NCBI RefSeq assembly: GCF_044704955.1
Contig: NC_091994.1
Location: forward strand, 87,110,001 to 87,174,000
Direction of reading: 5' to 3'
Origin: Pristiophorus japonicus
Taxonomy: Eukaryota
Length of the DNA stretch: 64,000 bases
Shown: piece after piece, positions 1 through 64,000 of the stretch
How the letters are laid out: the number at the start of each line of letters is the position of its first letter
How positions within the stretch are numbered: position 1 is the first letter of the stretch
Notes under the pieces: model-generated
Seen by the model: the letters and a program-made list of their open reading frames with translations, nothing else
The model's database searches: none
Told to the model about the DNA's origin: nothing
Program-made: the position numbers and the translations under genes

Positions 1-148
1 CTATAAAAGGCCCAGCGGGAGAGTGAGGCGGCGGCAGTTGGAGCAGCGCGAGTCCGGGGTTGGTGAGGCCTATAAAAGGTCCAGCGGGAGAGTGAGGCGG
101 CGGCAGTTGGAGCAGCGCGAGTCCGGGGTTGGTGAGGCCTCTAAAAGG
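1..148 (+). repeat. 69-bp tandem monomers in CR1 5'UTR, each starting with a TATAAAAGG-like motif
   Basis: Units 1-69 and 70-138 are nearly identical; a third partial unit begins at 139 (CTCTAAAAGG). Confidence 0.9.
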
Positions 149-321
149 CGTGGCTTGTGCAGCTACAGGGAGACGGCAAAAAAGAAGTAAAAAGAAACAG
201 AAAGGTGACGTCACAGCCAAAGGGGTAAGTGATTGGCTGGTGAATGGTGAGTAGTTTTTCTTTCTTCTCTTTAACAGTGAGTAAACTTTAACATTGTTGT
301 TGCCTATCTAAAGGTTAAGTC

Positions 322-1262
322 ATGGCAGAAGAGCTCGGTCGCGTGTTATGCTCCTCCTGTACCATGTGGGAACTCAGATACGACTCCAGTGTCCCTGACG
401 ACTACATGTGCGGGAAGTGTATCCATCTCCAGCACCTGACGGTCCGCGTTGCGGAGTTGGAGCTGAGGGTGGATTCACTCTGGAGCATTCACGATGCTGA
501 GAATGACGTGAGTAGCACGTGTAGCGAGTTGGTCATACCACAGGAGAAGGGTCCACAGCCAGATAGGGAATGGAAGACCAACAGGAAGAGTAGTGCAAAG
601 AAGGTAGTGCAAGGGTCCCCTGTGGTCATCCCCTTGCAAAACAGATACACTGTTTTGAGTACTGTTGAGGGAGATGATTCATCAGGGGAGGGCAGCAGCA
701 GCCAAGGTCATGGCACCGTGGCTGGCTCTGTTGTACAGGAGGGCAGGAAAAAGAGTGGGAGAGCGATACTGATAGGGGATTCAATTGTTAGGGGAATAGA
801 TAGGCGCTTCTGCGGCCGCAACCGAGACTCCAGGATAGTATGTTGCCTCCCTGGTGCAAAGGTCAAGGATGTCTCGGAGCGGGTGCAGGACATTCTAAAA
901 TGGGAGGGAGAACAGCCAGTTGTAGTGGTGCACATTGGTACCAACGACATAGGTAAAAAAATGGATGAGGTCCTACAAAACGAATTTAAGGAGCTAGGAG
1001 CTAAATTTAAAAAGTAGGACCTCAAAAGTAGTAATCTCGGGATTGCTACCAGTACCACGTGCTAGTCAGAGTAGGAATCGCAGGATCGCGCAGATGAATA
1101 CGTGGCTTGAGCAGTGGTGCAGCAGGGAGGGATTCAAATTCCTGGGGCATTGGAACCGGTTCTGGGGGAGGTCGGACCAGTACAAACCGGACGGTCTGCA
1201 CCTGGGCAGGCCGGAACCAATGTCCTAGGGGGAGTGTTTGCTAGTGCTGTTGGGGAGGAGTT
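322..1262 (+). pseudogene. CR1 ORF1 (CxxC..CxxC zinc finger, coiled coil, SGNH esterase), frameshifted
   Basis: CSSC..CGKC, then IGDSIVRG, CLPGA, HIGTND and DGLHL motifs split over ORFs 322..1017 and 1043..1228. Confidence 0.9.
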
Positions 1263-4249
1263 AATATGGCAGGGGAATGGGCACCAATGGAGGGAGACAG
1301 AGGGAAACAAAAAGGAGACAAAAGCAAAAAACAGAAAGGAGATGAGAAAAAGTGGAGGGCAGAGAAACGCAAGACAAAGAACAAAAAGGGCCACTATACA
1401 ACAAAATTCTAAAAGGACATGGGTTGTTAAAAAAACAAGCCTGAAGGCTTTGTGTTTTAATGTAAGGAGTATCCGTAATAAGGTGGATGAATTAACTGTG
1501 CAAATAGATGTTAACAAATATGATGTGATTGGGATTACGGAGACGTGGCTCCAGGATGATCAGGGCTGGGAACTCAACATCCAGGGGTATTCAACATTCA
1601 GGAAGGATAGAATAAAAGGAAAAGGAGGTGGGGTAGCATTGCTGGTTAAAGAGGAGATTAATACAATAGTTAGGAATGACATTAGCTTGAATGATGTGGA
1701 ATCTATATGGGTAGAGCTGCAGAACACCAAAGGGCAAAAAACGTTAGTGGGAGTTGTGTACAGACCTCCAAACAGTAGTAGTGATGTTGGGGAGGGCATC
1801 AAACAAGAAATTATGGGTGCATGCAATAAGGGTGCAGCAGTTATAATGGGTGACTTTAATATGCACATAGATTGGGCTAACCAAACTGGAAGCAATACGG
1901 TGGAGGAGGATTTCATGGAGTGCAAAAGGGATGGTTTTCTAGACCAATATGTCGAGGAACCAACTAGGGGGGAGGCCATCTTAGACTGGGTGTTGTGTAA
2001 TGAGAGAGGATTAATTAGCAATCTCGTTGTGCGAGGCCCCTTGGGGAAGAGTGACCATAATATGGTGGAATTCTGCATTAGGATGGAGAATGAAACAGTT
2101 AATTCAGAGACCATGGTCCAGAACTTAAAGAAAGATAACTTTGAAGGTATGAGGCGTGAATTGGCTAGGATTGATTGGCGAATGATACTTGAGGGGTTGA
2201 CTGTGGATGGGCAATGGCAGACATTTAGAGACCGCATGGATGAACTACAACAATTGTACATTCCTGTCTGGCATAAAAATAAAAAAGCGAAGGTGGGTCA
2301 ACCGTGGCTATCAAGGGAAATCAGGGATAGTATTAAAGCCAAGGAAGTGGCATACAAATTGGCCAGAAATAGCAGTGAACCCGGAGACTGGGAGAAATTT
2401 AGAACTCAGCAGAGGAGGACAAAGGGTTTGATTAGGGCAAGGGAAAATGGAGTACGAGAAGAAGCTTGGAGGGAACATTAAGACGGATTGCAAAGGTTTC
2501 TATAGATATGTAAAGAGAAAAAGGTTAGTAAAGACAAATGTAGGTCCCCTGCAGTCAGAATCAGGGGAAGTCATAACGGGGAACAAAGAAATGGCGGACC
2601 AATTGAACAAGTACTTTGGTTCGGTATTCACTAAGGAGGACACTAACAACGTTCCGGATATAAGAAGGGTCAGAGGGTCTAGTAAGGAGGAGGAACTGAG
2701 GGAAATCCTTATTAGTCGGGAAATTGTGTTGGGGAAATTGATGGGATTGAAGGCCGATAAATCTCCAGGGCCTGATGGACTGCATCCCAGAGTACTTAAG
2801 GAGGTGGCCTTGGAAATAGCGGATGCATTGACAGTCATTTTCCAACATTCCATTGACTCTGGATCAGTTCCTATCGAGTGGAGGGTAGCCAATGTAACCG
2901 CACTTTTTAAAAAAGGAGGGAGAGAGAAAACAGGGAATTATAGACCGGTCAGCCTGACATCGGTAGTGGGTAAGATGATGGAATCAATTATTAAGGATGT
3001 CATAGCAGCGCATTTGGAAAGAGGAGACATGATAGGTCCAAGTCAGCATGGATTTGTGAAAGGGAAATCATGCTTGACAAATCTTCTGGAATTTTTTGAG
3101 GATGTTTCCAGTAGAATGGACAAGGGAGAACCAGTTGATGTGGTATATTTGGACTTTCAGAAGGCTTTCGACAAGGTTCCACACAAGAGATTAATGTGCA
3201 AAGTTAAAGCACATGGGATTGGGGGTAGTGTGCTGACATGGATTGAGAAATGGTTGTCAGACAGGAAGCAAAGAGTAGGAGTAAATGGGTACTTTTCAGA
3301 ATGGCAGGCGATGAGTAGTGGGGTACCGCAAGGTTCTGTGTTGGGGCCCCAGCTGTTTACACTGTACATTAATGATTTAGACGAGGGGATTAAATGTAGT
3401 ATCTCCAAATTTGCGGATGACACTAAGTTAGGTGGCAGTGTGAGCTGCGAGGAGGATGCTATGAGGCTGCAGAGTGACTTGGATAGGTTAGGTGAGTGAG
3501 CAAATGCATGGCAGATGAAGTATAATGTGGATAAATGTGCGGTTATCCACTTTGGTGGTAAAAACAGAGAGACAGACTATTATCTGAATGGTGACAGATT
3601 AGGAAAAGGGGAGGTGCAACGAAACCTGGGTGTCATGGTACATCAGTCATTGAAGGTTGGCATGCAGGTACAGCAGGCGGTTAAGAAAGCAAATGGCATG
3701 TTGGCCTTCATAGCGAGGGGATTTGAGTACAGGGGCAGGAAGGTGTTGCTACAGTTGTACAGGGCCTTGGTGAGGCCACACCTGGAGTATTGTGTACAGT
3801 TTTGGTCTCCTAACCTGAGGAAGGAAATTCTTGTTATTGAGGGAGTGCAGCGAAGGTTCACCAGACTGATTCCCGGGATGGCGGGACTGACCTATCAAGA
3901 AAGACTAAATCAACTGGGCTTGTATTCACTGGAGTTCAGAAGAATGAGAGGGGACCTTATAGAAACGTTTAAAATTCTGATGGGTTTAGACAGATTAGAT
4001 GCAGGAAGAATATTCACAATGTTGGGGAAGTCCAGAACCAGGGGTCACAGTCTAAGGATAAGGGGTAACCCATTTAGGACCGAGATGAGGAGAAACTTCT
4101 TCACTCAGAGAGTGGTGAACCTGTGGAATTCTCTACCACAGAAAGTTGTTGAGGCCAATTCACTAAATATATTCAAAAAGGAGTTAGATGTAGTCCTTAC
4201 TACTAAGGGGATCAAGGGGTATGGCAAGAAAGCAGGAATGGAGTACTGA
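1263..4249 (+). pseudogene. CR1 ORF2 endonuclease/reverse transcriptase, interrupted
   Basis: [32 protein letters not shown] and KFADDTK motifs across three ORF pieces. Start coordinate approximate. Confidence 0.93.
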
Positions 4250-4424
4250 AGTTGCATGTTCAGCCATGAACTCATTGAATGGCGGTGCAGGCTAGAAGGG
4301 CCGAATGGCCTACTCCTGCACCTATTTTCTATGTTTCTATGTCATACAGATCAGAAGAACACAGATTTAATCAGTCAATTTTGAGTTGACTGATCTTTGC
4401 TAGGCAACAGATCACAAGATAATT

Positions 4425-4888
4425 ACATATGAGGATGCACAACAGTCCAGAATTGGAGCAGCACAGGGATCTTGAAGGGTTGTAGGGCTGGTGGAGATTA
4501 CAGAGATAAGGAGGGGTGAGGCCATGGAGGGATTTGAAAACAAGGATGAGAATTTTCAAACTGAAGCATTGCTGGACTGGGAGCCAATGTAGGTCAGTGA
4601 GCATAGGGGTGATGGGTGAACGGGACTTGGTGCGAGTTAGGATATGGGCAGCAAAGTTTTGGATTAGCTCAAATTTATGGAGGGTGACAGATGGGAGACC
4701 AGCCAGGAGAGTGTTGGAATAGTCAAGGCCAGAGGTAATCGAGGCATGGATTAGGATTTCAGCAGTACATGAGCTGAGGCAGGAGCGGAGTCAGGCGATG
4801 TTGTGGAGGTGGAAATAGGTGGTCTTGGAGCTGGAGCGGATATGTAGTTGACAGCTCACCTCAGGGTCAAATACTACTCCAAGGTTAC
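4425..4888 (-). mobile_element. L2-clade LINE 3' fragment
   Basis: Minus-strand LTDLHWLPVQQ..LKILILVFKSLHGLTPPYL, the typical L2 ORF2 C-terminus. Confidence 0.85.
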
Positions 4889-5024
4889 AAACAAACATAA
4901 AGTAAATTGTCACTCCAGTGCAGTACTGAGGGAATGCTACATTGTTGAGGGTGCCATTTTTGGATGAAACATTAAACCAAGGCCTTGTCTCTCCATGTCG
5001 AACACCATTTGGAAGAAGCACTGA

Positions 5025-7940
5025 GTGTAGCAAGGGGACAGAATGTACTCTGAGTGGGGGACTTCAATATCCATCACCAAGCGTGGCTCAGTAGTATCAC
5101 TACTGACCAAGCTGGCCAAGTCCTGAAGCACATAGCTGCCAGACTGGGACTGCGGCAGGTGGTGAGTGAACCAACACGAGGGAAAGACCTACTTGACCTC
5201 ATCCGCACCAATCTACCTGTTACAGATGCATCTGTCCATGACAGTATTAGTAGAAGTGACCACCGCACAGTCATTGTGGGGACGAAGTCCCGTCTTCACA
5301 CCGAGGACACCCTCCACTGTGTTGTGTGGCACTACCACCGTACTAAATGGAATAGATTCAGAACAGATCTAGCAGCTCAAAACTGGGCATCCATGAGGCA
5401 CTGTGGGCCATCAGCAGCAGCAGAATTGTATTACAATCTGTAACCTCATGGCCCAGCGTATCCCTCACTCTACCATTACCATCAAGCCAGGGGATCAACC
5501 CTGGTTCATTGATGAGTATAGAAGAGCATGCCAGGAGCAGCATCAGGCGTACCTAAAAAAAAAAAAATGAGGTGCCAACCTGGGGAAGCTGCAACACAGG
5601 ACTACATATATGCTAAAAAGTGGAAGCAGCTTGCCATAGACAGTGCTAAGCAATTCCACAATCAACAGATCAGATCAAAGCTCTGCAGTCCTGCCACATC
5701 CAATTGTGAATGAGGGTGGACCATTAAATAACGAACGAGAGGAGGAAGCTCCATGAGTATCCCATCCTCAATGATGGCAGAGCCCAGTATGCAAGTGCAA
5801 AAGACAAGGTTGAAGCGTTTGCAACCATCTTCAGCCAGAAATGCCGAGTGGATGACCCATATCGGCCTCCTCTCGAGGTCCCCACCATCACAGAAGCCAG
5901 ACTTCAGCCAATTCGATTCACTCCACTTGATAACAAGAAATGTCTGAGCGCACTGGATACAGCAAAGATGATGGGCCCCGACAACACCCTAGCTGTCGTG
6001 CTGAAGACTTGTGCTCCAGAACTAGCTGCGCCTCTAGCCAAGCTGTTCCAGTACAGCTACAAAACTGGCATCTATCCAATAATGTGGAAAACTGCCCAGG
6101 TATGTTATATCCACAAAAAGCAAGACAAATCCAATCCGACCAATTACCGCCCCGTCAGTCTATTCTTAATCAGCAGCAAAATGATGGAAGGTGTCGTCGA
6201 CAGTGCTATCAAGTGGTACTTATTCTCCAATATCCTGCTCACTGATGCCCAGTTTGGGTTCTGCCAGGACCACTGAGCTCCAGACTTCATTACAGCCTTG
6301 GTCCAACATGGGCAAAAGTGCAGAATTCCAGAGATGAGCTAAGAGTGACTGCCCTTGACATCAAGGCAGCATTTGACCGAGTGTGGCATCAAGGAGCCCG
6401 AATAAAACTGAAGTCAATGGGAACCAGGGGGAAAACTCTCCACTGTCTGGAGTCATAACTAGCACAAAGGAGGATGGTTGGAGATCAATCATCACAGCCC
6501 AACCATCTTCAGCTGCTTCGTCAATGACCTTCCCGCCATCATAAGGTCAGAAGTGGGGATGTTCACTGATGATTGTACAGTGCCATTCGCAACTCCTCAG
6601 ATAACGGAGCAGTCCATGCCCACATGCAGCAAGACTTGGTCGACATTCAGGCTTGAGCTGATAAGTGGCAAGTAACATTCCGCCACACAAGTGCCAAGCA
6701 ATGATTATCTCCAACAAGCAAGATTCTAACCACTGCCCTGGCATTACTGTCGCCGAAACCCCCACCATCAACATCCTCAGATTACCATTGACCAGAAACT
6801 TAATTGGACCAGCCACATAAATACTGTGGCAACAAGAGCGGGTCAGAGGCTGGGTATTCTGCGGTGAGTGTCTCACCTCCTGACTCCCCAAAGCCTTTCC
6901 ACCATCGACAAGGCACAAGTCAGGAATGTGATGGAATAAAAACAGAAAATGCTGGAAATCTGAGAAGGTCAGCAGCATCTGTGGAGAGAGAAACAGAGTT
7001 AACGTTTCAGGTCTGTGACACTTCGTCACAACTGGAAAAGTTCGAGCTGTAACAGATTCTTTAGAAAGTGCAGAGGCAGTGAAAGGAGGAAGGGAGAAAA
7101 AGCAAAAAGGAAGGTCTGTGATAGGGTGGAAGGCAGAAGAGGTTTAAGAGACAAAAGGGATGATGGGCAAAAATGTGATGGTAATGGCACAAATTAGAAA
7201 CAAAAGATGAGTAGAAAGGGTGTGAATGGCGGAATCATCGCCAGCTGCCATGGGAAAGAGAAAAAAAAAGGGGCGGGTGTTTGTAAAAAAAAGGGGGAGA
7301 AAGGGAAAAAGAATATGGGCAGAGGTTATGGTCTGAAATTGTTGAACTCTATATTGAGTCCAGAAGGTTGTAAAGTGCCTAACTGAAACATGAGGTGCTG
7401 TTCCTCGAGCTTGTGTTGAGTTTCATTGGAACAGTGTAGGAGGTCGAGGATGGAGAGGTCAGTATTTTGTTTTTGTATTAGCGTGATGGAATACGCTCCA
7501 CTTGCCTGGATGAGTGCAGCTCCAACAACACTGAAGAAGCTCGACACCATCCAGGACCAAGCAGTCCGCTTGATTGGCACCCCATCCACCACCTTGAACA
7601 TTTACTCCCTCCATCACTGGCGCAGTGTGTACCATCTTCAAGATGCAGCAACTTGCCAAGCCTTCTTTGGCAGTACCTCCCAAACCCGTGACCTCTATCA
7701 CCTAGGACAAGGGCAGCAGGCGCATGGGAACACCACCACCTCCCCGTTCCCCTCCAAGTCACACACCATCCTGACTTGGAAGTATATTGTCCTTCCTTCC
7801 TTCATCGCTGGGCCAAAATCCTGGAACTCCCTTCACCACACGGACTGCAGTGGTTCAAGAAGGTGGTTCACCACCATCTTCTTAAAGACAATTAGGGACA
7901 GGCAATTAACGTCTACATCCCATGAATGAATTTAAAAAAT
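5025..7940 (+). mobile_element. Degenerate LINE of a second CR1/L2-group family, split by a Penelope insertion
   Basis: GDFNIHH, SDHRTV and YRPVSL motifs; 3' end CCCATGAATGAAT plus A-run. Related pieces near 14200-14260, 26440-28170 (-) and 30300-30375 (-). Confidence 0.8.
6939..7482 (-). mobile_element. Penelope-like element fragment (GIY-YIG C-terminus plus pLTR)
   Basis: Minus-strand KLEEQHLMFQLGTLQPSGLNIEFNNF; flanked by the 11-bp duplication GTGATGGAATA (6928-6938, 7483-7493). Confidence 0.85.
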
Positions 7941-8309
7941 GGTAAATGCAAAGTTCCCTATACACTGCTCAAGTAAACAGCCAGAAGAAATGCAGTTTCA
8001 GAAGCATACCCTCCAGTATAATATGACAATTTTTATTTCCCACACCCACCAGCCTTGTCACTTTTCTTAGGGAACAGGAAGGGAGACAGTTTTGTGTTGT
8101 GAATGCACAACACATTAGGAGTTGAGCTGTGACACAAACTCATGTCGGACTGACACAACTGAATTGGCCATTTTTATCACATCAGTTTGAGTCACGGTGG
8201 ATACAAACCTAGGTTCCTGCCTCAAGTGAAATACATAAGCAAAAGTTACAGGAAAAATACTTTTGTCTCAAGCGATTTAGTGTAAAACCTGTGTAAAATG
8301 GGTGTAAGC

Positions 8310-10902
8310 AGCTGACAGGGGAAATTATAATGGGGACTAAGAAAATGGCAGAGAAATTAAACAAACACTTTGTGTCGGTCTTCGGAAGAAGACGCAAAAA
8401 AAAACCTGGAAATGGTAGAAAACCAAGTGAGAATGAGGAACTGAAAGAAATTAGTATCTGTAAAAAAAAATAATACTGGAGAAATTAATGGGACTGAAAG
8501 CCGATAAATCATCTGGACTTGATGTCCTACATCCTAGGGTTTTGAAAGAGATGGCTATAGAGATAGTGGATGCATTGCTTGTTATCTTCCAAAATTCCAC
8601 AGATTCTAAAACGATTCCCGCGGATTGGAAAGTAGCAAATGTAACCCCATTATTTAAGAAAGGAGGGAAAGAGAAAACGGGGAACTACAGATCAGTTAGG
8701 ATTGGTCAGAATCAACACAGATTTATGAAAGGGAAATCATGTTAAGACAAATCTGTTTGAGTTTTTTGAGGTTGTAACAAGTAAAATGGATAAGGGGGAA
8801 CCAGCGGATGTGGTGTATTTGGATTTTCATTCGATAAGGTGCCACACAAGAGGTTATTAAACAAAATTAGGGCTCATGGGATTGGCGGTAATATACTAGT
8901 ATGGATTGAGGATTGGTTAATGAACAGAATCAGAGAGTAGGAATAAACGGGTCATTTTCAGGTTAGCAGGTTGTAACTAGTGGGGTACCACAAGGATCAG
9001 TGCTTGGGCCCTAGCTATTCACAATCTATATCAATGATTTGGATGAGGGCACCAAATGTAATATATCCAAGTTTGCTGATGATGCAAAGCTAGGTGGGAA
9101 TTTAAGTTGTGAGGTGGATGCATGTATATTCAAGATAGAGATTGATAGAATTTTGAATATTAAAGGAATGAAGGGATATGGGGATAGTGCAGGAAAGTGA
9201 AGTTGAGGTAGAAGATCAGCCGTGATCGTATTGAATGGTGGAGCAGGCTCGAGAGACCAAATGGCCTACTCCTGCTCCTAATTCTTTTGATGCAAAGAGG
9301 CTTCAAGGGGATATAGACAGGCTAAGTCAGTGGCCAAGAACATGGCAAATAGAATATAAAGTGGAGAAATGTGAAGTTATCCACTTTGATAGGAAAAATA
9401 GAAAAGCAAAGTATTTTTGAAATATTGAGAGATTGGGAAATGTTGATGTTCAGAGTGGGTGTCCTTGTACACGAATCACTGAAAGTTAACATGTAGGTAA
9501 AGCAAACAATCAGAAAAGCAAATGGTATGTTGGTCTTTATTACAAGAGGATTTGAGTATAAGAGTAAAGACTTACTGCAATTAGATTTGGTCCACGCCAC
9601 AAACTGCGTTCCCTAGCCACCGACTCCATCCCTCTCCCTAACATCTGTCTGAGGCTGAACCAGACTGTTCGCAACCTAGGTGTCATATTTGACCCTGAAA
9701 TGAGCTTCCGGCCACATATCTGCGGTATAACTAAAATCGCCTATTTCCATCTCCGTAACATTGCCCGTCTCAGCCCCTGCCTCAGCTCATCTGCTGCTGA
9801 AACCCTCATCCATGTCTTTGTTACCTCTAGACTTGACTACTCCAACACACTCCTAGCTGGCCTCTTATATTCTACCCTACGTAAACTTGAGGTCATCCAA
9901 AACTCGGCAGCCCGTGTCCTAACTCGCACCATGTCCCACTCACTCATCTCCCCTATGCTCGCTGACCTATGATGATGATGATGACATTGGATCCCAGTTA
10001 AGCAATGCCTCGATTTCAAAATTCTCTTCCTTATTTACAAATTCCTCCATAGCTTCCCTATCTCTGTAATCTCCTTCAGCCTCACAACCCCCCGAGATGT
10101 CTGTGCTCCTCAAATTCTGCCCTCTTGAGCATCCCTGATTATAACTGCTCAATCATTGGTGGCCGTGCCTTCAGCTGCCTGGGCGCTAAGCTCTGGAGCT
10201 CCCTAAACCTCTCTGCCTCTCTATCTCTCTTTCCTCTTCTAAGGCGCTCCTTAAAACCTGCCTCTTTGACCAAGCTTTTGGTCATCTGTTGTAATTTCTT
10301 CTTACGTGGCTCGGTATCAAATTTATTGTTTTGTCTTTAACACCCCTGTGAAACACTCCTGTGAAGCGCCTTGGGACGTTTTACTACATTAAAGGCGCTA
10401 TATAAATACAAGTTGTTGTTGTTATAAAGGGCTTTGGTGAGACCACCCCTAGACCTGTATTATGTACGGGTCTGGTTTCTTTACCGAAGGAAGGATATAC
10501 TTGCCATAGAGGGAGTGCAACGAAGGTTCACCAGACTGATTCCTGGGATGGGGGATTGACCTATGAGGAGAGATTGAGTGGACTAGGCCTATCTTCTCTA
10601 GAGTTTAGAAGAATGAGAGATGATCTGATTGAAAGATACAAAATTCTTTCAGGGCTTGACAGGGTAGGTGCAGGGAGGATGCTTCCCCTGGCTGGGGTGT
10701 CTAGAACCAGGCATCACAGTCTTGGAATAGGGGGCCAGCCATTTAGGACTGAGATGAGGAGAAATTTCTTCACTCAGAGGGTGATGAATCTTTGGAATTC
10801 TCCTCCCCAGAGGGCTGTTGGGATGGTGCAGGAAAGTGGAGTTGAGGTAGAAGATCAGCCATGAGCTTATTGAATGGCGGAGCAGGCTTGAGGGGCCGAA
10901 TA
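8310..10902 (+). mobile_element. Older CR1 ORF2 fragment with a nested CR1 3' end (~9123-9288) and a nested L2
   Basis: [17 protein letters not shown] and RRMRDDLIE motifs; the CR1 sequence resumes after 10424. Confidence 0.85.
9584..10424 (+). mobile_element. L2 LINE 3' part nested in CR1
   Basis: AYFHLRNIARL..TSRLDYSN; tail GGCGCTATATAAATACAAG(TTG)n. Confidence 0.9.
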
Positions 10903-11729
10903 GATACCTTTGTGCAGCCTTTAAAAAGGCTCACCAACCTGCACTCTTCAACAGCTGACTTGGGGACAAGCAGGTAAGACGGGAGGAACAGCGCTTGACT
11001 CTTTCACTTCCTTCTCAAATAACTTCAATCGTTTGACTGTACTTTTACAGACCACTCAAGCACCATCTGTACCCAGAGGGCAGCAGAACAGGGTCCCATC
11101 CAGCAGAAGAACATATTTTTTTTACAAATCTAGATCTCCAAGCTCTCTTGCTTCTGCTAGTTCTATTTCTTAATAAATCAGATTATAGCTTAAGGATTTC
11201 ATATAGTATTTTTTTTTCCATTTACTGAAGAGGCCTGGAGAGTATGAAGTATCTTATACTGTATTCAGTGAGCTTGTCGGCTTATTGTTCACTCTAGGCA
11301 TACTACCTCTCACTACTTCACACGCAAGGCCACATTTTGGTTGATGGGAAGCCAGACTGTGGATGTGGCCCTTTTCACTGGGTTCTATTTTTTTTAAGGT
11401 CTACTGTTTTTTTTAAAAATCTGCCTAAAACCCAGCCCTCCCTCTCCAAACAGCACCACAAATTATTATAGAGAGTGCAGCAAGCCTTTGTTCCAATCGT
11501 TGTCTCTGTTACTCAGTATTGATTTGCCTGATTGATTGATTTTGTTTCTAAATTGTTTCTAGTATTTCTATTCGGCTGTCTGATGAGAACTGGGGGAGGG
11601 GTAATCGGTGTCACTATGGATTCATATTCCCTCTGTAAAGCTGAGTGCACATGATGGAAGGTAAGGAATGACATCATCTCAGGGTTTGTTCTTTTGTGTA
11701 ATTTGATCCTTCCATTACCAGCCGCTACC

Positions 11730-11925
11730 ATTTTTAAAATATTATAGCTCAAGAAATAGGAGCTATTTGGACCTTCGAGTCTGCTCCACCATTCAGTAAA
11801 ATCATAGCTGATCTTCGACCTGAACTGCACCTACCGCAATATCCCCATATCCCTTGATTCCCTTAATATCAAAAAATCCATCGATCTCTGTCTTGAATAT
11901 ACTGAACGACTGAATATTATTTTGA
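11730..11925 (-). mobile_element. CR1 3' end fragment
   Basis: Minus-strand IFKTEIDGFFDIKGIKGYG plus CR1 3'UTR. Confidence 0.75.
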
Positions 11926-11934
11926 ATGCTTATC

Positions 11935-12260
11935 AATGACTCAGTTGGTAAAGTCACTGTCCAGTGTGGGGATGAACCATATAGACTGACAAGGACCAAG
12001 GTTCAATCCCCAATTTGTGCTGAGTTAGATGATATCATGAAGGATAGGAATGGGAGTAATAAAATTCACATCAGCACCCCACGTTCAGGAGGGGCGGGGG
12101 AAACATCAGCCAGGGTTTCTACTCCGGATCACAATCCAGTAACCCTCCTGCTGTAGATGTGCTAATATGAACCTTTGGTATAGACAGGATTTGACTTGGC
12201 TGTGCTAACACCCTGGTCAATATCCTGCAAACATTCACTGTCTAGGAACACATATTCAGA
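11935..12260 (+). mobile_element. Old tRNA-derived SINE
   Basis: A-box-like TGACTCAGTTGG and B-box-like GGTTCAATCCC; similar degenerate copies elsewhere in the window. Confidence 0.6.
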
Positions 12261-12287
12261 AAGGGCTGCTAGTTCCCATGAAACTAT

Positions 12288-13738
12288 GGGCTCAATTTCC
12301 CCCAGGAGTTGCTCTGTTTTTTTTGGAGTAGGCCGCTTTTTCTGGCCTAACTTAAAAATCCCCAGTTTCCTCAATCAATTTGCACCAGCGTAACTGTCTT
12401 AGTTACATTTTTTTTAGGTACTTTTTTTTCTCAAAAGGGGGTGTTACCAGCGACCTACGCCAGTTCTGGCCATTTAGGCAACTTTGGCCAGCTAATAGTT
12501 ACTCCATTTCTACTTAGGCCAGCGTTTGTGGCCACTTGAGAAAACCCTTGCGGAGAGTTAAAGAAATCGGCGCAGGTGGGTACATCGGAGGCCATTCGGC
12601 CTGGGATAGGGGAGGGAAGCGGAGAGGACCTGGACCTGAACCAACCAAGCCTTAGCAATGTTAAATAAATCAATGCGGAGTGCATTTTCAAACAAGAAAT
12701 AAAAAATTGAAGTCCTACCTTCAGCATCAAACTCCAATTCACCTTTCTGCTCTCGGCCCGGAAAGGTAGCGGGCTGGTGCGGGAGGCCACTCGGCCTGGG
12801 CTAGGGGCCGAAGAAGAACGCACCGGGAGGCCACTCGGCCTAGGCTAGGGGAGGGAGAACGCACCGGCAGGCCACTCGACCTGGGCTAGGGGCGGAAGAA
12901 TGCACCGGGAGGCCACTCGACCTGGGCTAAGGGCGGGAGGGAGCGAACTGGCCCTGCACGCGCAGCTCCTGTATAGGCAGCAGAGCTATCAGGACATGCA
13001 GTATCAGACTGATCACAATTAAAAGCAACAGCACCAATTTGGATCTCCAGAAGATCAGAATCGGCATTCTTCGATACAGCGCAGCAATATTCTTAAAAAC
13101 TCCGATTAAAAATCTTTAGAATAAAATACTGTTAGTTGCTTTTGAAGTCTGGTTTCCTTGCACGTCTGCAGCGGTGTCATGCCCAGCACCGAGAGACTGC
13201 CCTCAGCTCAGAGGCAGGCTGGATAAGGCTCGGGTGCATGGCTGAGGTTTGTTCATTGCAGCCCTGGTCAGTATGACCGTCCTGGCTTATCACACTGCAA
13301 ACAGAGGCCAGTCCATGTTCACAGGTGTCGTGGAACCGGCCCTTAAGACTGCACTTCATGCAAGGGCTCCTCATATCTGCAGCGAAGGACACAGCCAGTA
13401 TCAGGCTGACTGCTCCACATTCAAGCCCCGGAACTTGGATACTCGTAATCAGACAGGGCCTTAGAATCACAGACATTATAAATGGCTGATTGCCAACTCT
13501 GAGCGCTACCGCATATGCGCGGCCATCACTTTTCTCCACCGCGCATGTGCAGATGTCCCGACACATTTTCCAACGCAGAACGCAGGCTCCACCCCCCGAG
13601 GTGCCTGGCCACACTGCGTGGCTGTCGATAAGAGGCCATACAGCGATTTTTTTTTCTTTCTGGAGCGTCTCGTGCCATAATGAAGCGCCGCAACTCGGGT
13701 AAGTACGCTAGAAATCGGGCTCGGGGAAAATTGAGCCC
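12288..13738. mobile_element. Non-autonomous DNA transposon (Harbinger-like TIRs)
   Basis: TIRs GGGCTCAATTTCCCC and GGGGAAAATTGAGCCC; GC-rich interior; no clean TSD. Confidence 0.75.
12781..12941 (+). repeat. 41-44-bp minisatellite, 4 units
   Basis: GGGAGGCCACTCG(G/A)CCTGGGCTAGGGG...GCACC units at about 12781, 12825, 12866 and 12907. Confidence 0.85.
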
Positions 13739-13835
13739 AAAATCCCCAAGCTTGAGTCAGTGCTTTCAGCAGAGGACAGGAGAAAATTGGAGGATGAAAA
13801 ATATCTAATAAATATAAAAGCAGCTCACTGTTTAC

Positions 13836-13977
13836 CTGTCTCTGCACCATCTGTTCCTCGCTGTGTTCTCTCTCTTTCGCGGAGCTGAAGAATGGTGCAG
13901 GTGTCCGTACTGGAATCAGGAGCTGGCAAATCTTTTCATGGATCCCATTCCAGTCTGCCTCTTGGTGTGCTAAGCCA
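13836..13977 (-). CDS. ZMYND12: Zinc finger MYND domain-containing protein 12, exon 2
   Basis: (C)GLAHQEADWNGIHEKICQLLIPVRTPAPFFSSAKEREHSEEQMVQRQ matches the vertebrate ZMYND12 segment; ctctcag acceptor, gtaaac donor; phase 2 fits exon 1. Confidence 0.95.
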
Positions 13978-14289
13978 CTGAGAGAAGACAATTACAGGCA
14001 CATATTCTTGATAGGTCATCCTTAAAATAGTAATAAACACATGCTGGCACAGCCTGAGAAATACAAATGTATTGTATGTACATCGAGTGAAAGATCTTAT
14101 TTATATTGCGTTTTATCATATCTCTCAGAAACATCCCAAAGCACATCCCACACAATATATTACTTTGTGGTAATCACTGTTGCTTTGCATGTAATTTGTA
14201 GGGATGGCAATAAATGCTGAACTTGTCAGCGATGCCCACATCCCATGAATGAATTAAAAAAAATAATTACAGCAACTGTTTTGCACACA

Positions 14290-14582
14290 GCAATGTCCTA
14301 TAAACATCAGTGAGACAAATGGCTGATGAATCTGTTTTTGATATTAGTTGAGGGTAGAATGTTGGCCAGGAGAACTTTCTGCTTTTCTTTGAACAGTGCC
14401 ATGGGATCTTTAACATCCAACAGGCAGACAGACCCTGAGGTTAACCTCACAAATGAAACACCTCAGACAATGCAACATGTCAGTACTGCACTGAAGTGTC
14501 AGCCTAGATTAAGTGCCCGCGTCCTGTAGTGAACTTACAACCATCTGATTCAAAGGCACAAGTGTGACCAACTGAGTCAAGC
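14290..14582 (-). mobile_element. Degenerate Deu-type tRNA SINE
   Basis: Reverse complement of the CAGTGCAGTACTGA...TCTGAGG core seen in the copies near 23330 and 52958. Confidence 0.6.
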
Positions 14583-15171
14583 TGACATTTAAATGTGGTA
14601 GGATATGGGCTCGTCCCTTCAATTGCATGCACAGTTCCTGATCTCAAACCTACTATTGTACAGAAGCATCGAGCAAAGCCCAACTTGGAAGGAGGAGAAA
14701 CTGGAGGCAGAATCACTCCAAAGCACTTGCATCCATCAGCCAGTTCTGACTTGCATCTGCATAAGTCTGTGAATAGCTGAAAGTCAGCAGTTCACCTCTC
14801 ATGAACAGGCCGTGCATGATGCATACAAGTTTACAGCACAGAATGAAGCCATTCGGCCCATTGTAAGTGTGCCAACTCTTTCCTGGAGCAATTCCAAGCG
14901 AGTCCCACTGCTCTGCTCTCTCCACAGCCCTGTGTTTTCCTCTGCTTCAAATATTTAGCTGATTTTCCCTTAAAAGATGCAATGGCCTCTGCCTCAACCA
15001 TTCCCTGTGGCAAAGCATTCTATGCTCCAACAATTAGCTACATAAAGACTTTTCTCTTAATCGCGAGCTTATCTCACTCACCTCTCATTGCCTTCCCAAC
15101 TAAAGGAAATAGCCTTTCTCTTTTAATAGTCCATTAAAAGCCCATATAATTTAAAATGCCTCTATTAAATC

Positions 15172-17850
15172 TCAACAACTTACATTTATACAGCACCTTT
15201 AATGCCAAAAAACATTCCAAGCTGCTTCATTGAGGCACAAAGTAAAATAGACACCAAGGGGTGACTAAAGCATGGTCAAAGTGGTGGGTTTTAAGAAGGG
15301 TCTCAAAGGAGGCCAGATAGATGAAGAGGCAGAGAGGCTTAGGGAGGGAATTCCGGAGTACAGGACTAGGTGGTTGAAAGCATGGTTGCCAATGGTGGGG
15401 TGAAGGGAGAGAGGATGCACATGAGGCCGGAGTCAGAGGAACTGCGGATTTGGGCGGGTGTTGTAATGCTAAAGGAGGTTAAAAAGAGAGGCCAGGTGCA
15501 GTCATTGAGAGATTTAAACATAAAGGTGAAAATTTTAACTTTAGGTGTTGGGGAACTGGGAGCCAACATAGGTCATGAGGACAGGGTGAGTGGACTTGCT
15601 GTGGGATAGAATATGGGCAGCAGAATTTTGGATGAACGGAACTGTATGGAGGGTGAAGGATGGGTAGCTGGATAGGAAAGCATTAGAACAGTTGAGTCTA
15701 GATGTGACAAAAGCATGCATGAGGGTTTTAGTGGTCGATGGGCTGAGGTAGGTGCTTGGCAGGCAATGTTACGGAGGTGGAGTAAGCAGTCTTGTGATGG
15801 AAAGACTATGGAGTCAGAAACTCAGCTTGAGTTCATAGAGGTTGCTGAACCTGTGAACAATCCAGTTCAGCCTGAGATAGTGACCAGGGAGGGGGATGGA
15901 GTTGGTGGTGAGGGTACAGAGTTTGCAGTAGGAGCTTCAATCTTCCCAATGTTTAACTGGAGGAAATTGCAGCTCATCTAAAACTGGATGTCAAACAAAC
16001 AGTTTGACAGGACAGAGGCAGTAGAGAGGTTGAGGGAGGTGACTGAATAGCAATAGCATATATGTGAAAGCTGACCCCATGCCTGCAGATGATGTCGCTA
16101 AAGGGTGGCATATATGTGTAACAGGGGAGGGGGGCAACGATAAATATTGATGGATTGCTAAGATGAGAGTGTGAGGATGGGGAGAGAAGTTAATGGTAGA
16201 GTTGCTCCAGTAAAAGTGCAATCAAGTGAGGGCAGTGTTATCAAACTGGAGAACACAGGATAATCGTTGGAGGAGGATGGTGTGCCCATCCATGTCAAAG
16301 ACTGCAGAGAGAATGAGGAGGGATAATGCACCACGGTCATACTGGTCATACAGGCAAAAACCTAATTGGAGAGAGTAAGTCAAGGAGTTGTGGGGGACGG
16401 ATTTGGGAGACAACAATACTGTCGAAGACTTCAGAGAGGAAAGGAAGGTTGGAGTTTGGACAGTAGTTTGTAACAATAACAACTTATATTTATATAGCGC
16501 TTTAAAGTAGTAAAATGTCCCAAGGCACTTCATGGAAGTGTTTTAAGACAAAACAAATAAATTTGACACTGAGCCACATAAGAAGAAATTATGGCAGATG
16601 ACCAAGGTAGGCTTTAAGGAGCGTCTTAAAGGATGAAAGAGAGGTAGCGAGGCGGAGAAGTTTAGGGAGGGAGTTCCAGAGCTTGGGGTCTAGGCAGCTG
16701 AAGGCACTGCCACCAATGGTTGAGCAGTTATAATCAGGGATGCTCAAGAGGACAGACATCTCGGGAGGTTGTGAGGCTTAAGAAGATTACAGAGATAGGG
16801 AGGGGTGAGGCCATGGAGGGATTTGTAAACAAGGATGAGAATTTTGAAATCGAGGCATGGCTTAACTGGGAGTCAATGTAGGTCGGCGAGCACATGGGTG
16901 ATGGGTGAGCGGGACTTGGTGTGAGTTAGGACACAGACTGCCGAGTTTTGGCTGACCTCAAGTTTATGTAGGGTAGAATGTGGGAGGCCAGCCAGGAGTG
17001 CATTGGAGCAGTCAAGTCTAGAGGTAACAAATGCATGAATGAGGGTTTCAGCAACAGATGAGCTGAAGCAGGGGTGGAGATGGGCAATGTTATGGCGGTG
17101 GAAATAGGCGGTTTTAGTTATGCCATGGATATGTAGCCAAAAGCTCATTTCAGGGACAAATATGACACCTAGGTTGCGAACAGCCTCAGACAGATGCTAG
17201 AGAGAGGGATGGAGTCGATGACTAGGGAACACAGTTTGTGGCCGGGACCAAAGACAATGACTTCAGTCTTCCCAATATTTAATCGGAGAAAATTTCTGCT
17301 CATCCAGTACTGGATGTCAGACAAGCAGTCTGACAACTTAGAGACTGTGGAGGGGTTGAGAGAAGTAGCAGTGAGGTCGAGCTGGGTGTCGTCAGTGTAC
17401 ATGTGGAAACTGACACCGTGCAAGGATAGAGGGTGTTCTTTTTAGGGAGGGAGATGATGATGGTGCTTTTAAAAGGGAGGAGAAACCATTTACAATGTCA
17501 GTTAGCATGGTGACCAGAAAGGAAAGTTGGGTGTTCAGCAGTTTAAAGGAATAGGGTCCAGGGAGCAGGAGGTGGATCTCATAAATGAGATGATCTTTTA
17601 GACGGCATGATAGGAGATGGGAGAGAAACTAGAGAGAGAAAAATAGGGTTCAGAGCTCGGGTAAATGGGTCTTGGAGGAGTTTTGACTTGGTGGACAAGG
17701 GGAGGGGAGAAGGAGCAGAGGCAGCTGAACGATGGTATCTATCCTGGTGACATAAAAATCCATGAGCTATTCATATGTTGTTAGAGGTGAGGATGGTGGG
17801 GTTAGGGAAGAGGAGTTTAAAGATGTGTTTGGTCGTGGAGAAAAGAAGCC
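15172..17850 (-). mobile_element. Older L2 with a younger L2 (~16472-17420) nested inside
   Basis: Two L2 tails (near 15175 and 16475); FHMYTDDTQL, LNIGKTE and TSRLDCSN motifs on the minus strand. Confidence 0.85.
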
Positions 17851-18084
17851 AGGTTGATCCTAAAATAATGGGTGGTTCCCCATGGTCTGTCACTAACAAG
17901 TGTCACCTTTGTACCCACAACCAGCTGCACTTCCAGTCCTTATTCGATATATTCCACCTGAAAAAGGAACATGGTTTCATATGTTTAAAAAGCCTTGTAA
18001 TTTATCGCTCAGTTTTTTTTTTTAACCACAATTCACTCTCATAAAAGCACTGACTTCTGGCTTCAGTCAAGCTCCACCTATAAC

Positions 18085-18390
18085 AAAAAAATGTAACAAC
18101 CCCACCAACTCTTGGGAATCCCTGGCCCAAGACTGCTCAAAGTGGAGGAGAAGCATCCGAGAAGGCGCCGAACACTTCGGGTCTCTTCACCGGGAGCACG
18201 CGGAAGCCAAGTACAAACAGCGGAAGGAGCGTACAACAAATCAAGCACCCCACCCACCCGTCCCTCCAACCACCATCTGCTCCACTTGTGACAGAGATTG
18301 TAGATCCTGCAGCGATCTCATCAGTCACCTTAGAACCCATTTTAGTGTGGAAGCTAGTCATCCTCGAATCCGGGGGACTGCCTAAGAAGA
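18085..18390 (+). mobile_element. RTE-clade LINE 3' fragment
   Basis: Similar to the RTE copies at 29168 and 54277; ends GGACTGCCTAAGAAGA. Confidence 0.8.
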
Positions 18391-19106
18391 CCCTCCTCTA
18401 CCTGATCCAAACAACAATTATACATTTGTGCAAATTTCCACTTCTAAGGAGTGGGTTTAGATTGCTTTTTTTACCCCAAGACTGATTTTCTTAATTATTT
18501 CTCTACTTCTTAGTTTTGTTCTTTCTGCCTCTTTTTAAAAGGAAAATGTTACTTTTATTTTGCTCAGAAAATAAAGCTGTACAATGGATAAAATGGTAGA
18601 ACTGTTTTTAAAATAAAATAATGCAAACAAAGCCAGCCGTCAATATGACTGCACTTAAAAGCACCATGGGGCTAGAACCTCCACTTTTGTGCTTATCGTC
18701 CAAAAATGGGCGTTATTTCCGGTGTGGGTGGTAAAAAAGGGTTTTCAGATCGCCAGCTTCTCGCCCATTCTCAAAGCACCTAGTCTCCATTTTTGAAAAT
18801 GGGCGTTACCGCGAGTGATATGAAATAGGCGGTAGCATTACATTTTTTTCGACCTGCTGCCGTAAAGTGTGGCCGTATTTAGCAACGGCATGGCAACGCT
18901 CGATTCCCGCGATTCAGGCGTCAAGGGTCAACATGACATGCGCAGAAGAGGAGACAGAGAGAGAGGGAGCTCAGATGGACTGAATGCGTGTCTGGGTGTG
19001 GAGTGGCTGCTCTGGGAGGAAGGAGGGAGACTTTAGAGCTTCACAGCAAGTAGGCAAACAAAAATTAGCTGTTACCAGCCACATATTTGCCCAAATTTGG
19101 CCTATA

Positions 19107-20844
19107 ATGGAGAGAGAGGAGGAGGCATCACAGACACTGTGGAGACTGAAGCTGGAGAGAGCAGTGAGGTGGGAGAGGAGCACATTGGAGGGTGCAAAAG
19201 AGCCAGGAGGTTCTTGGACAGGAGGTCGAGTCACGCTGGGGTGATTTGACACAGGGAGGGCGTGGGAAGCCCACTCCAAAAGCCTACCAGAGGATATAGA
19301 CCGAGATAGCAGAGGTGGTCTCGTCGGCGACCAACGAGGTCCGTGAGGGCAATCAATGCCGCAAACGATGGAACGTGTGGGACCTGCAAGTGTAAGTATT
19401 ACATTGATTTACATGTACTTATATATTTATATAATTTGATTTGTAATAGTCATGAGTGACTATCATCAGATGTGAGGTCTTTCACTTTTACCGGGAATGT
19501 TTTACTCAAAGCTTGCGGTCACGCTGTATGTCTTTAGGTAAAGCATGATAATTCTCATGATAATCATGATTATATCTGTCAGTTATGTGTTGTATCAGTC
19601 TCTGTGATAGTACTTAGCAATGATATCACACAATGCTCTCATGCCATGTCACCTTTTACAGAAGAAGCTATCGATGATGAGGTCTGTGCAGAGGCGAACA
19701 GATGGGGGGCCACCAGTCCCCAGCGACATCACTGAGATGGAGGAGCGGGTGCTCGCACTCGTGGGGAAGCACCCCCCCCGGACAGCCACGGACATCTGCA
19801 GACCCTGAAGTGATGCCACGTGAGTAAAGCTTACACCATTGCGTGATGTGAAGTCAATAGATGCTACACCCACTCATATCCGAACAATCATATATGATAG
19901 ATGATTTCTAAAATTGTCATAGAAATAATGATGGCCTAATGAAAATCATTGCAATGCAAATGTGTTGATGGTCATGAAATGTGATGTCTGCGATGATTTT
20001 GAGAGCGGTGGTGCATATGCTGTGTGTAGCGCTGGACTCACCTTGTGACCCTAGCACCCCTTTCTCCTCTAATAACCTCATTTGCGTCCCAAGGCAAGAC
20101 CACAAAGACCAGAAGGTGGGGACACGGGGCCGGACTAGGCAGACGATTCTACATCTGGTGCTGAGGAGCTCTAATTCTAGTCCGTCAATCCGCTGGGTCT
20201 CTTCTCCACAGATGAGAGCGTGGTCTTCGAGGAACCTGCAACGCCATGCTCCAGGAGCTATTCCACCCCAAGGCCATCTAGTGGTCCTCTGGTCATTTCC
20301 GCCTCCACGCTGGAGGTACCGGTCCCAAGCACCTCGCCACAGGGCACCCTATTTGACCCCAGGACGGCGCTGACCCCGCGGAGGTCTCGTGGACACAGCA
20401 GGTCTGTTCCACGAGCGCCACATGAGAGCGGAGAGATGGTACAGTTGTCCAGCAGGATTACAGACATTGGTGACCAGCTCATCGAAGCATTGGGGGGCAT
20501 ATCCCGACAACTGGCCACCATGACCGAGTACATTCCACTGATGGCAGAGGCCCTGGATGCGATAGCCAGGAACACTGCTGGCACAGGCTCCCAGCGGTCC
20601 CCGAGCGCGGCACTCCACCCCTAGGTTCCGCACCACCAGTGCGAACGACAGATGAGAGCAAGGATCAAGATCCTGCTCCTGCATCAGAGAATGTTGCCCC
20701 GTCAGAACCCCCGACTCCCGTACCCATGCAACGACCGCATCTGCCTTCATCCTCCCCCAATGAGGCACTGCCTGAGGAGGTCCTCGGCCAGGCGCCGTGG
20801 AACGTGTAGAGGTGGGGAGAAGAAGGGGAGGGGGGAAGGAAAGT
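19107..20844 (+). pseudogene. Harbinger Myb/SANT-like DNA-binding gene, intron-containing, disabled
   Basis: KRARRF..EVESRWGDL..AYQRI*TEIAEVVSS..GNQCRKRWN, gtaagt donor at 19392, next exon from 19662 KKLSMMRSVQRRTDGGPP..ITEMEERVLALVG. 3' extent approximate. Confidence 0.85.
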
Positions 20845-21269
20845 GAGGTGCATGTCCGCAGGTGATGGCTGTGTTATATCTCCATCTGGGTGTATGCAAT
20901 TTGTTGTAATGTATGGGAACTGGGGACCATCCTCCTGCTTTGCCTTTGTATTCTGTGTTGCTGGACTTGTTGAACATTTGATTGATGTCAATGGTGGAAA
21001 AAGTGGGGTGTGGGCAGAGGTTGGGTGTTATTGCCTGTGATACTTATGATTTCAGACCAATGTTGGTATGAAATTTTTGTTATTGAACATAATCTTGTTG
21101 CGCATTGTCTCAGATAGCTGCACCATTACACACTGGTGATTCCTTAATATGAAAGGGTTAAATACAACCTAACTTCAATCATCTTTAACTGGCACCAAGA
21201 TGATGGGCACCATTGATGTCTGAGCTGCACACACACAGCAGTGTGTCAGCGTTGTCACTCACATCAATG

Positions 21270-21626
21270 CTCTTTCAGGCAAATCGTTCAGATCTCAGCT
21301 CCTCACGTAAGAGTCTTGCAGCTATGTAGCCACCACGGGCTCTTTCCTGCAGTCTGGAGGGGGTCGTGGGCATGTTTACATAGCCAGCCTGTTTGTCTGG
21401 CCCTAGGTCAGCGTCCAGCCCCTCGTTGTCCTCTTACTCTCTCTCCTGAGGTGGATCATCAGTGCTTTCTGGCAATTCTTGGCCCCTCACGATAGCCAGG
21501 TTGTGCAGCATTGAGTACACGACCACGAATTTACCTACTTGCTCAGGGTTGTATTATAGCTCCCCTCCTGAGTGGTCAAGACATCTGAAGCCCTGCTTAA
21601 GCACAGTTATTGTTTGGTGGCCCCAT
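21270..21626 (-). pseudogene. Harbinger (HARBI1-type) transposase C-terminal remnant
   Basis: QTITVLKQGFRCLDHSGGEL*YNPEQVGKFVVVYSMLHNLAIVRG lies directly after an ATG at 21626, so the catalytic core is deleted. Confidence 0.85.
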
Positions 21627-22916
21627 TGTATTGAAAGTATAATAGCGATTGATCAGAAGCAACGATTTCCTCACTAAAATACATCTGGAGTAAAGCGCCA
21701 ATAGTCCAGAGTCTGAAAATATGTCTATTGAGATGTTCACTTCACCTGAGAAGAACTCCAGAGTCAATGCAAACTCCCCCGAAGTTAAGGCAGCCTTTTG
21801 AATGAAGCGACCTGCGATTTTAAAAATGACAGCCACAACGCTGGCGTTCGTTCAGAACAGTTCCACTTTTTCTGGGTGTTTTTTTGGGCGAGCGATATTG
21901 TGGGCGATATGTGTGCGAGGTTGTGAAAACGGTGGGCGATCTCCTCCGGGGTGTTAGTTTCGCCAAATATGCTCTTTACGACAAAAAAAAGTGGGAGGTA
22001 GTATTATTGAATCTCGGTGTTAATTCTGTGCGGAAAGTAATGCTGGGAGATATTATGAGCGTTGATTTTGCCCATTCTGCTGACTCCGCCCCCAAAAAGT
22101 GAGCGGGCGGTAATATTTTTTCCCGACGTTAAGCATATGGGGAAAGTAACGCTCGGTGATAAGTTTCCTAAAAATGCCCGTCAGTTTCCATTTTGTGCCA
22201 AAATGGGCGAAATATGGGCGTTATATGTAATTTCAGCGGTAAAGTGGGCGTTAAGCATGCAAAAAAAGTGAAGGTTCTAGCCCCATGTTTTCTTAAAAAA
22301 AACTTACTCTTCAGTTTTAATCCATCATCTGACTCCATTTAATTTCCTTCTTCAGCAACCAATTGATTAAAGTTAATTTGAACTCTATGGTAAGAGAAGT
22401 TTGTCCATAATTGTGAAAGATGCATGTATACAACATTATCAGTGATTCCACTGGCAATGTTATATTTTATCTATGGGTAAACCAGTTATGTGTGCATTAC
22501 AAAGTGCAGATGGGAGCTTTTAGTTTTAGTGAAGTTCCATATGTTTAATTGGCATTTCCCTCGTGTACTCATGTAAATGGCCTGGTCTTCCAACCTAAAC
22601 AGTGAGTGTCACCTGGGCCAGGAGGGAGAGTGGCATCAAAATTGAACTAAAACCTATTCTAACTCTGTATTCTACATTACAACAGGGACTAGCTGTAATT
22701 AATTGACTGTAAAGCACTTTGGGATGTCCGGTTGTCATGAAAGGCTCTGTATAAATGCAAGTCTTTCTTTGTATCCACACATGTGCACTTCCCCATGGAG
22801 GTGTTTAATCCTGATTTTGAAATATCTATTTCCTGCACTTATTTATCTGTCTGATGATACGTTATTAAGGTTTTCAATTGAACGTGTCATCAACAACAAA
22901 AAAATCAGAACTGGAG

Positions 22917-23274
22917 CTACCCTCCTCGTGGTTCTGCTCCTGGGCCTGGCTGAGGTGGCCATTAACAGGTCCAAGCAGTACATGATCAAGGAGGTTGCTC
23001 GATCCAACTATCTGCCTCTCTTCCGCAGCTACGTCCACGCCTGGGTATCCCTGGAGATGGAGCATGCGGTATCCGCCAGTAAGTTTGATGTTTTCTGCAA
23101 CCGGATGGACTGGAATGCCTAGTCGACATGGACAATATTATGTTTTAATTTGATAAGTTTCCTTTTGTTTTATCTATAATTTGGAGTTTATTATTTGTGT
23201 CCCTTTAAAAGAGGGGCACTTTTGTTCATTTGAGTGTTGATTGATGACTCAGTCATCATAATTGGCAATGAAAG
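22917..23274 (+). mobile_element. Tx1-clade (L1-Tx1) retrotransposon, 5'-truncated
   Basis: LLVVLLLGLAEVAINRSKQ..LPLFRSYVHAWVSLEMEHAVS resembles the Tx1 ORF2 C-terminus; perfect 16-bp TSD AAAATCAGAACTGGAG at 22901-22916 and 23275-23290. Confidence 0.85.
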
Positions 23275-23329
23275 AAAATCAGAACTGGAGTCGCAATCCT
23301 ACCGCCTGTCCTTGTCCTGAATCAGCTCT

Positions 23330-24118
23330 TTAATCAGAAGGCTATGGGTTCAAGTCCCACTCCAGGACTTGAGCACACACATCTAGGCTGACACTCCCAG
23401 TGCAGTGCTGAGGAAGCGCTGCACTGTCAGAGATGCCGTCTTTTGAATGAATCTTTAAACCGAGGCCCCCTCTGCCCCCTCAGGTGGATGCAAAAAATTC
23501 CATGGTACTATTTCGAAGAAGAGCAGGGGAGTTCTCCCCAATGTCGAGGGCCAATATCTATCCCTCAATCAGCATAACAAAAACAGATTATCTGGTCATT
23601 ATCACCTTGCTGTTTTTGGGAGCTTGCTGCGCGCACATTGACTGCTGCGTTTCTCACATTACAACAGTGACTACACTCCAAAAAGTACTTCATTCGCTTC
23701 TCGGCCTTTTGGCTAAGATCATGCGTAACTGACCTGACAGGGGAGTAGCCACCATGACCTCCGGGTGGTTCTCCCTGGATCAGGAAGGTATATGCTTGCT
23801 TTTTTGGAAACAGAAGGTGGGTGGGGTGGCTTGACCCATCCACCTCCACGGAGGTGTGTGGGGGACCTGACCTATCCACCTCCATGGCACGAACCTGGTA
23901 TTGCAGTACTTCCAGGAACGGTGCAGTGGCTCTAGGCCTTTTGGCGAAGAGCATTGGCGCAGAGTGATCCTTGGCGTGTGCAAGGTGACCTCTGGCGTTT
24001 GTGATTTGACAAAGAGTTGGAACGATTGGCTACGAATTTCAAAAAAAAAATTCGCTGTAAAGCACTTTGAGGCATATGGTGGTCGTGAAAGGCGCTATAT
24101 AAATCCAAGTCTTTCTTT
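23330..24118 (+). mobile_element. Deu-type tRNA SINE (SacSINE1-like), interrupted by the snRNA-derived insertion
   Basis: GGTTCAAGTCCC B box and colinearity with the uninterrupted copy at 52958-53375; resumes at 24051 with GCTGTAAAGCACTTTG...GGCGCTATATAAAT. Confidence 0.85.
23692..24056 (+). mobile_element. Chimeric U2/U1 snRNA-derived retroposed element (SINEU-like) with poly(A) and TSD
   Basis: 23694-23721 equals U2 nt 2-29; 23728-23784 resembles U1 nt 3-57; 23799-23925 resembles the U2 Sm site, SL III (twice) and SL IV; 23929-23953 is a second U2 5' end; A10 at 24041-24050; ATTCGCT on both sides. Confidence 0.88.
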
Positions 24119-24159
24119 GGTTGCTTTTAGATTTGGCAAAAGTGTAGCACTTTACTCAC

Positions 24160-24275
24160 CAGTAATAAGTCACCCTGCATTGGGTGCACATAATATAAGC
24201 GGTTTTTTGGCATATCTCACACTCCAGTTTGACGCCCTTGGGATTAGAAAGCGGATAAATAGAAGTACTGAGCAT
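24160..24275 (-). CDS. ZMYND12: Zinc finger MYND domain-containing protein 12, exon 1
   Basis: MLSTSIYPLSNPKGVKLECEICQKTAYIMCTQCRVTYY(C), the start of the MYND finger; gtgagt donor; 116 nt, phase 2. Confidence 0.95.
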
Positions 24276-24608
24276 TTTGGTGTCCAGGAAGGTCCGTCCT
24301 TACTTGAAAGCCTCTCAAATACTGCGGTTACTAGGGACTTCTGGCCTGTTGCTAAGGACTCTGACTTCTGAACCCACAGCCTGTTGCACTTCTGATTGCT
24401 TCCCCCAGCAGACGTGTCACATCACAAACCGGAGCTAAATATAAATGAATAGAAAAATCGAACGATTTAAATATCAAAGTGTCCTTTGTATGATTTTTTT
24501 GAAAAAGCTGGCAATCAATTATTGCGGGCTGAGAACGATTGTTTATGCTGGGCAGACCCGGGTGGACGGGTCGGGACCCGGACGCTAATTGAGGGGGGAC
24601 CAGTTGTT
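24276..24608. promoter_or_regulatory. Bidirectional promoter ZMYND12/PPCS with two RFX X-box-like motifs
   Basis: 333 bp between divergent ATGs; GTTACTAGGGAC at 24327-24338 and GTTGCTAAGGAC at 24348-24359; CpG-rich PPCS exon 1 adjacent. Confidence 0.75.
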
Positions 24609-25137
24609 ATGGCGGCGGCGGAGTGCGAGCCGGAGTGGAGCGGCTTTTTCTCGGACTGCGTGCCACCACCCAATGCCGACCTCTCGTCGCAGGCAATGGC
24701 CGAGTTCGCGGTGCGGCACGCCGAGCAAGGCCGCAGGGTGGTGCTGGTGACCTCGGGCGGCACCAAAGTGCCGCTGGAGTCGCGGACCGTGCGCTTCCTG
24801 GACAACTTCAGCAGCGGCTGGCGCGGCGCCGTGTCGGCCGAGTATTTCCTGGACCTGGGCTACGCCGTGATCTTCCTGCACCGCCACCGCTCGCTCTACC
24901 CTTTCTCCCGGCGCTACTCCGGCCTCAACATGTTGGACGCGCTGCAGGCCGTGCTGGACGTCGGGACCACCCGCTGGCGGGTGGAAGCCGACCAGGCGGT
25001 GCTGCCCGACATCGTGCCAGTGCTGCAGCGCTACATGGCCGTGCGAGAAGCCGGCACGCTGCTGCCCGTGGAATTCAACACCTTGTCCGACTATCTGTAC
25101 CTACTGAGGGCGGCGGCTCAGGCGCTCAACTGCATCG
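24609..25137 (+). CDS. PPCS: Phosphopantothenate--cysteine ligase, exon 1
   Basis: VVLVTSGGTKVPLE..VRFLDNFSSG..YAVIFLHR; ATG at 24609 in GTTATGG context; donor gtacag, phase 1. Confidence 0.96.
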
Positions 25138-25284
25138 GTACAGAAATAATCTCATACGTTTAATGTTGACAGCGTTACTAAGATTTCAGTTAAGTGTAAT
25201 TTTCAAATGCAAGATGCGTATTGTATATTTTGAACAGAATCTGCCACTGGCCTCCAATTAAGTATTAGGAAGATCGAAAGCATT

Positions 25285-26186
25285 AGCTTCGGTCCCTGCC
25301 ACAAACTCCGTTCCCTAGCCACTGACTCCATCCCTCTCCCCAACTTCTGCCTGAGGCTGAACCAGGCTGTTCTCAACCTTGGTGTCTTATTCGACCCCGA
25401 GATGAGCTTCCGACCACATCACCAATACCGCTTACTTCCACCTCCATTACATCGCCAGACTCTGCCCCGGCCTCAGCTCATCTGCTGAAACCCTCATTCA
25501 TGCCTTTGTTACCTCTAGACTCAACTATTCTAACGCACTACTATCCTCCATAAACTTGAGCTCATCCAAAACTCTGCTGCCCCTATCCTAACTCTCAGCA
25601 AGTCTCGTTCACCCATCATAGCTGTGCTCACTGACCTACATTGGCTCCCCATCGACCAACACCTCAATTTTAAAATTCTCATCCTCGTTTTCAAATCCAT
25701 GGCCTCACCCTTTCCTAGCTCTGTATTCTTCTTCAGACCTACTAAGCTGCACAGCCTGCCTCCCCTAATAGATGGCCCATTCAAATTTATGTGTATGTGG
25801 GGTATGTACAATGAAAAAGCCGGTGAGCGGCCTGTGGGGAACTTTGCAGATGAGGGCACAGCCGCGCAACTAAACGGGAACATTGCCTTTAACCTCTAAG
25901 ATCTCTGCTCCAATTCTGGTTTCTTGCACGCCCCCTTTTTCAATCGCTCTATCACTGGAGGCTATGCTTTCAGCTGCCTCGGCCCAAAACTCTGGAATTC
26001 TCCCCCGCCCCAAATCACTCCACCCCTCTTTCCTCCTTTAAGATGCTCCTTAAAACCTACCTCTTTGACCAGGCTTTTGGTCATCTATCTTATGTGGCTT
26101 AGTGTCAAATTTTGTTTGATAATGCTCCTATGAAGCACCTTTGGCCGTTTAACGATATTAAAGGCACTATATAAATACAAGCTGTT
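25285..26186 (+). mobile_element. L2 3' part with a short unrelated insert (~25755-25890)
   Basis: LTDLHWLPIDQHLNFKILILVFKS; L2 tail near 26165-26186. Confidence 0.85.
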
Positions 26187-26439
26187 GGGAAGAAGAGTGA
26201 TAACTGATCTGTGTAAACTTTTGTACACAGGATGTTAAAATCGGGTGCCATATGTACTCCATAACAAATTTTGAAATAGGTACGGGTAGAATTGAAAGAG
26301 ATCGGGGTGTTAGCCCAGTCACTGTATAGTGCTCTGATCAGACTGTACCTTGAATAATGTGCCCAGTTCTGCTCATTGAGAAAGAAACAAGGGAGCTGGA
26401 GGCAGCTCTCACAAAAGCCACAAGACTGATCTTTTGTTT

Positions 26440-28170
26440 TTTTTATTCATTCACGTGATGTGGGCATGCTGGGAAGGCCACCATTTATTGTAATCCCACA
26501 GTGCTGTTAGGAAGGGAGTTCCAGGATTTTGACCCAGCAACAATGAACGGCTATATATTTCCAAGTCAGGATGGTGTGTGACTTGCTTTTTGTGGACAGG
26601 ACATACCTGGGCAATTTTCCACTTTGTTGAGTTGATGCCAGTGTTCTAGCTGTACTGGAACAGCTTGGCTAGAGGCGCGGCTAGTTCTGGAGCACTGCGG
26701 TCGGGATGTTGTCGGGGCCCATAGCCTTTGCTGTATCCTGTGCGTTCAGCCATTTATTGATATTATGTGGAGTGAATCAAATTACCTGAAGACTGGATTC
26801 TGTGATGGAGGGGACCTCCACTTGGTGCTGCTGGCTAAAGGTGATTGCAACTGCTTCAGTCTTGTCTTTTGCACTCACATGCTGGGCACCGCCATTTTTG
26901 AGGATAGGGATGTTCATGGAGCCCCCTCCTCCCGTTAATTGTTTAATTGTCCACCACCATTCATGACTGGATGTGGCAGGATTGTGGAGCTTTGATCTGA
27001 TCCGTTGATTGTAGGATCGCTTAGCTCTGTTTATAGCATGCTGTTCTGTTTAGCATGCATGAAGCTACAACACAGGACTACATCAGGTTAGCACTTCATT
27101 TTTAGGTACTCCTGATGCTGCTCCTGGCATGCTCTTCTACATTCCTCATTGAACCAGGATTGGTCCCCTGGCTTGATGGTAATGGTAGTGTGAGGGATAT
27201 GCCGGGCCATGAGGTTACAGATTGTGGTGGAATACAATTCTGCTAATTCTGATGGCTCATAGCACCTCATGGATGCCCAGTTTTGAGCTGCTAGATCTGT
27301 TCTGAATCTATCCCATTTAGCACGGTGGTACTGCCACACAACACGATGGAGGGGTGTGAAGACAAGTTCTGTGCGGTAGTCACTCCTACCAATACTGTCA
27401 TGGACAATTGCATCTGCGACAGGTAGATTGGTGAGGACGAGGTCAAGTAGGTTTTTCCCTCATTTTGGTTCTCTCACCACCTGCTGCAAACCCAGTCTCT
27501 CAGCTATGTCCTTCAGAACTCAGCCAGCAGTCTGTAGTGGTGCTACTGAGTCAGTCTTGGTGATGAACATTGAAGGATCTTGCTGCTCTCAGTGCTTCCT
27601 CCAAGTGGTGTTAAATATGGAGGAGTACGGATTCATCAGCTGAAGGAGAGCGGTAGGGGGTAATCAGCAGGAGGTTTCCTTGCCTATATTTGACCTGATG
27701 CCATGAGACTTCATGGTGTCTGGAGTCAATGTTGAGGACTCCCAGGGCCACTCCCTCCTTCCTCTATGCTGCCACAGGTGGGACAGGACATACCCAGAGA
27801 TGGTGATGGAGGAGTTTGGGACATTGGCTGAAAGGTATGATTCTATGAGAATGACTATGGCAGGCTGTTGCTTGACTACTTTGTGGGACAGCCCGGATGT
27901 TAGTGAGGAGAACTTTGCAGGGAGGACTGGGGTGGGTGTGCTTTTGTCTTGTTTGGTGCTGAGGTCAATGCCGGATGGTCGGTCTGGGTTGATTCTTAGC
28001 ATTCCTTTGTAGTGGGTTGGTACAACTGAGTGGCCATTTCAGAGGGCAGTTAAGAGTCAACCAAATTGCTGTGGGTCTGGAGTCACATATAAGCCAGACC
28101 AGATAAAGGGCATTAGTGAACGAGATGGGTTTTTACAACACCATTACTGATACTAGCTTTCCCAGTATGT
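26440..28170 (-). mobile_element. Deleted copy of the second CR1/L2-group LINE family
   Basis: WQYHRAKWDRFRTDLAAQNWASMR, also encoded at about 5330-5400 on the plus strand. Confidence 0.85.
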
Positions 28171-28319
28171 CAGTGGACTGAGTTACAAGGAAATACTCAG
28201 CCTGAAAAGGTAAATCTGAACACCAGTGCAGGCTAAACTGATAGTACGGCAAAGGGCACAAATTCAAGTTCGTTAAAGGCAAATTTAGGACTGATTTCAA
28301 TAGGTTCTTCACACACACA

Positions 28320-28941
28320 GGGCTGGATTTTAGGCTTTTGTTTTTGGGCCGGAAACGGAGGCGGGGTGGGAAAGTTACCTGCCGGGAATAGTTTGCGCTT
28401 TGGAAAGGAAGTTTCGGCATCTGGGCCCAGCGTTAAGGGAGCTGTTGTACATTTTTCATGGCGCAAGGATGGGAAACTTGTGAACGTGCAAGGATTGTGA
28501 ACTAAAGTGCCGGGCCGCGTGTGCTCCGAGAGAGGCCTGTGGGTGGGAGGGAAACCTTTTTTAAAAAAAAAAACAATCCCAAAACATTGCCCATGCCACC
28601 ACAGCACAAATCATTAAAAAAATTAAAAGAACAAACACTCTCACTGACCTTCGGAATACTTTACCTTCCTCTGTGCCGCCGGCTATGCTGGACCACACTG
28701 ATTTCCCAGGTGGTCATTGCGGGCACACTTCTGGTCGGACGGATTGGGGAAAAGTTAAAACTACTGCCGGTGTCGCAACCAGAGGCGTTGCATACCCGGC
28801 GCAGCTCTTCCTGGGTGTGCTGCTCAGCGCCGCCACAAAACTGGACCGGGGGGTCGTGACAGGGCGCAGGAGATCTCAACGTCGCCTTTCACGCTGCTCC
28901 AGGGCAAAACCCGGAGCACAAAGGGCCGGAAAATCCAGCGG
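28320..28941. mobile_element. Harbinger-like MITE
   Basis: Imperfect TIRs GGGCTGGATTTT and AAAATCCAGCGG; CpG-rich interior. Confidence 0.6.
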
Positions 28942-29167
28942 ATAGTATTTAGTGTGGAATGGACTTATGGGTAGTGTAGTGAGGGAAAACATTGGAATAA
29001 TTTAATAAACATTGAGGGAGATGTAGGTTCTTTGTGGATGAGCTTTCCTCATCTTCTGGAACTGTGGAAAACCGCCAAAAGCACAATTATAGATTCTGCC
29101 CTTCAACAAGCGCTTTCAACATAGTAAAACCTCCTAAAGCGCTTCACAGGAGCATTTTGAGCCAAAT

Positions 29168-29729
29168 CATCATCATCATAGGCAGTCCCTCAAAATTGAG
29201 GAAGACTTGCTTTCACTCTAAAAGTGAATTCTCAGGTGACTGAATAGTCCAATACGGGAATTACAGTCTCTGTCACAGGTGGGACAGACAGTTGTTGAAG
29301 GAAAGGGTGGGTGGGGAGTCTGGTTTGCCTCCACGAGACTCGAGGTGCTCAGCGCCCTCCCGGATGCTCTTCCTCCACTTGGGGGTGTTGCACTTTGTCA
29401 AGGAGGCTTTGAGGGTGTCCTTGAAACGTTTCCTCTGCCCACTTGGGGATCGCCTGCCGTGTAGGAGTTCCGAATAGAGCGCTTGCTTTGGGAGTCTTGT
29501 GTCGGGCATGTGGACAATGTGGCCCGCCCAACAGAGCTGGTCGAGTGTGGTCAGTGCTTTGATGCTGGGGATGTTGGCCTGATTGAGAACACTGACATTG
29601 GCGCGTCTATCCTCCCAGGGGATTTGCAGGATCTTGCAGAGGTTGTAGTGATACCCGCCCTCTTGGATGGCTTAGAGACGTGGACCATATACAGTAGACA
29701 CCTCAAGTCACTGGAGAAATACCACCAAC
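29168..29729 (-). mobile_element. RTE LINE, 5'-truncated with 5' inversion
   Basis: (CAT)n tail at 29168; minus-strand MPDTRLPKQALYSEL; plus-strand VVIPALLDGLETWTIYSRHLKSLEKYHQ at about 29643-29729; TSD TGAGCCAAAT. Confidence 0.9.
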
Positions 29730-30726
29730 TGAGCCAAATACGCAGATATTGAGACAGGTGACCAAAAGCTTGGTGAGAGAGAGAAGCTTTAAGGATCATC
29801 TTAAAGGAGGAAAGAGACGTTGAGAGGCTTGGTTTATCCGAAAAGTATAGTTTGAGCTGTGTAGTGCTGGTGGTAACAAACCTAATGGGATTGGGACAAT
29901 TTGAGGTGTTGAATTAAAAGTGTATTAAGCATTAAATTATGTTGGCTAATGTGTAATTTTTCAATACAAGTCTCCCAATGCACTATATTTATACCTGGGG
30001 AAGAAGTGCAACTGCATGTCACTCGTCATATGAGGTGCAAAGAACATGAAGTTTTCCTGTTGCGGTGTTGTATTTTGATGTGAAATACATCTCTGCCTTG
30101 AGTGTTTTGCAAAGAAATGTTTTGCAAACTTCAACAGCTGAAAGCTGATTGCTCTATTCAGATTTGCATATGGTGTATTGTGATCTGCACACAATTATAT
30201 AAACTGGGCGATTAACTTTCATAAGGTGTTCATTACAAATGGAAAATATATTTAGCCTCATTAGCAGATGCAATGTTATTTTAGTGCAGTCACATTTTTT
30301 ATTCATTCATGGTGTGGACGTCACTGGCAAGGCCAGCATTTATTGCCCATCCCTAATTGCCCTTGAGACGGTGGTAGTGTCCGGTTCATTCTAGCCAGAA
30401 GTGATTGAAACTTTTTACCTCACTATATAATTTTCAGTATTTGGTGTTGGTAGAGGCTAGGTGTCTGACATTGAGCTAGGTGGGCTGATTCTGAAAAAGA
30501 GGGCTAGGCAGAGAACAAATGCTCGTAACTGTTACGTAATTGGTTCTGTTTATTCAGTAGAATGAAGAAGAATTTCTGCACTGCTGTGCTCGATACTAAG
30601 ATTTACAAGTCAGATTACTCACTGGACAGGGAAATTTATTGGATAACTTAAGTACGTGGTGTACATTTTTATATCTACAGGGCGTTGTTTATAAAGTAAG
30701 TAATTTGTAACTGTTATGTTCTGCAG

Positions 30727-30830
30727 GGCCAAAAGCCATGTTCTACCTCGCAGCAGCCGTGTCTGATTTCTTCATTCCTGCCTCTGAGATGCCAGAACAC
30801 AAAATCCAATCGGGTGTTAGCCCTCTGCAG
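30727..30830 (+). CDS. PPCS: Phosphopantothenate--cysteine ligase, exon 2
   Basis: (G)PKAMFYLAAAVSDFFIPASEMPEHKIQSGVSPLQ; ctgcag and gtgagc boundaries; 104 nt. Confidence 0.96.
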
Positions 30831-31131
30831 GTGAGCGAGAGGCGGACTCCCCTTGGAGAGCAGTGTTATGAGCAATGTTTTGTTTAACCATGAGTGGCAA
30901 GACCTCCCTTCCCCATGCCCTCTGGTTAAAACTGTCCGTTTGGTTTAAATTTGTGCCATTTTCCATTTCCAGTTGGGACTGCCACTTTTAAATTTGTTAT
31001 TTTAAAGTTAGTGATTTTTTTTTAAAGCTAAAACACAGTGGGTTTTCTTGGGGAAAGTGTTGTAAATGTATGCATATATGATGTCAGCTTTCTTTTGTAG
31101 TTTATTGAATGTCAGAATATGTTTTTTCTAG

Positions 31132-31464
31132 CTAACTATGCAGATGGTTCCCAAGATGCTTGCTCCTCTTGTGAAGGACTGGGCTCCTCAGGCGTTTGTC
31201 ACATCTTTCAAGTTGGAGACTGATCCTTCACAGCTGGTTGCTCGAGCACGTAAAGCTTTAGCAACGTACAGACATCAGGTTGTGGTTGCCAATGCCCTTG
31301 AAACGCGGAGGATGTTTGTTGTCATAGTAACCAAGGACTCACAGATTGATCTGGCGCTTTCAGAGAATGAAGTGAAGCAACACCATGAAATCGAAGAGAA
31401 GATTGTGAAACACTTGAGTGAATGTCACACTAATTTTATAGAAAAGAGCAACAATCCTGAATAG
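31132..31464 (+). CDS. PPCS: Phosphopantothenate--cysteine ligase, exon 3 (stop)
   Basis: LTMQMVPKMLAPLVKDWAPQAFVTSFKLETD..HQVVVANAL..EIEEKIV; ttttttctag acceptor; total 321 aa. Confidence 0.96.
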   Translation, partial: LTMQMVPKMLAPLVKDWAPQAFVTSFKLETDPSQLVARARKALATYRHQVVVANALETRRMFVVIVTKDSQIDLALSENEVKQHHEIEEKIVKHLSECHTNFIEKSNNPE

Positions 31465-32104
31465 GTATTTTTTCATTATTTGAGATGAGTTACTGAGGAA
31501 TAATTGTATGACAAAGGAATATGATCTGTTGGAATGCTACTTTAAAAAAAAATGAAACCTTGCGAGTGTGAACAAAGCCAGCTGAGAAATCTGGCATTGT
31601 GCTTAAAGGTTTAAAAAAGAACAGAAGCACTAATGTATGTGATCAGAGCCAAATCTAAACTTCAAGCTTCTGACTGCATTCAAACTTCCTCCTTGAGCCA
31701 TCAATGGACTGATAAAAGGCATGTGTGACATGTAATGGGAAACAAGCAGAACTTTTCTGTGACTGTCAAAGGCACATAATTGCAACATTATCAGTGATGG
31801 CACTTGGCATGGTGTGATTATTTATCTATTCAATCTCTAGTGTCTTTTGAAACGGTTTCTGGTGCAGGTGGTTGAAGGATTAAATAATTGCAGCTGGAAG
31901 TTTTTACTTTCAGTACTATTTCATGGGTCTGGGCAAGGTAAAAATACTCCAGCATTATTGGAAAAGGGTAAAATTATTATCAATATAGTTGGTGAATTTA
32001 CTGGATAATACAAGCTGTGAACAAACTAGAGCAAAACTTTATAGCACAAATCTTGAGTGATAGGTTTCACATATACCAATCAGAGAAAGTTGTAGAGATC
32101 ACTG

Positions 32105-32144
32105 AATAAAAACAATAGATATCTTGATCCTGACTTGAAATAAA
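32105..32144 (+). terminator. Candidate PPCS polyadenylation signals
   Basis: AATAAA at 32105-32110 and 32139-32144 after about 640 nt of repeat-free sequence downstream of the stop codon. Confidence 0.55.
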
Positions 32145-32610
32145 ATGCAATGATATACATTAATTCTTTGCCATTTTGTAATTTCCCTCCTGCCATTGTA
32201 ATCATACATTGCCATTTCACCTCAGTACATTTACATGGATAAGACACCTAGTTGTAGTAAATGTTCATTCAATTCAGTAGGGTGGGATTAAACCATCCCT
32301 GCATATTCATTCCTTTCTTCCCTTCTCGTCTGTAGGGGCTGATTCTCGCTACGGCAACAGCCATCCTCATTCATTGAGCCTAAAATGTGAATGTTGGTAA
32401 CCAAGTCCGATCCTTTACTTGCAAAGCTCACACACACACTTTCATTCAAAAACCACGGAAATCAAATTATAACATGGGTACTGCTGCCCTGGCTGAATAA
32501 GCAAACTTAGCACAGGCCAGGAATTGACCCTGCAACCTTCTCGACTGTATGCCCAGATCAGTGGTTCAAATCTTTGGGGGTTGAAAGACCCCCATTTCAA
32601 ATTGCTTTGT

Positions 32611-35290
32611 ACAACAACAACTTTTATTTATATAGCGTCTTTAATGTAGTAAAATGTCTCAAAGCGCTTCACAGCAGTGTTACAAAACAGATAAATCTGA
32701 CACCGAGCCACACAAGAAATTACTGCAGATGACCAAAAGCTTGGTTAAAGAGGTAGGTTTTAAGGGGCATCGTAAAGGAGGAAAGAAAGGCTGAGAGGTT
32801 TAGGGAGGGAGTTCCGGAACTTAGGGCCCAAACAGCTGAAGACATGGCCACTGATGGTTGAGAAGTTATAATCGGGGATGCTCAAGAAGGCAGAATTTGA
32901 GGAGCACAGACATCTCATGGGGTTGTGAGGCTGAAATAGGTTACAGAGATAGGGAGGGGCAAAGCCATGGAGGGATTTGTAAACAAGGATGAGAATTTTG
33001 AAACTGAGGCGTTGTTTAACCGGGAGCCAATGTAGGTCAGCCAGCACAGGGGTGATCATGACTTGGTGCGAGTTAGGACATGGGCTGCTGAGTTTTGGAT
33101 GACCTCAAGTTTTGTAGTGTAGAATGTGGGATGCCAGCCAGGAGTGAGTTGGAGTAGTCAAGTCTAGAGGTAAAAGGCATGGATGAGGGTTTCAGTAGCA
33201 GAAGAGCTGAGGCAGGGGTGGAGGTGGGCAATGTTAGAGGAGGTAAACGGCAGTTTTAGTTATGCCATGGATGTGTGTTCGGAAACTCATTTCAGGGTCA
33301 TATGATGCCTAGCTTGCAAATAAACAGTCTGGTTCAGCCTCATAGATGCTGTGGAGAGGGATGGAGTCAGTGGTTATGGAACACAGTTTGTGGCGGGGAC
33401 TAAAGACAGTGGCTTCGGTCTTCCCAATATTTAATTGGAGAACATTTCTGCTCTTAGCTATACTCAAGCAGTCTGACAATTTAGAGACCAAGGAGGGGTG
33501 GAGAAGTAGAGTTGGGTGTCGTCAGCGTACATGTGGAAACTGACTGTTTTCAGATATCGCCAAGTATATAAGAGAAATAGGAGGGGGCCAAGGATAGATC
33601 CTTGGGTGACGCCAGAGGTAACGATGCGGGAGTGGGAAGAGAAGCCATTACAGATTTTCTGGCTACGATTAGATAGATATGAATGGAACCAGGCGAGTGC
33701 AGACCCAACTAGCTTGACTATGATGGAGAGGCGTTGGAGGAGGTTGGAGTGGTCAACTGTGTCAAAGGCTGCAGACAGGTCCAGGTGGATAAGGAGGGAT
33801 AGTTTACCTTTGTCACAGTCACAAAGGATGTCATTTGTGACTTTGATGAGACATGTTTCGGTACTGTGGCAGGGGCGAAAACCAGATTGAAGGGATTCAA
33901 ACATTGAATTCAGGGAAAGATGGTCATGGATTTGAGAGGTGACAACACGTTCAAGTACTTTGGACAGGGAAAGGGAGGTTGGAGATGTGGCGATAGCTAC
34001 CACAGTGAGGTCAAGGGTTGTTTTTTTTTGAGAGGGGTGATGACTGCAGATTTGAGTAGGAGTAAATGGGTACTTTTCAGAATGGCAGGCACTGACTAGT
34101 GGGGTACCGCAAGGTTCTGTGCTGGGGCCCCAGCTGTTTACAGTGTACATTAATGATTTAGACGAGGGGATTAAATGTAGTATCTCCAAATTTGTGGATG
34201 ACACTAAGTTGGGTGGCAGTGTGAGCTGCGAGGAGGATGCTATGAGGCTGCAGAGCGACTTGGATAGGTTAGGTGAGTGGGCAAATGCATGGCAGATGAA
34301 GTATAATGTGGATAAATGTGAGGTTATCCACTTTGGTGGTAAAAACAGAGAGACAGACTATTATCTGAATGGTGACAGATTAGGAAAAGGGAAGGTGCAA
34401 CGAAACCTGGGTGTCATGGTACATCAGTCATTGAAGGTTGGCATGTAGGTACAGCAGGCGGTTGAGAAAGCAAATGGCATGTTGGCCTTCATAGCGAGGG
34501 GATTTGAGTACAGGGGCAGGGAGGTGTTACTACAGTTGTACAGGGCCTTGGCGAGGCCACACCTGGAGTATTGTGTACAGTTTTGGTCTCCTAACTTGAG
34601 GAAGGACATTCTTGCTATTGAGAGAGTGCAGCGAAGGTTCACCAGACTGATTCCCGGGATGGCGGGACAGACATATCAAGAAAGATTGGATCAACTGGGC
34701 TTGTATTCACTGGAGTTCAGAAGAATGAGAGGATCTCATAGAAACGTTTAAAATTCTGACGGGTTTAGACAGGTTAGATGCAGGAAGAATGTTCCCAATG
34801 TTGGGGAAGTCCAGAACCAGGGGTCACAGTCTAAGGATAAGGGGTAAGCCATTTAGGACCGAGATGAGGAGAAACTTCTTCACCCAGAGAGTGGTGAACC
34901 TGTGGAATTCTCTACCACAGAAAGTTGTTGAGGCTAATTCACTAAATATATTCAAAAAGGAGTTAGATGTAGTCCTTACTACTAGGGGGATCAAGGGGTA
35001 TGGCGAGAAAGTAGGAATGGGGTACTGAAGTTGCATGTTCAGCCATGATCTTATTGAATGGCAGTGCAGGCTCGAATGGCCTACTGCATCTATTTTCTAT
35101 GAAGGAGGGCAACAGTACCCGAGAGAGAACTGTTAACAATGTCGGCTAACATGGGAGCCAAAAAAGGAAGTTAGGTGATCAGCAGTTTAGTGGGAATAGA
35201 GTCAAGGGAGCAGGAAGTGGTTCCCATGGACAAGATGAGCTTGGAGAGCTCAGAGAAACTGGAGAATAATGAGAGCTTAGGGCAGGTGGG
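32611..35290 (-). mobile_element. L2 LINE (RT region to tail), split by a CR1
   Basis: QSGFRPCHSTET, LDLSAAFDTVDH, GVTQGSILGP and YADDTQLY motifs; (CAA)n tail near 32612; continues after 35101. Confidence 0.9.
34054..35101 (+). mobile_element. CR1 (HER1-like) 3' fragment, same subfamily as 1-4342
   Basis: Near-identical to about 3273-4335. Confidence 0.95.
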
Positions 35291-37641
35291 AGCCTGCTAG
35301 TAATCATGAACTCCACATTTAAATTATAATACCTGTATGAAAAAGCTGCATGTAAAGAGTGTTTTAATAATGCTTTCAAGAAAGTGAGATGGGCGTGCCC
35401 GTTTCTCACTGCAGAGTCTGTCTATCCTTGGTGTGAAATTTTTCCCAGGCGAGGGAGGAAAAGTGTTCCTAATTCTGCAACTTAAACTCTACCACATTTC
35501 CTCAAAATGTTGGTATAGGAATGCAAAGGATATTCTGTACCAACTGTTATTTAGATTGTGCATAATTATGGAAACACTACTTTGTGTCATAGCAGTCTGT
35601 GATCTGTTTTAAAGAGGGTTCTTCTTGTGGATTAGCTGAATTGGTCTGTTTTCCTTGTAAAATAACAGCATTTTATCTAAGGAAAAGACTTGTGAACTGA
35701 TAGATCTAAGGGGTATAGCTAAAAGTTTAAAGGGATAGCCTCTAAACTGGAACTTGAAGCTATACATTCTACTTTTTATAGCCTGGACAACTAGGAAAGT
35801 TATTTTGTTGGTAAACACCAATTTGGGAATTGATTCTAAATGGGTTTATAAACTTTAAGGTGTCACCCCTCCGAGGCCAGATAGCTGCCGCACTCCACTC
35901 CCGCTGCTCTTTCACATTTTGCAGACCCCCTGGAAAGTCTCTACAGACCTCCAGGGGTCCACGGACTACAATTTGAGAACCAGAGGTCTAGATCAGTATT
36001 GACCAATGGTTGAACTTGTGATTTTCCTCCTAGTCATTATAGCCCAGTGCACCAACAGGACAATATATTAAAAGTTTACTGCTGGAGGAATACTAATATC
36101 ACTTCATGTGAAATGTACAAGCTTAGGTGAAACCAACAAATGCAGGAGAACAATATTAACTGATTAGCAATGGTGTATAGGGCCTAGAATTTAAGATTTT
36201 TAGCAAAGGGATCAATTTGTTGTTAGGGTTCAGTGGGAATTTGTTGACAGTCGAGAACTACACATTGCCTAAGTGAAAGATTATTCTCAAATGTAAACTG
36301 CTTACTGTTCAAAATGTTGGTTTTGTTATATAGAATGGTGCTGTAAACATGGTAAATGTCATTTCTGTACTTAATGCAAGTCCATGTAATTAAATATGAG
36401 TTAACACAAACTATAATCTTTAACTTAAGGACTCACATTCAGACCTACCCTACATTTGCAGGAATTAGTGTTGTTTAAGCCTTCATGATAGCTTAGTTGG
36501 TAGTGAGTGACCTTTCTAAATAAATCCATAAGGAGACACTGGGTTGCCCCAATGTCAAACAAATAAAGTGCCACTTTTTAGAGGAACACAATGAACTAAA
36601 CTGTAAATAAAGAAAATTAAAAAATGACCAGTGTGCACAATACACTCCAGCCTCAGAAGGGCTGAGTCATACCTGATAGACACCGTGTGCTCCATCTCCA
36701 TGCTCCTGACCAGTATTGAGAAGTTTATCTCAGCCAGGATGCCAGATGGGATACTACAATACAGGCCTAAGAGGGTTAAAACTGTTTAGGATGACTGCTC
36801 CTTATCGCAATCTAACGACTCCTACTGGAAAGTGTGTTGATTAAAAGGTGAGGACAAGTCTCCAACTTGTTGATTTCAAGATAGTGGATTAACTGATATA
36901 AAGTTCATGAGCTTCACTTTTTCAAAGATTAGGGTATCATTTGAACCACTATTACTGTGTTCTAATCATAATTATGTAATTAAATGAACTTTTTCTGTTC
37001 TTTATAATGAGGGCAGAGTGTTAGGACATGGAGCATTTTTAGTTTGCACTGGTGACTCCACAAAGTCACTTGCAGCACAGCAATTCAGGCAGCAGAAAAG
37101 CTGCACAGTAACATAAGCTCGCAACAAACAGCAGTTATTAATTTTAAAAATGGTAAACAGTGACATCTTTCTCCTGCAAGAGGGTGTACAATTTGCTTGG
37201 GAATGCCTAATTCTGTGGCACAGTTCATTTCTGCACCAATGATGCACACCTGCAGCATTCAGAATTAAGAAGAAAATAATCAGTCAGCTCACCAGCAGTA
37301 ACAAAGCAGAGAAATATGCAAGGCCTGATAATTACCTTGCATTATTGCGCACACACACATACTAAACTTGGACCTCTATTTTGGTGGAGGTGTTAACCAG
37401 TAAAACAGCAGACTGAAGAATGATAACACTCTTATGTATTCATACTATCACAAATTACTTTATAGGCTGTAGTTCCTAATGTAGTGAGCATTATGTATGG
37501 GGTTAAAGGTGATTGTACACCTCCATCCTTAACTTGTGTAAATATAATTTAATAGCTGTAATTACATTGTCCTTGAGTCCGCTAATCAGTACTTCTGCTT
37601 TACTGACAGGTTATAAACAAACAGTAAAAATGTACAAATTC

Positions 37642-37647
37642 TTTATT
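37642..37647 (-). terminator. UTP3 polyadenylation signal
   Basis: TTTATT (AATAAA on minus) 85 nt past the UTP3 stop codon. Confidence 0.7.
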
Positions 37648-37732
37648 AAATGCTTATAAATACATTACAAAGAGGCAGAGTGAGTACTCCCCTGATTTTC
37701 AAGATGCAGATGTTTGATAGCTGGCAGCAAGA

Positions 37733-37822
37733 TCATCGAAGCTTGGTGCTCTTCTTAACTCCGGCACGGATACCAGACAGCTCACCGCCATATCGGTGTT
37801 CCTCCCTACGGACTTCGCGTAC
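37733..37822 (-). CDS. UTP3: UTP3/SAS10 coding exon 16 (stop)
   Basis: VREVRREEHRYGGELSGIRAGVKKSTKLR*, end of the Sas10 C-terminal domain. Confidence 0.96.
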   Translation of the reverse strand, partial: VREVRREEHRYGGELSGIRAGVKKSTKLR

Positions 37823-37985
37823 CTGGAAAATTAAAACCCCTCATTGACTGATGCAAACTGTGGCATTGGGATCAAAGGAGAGACATCAACACCAAAGAAA
37901 CTTGTGCTGTTAAATTTGGGGGGGGCAATCTGAAAGAGCAGCCCATTGAGGTAACTAGATTAGAGGTATGATACACTAGGACATA

Positions 37986-38274
37986 CAGGTTGGACATCTC
38001 TGGTCTGGCACCCTTGGGACCCGACCGGTGCTGGAACAGAGAATTTTCCAAACCACAGCAGGTCACGCTTACCGGTACCTGTCGACAGCATGCGGGCAGC
38101 TCCCTCAGCACTCGCACACACTGACAGCTGCTCCAGCCAATCGCCGATCGCACTCCCTGACTGACAGCCGCTCCAGCCAATCGAAACTTTAAAAAAATAA
38201 ATAAACCCTCCTCTTCCCTCAGGCCCAGCTAATGCCGAACCACAGATGTTTCTGGGCCAGAGAGTCCCAACCAG
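37986..38274. mobile_element. Tc1/mariner-type MITE
   Basis: TA on both flanks; imperfect TIRs CAGGTTGGACATCTCTGGTC and GGCCAGAGAGTCCCAACCAG. Confidence 0.65.
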
Positions 38275-39582
38275 TAGTTACGAGTCAATTCCAAGAAATG
38301 TGGATTCAGTATAAATATCCACGTGTCAGTCAGTGCAGGATCACCAGCGGGTGTTTCGTTTATCTTGGCTGCCAAGAGTCTCCTACATGAATATTGGTCC
38401 ATAATTCATTAAAATAACAGCAAGGCTAATGGCGTCACCGCTATTTATGGGTAAATGGGCAATGTCAGACGAGGAGCAGATGCGCGGTAAAATGTAAATA
38501 TCCAAAAGTTGCCACACCAAAATGGCATCTCGCCCTTAGCTGCCCAATTTTCTGGGGAACTTTCTATATTTGCTCATTCATCTCACCACAGAAAGTTAAG
38601 TTTTGTCATAACAAGCACAAGTACCCTGTTAATGACAGTTAATCAACCTCTCTGGCACCAAAAATTAACTATTACAAGTATGCAGTCTCATTCCTTCAGA
38701 TTTTGAATTTTTCAGAGGCGATTTTAAAAATGTTATTTAAAAAAAGTTTCTTACTTTTCCTTGCTGTCTCTTCTCTCTCTCTCAATCCAATCTTTCTTTC
38801 CCTCTGTCCAATTTGACACCGAATTCACTTTTAATTCATTCTCCAATCCTTAAATCTCATTGGTTAAGGAGATACCCTGTTCAATCAGGACCCAGATGTC
38901 CAGTTTCCTTCGCTGTGTAGTTATTAGCTTGCACTTTCCACAACTTTGTGGGCAATTTTTTTTGAGCTGAAGGGTGTAGGGGCAAGTCCAACTCACAGCA
39001 GTTGCCCTTCTACAGCAAACTTTAGACCATCGTGTTCCATCAAGCTCGGGGCTCCTGTTTCATGCACTTTGCTGAATGATCTCATAACTCCTTTCTCCCC
39101 CCCCCCACCCCCAGCTTTGGACTATTACTAAATTTTTTAAGTTTGTCTGTACACCTTCAACAAGGTCTGCTTTGAGCCTTAAGTATAATTATTTCTAATT
39201 TCTGGAGCCTCTTCTCAATCCCAGTTATCAATTTAGTTGCTCCTTGGCTGTACCATCTCCAAAACTAGTATCTCTACTGCAGCACAGAAGAAGAATTGTA
39301 CATAGTACTTCGATTCAACAAAGCACCATTGAACATTAACCTTTATGGTACCATTCTGGAAACAGTATATTATTCACAGGAAATTTCTACAAAGGCCATT
39401 CATTGTCAGGGGAGCCATTTCTAATTTTATTCACTTAAGAATGTGTGGCGTCTCTTCTGCTGGTAACTAGCACTAGAGATACTCCCACAGCCAGACTTAA
39501 ATATTTAAGAGATGTTAACGGCTCTTAATTAAAAAAAATCATTCTCAACAACTCAAACCGCCAAAAGGGGTCCTTCACTTAC

Positions 39583-39690
39583 TTGGCCCTTCCGTCGGAT
39601 TTTAGCTCGTCTGAATTTCTCTCGGTGCTTGACTCGAGGATTACGATCAATCTTCTTCCTCCTGGGTGTAAGACCTTTATTCTTGGCGAT
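39583..39690 (-). CDS. UTP3: UTP3 coding exon 15
   Basis: IAKNKGLTPRRKKIDRNPRVKHREKFRRAKIRRKGQ; 108 nt, AG/GT boundaries. Confidence 0.97.
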
Positions 39691-40400
39691 CTGTGAGCAC
39701 CCAGAGAAGATTTTGACAGACAGGGTTACAATAACAGATCTTTGCAATCAAATATTCTGTAAACTGAAAAGGCTCTCAAACAGTTGAACACAATTCAGGC
39801 AGCAACATGCATCAAGATGATCACCAGCCCCAATTCAGCGGGCATGTTGCTGAACTAAAGAATAAGATGTGTTTCAGAGTTTATCTTCTGCACAACAGCA
39901 CGAGAGATGAAACATTAATGTGATTACCACATTTACATTATCCAGTACCATGAAGAGTCAATTTTCCGTAACAAAGTCTCGATTAGATTGCTTGCACACT
40001 TATTATTCTGATCATGGTGACCTGGGAATCTCTTCATGGGATGCTTCCATCCAACCAGGCAGTTGGAAAACAAGGGGCTTCAATCCCACAAGGAACAAAG
40101 AGGAAATACAGATTAACCCCTAAAGTGCCATTTGCTCACTTCCCGGTAGAACATTATACAGCATCACAAAGAGCTGGGTATCGACTGCCCATCTGCCCTT
40201 TTGATAAGTGGAGATTTAGTATTTTAATTTGAGCGATCAATCCTCATCAATATAAAATTCAAGGAGACAGGAAAAGTAGTCTTAAGATTTAAGCTTTATG
40301 AAGTATCACAGCTTCAGGTGGGTCCAGTAAAAGGTTAAAACACAGACCTAAAGCAGACAAATAGCAAACTATGACATGATGCGAGAAACGAGATAGAAAC

Positions 40401-40467
40401 CTGGTATGTGATCTTTCTCTTTCCATCGGGACCAAACACTTCCTTTACCACAGCCCCATCCTCATCA
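40401..40467 (-). CDS. UTP3: UTP3 coding exon 14
   Basis: DEDGAVVKEVFGPDGKRKITYQ; phase 2 to 0. Confidence 0.92.
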
Positions 40468-40948
40468 CTGAAATACAAAACCCAATGTTACTGCATTTGA
40501 ATATACCAACATTTCACATACAATAGTAATTAATGTGTGAGATGGGGGGGGGGGGGGGGGGGGTCAAATCACGATTGGAAGAAACTTGCAAAACTGCATC
40601 ATTTCTCAAATGAATTAAACCCCCCCCCCCGCCAACCCCCAAAAAAGTGTTGCTTTTGGAGTTCCCAGTAGCTTTCCCAAGTGGCCGTTCTTCATGTCAG
40701 AGTCCAGGCAGTGAATCTCAGCAGATTATTTTAATCAGAGGGATGTAGAAAGAGCCCAATCCAGCCCTTCATCCCATGTTCAAAAATATCCAGCAGGGTT
40801 CACTGCAAAGTGGCAAGGAGCAGGAACATTGATGAGCTAGAAACTTGCATTTAAAAATGAAAACTAAACCCGGTTATGACAAATTCACTCCCAATTTATA
40901 GCTTTTTCATTCTGGTTACCCAACCCTTTCTCTGATGCAGTGTGGCTG

Positions 40949-43900
40949 ATAGAAACATAGAAAATAGGTGCAGGAGCAGGCCATTCGGCCCTTCTAGCCT
41001 GCACCGCCATTCAATGAGTTCATGGCTGAACATGCAACTTCAGTACCCCATTCCTGCTTTCTCGCCATACCCCTTGATCCCCCTAGTAGTAAGGACTACA
41101 TCTAACTCCTTTTTGAATATATTTAGTGAATTGGCCTCAACAACTTTGTGGTAGAGAATTCCACAGGTTCACCACTCTCTGGGTGAAGATGTTTCTCCTC
41201 ATCTCAGTCCTAAATGGCTTACCCCTTATCCTTAGACTGTGACCCCTGGTTCTGGACTTCCCCAATATTGGGAACATTCTTCCTGCATCTAACCTGTCTA
41301 AACCCATCAGAATTTTAAACGTTTCTATGAGGTCCCCTCTCATTCTTCTGAACTCCAGTGAATACAAGCCCAGTTGATCCAGTCTTTCTTGATAGGTCAG
41401 TCCCACCATCCCGGGAATCAGTCTGGTGAACCTTCGCTGCACTCCCTCAATAGCAAGAATGTCCTTCCTCAAGTTAGGAGACCAAAACTGTACACAATAC
41501 TCCAGGTGTGGCCTCACCAAGGCCCTGTACAACTGTAGCAACACCTCCCTGCCCCTGTACTCAAATCCCCTCGCTATGAAGGCCAACATGCCATTTGCTT
41601 TCTTAACCGCCTGCTGTACCTGCATGCCAACCTTCAATGACTGATGTACCATGACACCCAGGTCTCGTTGCACCTCCCCTTTTCCTAATCTGTCACCATT
41701 CAGATAATAGTCTGTCTCTCTGTTTTTACCACCAAAGTGAATAACCTCACATTTATCCACATTATACTTCATCTGCCATGCATTTGCCCACTCCCCTAAC
41801 CTATCCAAGTCGCTCTGCAGCCTCATAGCATCCTCCTCACAGCTCACACTGCCACCCAACTTAGTGTCATCCGCAAATTTGGAGATACTACATTTAATCC
41901 CCCCGTCCAAATCATTAATGTACAATGTAAACAGCTGGGGCCCCAGCACAGAACCTTGCGGTACCCCACTAGTCACCACCTGCCATTCTGAAAAGTATCC
42001 ATTTACTCCTACTCTTTGCTTCCTGTCTGACAACCAGTTCTCAATCCATGTCAGCACACTACCCGAAATCCCATGTGCTTTAACTTTGCACATTAATCTC
42101 GTGTGGGACCTTGTCGAAAGCCTTCTGAAAGTCCAAATATACCACATCAACTGGTTCTCCCTTGTCCACTCTACTGGAAACATCCTTAAAAAATTCCAGA
42201 AGATTTTTCAAGAATGATTTCCCTTTCACAAATCCATGCTGACTTGGACCTATCATGTCACCTCTTTCCAAATGCGCTGCTATGACATCCTTAATAATTG
42301 ATTCCATCATTTTACCCACTACTGAGGTCAGGCTGACCGGTCTATAATTCCCTGTTTTCTCTCTCCCTCCTTTTTAAAAAAGTGGGGTTACATTGGCTAC
42401 CCTCCACTCGATAGGAACTGATCCAGAGTCAATGGAATGTTGGAAAATGATTGTCAATGCATCCGCTATTACCAAGGCCACCTCCTTAAGTACTCTGGGA
42501 TGCAGTCCATCAGGCCCTGGGGATTTATCGGCCTTCAATCCCATCAATTTCCCCAACACAATTTCCCGACTAATAAGGATTTCCCTCAGTTCCTCCCCCT
42601 TACTAGACCCTCTGACCCCTTTTATATCCGGAAGGTTGTTAGTGTCCTTAGTGAATACCGAACCAAAGTACTTGTTCAATTGGTCCGCCATTTCTTTATT
42701 CCCCGTTACGACTTCCCCTGATTCTGACTGCAGGGGACCGACGTTTGTCTTTACTAACCTTTTTCTCTTTACATATCTATCGAAACTTTTGCAATCCGTC
42801 TTAATGTTCCCTACAAGCTTCTTCTCGTACTCCATTTTCCCTGCCCTAATCAAATCCTTTGTCCTCCTCTGCTGAGTTCTAAATTTCTCCCAGTCTCCGG
42901 GTTCGCTGCTATTTCTGGCCAATTTGTATGCCACTTCCTTGGCTTTAATACTATCCCTGATTTCCCTAGATAGCCACGGTTGAGCCACCTTCCCTTTTTT
43001 ATTTTTACGCCAGACAGGAATGTACAATTGTTGTACTTCATCCATGCGGTCTCTAAATGTCTGCCATTGCCCATCCACAGTTAACCCCTTAAGTATCATT
43101 CGCCAATCTATCCGAGCCAATTCACGCCTCATACCTTCAAAGTTACCCTTCTTTAAGTTCTGGACCATGGTCTCTGAATTAACTGTTTCATTCTCCATCC
43201 TAATGCAGAATTCCACCATATTATGGTCACTCTTCCCCAAGGGGCCTCGCACAACGAGATTGCTAATTAATCCTCTCTCATTACACAATACCCAGTCTAA
43301 GATGGCCTCCCCCCTAGTTGGTTCCTCGACATATTGGTCTAGAAAACCATCCCTTATGCACTCCAGGAAATCCTCCTCCACCGTATTGTTTCCAGTTTGG
43401 TTAGCCCAATCTATGTACATATTAAAGTCACCCATTATAACTGCTGCACCCTTATTGCATGAACCCCTAATTTCCTGTTTGATGCCCTCCCCAACATCAC
43501 TACTACTGTTTGGAGGTCTGTACACAACTCCCACTAACGTTTTTTTGCTCTTTGGTGTTCTGCAGCTCTACCCATATAGATTCCACATCATGCAAGCTAA
43601 TGTCCTTCCTAACTATTGCATTAATCTCCTCTTTAACCAGCAATGCTACCCCACCTCCTTTTCCTTTTATTCTATCCTTCCTGAATGTTGAATACCCCTG
43701 GATGTTGAGTTCCCAGCCCTGCTCATCCTGGAGCCACGTCTCCGTAATCCCAATCACATCATATTTGTTAACATCTATTTGCACAGTTAATTCATCCACC
43801 TTATTACAGATACTCCTTGCATTAAGACACAAAGCCTTCAGGCTTGTTTTTTTAACACCCTTTGTCCTTTTAGAATTTTGATGTACAGTGGCCCTTTTTG

Positions 43901-44006
43901 TTCTTTGCCTTGGGGTTCTCTGCCCTCCACTTTTCCTCATCTCCTTTCTCTCTTTTGCTTTTGTCTCCTTTTTGTTTCCCTCTGTCTCCCTGTATTGGTT
44001 CCCATT
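40949..44006 (-). mobile_element. CR1 (HER1-like) LINE, 5'-truncated, in a UTP3 intron
   Basis: Reverse complement of about 1270-4340; ORF2 broken by several 1-3 nt indels; sense orientation relative to UTP3. Confidence 0.96.
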
Positions 44007-44129
44007 GATTGTGTGTGCTGACTGCCTGAGGGATGCTAAATTCAGTTGCTGTGTCCCTATTGTAGCCTCACCCAAGAATCAAACCGGAGAATTATTTAAG
44101 AATTACAACTCGGAAACAGTCCGTTTGGC

Positions 44130-45290
44130 TCAACCAGTTCATTTTGGTTTTTATCCTCCATCCTACCAGTACTAATGCCATGTGCCTACCCAGTTCTCAT
44201 CTCTCTTTAAATCACCTTTTCTTCAACTATCTATCTAACCTATTAAATGTTGACATGGTCTACTTCAATCACAAACTCCAATTGTGCATTCCACAATCTC
44301 ACAAAATGTTTCCCCTGTTCTCAGTCCTAAATCTCTTGCATTTAATCTTACATTGATGTCCGCTGGTTCTGGATTGTTCAATCATTGGAACCAGTATGTT
44401 TCTATCTACTCTGTCTCACCCCTTTATAATTTTAAACACCTATCAAATCACTGCTCGACTTCCTCGGTCCTTACAAAAACAGCCCCAATTTTTTTCAAGT
44501 CTTTTCATATTTATATTTCTTCATACCAGGCAGCATCCTAGCGAATCTGCGCTGTACCCTCTCTATTGCCTCAACATGCTTCCTATAGTGCAGAGCCCAA
44601 AATTACACTCAATAATCCAACTGATTTACTAAAGCTTTATGTAAATGTACCATTACATTACAAATTTAATATTTGATACCTCTTGCCATAAACCCAACAT
44701 TCCATTTGCTTTCTTTATGGCCTTATCCACCCGAGGATAAATGTCTTGTGAACCTGAACCTCTAAGTCACTCTGCTCATCCACGTCATCCAGCTTTCCCC
44801 CATTCATAGTATATATTTTTTTTTAAACCAAGATTTACATGTACTGACATTGAATTCCATCTCACTTTTTTTTTTTTTAAACCATTCCCTCATCTTCTCA
44901 AGATTCCTTTGCAGCTTCATTTGGTCCTCAGAATTATTTACTATGCCTCCCATTTTAGTATTGTCTGCAAATTTGGATACCAGTCCCTCTAGCCCTATAT
45001 CCAAATCACTAATTACAGTGAACAGAAGCCGTCCCAGAATAGAACGGCGTGAAGCACCGCTACCTACTTCCAATCACCTTGAGAAACTGCCCTTAGTTCC
45101 TTCTCTCAGGTTTCCTCTCTTCCAAATCAGTTTTTAATTTAAGTTGTTACCTTCCCCCAATTCCATATGCTTTACTCTTCTCCAATAGGGTCCTGTGTGG
45201 TACCTTGACAAAATCCTTCTGAAATGTTAATATGCACATGTACTGCATTTCTGCCTCCACCGCATCAGTCATTTCTTCCCGAGTCAGCGC
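44130..45290 (-). mobile_element. Old CR1 fragment
   Basis: LVSKFADNTKMGGIVN..LQRNL on the minus strand. Confidence 0.75.
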
Positions 45291-45488
45291 CTGTTTTTTT
45301 TGGGTGCTTATGATTTAATACTGTATGCATGGTGCCTTACCCCAGTAAATAACTGAGGAAGCTCACTCTCGTGTGGTGTGTAGTGCATACCCTGACAGCC
45401 ACGCTCCTGTTTAGAGGATACCTCAATCCAGGACATGTTTTAAAACACATGAATATGAATGTATACTCTATGTATAAACAATCAGTAC

Positions 45489-45610
45489 CCATCCTGTTGC
45501 ATTCTCTTTCGCTTCTGGGTCAGCTTCTTCTCCATTTCCTTATAATATTGGAATGCTGCTTCTTCATCAGCATCAGACTCGGAGTCTGCAGGGATTTTCC
45601 GATCAGTGAC
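45489..45610 (-). CDS. UTP3: UTP3 coding exon 13
   Basis: VTDRKIPADSESDADEEAAFQYYKEMEKKLTQKRKRMQQD(G); phase 0 to 2. Confidence 0.92.
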
Positions 45611-46222
45611 CTGCATCAAATCATTAATCCCGTAAACTCAAGAATGTGTGGAAAGGCAGAAAAACATAACTCAGTGAGCCAAACATGTCTATTCAAAGCA
45701 ATGTTTAGAGAAAAAGATCCCTGTGTTAACATTTCACACTCCCAAACATTGAGAAAATCTATTTAAAGGGGAACTGCTTCCAATTTTGTTTTATTTTTGT
45801 AACTAGTCTCTCTCTCTGACACGCTGCAGTTTTTATAACTGCTTTCTGCCTCACTGTCTGATACGATTATGGCTGGTGTGTGTACGTTGTACACTTTTAG
45901 GTAACTTACTCCTTGAGTGAAATTAACACAAGCTGGGAAAGCTTTTGAATTAAAGTTTCCAATTATTAAATCCAACATACTATAATCAGTAGGACTGCAA
46001 GGGACAGATTCATTCTGTCAGAACTCACTGAAACTGGAGTCTCAGCTTCAATATTAAACTTACATGAAAATACAGTGATCGCAATCCTAGGCACAGCTCC
46101 ATCTATGTCACCCTCAAGAGATGGGTCCAAACTTTGTATACTGTACACAACTAACGGTAACAGTTCACCCCCAAATCTGGATTCTGTCTCTGCTAATCTC
46201 CGAAAGCCTCCTCCATTCTTAC

Positions 46223-46402
46223 CTTTCCTTCTGCTCTTTGTTCAGCTTTTAGTTGTTTGTTCAGTCGAGTCGGCGCTTTCTTCACCTTGGAGACGGGTTG
46301 ATCTTTTTCTGTAACTGATCCATGCTCTTGACCAGCCTGGCTCAATAGCTGCTGGATTTCAGATGACAGCCTCTCATCCACTCCAACCAAGTCATTGATC
46401 AG
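46223..46402 (-). CDS. UTP3: UTP3 coding exon 12
   Basis: LINDLVGVDERLSSEIQQLL...EQRAEGK; 180 nt. Confidence 0.93.
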
Positions 46403-46826
46403 CTGCAAGAAGAAAACACACAATTGTCACTTCCTGGAAGAGAGAAATCTGCACAATTTGTTTTTAAACCCTGGCATTGTTTAGCTGGGAATCTCCCATC
46501 CCTAACCACCGGGTATAGTATGAATTCTTCAGTAACCCAACTAGAGGTTTTTATTGCCCAGTGAATGAGGTACTTCTTTTGAGTTTGCTGGTGGTTGGGT
46601 GAGAAGGTTAAGAGAGAATAAAACAATCAGAGGGAAGCTTCCCTGGACTCGTCTTATTCACTGCCTAATGGCTAGGTTCTGAATGACAGACAGAAAGATG
46701 AGCGCAGGCTGTCCCCGTGGTTTTAGCCATGGATAGTGAGAGGTGCAAGGAAAACTGTAAAAACGAGGCAACAAATAGCTACAAAACACTAAAGACCCTG
46801 GAGCAGTTAAACTGTGCAATACTCAC

Positions 46827-46923
46827 ATTTCTATACGTAAGCAGTCTCTCGATCACTGGGTGGTTGTGCACTGGGATCCGCTTTGCTTTCAGTACCAGGT
46901 AAAAACTGACGTTTGTGCAGTAG
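46827..46923 (-). CDS. UTP3: UTP3 coding exon 11
   Basis: YCTNVSFYLVLKAKRIPVHNHPVIERLLTYRN, Sas10/Utp3/C1D domain. Confidence 0.96.
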
Positions 46924-47588
46924 CTACAGATCAGAGACATATTAACAAATAAATCATAAATGGTGTTTGAAAGTTTAAACAGAAAAAGTGAAGTGTAGAA
47001 AATTGCAGATCTGCAAGACATTACTGTTGGCACTGCAAATTATTTTCTATATACAGTACTTCCTACCCATGTACAGTATTTTAAATATATAGTTCTCAGA
47101 CATAATTCAAGATATCCCCATTCTTCCTCATCAGTGGTTATTCCACGGTGACAGCTCCCCACTACAATGTTGCTGGAGTTTCCATGGTGCTGAAGTCCAA
47201 CATTTTCACCTGTGGCGCACACCATTTTAGCAGATAACCAACAAGCAGTAACCAAGGAAGTAAAGTGCACACACACACACAAATTAAAAAAAAAACACTT
47301 AAGACACTCTGCTTTTCATCTCATCATCAAATGCACAAAAAGGTGAAAGGATCTTATGACACAAGCATACACCATGCGAATACGAGTATTGAGATCACAA
47401 GGTGTCCATTACTGTTTATTTAGTAATCAAAAATGCAATTAACCACATTTGGATTCCCAATTAGCCACATATGGTGGCTAGTGGCCAACATATTGGACAC
47501 CCGCTATTTATAGCATCTGGTTGATCTCCCACCTCATTATTCCCTGGAAAGGGCACACACTCACCAAAGTACTACAAAAGAAACTTAC

Positions 47589-47629
47589 TTCAGGTACAGA
47601 TGGTACTTTGTCTGCACATAGTTGGCACC
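47589..47629 (-). CDS. UTP3: UTP3 coding exon 10
   Basis: GANYVQTKYHLYL(N); 41 nt, phase 0 to 2. Confidence 0.93.
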
Positions 47630-47730
47630 CTGTGAATAAAGGGAGAACAATTATTGCAGTTTGATCCAGACAGCCTGTACACCCCTCTGTCCCCTCCCTG
47701 CCACATGTGGTTCTTTTGTTCCCATCATAC

Positions 47731-47802
47731 CTTCCCTGCAGGAATCCTCCCACTCTGCACCATCAACATCAGTGGCTGCAGCTCATCCCTCAATTCTGCA
47801 AG
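47731..47802 (-). CDS. UTP3: UTP3 coding exon 9
   Basis: LAELRDELQPLMLMVQSGRIPAGK; 72 nt. Confidence 0.94.
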
Positions 47803-48833
47803 CTGCAAGAGACAAATCAGAAACTAATGTACTGCTTCTCAGAGAAACTTATCACCGACAGTCTTAATGTCAATCCACAGTCCGAACAAGTAGCCCACAA
47901 GTATCTAAAACAGGAATGCCCATGCTTTCTGCCTTCCTAAGCCACTTCCTAAGGGGAAGATTGATGGTTACAAAAGTCAGGCACCTTGTGCGAAGGGGAA
48001 AATAAATCTGGGAGACTGTATTACCATCACACAATTTCACATCTCAGAGGCTGCACACCAAAGATTGTGGCAACTGATCAAAAAAAAAGACAGTCGACAT
48101 CCAAATATGCATCTTATCCAGGATGAAGATGCATTTTGGAATTTTAAAAACTTTTAAAATTCAGCTATCTTTGAAAGTTGTAAAAGCGTATGGATTCAGC
48201 AGCGAACCCCAAATCTGTGCTTTCCTGAAAATTGAGCTGCTGCCAAATTTTCCTTATAACCGGCAGTTATACTCAGACAAAAAGAACATTAAGAGTCAAC
48301 CTGGAATAGTGTTCACATTACTAATCCCCAAAAACAAACTGTAATTCACGGCAATGTTGGAAAGAGGCAAATCCTGTGTATTAAAGTCAAGATTCCATTT
48401 CAGCTATTTTCGCTCCTCTTACCATCTTCCTACAGCATTGATACCAGAGAGATTGGGTGACCTCTTCTCATCTAGAGGTAGGATCAGCCAAGCAACTGCC
48501 TCCTGTCTGCAAAAGTTATCCAGCCTGTTCACAGATTAGATGTGACGTGGAATGCAGCAAGGACAGTAGGCCTAAATGAGCATCGTATCACTCCAGAGTG
48601 CTCTGAAAATCCGTACTGGAAAGCAGTCACATTCCGGTCAATAATCTTTACATCACAGATGAGGAGCTCCCAGTGAAATCATTTTTGGCTGCGCAACTCC
48701 TGGCTAGTTTTTTTTAAAAAACTGTTTTATTACACTTCATGTTTATTTATTTTTAATCTTTTCTATATGCTATCTAACATCATCCAGGAAACACAGCAAA
48801 ACAGATAAATAAACCAAGAGAAGCTTTACAGAC

Positions 48834-48986
48834 CTTTGCTTTAAAGTCTTGAATGAGTTCCAGAAGCTCTGGCGACTCTTTCCTCAGTAGTTTAATCTTC
48901 TCTTTCTGGGACATTTTCTTCAAATCTTTTTTGATTTTCGGATCCTTTTCTGTTCCTTTCTCTGCTTCCTGCTCCTGGGCAAATGC
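48834..48986 (-). CDS. UTP3: UTP3 coding exon 8
   Basis: AFAQ..KDLKKMSQKEKIKLLRKESPELLELIQDFKAK; 153 nt. Confidence 0.96.
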
Positions 48987-50754
48987 CTGTGACAAAAACA
49001 CTCCAAATAATGAAATCTGCCCCCCTGTATTTCTAGAAAACACTGTCTCCTTTGAGATAGTGTCATGGGTGCTGGCAGTCCTCAAGATGCCTCACCCCAC
49101 TGCTCATTCTGCATCTGCGCACGTGTTGGCAGGATATCTTCTCACCCGATATCCACACAAACCTTGCAGCATGGACGGTAATCAGAAAGAGCAGGAATCA
49201 TGGCCAATTTCCCTCCATCCTATACAAAGGTGCACTGAGCCCAATTGTAGTCTCCCATCTGATAAAGATCAACTGATGGGAGAGGGGCAAAAATCAGATT
49301 TAAGGAACAAAAAGCCTTTCCTTTTTGGGATTTGTGCCTTAAATCCAGCACCAACAGTGGAGATGAAGTCTCTGGACAGAGGGATATTGCACTAGTACAG
49401 AGCTTCTCTCATCTCTAGGATTTACAGACAAGTGCAGCTGAGAAAATGGGGAAATGAAGATCCCTTTTAGATAGTTATTTAAGGCTCTCAGTGAAGCAAG
49501 CTTGTGTAATTGCAATCTAGTCCTCAGTAGCTCGAGTTTTACAGCTCAAAATTCATGTATAGACACATAAAAGAATGGTTAAAGATGAAAACAGCATTGC
49601 TTATTTTACATGGACCAGAGCTCGCAACCCTTCAAATTTAGCAACAGCACTCAGATACCATAGCCAGTATTGAACTGAGCTAACTGCTACACAAAGGGTT
49701 GTGCTTCAGGTGCAGTGTGGATTTAAAACACACAAGGCACTCTCCCTGTACGTGCTGCCTGTGACCTATTTCCATGTAGTGTGATTCATTCCTCACCTTC
49801 AGACAGAGTTCAACAGCACAATTCATATTAATGGGAGGATCAGATGGGGTAAGGGGGACGGGACACTTGTGGTGCATGTTATTATAACATACAACGCAAG
49901 TATAAAAGGAGACCTAGGGTCACTGCAGCTCAATGATCCTTTGAAGAGCAGAGAGTGATGGGGACCTCAACATTACAGCCAGGATAGGGCAGAAGGTGCA
50001 CAAAACAGACACCAAGCAATTTTTATAGGGAGACTAGGGCGGGGGGAAAGAGAAAGAGGGGGAATCATTCCAGACTGCTCTGATGCCTTTTCTAATGATT
50101 GTCTGAAAAGGGACACGGGAGCAAATGTTGGTTCATCAAATCACAATATAGCAAGTCTTACACTTAGACCCTGATTACAATGTCACCCAACATACATTGT
50201 GTTCAAACAGAGAATGATTACAAATGTCAGGATGACACATGGCTGGATCTCACATTATAGGACACAGTGGCTCGGGCTCCCTTCCCCCACCACACCCACC
50301 ACTCGCAGTTGATTTTTTTTGCCAGATCGGACAGGCAGATGCAGAAATTAGACTCAGGTAATCACTCTGCCTTGTTCCCGCCACTTTCTATGGGTCGGTT
50401 CCACCAGGACAAACCGCGCCTGCCCATGTGGGTGGACACATTTCTAAGGCATTGCATGCCAGAAATACGGCGGGCGTCAAACAAGCATTGTAAAAGCAGA
50501 TGAAAGTCAAGCCGCACTGGAGATGCGCCGTAAATCCAGTGGTAGGGGATGAGAGGAAGCAGAAAGCCTATACTAAGTAGTTGTTTTAAAAAAAAAAAAC
50601 ATGTAGTAAAGAAACACACCAGTGATATCTAATGGTCAAACATTACTTCAATTAAATCAAAAATAAGTTGATGGAAGGGTGAAGAGGGGAATCTGCGTCC
50701 ACATTGAATCCGGTGCCAAAACCACTTTTCAACCTCAATCTCTGCTGCTGTTAC

Positions 50755-50876
50755 CTGAATAAGGTCGAGTCCAAAGTCATCCTCTGTCAGATTCTCTGCC
50801 AACCGTTTCTGAATTTTCATCGCCTCTTCTTCCTCCTCCTCAGCTTCTGCCAGTGCCACCTCCTGACCCTTACCAC
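50755..50876 (-). CDS. UTP3: UTP3 coding exon 7
   Basis: GKGQEVALAEAEEEEEEAMKIQKRLAENLTEDDFGLDLIQ; phase 1 to 0. Confidence 0.94.
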
Positions 50877-51544
50877 CTGCAAGTGTGTAAACAAGCAGAT
50901 ACTGAGGATCTCACCATGATAAATTCCTGCATCTCCCTGCTTACACCAGTAAATGCTCACCAGGATGGTGAGATGCAAAACAGAAAGTGCAAGATTATGA
51001 CTTTCTAGGAGGAAACTGGACTGATTGTGAGAGAGAACTTGGCACTAAAACTTGGGAGGTTCAATCTCTCGTACTGGAGAACGAGAAGCAACAATACCTG
51101 CAAACTCCATTATGTTGCCGAACATGCAAGGGGTCATGCGTCCCCATTTGTTGTCATTTTCAACGACACACAGTATCAATACAGTCAGACATCATTCTCA
51201 CCGGTGCTCATACAAAGCACCTCAGGTCACATTCCAAGAAAGAGAGGAAACCAGCCCGGGAACAAATGAATGAATACATCCCAGCATAGGTTAGCTCACA
51301 TCAAATGACATAGCCAGTGACTTGAGTGTTGCCAGTTCTGACGAAAGGTCCATCTGAAACATGAGCCCATTTCCCCTTTCTGGTGATAATTGATCTGCTA
51401 TATTTTTAATTCTAAGAGTGGGGAGGGATGCTCTCTGTGCAGTATATGCAAGACAAAAATCAGAAATTTGTCTATAAAGGACTAGTTTACAATTCTGTTA
51501 CACGCATTGTGTGATGGATCAAGAGGGGAAGTTACTATACTTAC

Positions 51545-51619
51545 GTGGTAGCTCGTCGACATAGTCTGTGTTGTAATAGGCCTTCTTCTTCTGACCCCAG
51601 GCCAACACGTTGGGAAGGC
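51545..51619 (-). CDS. UTP3: UTP3 coding exon 6
   Basis: LPNVLAWGQKKKAYYNTDYVDELP; conserved WG..K..YY.TDY motif; phase 1 to 1. Confidence 0.95.
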
Positions 51620-52275
51620 CTGCAACATAAAAACCAAGTGAAGCAAAAGTGAATTTTACTGTAAAGGAAATATTCAGTGCCTGCAGCAGAACAGTTTCTG
51701 GTACTTCACCAGGTACAGTTTTAGGTAGAGATGCAAGCTTCCAGGTCAGATGATTCATAAGCATAGCAAAAGAAAGTTTGGCAATATCAGTTTCTAAAAA
51801 AATACTAACATTTAGAAGAAAATCTTGTAGAATTTAATAAATATGTAATTTGTGATGGATATCAACAAGAAGAAATGGGAATGGCAACCTCACTCCTCAG
51901 CCAGGAATCTGTTCCTTGAGAGCGGCCAGACATGTAAATGGCATCTGTTTAACGTTAGATGGGATTACTTGGTTCTATTTACTTCTTGTATTGCAGAATG
52001 CAGTTTCTGCCACCAGAGGTCATTACAGCACTCATCTGCAGGGCTTCAATAAAAGCTAGTGGGAAGTACAAGAGTGAGAGTACCCCAGCACTTGATATTT
52101 TGGTGCTATGGCTCTGGACCAATTCATCAATCCCCTCCCTGCAATCACAGGGATTTCCCCCGTTGGAGGTGATCCTGCCCAATGGAATTCCAGAATGGGG
52201 AGTGGAAAGTAACTGGAGTTTTGCTGAAACTGGATGCAGTATATAAAATCTGATGCATTGCAGCACTACACTGAC

Positions 52276-52393
52276 CAGCCTCCAATTTGCCCTCGAGGTC
52301 ACTATCCATGTCAACCTCTTCCTCATCTTCCGCATCATCCTCATCTTCCGCATCATCATCAGAGTCAGGAACCTCCAGGGGCATTACCTCGTC
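52276..52393 (-). CDS. UTP3: UTP3 coding exon 5
   Basis: DEVMPLEVPDSDDDAEDEDDAEDEEEVDMDSDLEGKLEA; phase 0 to 1. Confidence 0.93.
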
Positions 52394-52957
52394 CTGTTTA
52401 AAAGGACACAATAAGTAGATCAAATAGCAAAAATTAGGGGGGGGGGGGGCGGGAATGCTAATTGTTTGTCACTACATTAATTTCTATCAATATATTTATG
52501 CCACGTAATAACCCAAGGGAAATGAAGATGAAGGCACTATATACTGGAAACAATAGCAACAAACACAAGAACGCATGGACAGTTTCCTTCTAATTCACAC
52601 CCAGTGAAGAGTTCAACAGTGCAAGATACCAAAGCTAAAATGTGTGTGGAGAGAAGGCGCAGTAAATCAAGAAGTGGCATTAAGATTATGAAACAGATGG
52701 GAGGAAGTGAAAATTATAAAAGGGCCTGACCACTGCCTCGAGAGAATGGAACATTCTTGTAGGATTTAGGAGGGACTGACAAGTGGCAGTGGTACTACCC
52801 CAGGTAATCCAAGAGGTTCCACCACCTGTTCTTCACAGAACGGGAAACCCAACTCTACCTTCTAATGGAGTCGAGGAATTCGCAGAAGTCACGATCATTG
52901 TCAAAAATCAGCTCACTAGACTTGCCCTGTATAGACACAGCATCTTCCGTATCAACT

Positions 52958-53375
52958 GTGGCTCAGTGGAGCACTCTCGCCTCGGAGTCAAAAGGTTGTG
53001 GGTTCAAGTCCCACTCCAAAGACTTGAGTAAAAAAAAAAAATCTAGTTTGACTCCAGTGCAGTACTGAGGGAGTGCTGCACCGTCGGAAGTGCTGTCTTT
53101 CAGATGAGACGTTTGGTGTTCACCAAGGCCCCGTCTGCTCTCTCGTGGACATAAAATATTCCATACACTATTTCAAAGAGTTCTCCCAGTCTCCTGGCCA
53201 ATATTTATCCTTCAACTATCACCATAACAGATTATCTGGTCATTATCATATTGCTGTTTGTTGGACCTTGCTGTGCTGTATTACCTACATTACAACAGTG
53301 ATTACACTTCAAAAGACTTCATCGGCTGTAAAGCGCTTTGGGATGTCCGGAGGCCGTGAAAGGTGCTATATAATT
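52958..53375 (+). mobile_element. Deu-type tRNA SINE, uninterrupted copy
   Basis: TGGCTCAGTGG A box, GGTTCAAGTCCC B box, conserved central core and L2-like tail. Confidence 0.85.
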
Positions 53376-53551
53376 GTGCCTTTCTTTCCTTCCAGTGGAA
53401 TCCTGCCTTCCCATCTCAAAGAGGATGCATTGCAAGACCTTTTTAGAAGTTTTTTTTTCTTTATCCAACAGAGACAAATCAGTAAGATTTTTTGAGATCC
53501 TGCAGCCGCCACAGGGTCCAGTGTCAGCCCAGGAGAGTTGGTCACACCCAC

Positions 53552-53608
53552 CTCGCCCGCTGAGTCTTCACTCGCATTGTCCAGCACCACTCCATCATCC
53601 AGCAGCTT
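53552..53608 (-). CDS. UTP3: UTP3 coding exon 4
   Basis: KLLDDGVVLDNASEDSAGE; ttacag and gtgggt boundaries, phase 0 to 0. Confidence 0.85.
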
Positions 53609-53904
53609 CTGTAACACAAAATGTCAGCGCCAGCACCAACAATAAGCATTATCTGGGTTTAAAATGTCTGCACCCGAGCATCAAAGCACTAATATTATTT
53701 TGCTGAAAAACTGGCAAATGAATGCATTCCAATTTCCTTTAAAATTACCTTCTATAAAAATGCCTCCCCTTCCCTCCACCACCACCCCCCCCCCCCCCCC
53801 AAATCACACACATGCAAAGTTTTGGTTAACGACTCATTGTTTCACTTTGAAAAGTCTGTAACAATGCACATATCTAACCACAGGACAAAATACCATGTGC
53901 AAAA

Positions 53905-54000
53905 AAACCTCAGAAAATGCTGGAAACAGGTCAGGCAGCATCCTTGGAGAGAGAAACAGAGTTAATGTGAGTTCTGGCGAAAGGTCACCGACCTGAAATA
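53905..54000. mobile_element. Penelope pLTR remnant (inverted arrangement)
   Basis: AGAAAATGCTGGAAA..GGAGAGAGAAACAGAGTTAA as at 6940-7002, followed by the oppositely oriented hammerhead-like segment. Confidence 0.7.
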
Positions 54001-55525
54001 TAGCCGAGCTGGGATAGTGACAGGCTAAGTGAGTCGGCAGATGGACTATAATGTGGGAAAATATGAGGTTATCCACTTCGGCAGGAAAAATAAAAAAGCA
54101 AATTATTATTTAAATAGAGATTACGAAATGCTGCAGTACAGACGGACCTGGGGATCCTTGTGCGCAAAACGTTAGTGTGCAGGAAAAGCAAGTAATCAGG
54201 AAGGCAAATGGAATGCTGTCCTTTATTGCAAAGGGGGATGGAGTATAAAAACCGGGAGGTACTGCTACAAGTGTATCATCATCATCATAGGCAGTTCCTC
54301 AGAATTGACGAAGACTTGCTTCCACTCTTAAAATAAGTCCTTGGGTGGCTGAACAGTCCAATATGAGAACCACAGTCTTTGTCACAGGTGGGACAAATAG
54401 TCGTTGAGGGAAGGGGTGGGTGGGACTGGTATGCCAGACTCTCTTTCTGCTGCTTGCGCTTGATTTCTGCATGTTCTCGGCAACAAGACTCGAGGAGCTC
54501 AGCACCCTCCCGAATGCACTTCCTCCACTTAGGGCGGTCTTTGGCCAGGGACTCCCTGGTGTCAGTGGGGATGTTGCACTTTATCAGGGAGGCTTTGAGG
54601 GTGTCCTTGTAATATTTCCTCTGCCCACCTTTGGCTCGTTTACCATGAAGAAATTCAGAGTAGAGCGCTTGCTTTGGGAGTCTCGTGTCTGGCATATGAA
54701 CCATGTGGCCTGCCCAGCGGAGCTGATCAAGTGTGGTCAGTGCTTCAATGCTGGGGATGTTGGCCTGGACAAGGTCGCTAACGTTGGTGCATCTGTCCTC
54801 CCAGGGGGTTTGTAGGATGTTGCGGAGACATCGTTGGTGGTATTTCTCCAACGACTTGAGGTGTCTGCTGTACATGGTCCGTGTTTCTGAGCCATACAGG
54901 AGGGCGGGTATTACTACAGCCCTGTAGACCATGAGATTGGTGACAACTGTATAGAGTATTGGTGAGACCACACCTAGAGTACTGCGTACAGTTTTGGTCT
55001 CCGTATTTAAGGAGGGATATACTTGTATTGGAGGCACTTCAAAGAAGGTTCACGAGGTTGATTGCTGAGATGAAGGAGTTGACTCATGAAGAAAGGTTGA
55101 GCAGGTTGGGCCTATACTCATTGGAGTTTAGAAGAATGAGAGGTGATCTTATTGAAACAAATAAATTACTGAGGGGCTCGATAAAGTAGATTCTGAGAGT
55201 ACGTTTCCACTCGTGGGGGAATCTAGAACTGGGGGCATAGTTTAATAAGAGGGCGCCCATTTAGAATTGAGATGAAGAGGAATTTCTTCTCATTGGTTGT
55301 AAATCTGTGGAATTCTCTGCCCCAAAGAGCTGTGGAGGCTGGGTCATTGAATATATTTAAGGCGGCGATAGTCAGATTTTTGAAAGATAAGGGAGTTGAA
55401 GGGTTATGGGGAGCGGGCAGGGAAGTGGAGCGGAGCCCAAGATCAGATCAGTCATGATCTTATAGAATGGCGGAGCAGGCTCAAGGGGCCGAATGGCCTA
55501 CTCCTATTTCTTATGTTCTTATGTA
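54001..55525 (+). mobile_element. CR1 3' region with nested RTE
   Basis: VRPHLEYCVQFWSP..RRMRGDLIET; tail CTTATGTTCTTATGT. Confidence 0.9.
54277..54942 (-). mobile_element. RTE LINE 3' fragment
   Basis: MVYRAVVIPALLYGSET..QLRWAGH..CPTC; (CAT)n tail; TSD ACAAGTGTAT/ACAACTGTAT. Confidence 0.92.
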
Positions 55526-55753
55526 ACCAACTCTGCTCCCCAAATTGCCAGAGCTATTGCTATTTAATAGGAACTTCCATTATTGTCCATCCCTCCCCAC
55601 CCTCTAACCCTGCTTCACCTGAAGATTACACTTGTTTTGATTCCCCAAACAATACCATGGGAGATCAACTAACACACAATCCCATCTGTGTTAGCAACAC
55701 ATCATTTTCTTGACTGCAAAGGGTTACAGTCATGTGTAATGTTTCAAACTCAC

Positions 55754-55810
55754 CTTGAGCTTCTTCTGATGAAATTCATCCACATCATCATTAAAATATT
55801 CCGAGGAGTT
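55754..55810 (-). CDS. UTP3: UTP3 coding exon 3
   Basis: NSSEYFNDDVDEFHQKKLK, matching the D.VD.FH motif of UTP3. Confidence 0.93.
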
Positions 55811-56659
55811 CTACAAAGGGGAGAAAAAGAAATGAGTGCTTTCATGTCAAACAGAACTGTAGCTGCCCTACTTTCCACTTAATTGTCACAATTACACACA
55901 TCGTCGTCCCATCCCCATCTGCCCCCAATATGGCAGCCAATTGTCTAGAAGCACGGTATTGGGAGAAAATTGATCATGAAAAATTCAAAGACGGTTGATA
56001 ATTGTGAATACCACTGCAGCGATATAAACCATGCAATGACACACACTGGGGAACTTTAATTATTTAACTGTTTCAGGTCTTTAAGAAAATGATTGCCATC
56101 CCAATCCCCTTGGTTTCCCAGCCAAACAACACCGACTGAAAGTGTGTGACCTGCTCCAAGGCCTCCATCACAGTTGCCAGAAGGGGTGCAAGTATGATCC
56201 CATCTGATTTCCCTTGCCCTTCTGGGAAGAGTTCGCTTGCCATTGCCCCACAGATACACTGCTGTAAACCTTATTACTATATAAAATGTCATTTAAACTT
56301 TCATCCGAGGGATATTAAAGGGAAGTTTCGATTTTGTTCCCAGAAGCCACTTTCATTCTTTACCTGATTCTTCATATAGAAACAACAATCTGTGAACACA
56401 GACACATCTACAGGAGCCACGCATTTTACTGTTAACTCAACCTCAAGCAATTTTAAATCATCCTCAGGGTGGGAGTTCTGTCCATTCTTGGCTTACTCTC
56501 AAAACGCAGAATACCTGGAGCAGAATACAGCAGTGTGGCTATAAACTAATGCTATTAAATACAAAAGCATCAGGAAAGGATAATGCTGAATATTTGAGAA
56601 CACTTTCCTGTATTTCACCTTTATGAGCACATCTCAAATAAAATTCGCACCAAAAAAGA

Positions 56660-59425
56660 CAAGGTTAACAACTTGCAGTTAAACAGCACTTTCAACATAT
56701 AAAACATCCCAAGGCACTTTACAAAGAAATTATAAATGGGCAAAAAAAAATCAATCCATGGGAGAGAGTAGGGCTGAGGTGACTGAAAGCTTTGCCGTCG
56801 GTGGTGTCGAAGGGAGGAGGATGTATCGGAGGTCAGAGCTGGAAGACTGAAAGGTGCAGGAGACGATGAATGGCTGGAGGAGTTTGCAGAGATAGAATGG
56901 AATTAAGCTCTGCAAGCATTTGACGATGAGGACTAGGAATTTAAATTGAATGGGCTTGTGTGTGTGTGGGGGGGAGGGGGGGTAAGAAACTTGTAGGGCA
57001 GGTGTGATGAGTGAGCTGAACTTAGTGTTTGACAGGATACAGGCAGCTGTGTTTTGGACCGGTTGCAATTTATGGAGGTTGGGTGCAACCAATTACAGAT
57101 GATGTTGATATTCAAATTGTAAGTTCTGACGGCTCCACGACAAGTTAAAGAAGAGCAGGGAGATTGTTGGGTGTCCAATTCTAGCCTCTTTAATTGCTTC
57201 ATTTAGTTTATATTGCCTATCCTCATTCTTCCTACCAAAATGTATCATTTCACACTTCTCCGCATTAAATTTCATCTGCCATGTGCCATGTGTCTGCCCA
57301 TTTCACCAGTCTATGTCCTCCTCAAGTCTGTTACTATCCTCCTCAAGTCTGTTACTATCCTCCTCATTGTTTACTGCATTTCTGAGTTTTGAGTCATCGC
57401 CAAACATTGAAATTATGCCATCGCCAAACATTGAAATTATGCCCTATATACCCAAGTACCAGTTATTAATATAAATCAGAAATGAACAATGGTCCCAAAA
57501 CAGACCCGTGGTAAACCTCATAGTATACAACAACTATTTGCATTCATATAGCGCATTTAACACAGTAAAACATCCCAAGACATTTTGCAGAAGTATTATC
57601 AAACACAATTTGACACCGAGCTACATAAGGAGATATTAGGACAGTAGGTTTTAAGGAGCGTCTTAAAGGAGGAAAGCGAGGCGGAGGTTTAGGGAGGAAA
57701 TTCTAGAGCTTAGGGCCTGGGCAGCTGAAGGCACAGTCGCCAATGGTGGAGCGATTAAAATCGGGATGTTCAAGAGGGAGAATTGGAGGAACACAGATAC
57801 CACGGTGGATTGTAGGGCTGTAGGAGATTACAGAGGTAGGAAGGGGCGAGGCCATGGAGGGATCTGAAAGCAAGGATGAGAATTTTAAACGGAAGCCAAT
57901 GTAGGTAAGGAGCCCAGGGGTGATGGGCGAACGGGGCTTCGTGCGCGTTAGGTCACGGGCAGCAGAGTTTTGGATGATCTCAAGTTTATGGAGGTTAGAA
58001 AATGGGAGGCTGGCCAGACGTGCAGTGGCATAGTCAAGTCTTGAGGCTATAAAGGCATGGACGAGGGTTTCAGCAGCAGATGAGCTGAGGCGGAGTCGGG
58101 CAATGTTACAGAGATGGAAATAGGTGGCCTTAGTGATAGCGTGGATATACTGTCCTCCGGTATGAAAAACAGCCCATCACCTCCGATGTTCCCTGTAATT
58201 TTCTTTGGGCCCGCAGCCCCTTTAACAGGCTGTGTGGCCCATTCAAAAGACCTTGCTTGCACGTTTTCTCAATTTAAAAGCTGGCTCACTGGCTTGTGTG
58301 GGACCCTTCGAGTGCTGGGCAGCTGCACAGCTTAAAGGCACATTGTTCACCACTACTCTCTGCTTTCTGTCCCTTAGCTAATTTCGCATCCACATTGCCA
58401 CTGTCCCTTTAATCCCGTGTGGCGCTTTGTCAAACACCTTTTGAAAGTCCACATATACATCATAAACCTAAGAACGTAAGAAATAGGAAACGGAGTAGAC
58501 CATACGGCCCCTTGAGCCTGCTCTACCATTCAATATCATGGCTGATCTAATCATGGACTCAGCTCCACTTCCCTGCCCACTCCCCATAACCCCTTATTGT
58601 TTAAGAAACTGTCTATTTTTATCTTAAATTTATTCAATGTCCCAGCTTCCACAGTTCCCTGAGGCAGCGAATTCCACAGATTTACAACTCTGAAGAAATT
58701 TCTCCTCATCTCAGTTTTAAATGGGTGGTCCCTTATTCTAAGATCATGCCCTCTAGTTCTAGTCTCTCCCATCAACAGAAACATCCATCTTGTCAAGCCT
58801 CCTCATAATCTTATACGTTTCGATAAGATCACCTCTCATTCTTCTGAATTCCAATGAGTAGAGGCCCAACCTACTCAACCTTTCCTCATAAGTCAACCCC
58901 CTCATCTCTAGAATCAACCTAGTGAACCTTCTCTGAACTGCCTCCAAAGCAAGTATATCTTTTCGTAAATATGAAAACCAAAATTGCATGCAGTATTCCA
59001 GGTGTGGGCTCACCAGTACCCTGCTTCCCTGCTTTTATACTCAATCTCCTTTGCAATAAAGGCCAAGATTCCATTGGCCTTCCTGATCACTTGCTGTACC
59101 TGCATACTATCCTTTTGTGTTTCATGCACAAGTACCCCCAGCAATCTTTCTCCATTTAAATAATAACTTGCTCTTTGATTTTTTTTCTGCCGAAGTGCAT
59201 GACCTCACACTTTGCAACATTATACTCCATCTGCCAAATTTTTGCCCATTCACTTAGCCTATGTCCTTTTGCAGATTTTGTGTGTCCTCCTCACACATTG
59301 CTTTTCCTCCCATCTTTGTATAGTCAGCAAACTTGGCTACGTTACACTCAGTCCCTTCTTCCAAGTCATTAATATAGATTGTAAATAGTTGGGGTCCCAG
59401 CACTGATCCTGCAACACCCCACCCA
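56660..59425 (-). mobile_element. Cluster of L2 and CR1 fragments
   Basis: L2 near 56660-57100 and 57530-58150; CR1 near 57185-57530 and 58340-59425 (PHLEYCMQFW, VAKFADYTK). Confidence 0.8.
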
Positions 59426-59576
59426 ATCATCAACCGCACTATTCCCGTGAACCCGCTCCGTTACTTCTGTCTAAATCCGTAAGATTTTAAGTCACAAGGA
59501 CACCAATTCAAATTACTAAAATATATGAGCTCACCCCAAGTTATTTAAAAAATTTACTCATCCCTATAATACTCAC

Positions 59577-59673
59577 AACATTTGGATTTGGTATTTTGCT
59601 GTAGGCCTGAGGGTCATCACTATCATCCTCCACTTGCTGCTGCTGCTGCTTGGGATTCTTTCTGCTGGACCTC
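59577..59673 (-). CDS. UTP3: UTP3 coding exon 2
   Basis: RSSRKNPKQQQQQVEDDSDDPQAYSKIPNPNV; tttgcag and gtgagt boundaries, phase 2 to 0. Confidence 0.88.
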
Positions 59674-60265
59674 CTGCAAAGTGGTCAATAATTCAAAAGC
59701 AAGACTATAGACAGCGCCAACATCAGTAGATTTACAAATACAGACCGATGGATAACATTATGTTCTTCCCATGCATAATGACACTGGTACAAAACCTAGT
59801 CAGATTTACATGTTCTTAGACTTATATTCTTCTGCAGAATTTTGTTGTCATTTACATAGAATATCAGGACCATTTACAGACCAGGTGTAGCAGTGAGTTA
59901 CATAATAAAGCCCCCTGCAGTCTTCGTAGTGTCAAATGAGAGTTTTGTGCTGCGGGCCCTACCCACTGGCAACTTGGCTGACTACCTGAAACTATGACCT
60001 TTACTATCGGTGGGCAGGGGAGACTTTCATTCCATCAGTCTGAGCTGGATGTGTGCCCAGGTTCTGAGGGCGAGAGTCTCACCCACAGTTACAGCTGGAT
60101 GAAGCAGCAGCTCCGAGTACAACAGATTATAATAAACGGGCTCGAAATAAATAACCGGAGCATCCAACCAGCGGAAAAGCCGGAGCACAGCCTCGCTCTC
60201 TGGAACTTTCCCTCCTTCCCAACACCTCCCTCGGTTCCCCCCCCTATTCCCGGCCTAATCCTTAC

Positions 60266-60279
60266 CGCCGCGTCCACAT
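60266..60279 (-). CDS. UTP3: UTP3 probable first coding exon (MWTR[R])
   Basis: AGCATGTGGACGCGGCG followed by gtaagg; the only nearby ATG/donor pair found that gives the phase 2 needed by exon 2. Confidence 0.6.
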
Positions 60280-60620
60280 GCTCACAAACAACAGCAGGCG
60301 CCGCTGGTCCCTCCCTTAATCCTTTCGCCAACCCCACTGGTGAAATATAACCGCCCCCCTGCGCGAGCGCCGGACTCACTTACTCGTCTTGAGGAAGGCC
60401 CAAGTGTTTGAGACGTCGACTGCTGTTTTTCCCCGGACCCGCTGGTCGTTTCCATCTTTTTCTTGTTTTTATATTTCCGGATTTACAACATCTTCAATAT
60501 TTTGTTTTGTGTTTATATTCACTTACCCGGAACTTTTCTCGAGCCGGACAACTTCCGGTATGCGTGGGACTATTTCATTGCAACTGGCAGAGGGGGGCAG
60601 CAAGCTCGCCCACAGTCTAT
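60280..60620 (-). promoter_or_regulatory. UTP3 5' region/promoter, CpG-rich with ETS-type motifs
   Basis: ACTTCCGG at 60551-60558, further CCGGA motifs at about 60474-60481 and 60527-60532, GC box near 60351. Confidence 0.6.
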
Positions 60621-61904
60621 TTCAAAGGCCGAAAGGTATCCAGTTGATTATTCAAAGAAACCTTCACGTTAGATAATAAATTATAATATAATGTAATGTT
60701 AACGCGAGGTTATTGTGAGTTTGCCCCATTTGAAAGGGATCCCGTGGGTGGACGGGTCCCCCTTGGGGGGTATGAGTGGGCTGTGCTGGCTGCCTGGTAA
60801 CTGGGGGCGCCTCTGAGGCTGTGTGTACAATGTGCAGATTATATCGGCATCTATTTATTATAGGTAGCGATTGCAGGGCACCTTTCAGCACTGCATCCAG
60901 CAGAGGAGCCCCCCAAAATATTTAGCTCGGAACCTGTTGTTGAGCTGCTCGCGCACATGCAGTCCTAGTTGCAATTCTTGCTCCTCATTCTTCAGCTGCA
61001 GGGCTTCAGGGACCTTTGTGAGAAACTTTGGCCCGGCGGCCCACAGAGCCCGGGCAGAGGACTAGGTGCATCATCCACTCTGGTGACGGCGACAGAAGGA
61101 CTGTGCACGATGAGGTCGGGTCACGGTCTGAGAGAAGGAGGAGGAGTCAAAAGGGCCTGCTGAGTTTGCAGGGTGGCAAATGGAGAGCTGTGGTGAGGTA
61201 AAGATTAAAATGTAACCCCAACCCCCAACTCTCTTGGAGGTGCTAAGTCCCACTAGGTCGCAAAGACGATTCCTCATTGCCCCACAAGTGGCCAGTCTCT
61301 GGATCGAGACATTGAGTGTTGGCAGTCTATTTGACCATCAAGACCAACTAAATCCAATTCTGTCCTGATCCTGATATATGTACTTTCCAGCACAAGTTAC
61401 CAAAGAGCAATCATGAATGGGAATTCTGGTTATTTTTCCCCTTCCTAACCCAAGGGCATCGAGGCAACTTGTTGCTTCCGTTGAGATCAGTTTTTCGATA
61501 AGGAGTCAAATCTGGGACATAATGTTCTGTACTAACCTGTCAGATGGGCTCTGAAATTTATGGTTTATTTTCATTCCCATCAATCTCTAAATTTCCTTGC
61601 AACAGATGTATTTTCTTAGCTGGAATGAGTTAACATTGCTCAGTGCCCAGTAGAAGAAAAACAAATTCAACCATGGTAACTCATTCATTGCATATCTTTC
61701 TGCATGCTATCTATCGCATCACAAATTTCACACTCCTAGGTCTCCTGTCGCAATTAAGCTGCAATATGTCTTGTCATATACAGAGCTGTATAAACCTTTC
61801 CAACAATCTTGCCAGTGTTAAGTATTGGAATGCATGGTTGTCATTTGGATTTTAGTAAACTACAATAGTGGATGAATTATAGCCAGGGAATTACCTGTGA
61901 CAGC

Positions 61905-62512
61905 TTCTCTTACCATTCCCGCATTGTTACCTCTGGTGTCCCCCAAGGATTTATCCTTGGCCCCTTCCTATTCCAATGCACTCCTAGTTGGCATCCCATA
62001 TTATACCCATTAAACTTGAGGTCATCCAAAACTCGGCTGCCCCTGTTCTAAATCGCACCAAAACCATTCACCCATCACCCATGTGCTCGCTGACCTACAT
62101 TGGCTCCCGGTTAAGCAATGCCTCGATTTCAAAATTCTCATTCTTGTTTTCAAATCCTTCCATGGCCTCGCTCCTCCCTATCTCTGTAATCTCCTCCAGC
62201 CCCACAACCCCACTCCCCAACCCCGAGATATCTGCGCTTCTCTAATTCTGCCCTCATGAGCATCCCTGATTATAATTGCTCAACCATTTGTTGTTAGGCC
62301 CTAAGCTCTGGAACTCCCTGCACTCTCTGCCTCTCTACCTCTCCTCCTTTAAGACGCTCCTTAAAACCTACCTCTTTGACCAAGCTTTTGGTCACTTGCC
62401 CTAATTTCTCCTGTATGGATTGGTGTCAAATATTTTGTCTTCTAATACTCCTGTGAAGCGCCTTGGGACAGTTTGCTACGTTACAGGTGCTATAGAAATA
62501 CAAGTTGTTGTT
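61905..62512 (+). mobile_element. L2 fragment, internally deleted
   Basis: KLEVIQNSAA; tail AATACAAGTTGTTGTTG. Confidence 0.85.
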
Positions 62513-62704
62513 GATCAGTAAAATCTTTGTTTCGTAGCTACTTAAATTCTGAAAAGCAGTACAGTATATTTTGAGTTTGCAAACCACTGTTTTTATCTGG
62601 AGCGAGCATTTTAAGCTGTATAAACTAAGGTGAAGTACTGTTAGTTACAATTATCACTGGTGCTAGTAATGGTGAGACCAAATTGAGATGATGCATAAAA
62701 ATAT

Positions 62705-62915
62705 TGTTATGTATGTAAACCTGTAATTACCATGTCTAACCACCAGAGGGCTTATCCCCTGGCGTCCCAAGGGATCCCACAATCCCTTGGGAGCACCTGT
62801 ATATAAGGAGGCCTCACAGGCTGGAGAGGTACACTGAGATCTGTAATAAACGACTACAGTCACATTTACTTTGAGCTTGCAGTATCTTGTCTGACTCTTT
62901 ATTCAAGACACAACA
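62705..62915 (+). repeat. 5' LTR of Gypsy element (211 bp)
   Basis: TGTT...AACA ends, TATATAA near 62800, AATAAA at 62845-62850, followed by PBS-like TTGCGACGAG at 62918-62927. Confidence 0.88.
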
Positions 62916-64000
62916 ACTTGCGACGAGATACCGATGACGAACCCCAACGCAATGATGCAGAGAACTGTGGGCATCCTGGAGAAATTTTTGGAGGGAGATG
63001 ATTGGAAAACCTTCGTGGAGCGACTTGACCAATACTTCGCGGCCAACAAGCTGGAAGGAAAAGCGAACGCTGCCAAACGAAGGGCGATCCTCCTCACCGT
63101 TTGCGGGGCATCAATGTATGGCCTCATGAAAAACCTGCTCGCTCCAGTGAAACCCACAGACAAGTCGTACGATGAGTTGTGCACACTGGTCCGGGAGCAT
63201 CTAAACCCGAAGGAAGCGTTCTGATGGCGAGGTATCGGTTCTACACATACAAGCGGTCTGAAGGCCAGGAAGTGGCGAGCTACGTCGCCGAGCTGAGACG
63301 CCTTGCAGGACATTGCGAATTTGAAGGACACTTGGAGCATATGCTCAGGGACTTCTTTGTACTTGGCACTGGCCATGAAGTAATACTTCGCAAACTTTTG
63401 ACTGTAGAGACCCCAACCTTGAGTAAAGCCATAGCGAAAGCCCAGGCGTTTATCTCCACCAGTGACAATACCAAACAAATTTCCCAGCACACTAGTGCTG
63501 CTGCAAGTACTGTGAACAAAGTAACGTTGTGTTCGAATTGAAATGTAAATGGCAGGACTTGCACGCCTGTAGCTGCACGTCTGCAAATGACTCAGAGTCC
63601 GCCATCAAGGGTGGTGAATACAAGGCCATTAACACCTTGTTGGCGCTGCGGGGGTGATCATCGATTCCATTCATGAAGCTTCAAAGGATACATCTGCAAG
63701 GGCTGTGGAACAATGGGACACCTCCAACGCATGTGCAGGCGAGCTGCAAACCCTGCTAATCCTGTAAACCACCATGCTGCAGAGGAGGATAGATCCACGG
63801 TGGATCATGACAAACCAGAGCCTCAGACCGAGAAGGCAGAGGTATATGGGTTGCACATATTTACCACAAAGTGTCCCCCGATAATGCTGAAGGTTGAATT
63901 AAATGGACTCCTGGTGTCCATGGAGCTGGCGCAAGCCAGTCCATAATAAGCAAAAAGACTTTTGATAAGTTGTGGTGCAACAAGGCTTCAAGACCAGTCC
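62705..64000 (+). mobile_element. Ty3/Gypsy LTR retrotransposon, 5' part (gag and protease start), disabled
   Basis: DWKTFVERLDQYFAAN, LRRLAGHCEF, MLRDFFVLG, zinc knuckles CWRCGGDH and CKGCGTMGHLQRMC, then VELNGLLVSMEL; contains frameshifts and stops. Confidence 0.92.

Follow-up and report, generated by a model that had tools for sequence, protein, structure and literature searches.

The stretch of DNA analysed here (the window) covers 64,000 nucleotides of the genome of Pristiophorus japonicus and carries, between positions 23,692 and 24,056, an insertion composed of pieces of the small nuclear RNAs (snRNAs) U2 and U1, whose parts are collected in Table 1. No coding role is evident for it in the list of open reading frames. 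The insertion interrupts the tail of an older and abundant repeat (23330-23691 and 24057-24117), which we take to resemble a tRNA/Deu-type shark SINE, and more copies of the same family lie inside this older repeat elsewhere (loci L006, L020, L208, L228 and L248). Since the surrounding repeat is contiguous across the insertion site in 17 other copies, the two ATTCGCT motifs represent a target duplication, although five of their seven bases coincide with U2 nt 2-6, and the 5' edge of the element is therefore ambiguous. As for the neighbourhood, the first coding exon of PPCS starts at 24609, ~550 bp downstream and on the same strand (100% identical to the P. japonicus protein and 87-92% to those of other sharks), and the translation of 22890-23122 resembles the C-terminal end of a Tx1-type ORF2, as judged by eye against a frame in locus L223.

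Table 1. Parts of the snRNA-derived insertion, in positions of the window.
Feature	Position	Strand	Remarks
Whole insertion	23692..24056	+	348 nt plus A tail, with target duplication
Target duplication, 5' copy, 7 bp ATTCGCT	23692..23698	+	Read in the sequence; empty sites in other copies of the host repeat
Outer head = U2 nt 2-35	23694..23727	+	32/34 against host U2; two substitutions common to the family
Segment derived from U1 nt 3-52 plus short extension, one long hairpin	23728..23795	+	77% against host U1, E 3e-7
Sm-like site (T6GG)	23800..23807	+	Aligned to the U2 Sm site
Two tandem hairpins, from U2 SL III by duplication	23812..23886	+	Folds; variants with a single hairpin exist
U2 SL IV and 3' end	23887..23926	+	32/34 against host U2 153-186
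Inner, older U2 5' head	23931..23953	+	20/23 against host U2 7-29; reaches U2 nt 38 in family C1
Family-specific tail	23954..24040	+	Expanded from the ~45-nt family C tail; without LINE similarity; without AATAAA
A10 tail	24041..24050	+	Read in the sequence
Target duplication, 3' copy	24050..24056	+	First A common to A tail and duplication

The host genome's own U2 and U1 genes, located with Rfam models, served as the reference for the parts of the element. A preliminary description had recognised in it a U2 nt 2-35 head with two mismatches, a U1 segment behind this head, a U2-like Sm site, two hairpins like stem-loop (SL) III, the U2 SL IV and 3' end, a second and more diverged U2 5' end, a unique tail, A10 and the duplicated ATTCGCT, and all of these parts were recovered against the host references or in the sequence itself. 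The U1-derived stretch 23728-23779 is 77% identical to host U1 3-52 over 53 columns, with 16/18 matches at U1 3-20, and 23801-23850 aligns with host U2 100-147 at 72% (E 0.03). The recourse to Rfam models that the same description had suggested was successful in part, as the U2 model matches the element at 53 bits (gathering 46, E 5e-9) and the U1 model gives no match in it at E<=1; a match to a prion pseudoknot model (E 0.048, below gathering) was discarded as chance. The U1-derived hairpin, both SL III-like hairpins and SL IV are all predicted to fold, the first at -32.4 kcal/mol and the tandem hairpins at -26.6 and -22.8 kcal/mol, versus -14.8 for the host SL III, and the whole element is more stable than all 100 shuffles (z = -4.4). 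The base before the T run of the Sm-like site is C in the subfamily of the window, and A in U2 and in the subfamilies B and D discussed below. In the loop of SL IV (23893-23926), two bases are unlike both host U2 types and nearer to the Rfam consensus.

The element belongs to a young family of non-coding retroposons, made from host U2 and U1, that has more than 2,400 copies dispersed in the genome. A 20-mer from its tail has 2,438 exact matches in the genome, against 0 for a control, which is a lower bound on the copy number because other tail variants exist. A DNA search yielded 1,392 candidates, and the 40 that were scored all reach 98.6-100% and lie on many contigs in unrelated flanks. Thus, the snRNA-headed SINE family that had been postulated for a shark is borne out, with numerous colinear copies differing in their flanks and bearing poly(A) and target duplications, and not with the single copy that would have spoken against it. 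Of the first 30 of the 2,438 tail matches, 13 belong to copies truncated at the 5' end and the other 17 to copies close to full length, and a strict automatic match detects target duplications in 77 of 119 copies (one further copy without an A tail being left out), a few of which are likely due to chance or to tandem neighbours. The window's type has a mean pairwise identity of 99.3%, in a sample biased to the best matches, and is 88% identical (as represented by the window's element) to subfamily B. Heads of at least six types and tails of five occur among 156 near-full copies, partly shuffled between subfamilies. Substitutions in the head are inherited and its U2/U1 junction is fixed, so that the head is not added anew at each insertion. 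SL IV is unchanged in 12/12 aligned copies, and 0 of 82 predicted pairs have a double (compensatory) change, which says little because the copies are too close.

A likely ancestor of the element is family C, of which one subtype has 201 exact tails. Its members start with a near-complete main-array U2, from which a short internal stretch is missing and which carries along a few 3' flanking bases; U2 8-38 comes next, followed by a ~45-nt tail and poly(A). Their inner head ends at U2 nt 38, that is, at the insertion site of the retrotransposon Keno. In the order that parsimony suggests, a short sequence would have landed at the Keno site, a full U2 would have come to stand in front of the inner head by deletion between array units or by a template switch, U2 36 to ~97 would then have been replaced by the 5' part of U1, and the duplication of SL III and the growth of the tail would complete the series. 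The outer head, the Sm site, SL III and SL IV likely stem from one full-length U2 whose middle was later replaced by U1. This amends the earlier idea of nested heads that record repeated captures of snRNA 5' ends: the inner head is indeed the older one, but the outer one likely derives from a full-length U2 and not from the capture of a 5' end alone. Subfamily D (9 copies) has a head that again extends as far as U2 nt 38, which the re-entry of a truncated copy into a U2 gene would lead one to expect.

The main U2 array, with units of ~770 bp, contains a 5.7-kb LINE that has a zinc-knuckle ORF1, an ORF2 with endonuclease (AP-type) and reverse transcriptase (RT), a U2-like head of its own and an A tail adjoining U2 nt 39. 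The published Keno target in U2 is the same junction (PMC6136364, PMC4640811). The array LINE shares with Keno the two ORFs, the AP-type endonuclease with RT and the U2-specific site, and has Tx1-named relatives; no protein match to it is named Keno, the assignment being made by domain set and target. On C19, a U2 array (loci L160-L169 and L111; ~69.62-69.73 Mb) is crowded with near-identical intact LINE copies, some of them tandem and inserted into the LINE's own U2-like head, and 15 ORF2 frames of >1,100 aa lie within 105 kb of it. On C9 (loci L106-L110 and L113), there is another type of U2 gene, which differs in its upstream region and has units of ~18-43 kb, each followed by LINE remnants and U2-derived pieces.

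What goes beyond the preliminary description is a sister subfamily in the U2 genes at the site of this intact Tx1/Keno-type LINE. In the same arrays, subfamily B occupies exactly the site of the intact LINE, in the order upstream region, head, body, A tract of varying length, U2 39-191 and 3' flank. The terminal 22 nt of this upstream region have 267 matches in the U2 stretches retrieved, where one array may be represented by more than one short contig, and these matches are followed by intact U2 in 230 cases, B in 18, the LINE in 12 and others in 7, the latter being three LINE variants, one truncated copy of the window's lineage lying inside the LINE's U2-like head and behind the U2 upstream region (locus L188), and three matches cut by the end of a stretch. 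LINE or SINE insertions are therefore found in at least 30 of the 267 U2 units examined. Candidate source copies behind the upstream region of an snRNA gene are thus present for subfamily B, but not for the window's full-length head type, which was found behind the U2 upstream region in 0/9, 0/267 and 0/15 cases in three samples, in an assembled array that has a gap and several pieces of which are short contigs. That region is called here a putative promoter by its position only: in the main U2 array, it has no octamer within 600 bp, nor does it clearly match the proximal element of U1, whereas an octamer is present near -205 in the U1 genes.

Regarding the dispersed copies, subfamily B has 200 exact tails genome-wide, and the first 30 of these all belong to dispersed copies, which have no upstream region and are 0-4 bases away from whichever array type is nearer. 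Among 25 near-full dispersed B copies, a single one has an exact counterpart in the assembled arrays, and for this reason the array copies could be daughters and not sources. The 5' ends of dispersed copies stop at U2 +1, and none of 26 dispersed copies with an intact U2 1-12, from five samples, matches more than 3 upstream bases. Over 99% of the window-type copies lie away from the U2 site. Still, 15 of the 2,438 window-type tails precede that site, 13 of them directly, against an expectation of 0.0002 (~833 sites); all 15 lie in family C copies and not in true genes, and some of these junctions could come from a composite source, yet their partners, subfamilies and duplications differ. One older copy of the window's lineage adjoins a true U2 remainder, without upstream region (locus L196).

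The flanks of dispersed copies resemble the U2 site weakly (TCTG in 5/119, background 0.8%), and SINE and LINE copies stand in tandem at common sites in loci L223, L243 and L292. A second preferred site is found antisense in a Gypsy-type pol gene, with 69 matches (loci L203:1470-1850 and L266-L295); the first 30 of these insertions include 29 of this SINE group and none of the LINE directly, and the LINE is present there in tandem with the SINE in L292 and L223. An RNA-guided targeting of this hot spot was rejected, given that 35% of random 33-mers resemble the tail at least as well as do the 33 nt upstream. A further recurrent site, in another repeat, is used by the SINE and by a Tx1 copy (loci L005, L018, L084, L089 and L243). 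In one case, a Tx1 relative lies in U1-like sequence near nt 40 (locus L299:1500-1600), and an insertion of this kind is a possible route for the capture of U1. Elements related to the array LINE have 1,826 dispersed tails, and 30 sampled ones are 71-94% identical to it, apart from one 35-nt match; these relatives are other candidate helpers for most copies. The tail of the element does not appear to derive from a helper LINE, as nothing better than E 0.4 was obtained against the LINE and 30 relatives, and the SINE lacks the 3' tail in common with its partner LINE that the stringent definition of a SINE-LINE pair would demand.

How, then, are these elements transcribed and mobilised? The best explanation, which we hold to be probable, is that the source copies sit at the Keno site of U2 genes, are read from the promoter of these genes and are then copied by the proteins of Tx1/Keno-type LINEs. 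Transcription would begin at U2 +1, cross the genomic A tract and end at the U2 3' box, reverse transcription would be primed on the A tract, and a head-to-head joining at insertion would replace the first 38 nt of the gene by the head of the element, generating a new source copy; the element itself would descend from family C, and an Sm ring loaded on its RNA would stall the RT. This explanation is supported by the position of B behind the U2 upstream region, by the junction in common with an intact LINE, by the window-type tails at that junction, by the 5' ends at U2 +1, by the inherited head, by the SINE and LINE copies in tandem and by the truncations discussed below. It is weakened by the lack of a full-length window-type source in the arrays, by the exact array counterpart that only one of the 25 dispersed B copies has, by the missing octamer, by the position of most copies away from the U2 site, by the dispersed Tx1 relatives as other helpers, by the hot spot without a direct LINE insertion, by the tail unlike that of the LINE and by the want of compensatory changes. 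Runs of 4 and 6 T inside the element would speak against transcription by Pol III, the same oligo-T argument having been made for SINEU, the snRNA-headed SINEs of crocodilians (PMC4494074). A variant of this explanation differs from it in one step: the borrowed promoter is kept, but most dispersed copies would be made by other, non-specific L1/Tx1 families, and the U2 LINE would only seed the arrays. The many dispersed Tx1 relatives, the weak likeness of dispersed targets to the U2 site and the SINE-rich hot spot are in line with this variant, but the U2-type LINE also occurs off target itself, where it shares one duplication with a SINE copy in tandem (L223 and L292), and we regard the variant as unlikely, though worth keeping in view.

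Other explanations dispense with the U2 genes as sources. According to the model put forward by Kojima for SINEU, the RT switches template to free U1 or U2 RNA, the sources are dispersed and use flanking promoters, and the copies in arrays would be targeted daughters spread by array turnover. This fits the window's subfamily, for which there is no array source, the fact that most dispersed B copies differ from array copies, the U1 piece and family C's full U2, both of which are compatible with template switches, and the shuffling of heads and tails between subfamilies. However, transcripts driven from flanks should leave common 5' extensions, and none is evident in the flanks compared by eye, nor does any of the 26 copies extend into the U2 upstream region; moreover, template switching by itself does not predict that heads should terminate at the Keno site or slightly short of it (nt 35-38), as they do. 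The model is given a small chance. Even less probable is a source in the form of a variant snRNA gene maintained by the host for a cellular role, with the dispersed copies as processed pseudogenes. The strong folding (z of -4.4 and -6.6), the preference of variable columns for unpaired positions (26/58 paired versus 165/252; p 0.004, with rows that are not independent) and the constancy of SL IV would suit such a gene, but selection for mobility accounts for structure equally well, the array copies have the anatomy of insertions (an A tract of variable length and then the rest of U2), the region that pairs with the branch point and SL II are lost, the subfamilies replace one another quickly and, among 24 sequencing runs listed, only one organism has at least half of the element's words; small shares in two other organisms are not counted as evidence, and no RNA run is listed as containing the element. 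Finally, chimeric snRNAs have been described (PMC4494074), but a pseudogene formed once as a chimera, or a collection of chimeras formed independently, is practically refuted by thousands of colinear copies that agree exactly in their junctions and fall into subfamilies.

The 5'-truncated copies give an additional hint about the RNA. Two samples not selected by length, comprising 60 copies, include 18 that are truncated, and 14 of these begin within 1-22 nt on the 3' side of the Sm-like site, where 7% would be expected (p 3e-13); only 1 of the 18 begins at the similar second hairpin, which the enzyme meets first. An Sm ring loaded on the element RNA could stall the RT at this place. Alternatively, the RT may stall at the stronger first hairpin, or the truncations may result from G-rich microhomology. 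The window's subfamily has C in place of A before the U run, and covariation is absent. In family C, truncations are not enriched (5/36 in a pooled count, in a set swamped by 27 interrupted copies). It can tentatively be proposed, with doubts prevailing, that the RNA is a parasitic snRNA, which homes into U2 genes, captures their Pol II promoter with every hit becoming a new source gene, enters snRNP assembly and leaves the truncations as a footprint of the Sm ring. Alu/FAM is a comparable case of a deleted small-RNA derivative with a templated A tail, and the element proposed here would likewise exploit the protein partners of its parent; unlike it, Alu carries its Pol III promoter within itself and employs L1.

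Judging from its sequence features, the element is a SINEU-like (SINEU-class) retroposon, likely of independent origin. It has a U1/U2 head, is non-coding and below 500 bp, ends in poly(A), is multiplied from master copies, and has target-site duplications and targets in common with a Tx1 element, by which its mobilisation may be presumed. The families SINEU-1 to SINEU-3 (PMC4494074) have the same U1/U2 heads, size and poly(A), subfamilies with swapped or added heads, tandem insertions, internal oligo-T, no tail in common with a LINE and targets in common with Tx1, and SINEU-3, an internally deleted U2 with a short unique tail, is much like family C. SINEU was found only in crocodilians, with Mariner-N4 as its preferred target (PMC4494074). 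The shark element is different in its order U2-U1-U2-U2-tail, in its shark snRNAs and in its relatives at the Keno site in U2 genes. The independent origin that the preliminary description had advanced is favoured because the element is built from host-type U1 and U2. The reports on Keno (Tx1 clade) and Utopia (PMC4640811, PMC6136364) describe an identical 3' junction in U2, and the array LINE has the domain set and target of Keno; those elements are autonomous, whereas the shark element encodes nothing and is mostly dispersed. The R2 and R2/R1 SIDEs of Drosophila (PMC3414825) are likewise a case of non-autonomous riders of a site-specific LINE that reside in a multicopy RNA gene and rely on its transcription. 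These SIDEs, however, are deleted LINEs in rDNA with a 5' end made by a ribozyme, whereas the shark element is made of snRNA, would obtain its 5' end from the transcription start site and is spread genome-wide. In the literature searched, which did not include subscription journals or Repbase Reports, there is no snRNA-headed SINE from cartilaginous fishes, an existing entry being possible, and no SINE placed at the Keno site.

A family of the SINEU kind is thus present outside crocodilians, young and apparently evolved separately, in a genome that also holds its likely ancestor and an intact helper. The transcription of SINEU was left as an open question in its founding paper, where flanking Mariner-N4 promoters were suggested and not U2 genes (PMC4494074). 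The candidate source copies behind an snRNA upstream region would account for the transcription of such elements, and the genomic evidence points to the U2 genes as a route in addition to the one proposed there. If true, the same route would explain the SINEU of crocodilians, whose Tx1 helpers cluster with Keno, and there would be a repeatable path from a spliceosomal RNA to a mobile element.

Follow-up and report, generated by a model that had tools for sequence, protein, structure and literature searches.

The closest described counterparts of the element analysed here are the SINEU retroposons, which the relevant sections of PMC4494074 report from crocodilians only and whose transcription they call an open question (a section of PMC5786205 repeats the SINEU definition). 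As those sections of PMC4494074 present them, SINEU-1, -2 and -3 resemble the shark element in being U1/U2-derived mosaics of less than 500 bp with a poly(A) tail and repeated head replacement, and also in their internal duplication, tandem insertions, internal oligo(T) and Tx1-clade partner. They differ in that the shark SINE has other junctions and another tail, and in that shark copies lie at U2 +1 in U2 arrays; the LINE partner targets Mariner-N4 in the case of SINEU, according to the same sections, and U2 in the shark. Since junctions and tail differ, the shark SINE probably originated independently of crocodilian SINEU, as judged from the published descriptions.

Two other systems are relevant. 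Keno and Utopia are non-LTR retrotransposons that target U2 and, in the sections of PMC4640811 concerned with their insertion sites, have the same U2 3' flank as the shark insertions; Utopia insertions lack the 5' U2 fragment upstream, as do those in the shark arrays, and Keno is described as having an APE endonuclease, which the shark LINE also has. In contrast to Keno and Utopia, the shark SINE is non-coding and has no 3' sequence in common with its LINE, while the shark LINE carries a U2-like head of its own and has insertions outside U2 as well. For candidate source genes behind a captured promoter, the nearest parallel is the R2 SIDE, a non-autonomous element that sits at the site of its LINE in a multicopy RNA gene and uses transcription of the host gene; as described in part of PMC3414825, R2 SIDEs are deletion derivatives of the LINE that are released from a Pol I co-transcript through ribozyme cleavage. 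The shark SINE, by contrast, is made of snRNA parts, would itself start at +1 and spreads genome-wide. It can also be likened to Alu, a SINE derived from the RNA of an RNP, whose source lineage keeps its fold and whose reverse transcription is primed on an internal A-tract, whereas the internal Pol III promoter of Alu and its binding of SRP9/14 do not apply to the shark SINE. Our search of openly accessible literature returned no report of a shark SINEU family or of U2-promoter capture, and such a family may be recorded in Repbase, subscription journals or the PMC4494074 supplement.

The element lies in a window of 64,000 nucleotides (the whole stretch of DNA analysed) from the Japanese sawshark, Pristiophorus japonicus (GCF_044704955.1, NC_091994.1, positions 87,110,001 to 87,174,000, forward strand), whose genome size is 5.9 Gb. 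The only Rfam match above its cut-off in the window was U2, at 23693-23931 (53 bits, cut-off 46); matches to Prion_pknot and mir-3155 scored below their gathering scores and were discounted. Comparison with the sawshark's own U2 and U1 genes resolved the locus into a retroposon at 23693-24049, of about 350 nt plus poly(A) and with a 7-bp target duplication, in which the segments run in the order U2 1-29, U1 3-57, a linker, the Sm region of U2, two copies of SL III, SL IV, another U2 piece (7-29), a tail and poly(A). On the plus strand, in window coordinates, its features are:

23329..23691, resuming at 24057-24115, +, host repeat split by the element (approximate ends)
23692..23698, +, 5' copy of the target site duplication, 7 bp, overlapping the element's first bases by microhomology
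23693..23721, +, U2 nt 1-29 head (SL I), identical to own-genome U2 genes from nt 2
23722..23732, +, U2/U1 junction, replacing the branch-point-pairing sequence and the Keno cut site
23728..23784, +, segment derived from U1 nt 3-57, with an extended hairpin at 23733-23784 and the U1-70K loop replaced
23800..23807, +, U2-derived Sm-like U-tract (23800-23805) plus GG, without the A that precedes the shark U2 site
23813..23847, +, U2 SL III copy 1, a 13-bp stem in the subfamily, one pair of which is broken here by a private change
23850..23883, +, U2 SL III copy 2, a tandem duplication (36-bp) that is missing in one subfamily
23887..23924, +, U2 SL IV, with a 13-nt loop (23899-23911) free of subfamily-level change and a weakened lower stem
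23929..23952, +, second U2 5' fragment (nt 7-29), a strengthened hairpin
23956..23997, +, tail hairpin, apparently duplicated from family B's short tail hairpin (see below)
23998..24040, +, 3' tail, for which the consensus fold shows no structure
24041..24049, +, poly(A) tract
24050..24056, +, 3' copy of the target site duplication

The element thus has the features of the SINEU class: it is headed by an snRNA, shorter than 500 bp, non-coding and ends in poly(A). There is no tRNA-like head from which an internal Pol III promoter could be recognised, and it contains internal U-tracts, so that it does not fit a classical Pol III SINE. Nor does the window copy look like a functional U2 gene, as both the branch-point-pairing sequence and stem IIa are absent, and no snRNA upstream promoter region is found at this copy, which is embedded in a different repeat and flanked by a target duplication; only copies in U2 arrays have one. 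The window copy is a dispersed, decaying SINE copy rather than a variant snRNA gene. U4 and U6 were considered as sources of the tail and rejected as unproven, the matches being weak (shuffle p 0.012-0.07 among eight comparisons). We take the surrounding host repeat to be DeuSINE/SacSINE1-like; at L021, a SINE has inserted in another copy of this repeat, a few bases from the equivalent of the window site. Elsewhere in the window, the first coding exon of PPCS (phosphopantothenate-cysteine ligase; 24609-25136, plus strand) lies about 560 bp downstream of the element and is 100% identical to Japanese sawshark and 85-91% identical to other sharks and most rays. Two CR1-like LINE copies (319-4249, plus; 41137-44078, minus) contain endonuclease and RT frames interrupted by stops or frameshifts.

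Genome-wide, the 21-nt head motif gave 2,354 exact matches and its reversed control none, and the best 40 genome hits to the element were 98-100% identical to it. Markers for the window's own subfamily and for the newest subfamily group matched 430 and 468 times, a subfamily head carrying GUAGUA had 226 exact matches, and the marker of an older family B, which consists of U2 with a short deletion, a second head and a short tail, matched 468 times. Among 35 siblings of the window copy, 26 are identical to their majority sequence; the window copy itself has four private changes relative to them, three of which break or weaken stem pairs, and on these grounds we regard it as decaying. Target duplications of at least 7 bases flank 77 of 109 distinct copies, although a few of the long calls are tandem artefacts. 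Before counting, we collapsed a cluster on C7 (226-239 Mb, L115-L135) that had been considered as a source array: its copies share flanks that are not U2, and reflect segmental duplication of one older copy. Target sites show a preference for A or C, then A-T. L1, for which the target pattern is TT/AAAA, was rejected as the partner, as the sites lack this pattern. One site in a host repeat has been struck repeatedly by independent copies, often in tandem (L010, L011, L017, L132, L193, L287, L289, L294).

Taken together, these data almost certainly place the element in a family of U2/U1/U2 mosaic SINEs, SINEU-like in kind and comprising many young subfamilies. In a few places, additional U1 or U2 fragments precede SINE copies, as if template switching were in progress (L143, L091, L100, L076); at L143 the addition is U1 1-45, placed before a family B copy. 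Such additions are what one would see if the whole collection consisted of U2/U1 chimeras that had each arisen separately, as retropseudogenes, through template switching. That idea is refuted, however, by the junctions and diagnostic changes common to hundreds to thousands of copies, and we give it practically no weight.

An intact, young LINE that could serve as a partner for this family lies within a U2 array, at L102:1029-6860 (C1003) on the minus strand. Its two open reading frames (581 and 1147 aa) include APE, RT and zinc finger domains, with a CCHC motif in ORF1. Its insertion point is U2 37/38, where a 16-bp duplication accompanies it, and it has its own U2-like 5' head, which is followed by an octamer-like motif, the octamer being an enhancer element of snRNA genes. 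In the arrays this LINE replaces U2 1-37 seamlessly, and tandems have formed. All 40 scored hits to its 3' UTR are at 99-100%. When 30 LINE 3' ends were fetched, U2 from nt 38 onwards followed in 11 and a SINE copy followed directly in eight, seven of which share the target motif; SINE copies at the LINE's site also occur within family B copies (L114, L165). The SINE therefore has target sites in common with a Tx1-clade LINE, the clade name resting on domains and target. We found no resemblance between the SINE tail and the LINE 3' UTR, and no alignment of the tail hairpin to the Keno 3' UTR. Given its APE and RT domains, its insertion in U2 and its 3' flank of U2 38 onwards, there is a strong case that the partner LINE is a Keno-type Tx1 element.

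The U1-like hairpin, both SL III copies, SL IV and the U-tract lie where the initial annotation had placed them, and the fold of the whole element is more stable than all 100 of 100 shuffles (z -4.6). To assess individual hairpins we took the genes of the same genome as reference and generated 3000 random mutants of each parent gene with an equal number of changes. The U1 hairpin went from -21.3 kcal/mol in the parent to -28.4 kcal/mol (fraction of mutants at least as stable, 0.0013), and the second U2 head, which had been overlooked in the initial annotation, from -8.2 to -14.4 kcal/mol (0.0003). For SL III, the parental -13.4 kcal/mol became -20.9 and -19.0 kcal/mol in copies 1 and 2 (0.0003 and 0.006), while SL IV weakened from -14.1 to -11.6 kcal/mol (0.65), the slices for SL III and SL IV being one base short in this test, which handicaps the element. 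The claim that stems are preserved or strengthened thus applies to the U1 hairpin and to both SL III copies, making four of five hairpins with the second U2 head, but not to SL IV. Likewise, the U1-like hairpin had been described as longer than U1 SL I: its inner stem already exists in the shark U1 gene from which it was inherited, and the novelty is confined to a basal extension and an insertion of 3 nt. The U1-70K loop is indeed lost in the element, but the loop of this species from which it departs is GAUCAAGAAG, as seen in SL I of 20/20 fetched U1 genes (L055-L070), and not AUCACGAA. In one subfamily the U1 hairpin has been remodelled by indels, with a 9-bp basal stem retained. The SL IV loop (23899-23911) is two bases away from both shark U2 types seen and is closer to the Rfam consensus, which may go back to an older allele of U2 or to selection.

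The history of the family offers a way to separate constraint from decay. In an alignment of 157 copies extracted by BLAST, alleles present in at least four copies were taken to represent the source lineage and single-copy alleles to represent neutral decay; the tests excluded CpG transitions and any allele found in two or three copies, as well as 19 copies of the remodelled subfamily in the U1-hairpin columns (45-87). At 154 stem sites we counted 10 shared and 65 private alleles, compared with 29 shared and 13 private at 33 terminal-loop sites. Restricting the count to snRNA-homologous stems and merging linked changes gave 5 shared to 53 private, against 17 to 12 in loops (p 1.1e-6), although shared changes are not independent, so that p-values of this kind are overstated. 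In the SL IV loop there were no shared and four private changes (p 0.015-0.044). Three shared alleles were classified as breaking a pair: two represent an A-A mismatch in the oldest subfamily, changed to G-C in later ones, and the third arose as an artefact of the alignment. There is one real pair loss, a G-U to U-U change in SL III copy 2, which is the majority state. The subfamily-defining changes thus avoid stems and the private ones do not, which bears out the proposal of the initial annotation that the source RNA evolved under selection for structure; stems were very probably constrained in the source lineage of the SINE.

The covariation that had been suggested as a check on this proposal was not found: across 12 representatives, RNAalifold detected two-sided change in 0/71 pairs, with a covariation term of +0.89. 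The lack of two-sided covariation would be expected if the stems had instead been perfected by a mutational process, such as template switching between hairpin arms or loop slippage, and duplications and indels among the changes, together with loops that are runs of G or C, point the same way. However, private changes strike stems and loops equally (65/154 and 13/33 sites, or 0.42 and 0.39 per site), indicating that mutation is unbiased between them, and 44 of the 62 private stem changes that were classified break a pair. As it is the inherited changes alone that avoid stems, and as the SL IV loop is spared, we consider a purely mutational origin of the stems improbable, and selection on the RNA the better reading.

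What this selection may preserve is less clear-cut. GUAGUA, stem II and the sequence pairing with the 5' splice site had been reported as lost, which holds for the window copy but not family-wide, as fully read family B copies retain GUAGUA and stem IIa. With at least 226 copies retaining GUAGUA, in addition to these family B copies, the argument that the element was avoiding splicing activity is weak. Avoidance of self-insertion is at least as good a reason for the change, since the altered stretch is the LINE cut site and the partner LINE's own head is changed there too; such protection is incomplete, LINE copies being found at that position in one SINE and in another LINE head. The loss of the branch-point sequence likely reflects replacement of the Keno cut site by the U1 fragment more than splicing avoidance. 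The U1-derived junction (23728-23738) resembles the branch-point consensus, CURAC, and the newest subfamily (array copies at L238) has another form that fits this consensus; the resemblance may be due to chance.

The Sm-like site reported to remain is present as a U-tract, which has no shared changes, but the window copy lacks the A found just before this tract in the shark U2 gene. An A before the U-tract is part of the Sm consensus; 11 of 136 aligned copies have it and 125 do not, and the newest subfamilies have regained it. Sm assembly is accordingly doubtful for the window's subfamily. Binding of U2B''/U2A' to the SL IV loop, which we take to be their site, is plausible, with chances a little under even, and the absence of shared changes in the loop is consistent with it.

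These same observations bear on the possibility that the source is a host-maintained variant snRNP, carrying Sm and U2B''/U2A' and selected against splicing activity, with the dispersed copies as its pseudogenes. The unchanged SL IV loop and U-tract, the U2 gene context of the array copies described below and the A regained in the newest subfamilies would all suit such a gene. It is difficult, on the other hand, to reconcile with rapid subfamily turnover, poly(A), an insertion that disrupts U2 at the LINE's site, the GUAGUA retained in 226 matches and in family B, or the Sm A that most aligned copies lack, and we judge it distinctly improbable. Where the initial annotation had proposed a parasitic or variant snRNP rather than a neutrally decaying pseudogene, the parasitic part stands; the parasite is a retroposon family and not a variant snRNP gene, and this particular copy is decaying neutrally.

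Copies with a U2 promoter region were found in the U2 arrays, where full-length SINEs of the newest subfamily replace U2 nt 1-37 and start at +1 behind the U2 upstream region, using the same +1 site and junction as the intact Keno-like LINE. At C19:69.62-69.73 Mb (L228-L238), the 17 units with a U2 upstream region comprise five with a SINE and 11 with the LINE's U2-like head, in both cases from +1, and one intact U2. Each SINE unit read here consists of the upstream region, a full-length SINE at +1, poly(A) and U2 38-191, with no leftover U2 1-37 ahead of the SINE. SINEs occupy 2/142 units of C4309, 137 of which are intact, and 0/44 units of C1003. U2 genes of the C9 type have an intact head in 10/10 units seen; there, family B fragments follow LINE 3' ends in 5/22 stretches and A-type copies in none. 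C4309, C1832 and C1868 may be unplaced parts of one array. Parasites cluster at one array segment, LINE or SINE being present in 16 of the 17 C19 units, with other segments mostly intact. The genome has two U2 gene types that differ in upstream region and SL IV (L031, L103), one in a 770-bp tandem array (C19, C1003, C4309) and one widely spaced (C9), which are possibly stage-specific sets.

One array variant links these units to dispersed copies. Of its 19 genomic copies, 16 sit in U2 array units and three are dispersed, with 0 differences. All 16 array-unit copies begin at element position 1, and in 15 of them 60/60 upstream bases match a U2 gene, the remaining one lying at a contig end; two of the three dispersed copies have target duplications and none is followed by U2 38 onwards. 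A sister array variant has 201 matches, and 30/30 of those fetched are dispersed. Two haplotypes can be told apart among the array copies, which may all go back to one or two founder insertions. They are candidate source genes, and the array/dispersed pattern is as expected if a U2 promoter had been captured and the RNA primed on its internal A-tract. We consider it quite likely, from the arrangement of the sequences, that the SINE has captured U2 promoters, and infer that copies moved from array to dispersed sites.

The main competitor to this view is transcription of the SINE from the promoter of a flanking repeat or host gene, as proposed for crocodilian SINEU, with the array copies as dead ends at the Keno site. 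Certain host repeats do harbour copies again and again, with tandem accumulation, and 5' extensions derived from flanks are reported in a section of PMC4494074. Furthermore, in the arrays read (C19, C4309, C1003, C1033 and parts of C9) the newest subfamily alone was found behind a U2 promoter, and the window's subfamily had no copy among these units. Yet dispersed copies, whose flanks are unrelated, begin at U2 +1 or just inside it, and it is the rarest variant that is concentrated in array units, with dispersed copies identical to it. Flanking promoters are therefore an unlikely source, if the most credible of the alternatives.

The best explanation, which we hold to be likely, is that the element is a dispersed, decaying copy of a young, snRNA-derived shark SINE whose full-length relatives lie at U2 +1, where they are likely transcribed from captured U2 promoters and likely reverse-transcribed by a Keno-type Tx1 LINE. 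In such a cycle, a SINE copy would insert at U2 nt 37/38, and the U2 1-29 head of this copy, which likely acts as a homology arm and so places full-length copies at U2 +1, would pair with the upstream part of the target and so bring about the seamless replacement of U2 1-37. The SINE-bearing unit would then spread through the U2 array, Pol II would produce SINE RNA starting at U2 +1, and Keno ORF2 would prime on the internal A-tract, generating copies at relaxed sites genome-wide. Sources whose RNA retains compact stems as well as an SL IV loop to which U2B''/U2A' likely bind would be expected to leave more offspring. In its fullest form the model has a promoter-less active SINE taking over U2 genes by means of a U2-identical head at +1 and array amplification, yielding a capped, snRNA-like RNA that keeps its U2B''/U2A' loop, has had its stems tightened under selection and hijacks Keno, which uses the same head trick; for this whole combination we see the chances as evenly balanced.

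As the family is young and offers candidate sources, several successive subfamilies and a partner LINE that is intact, it allows direct tests of promoter capture, of trans-mobilisation and of selection acting on RNA structure. Capture of the U2 promoter, together with mobilisation by Keno, would answer the open question of how SINEU is transcribed. If true, it would provide the first source-gene model for SINEU-type elements and an example of a parasite that exploits snRNP biogenesis.
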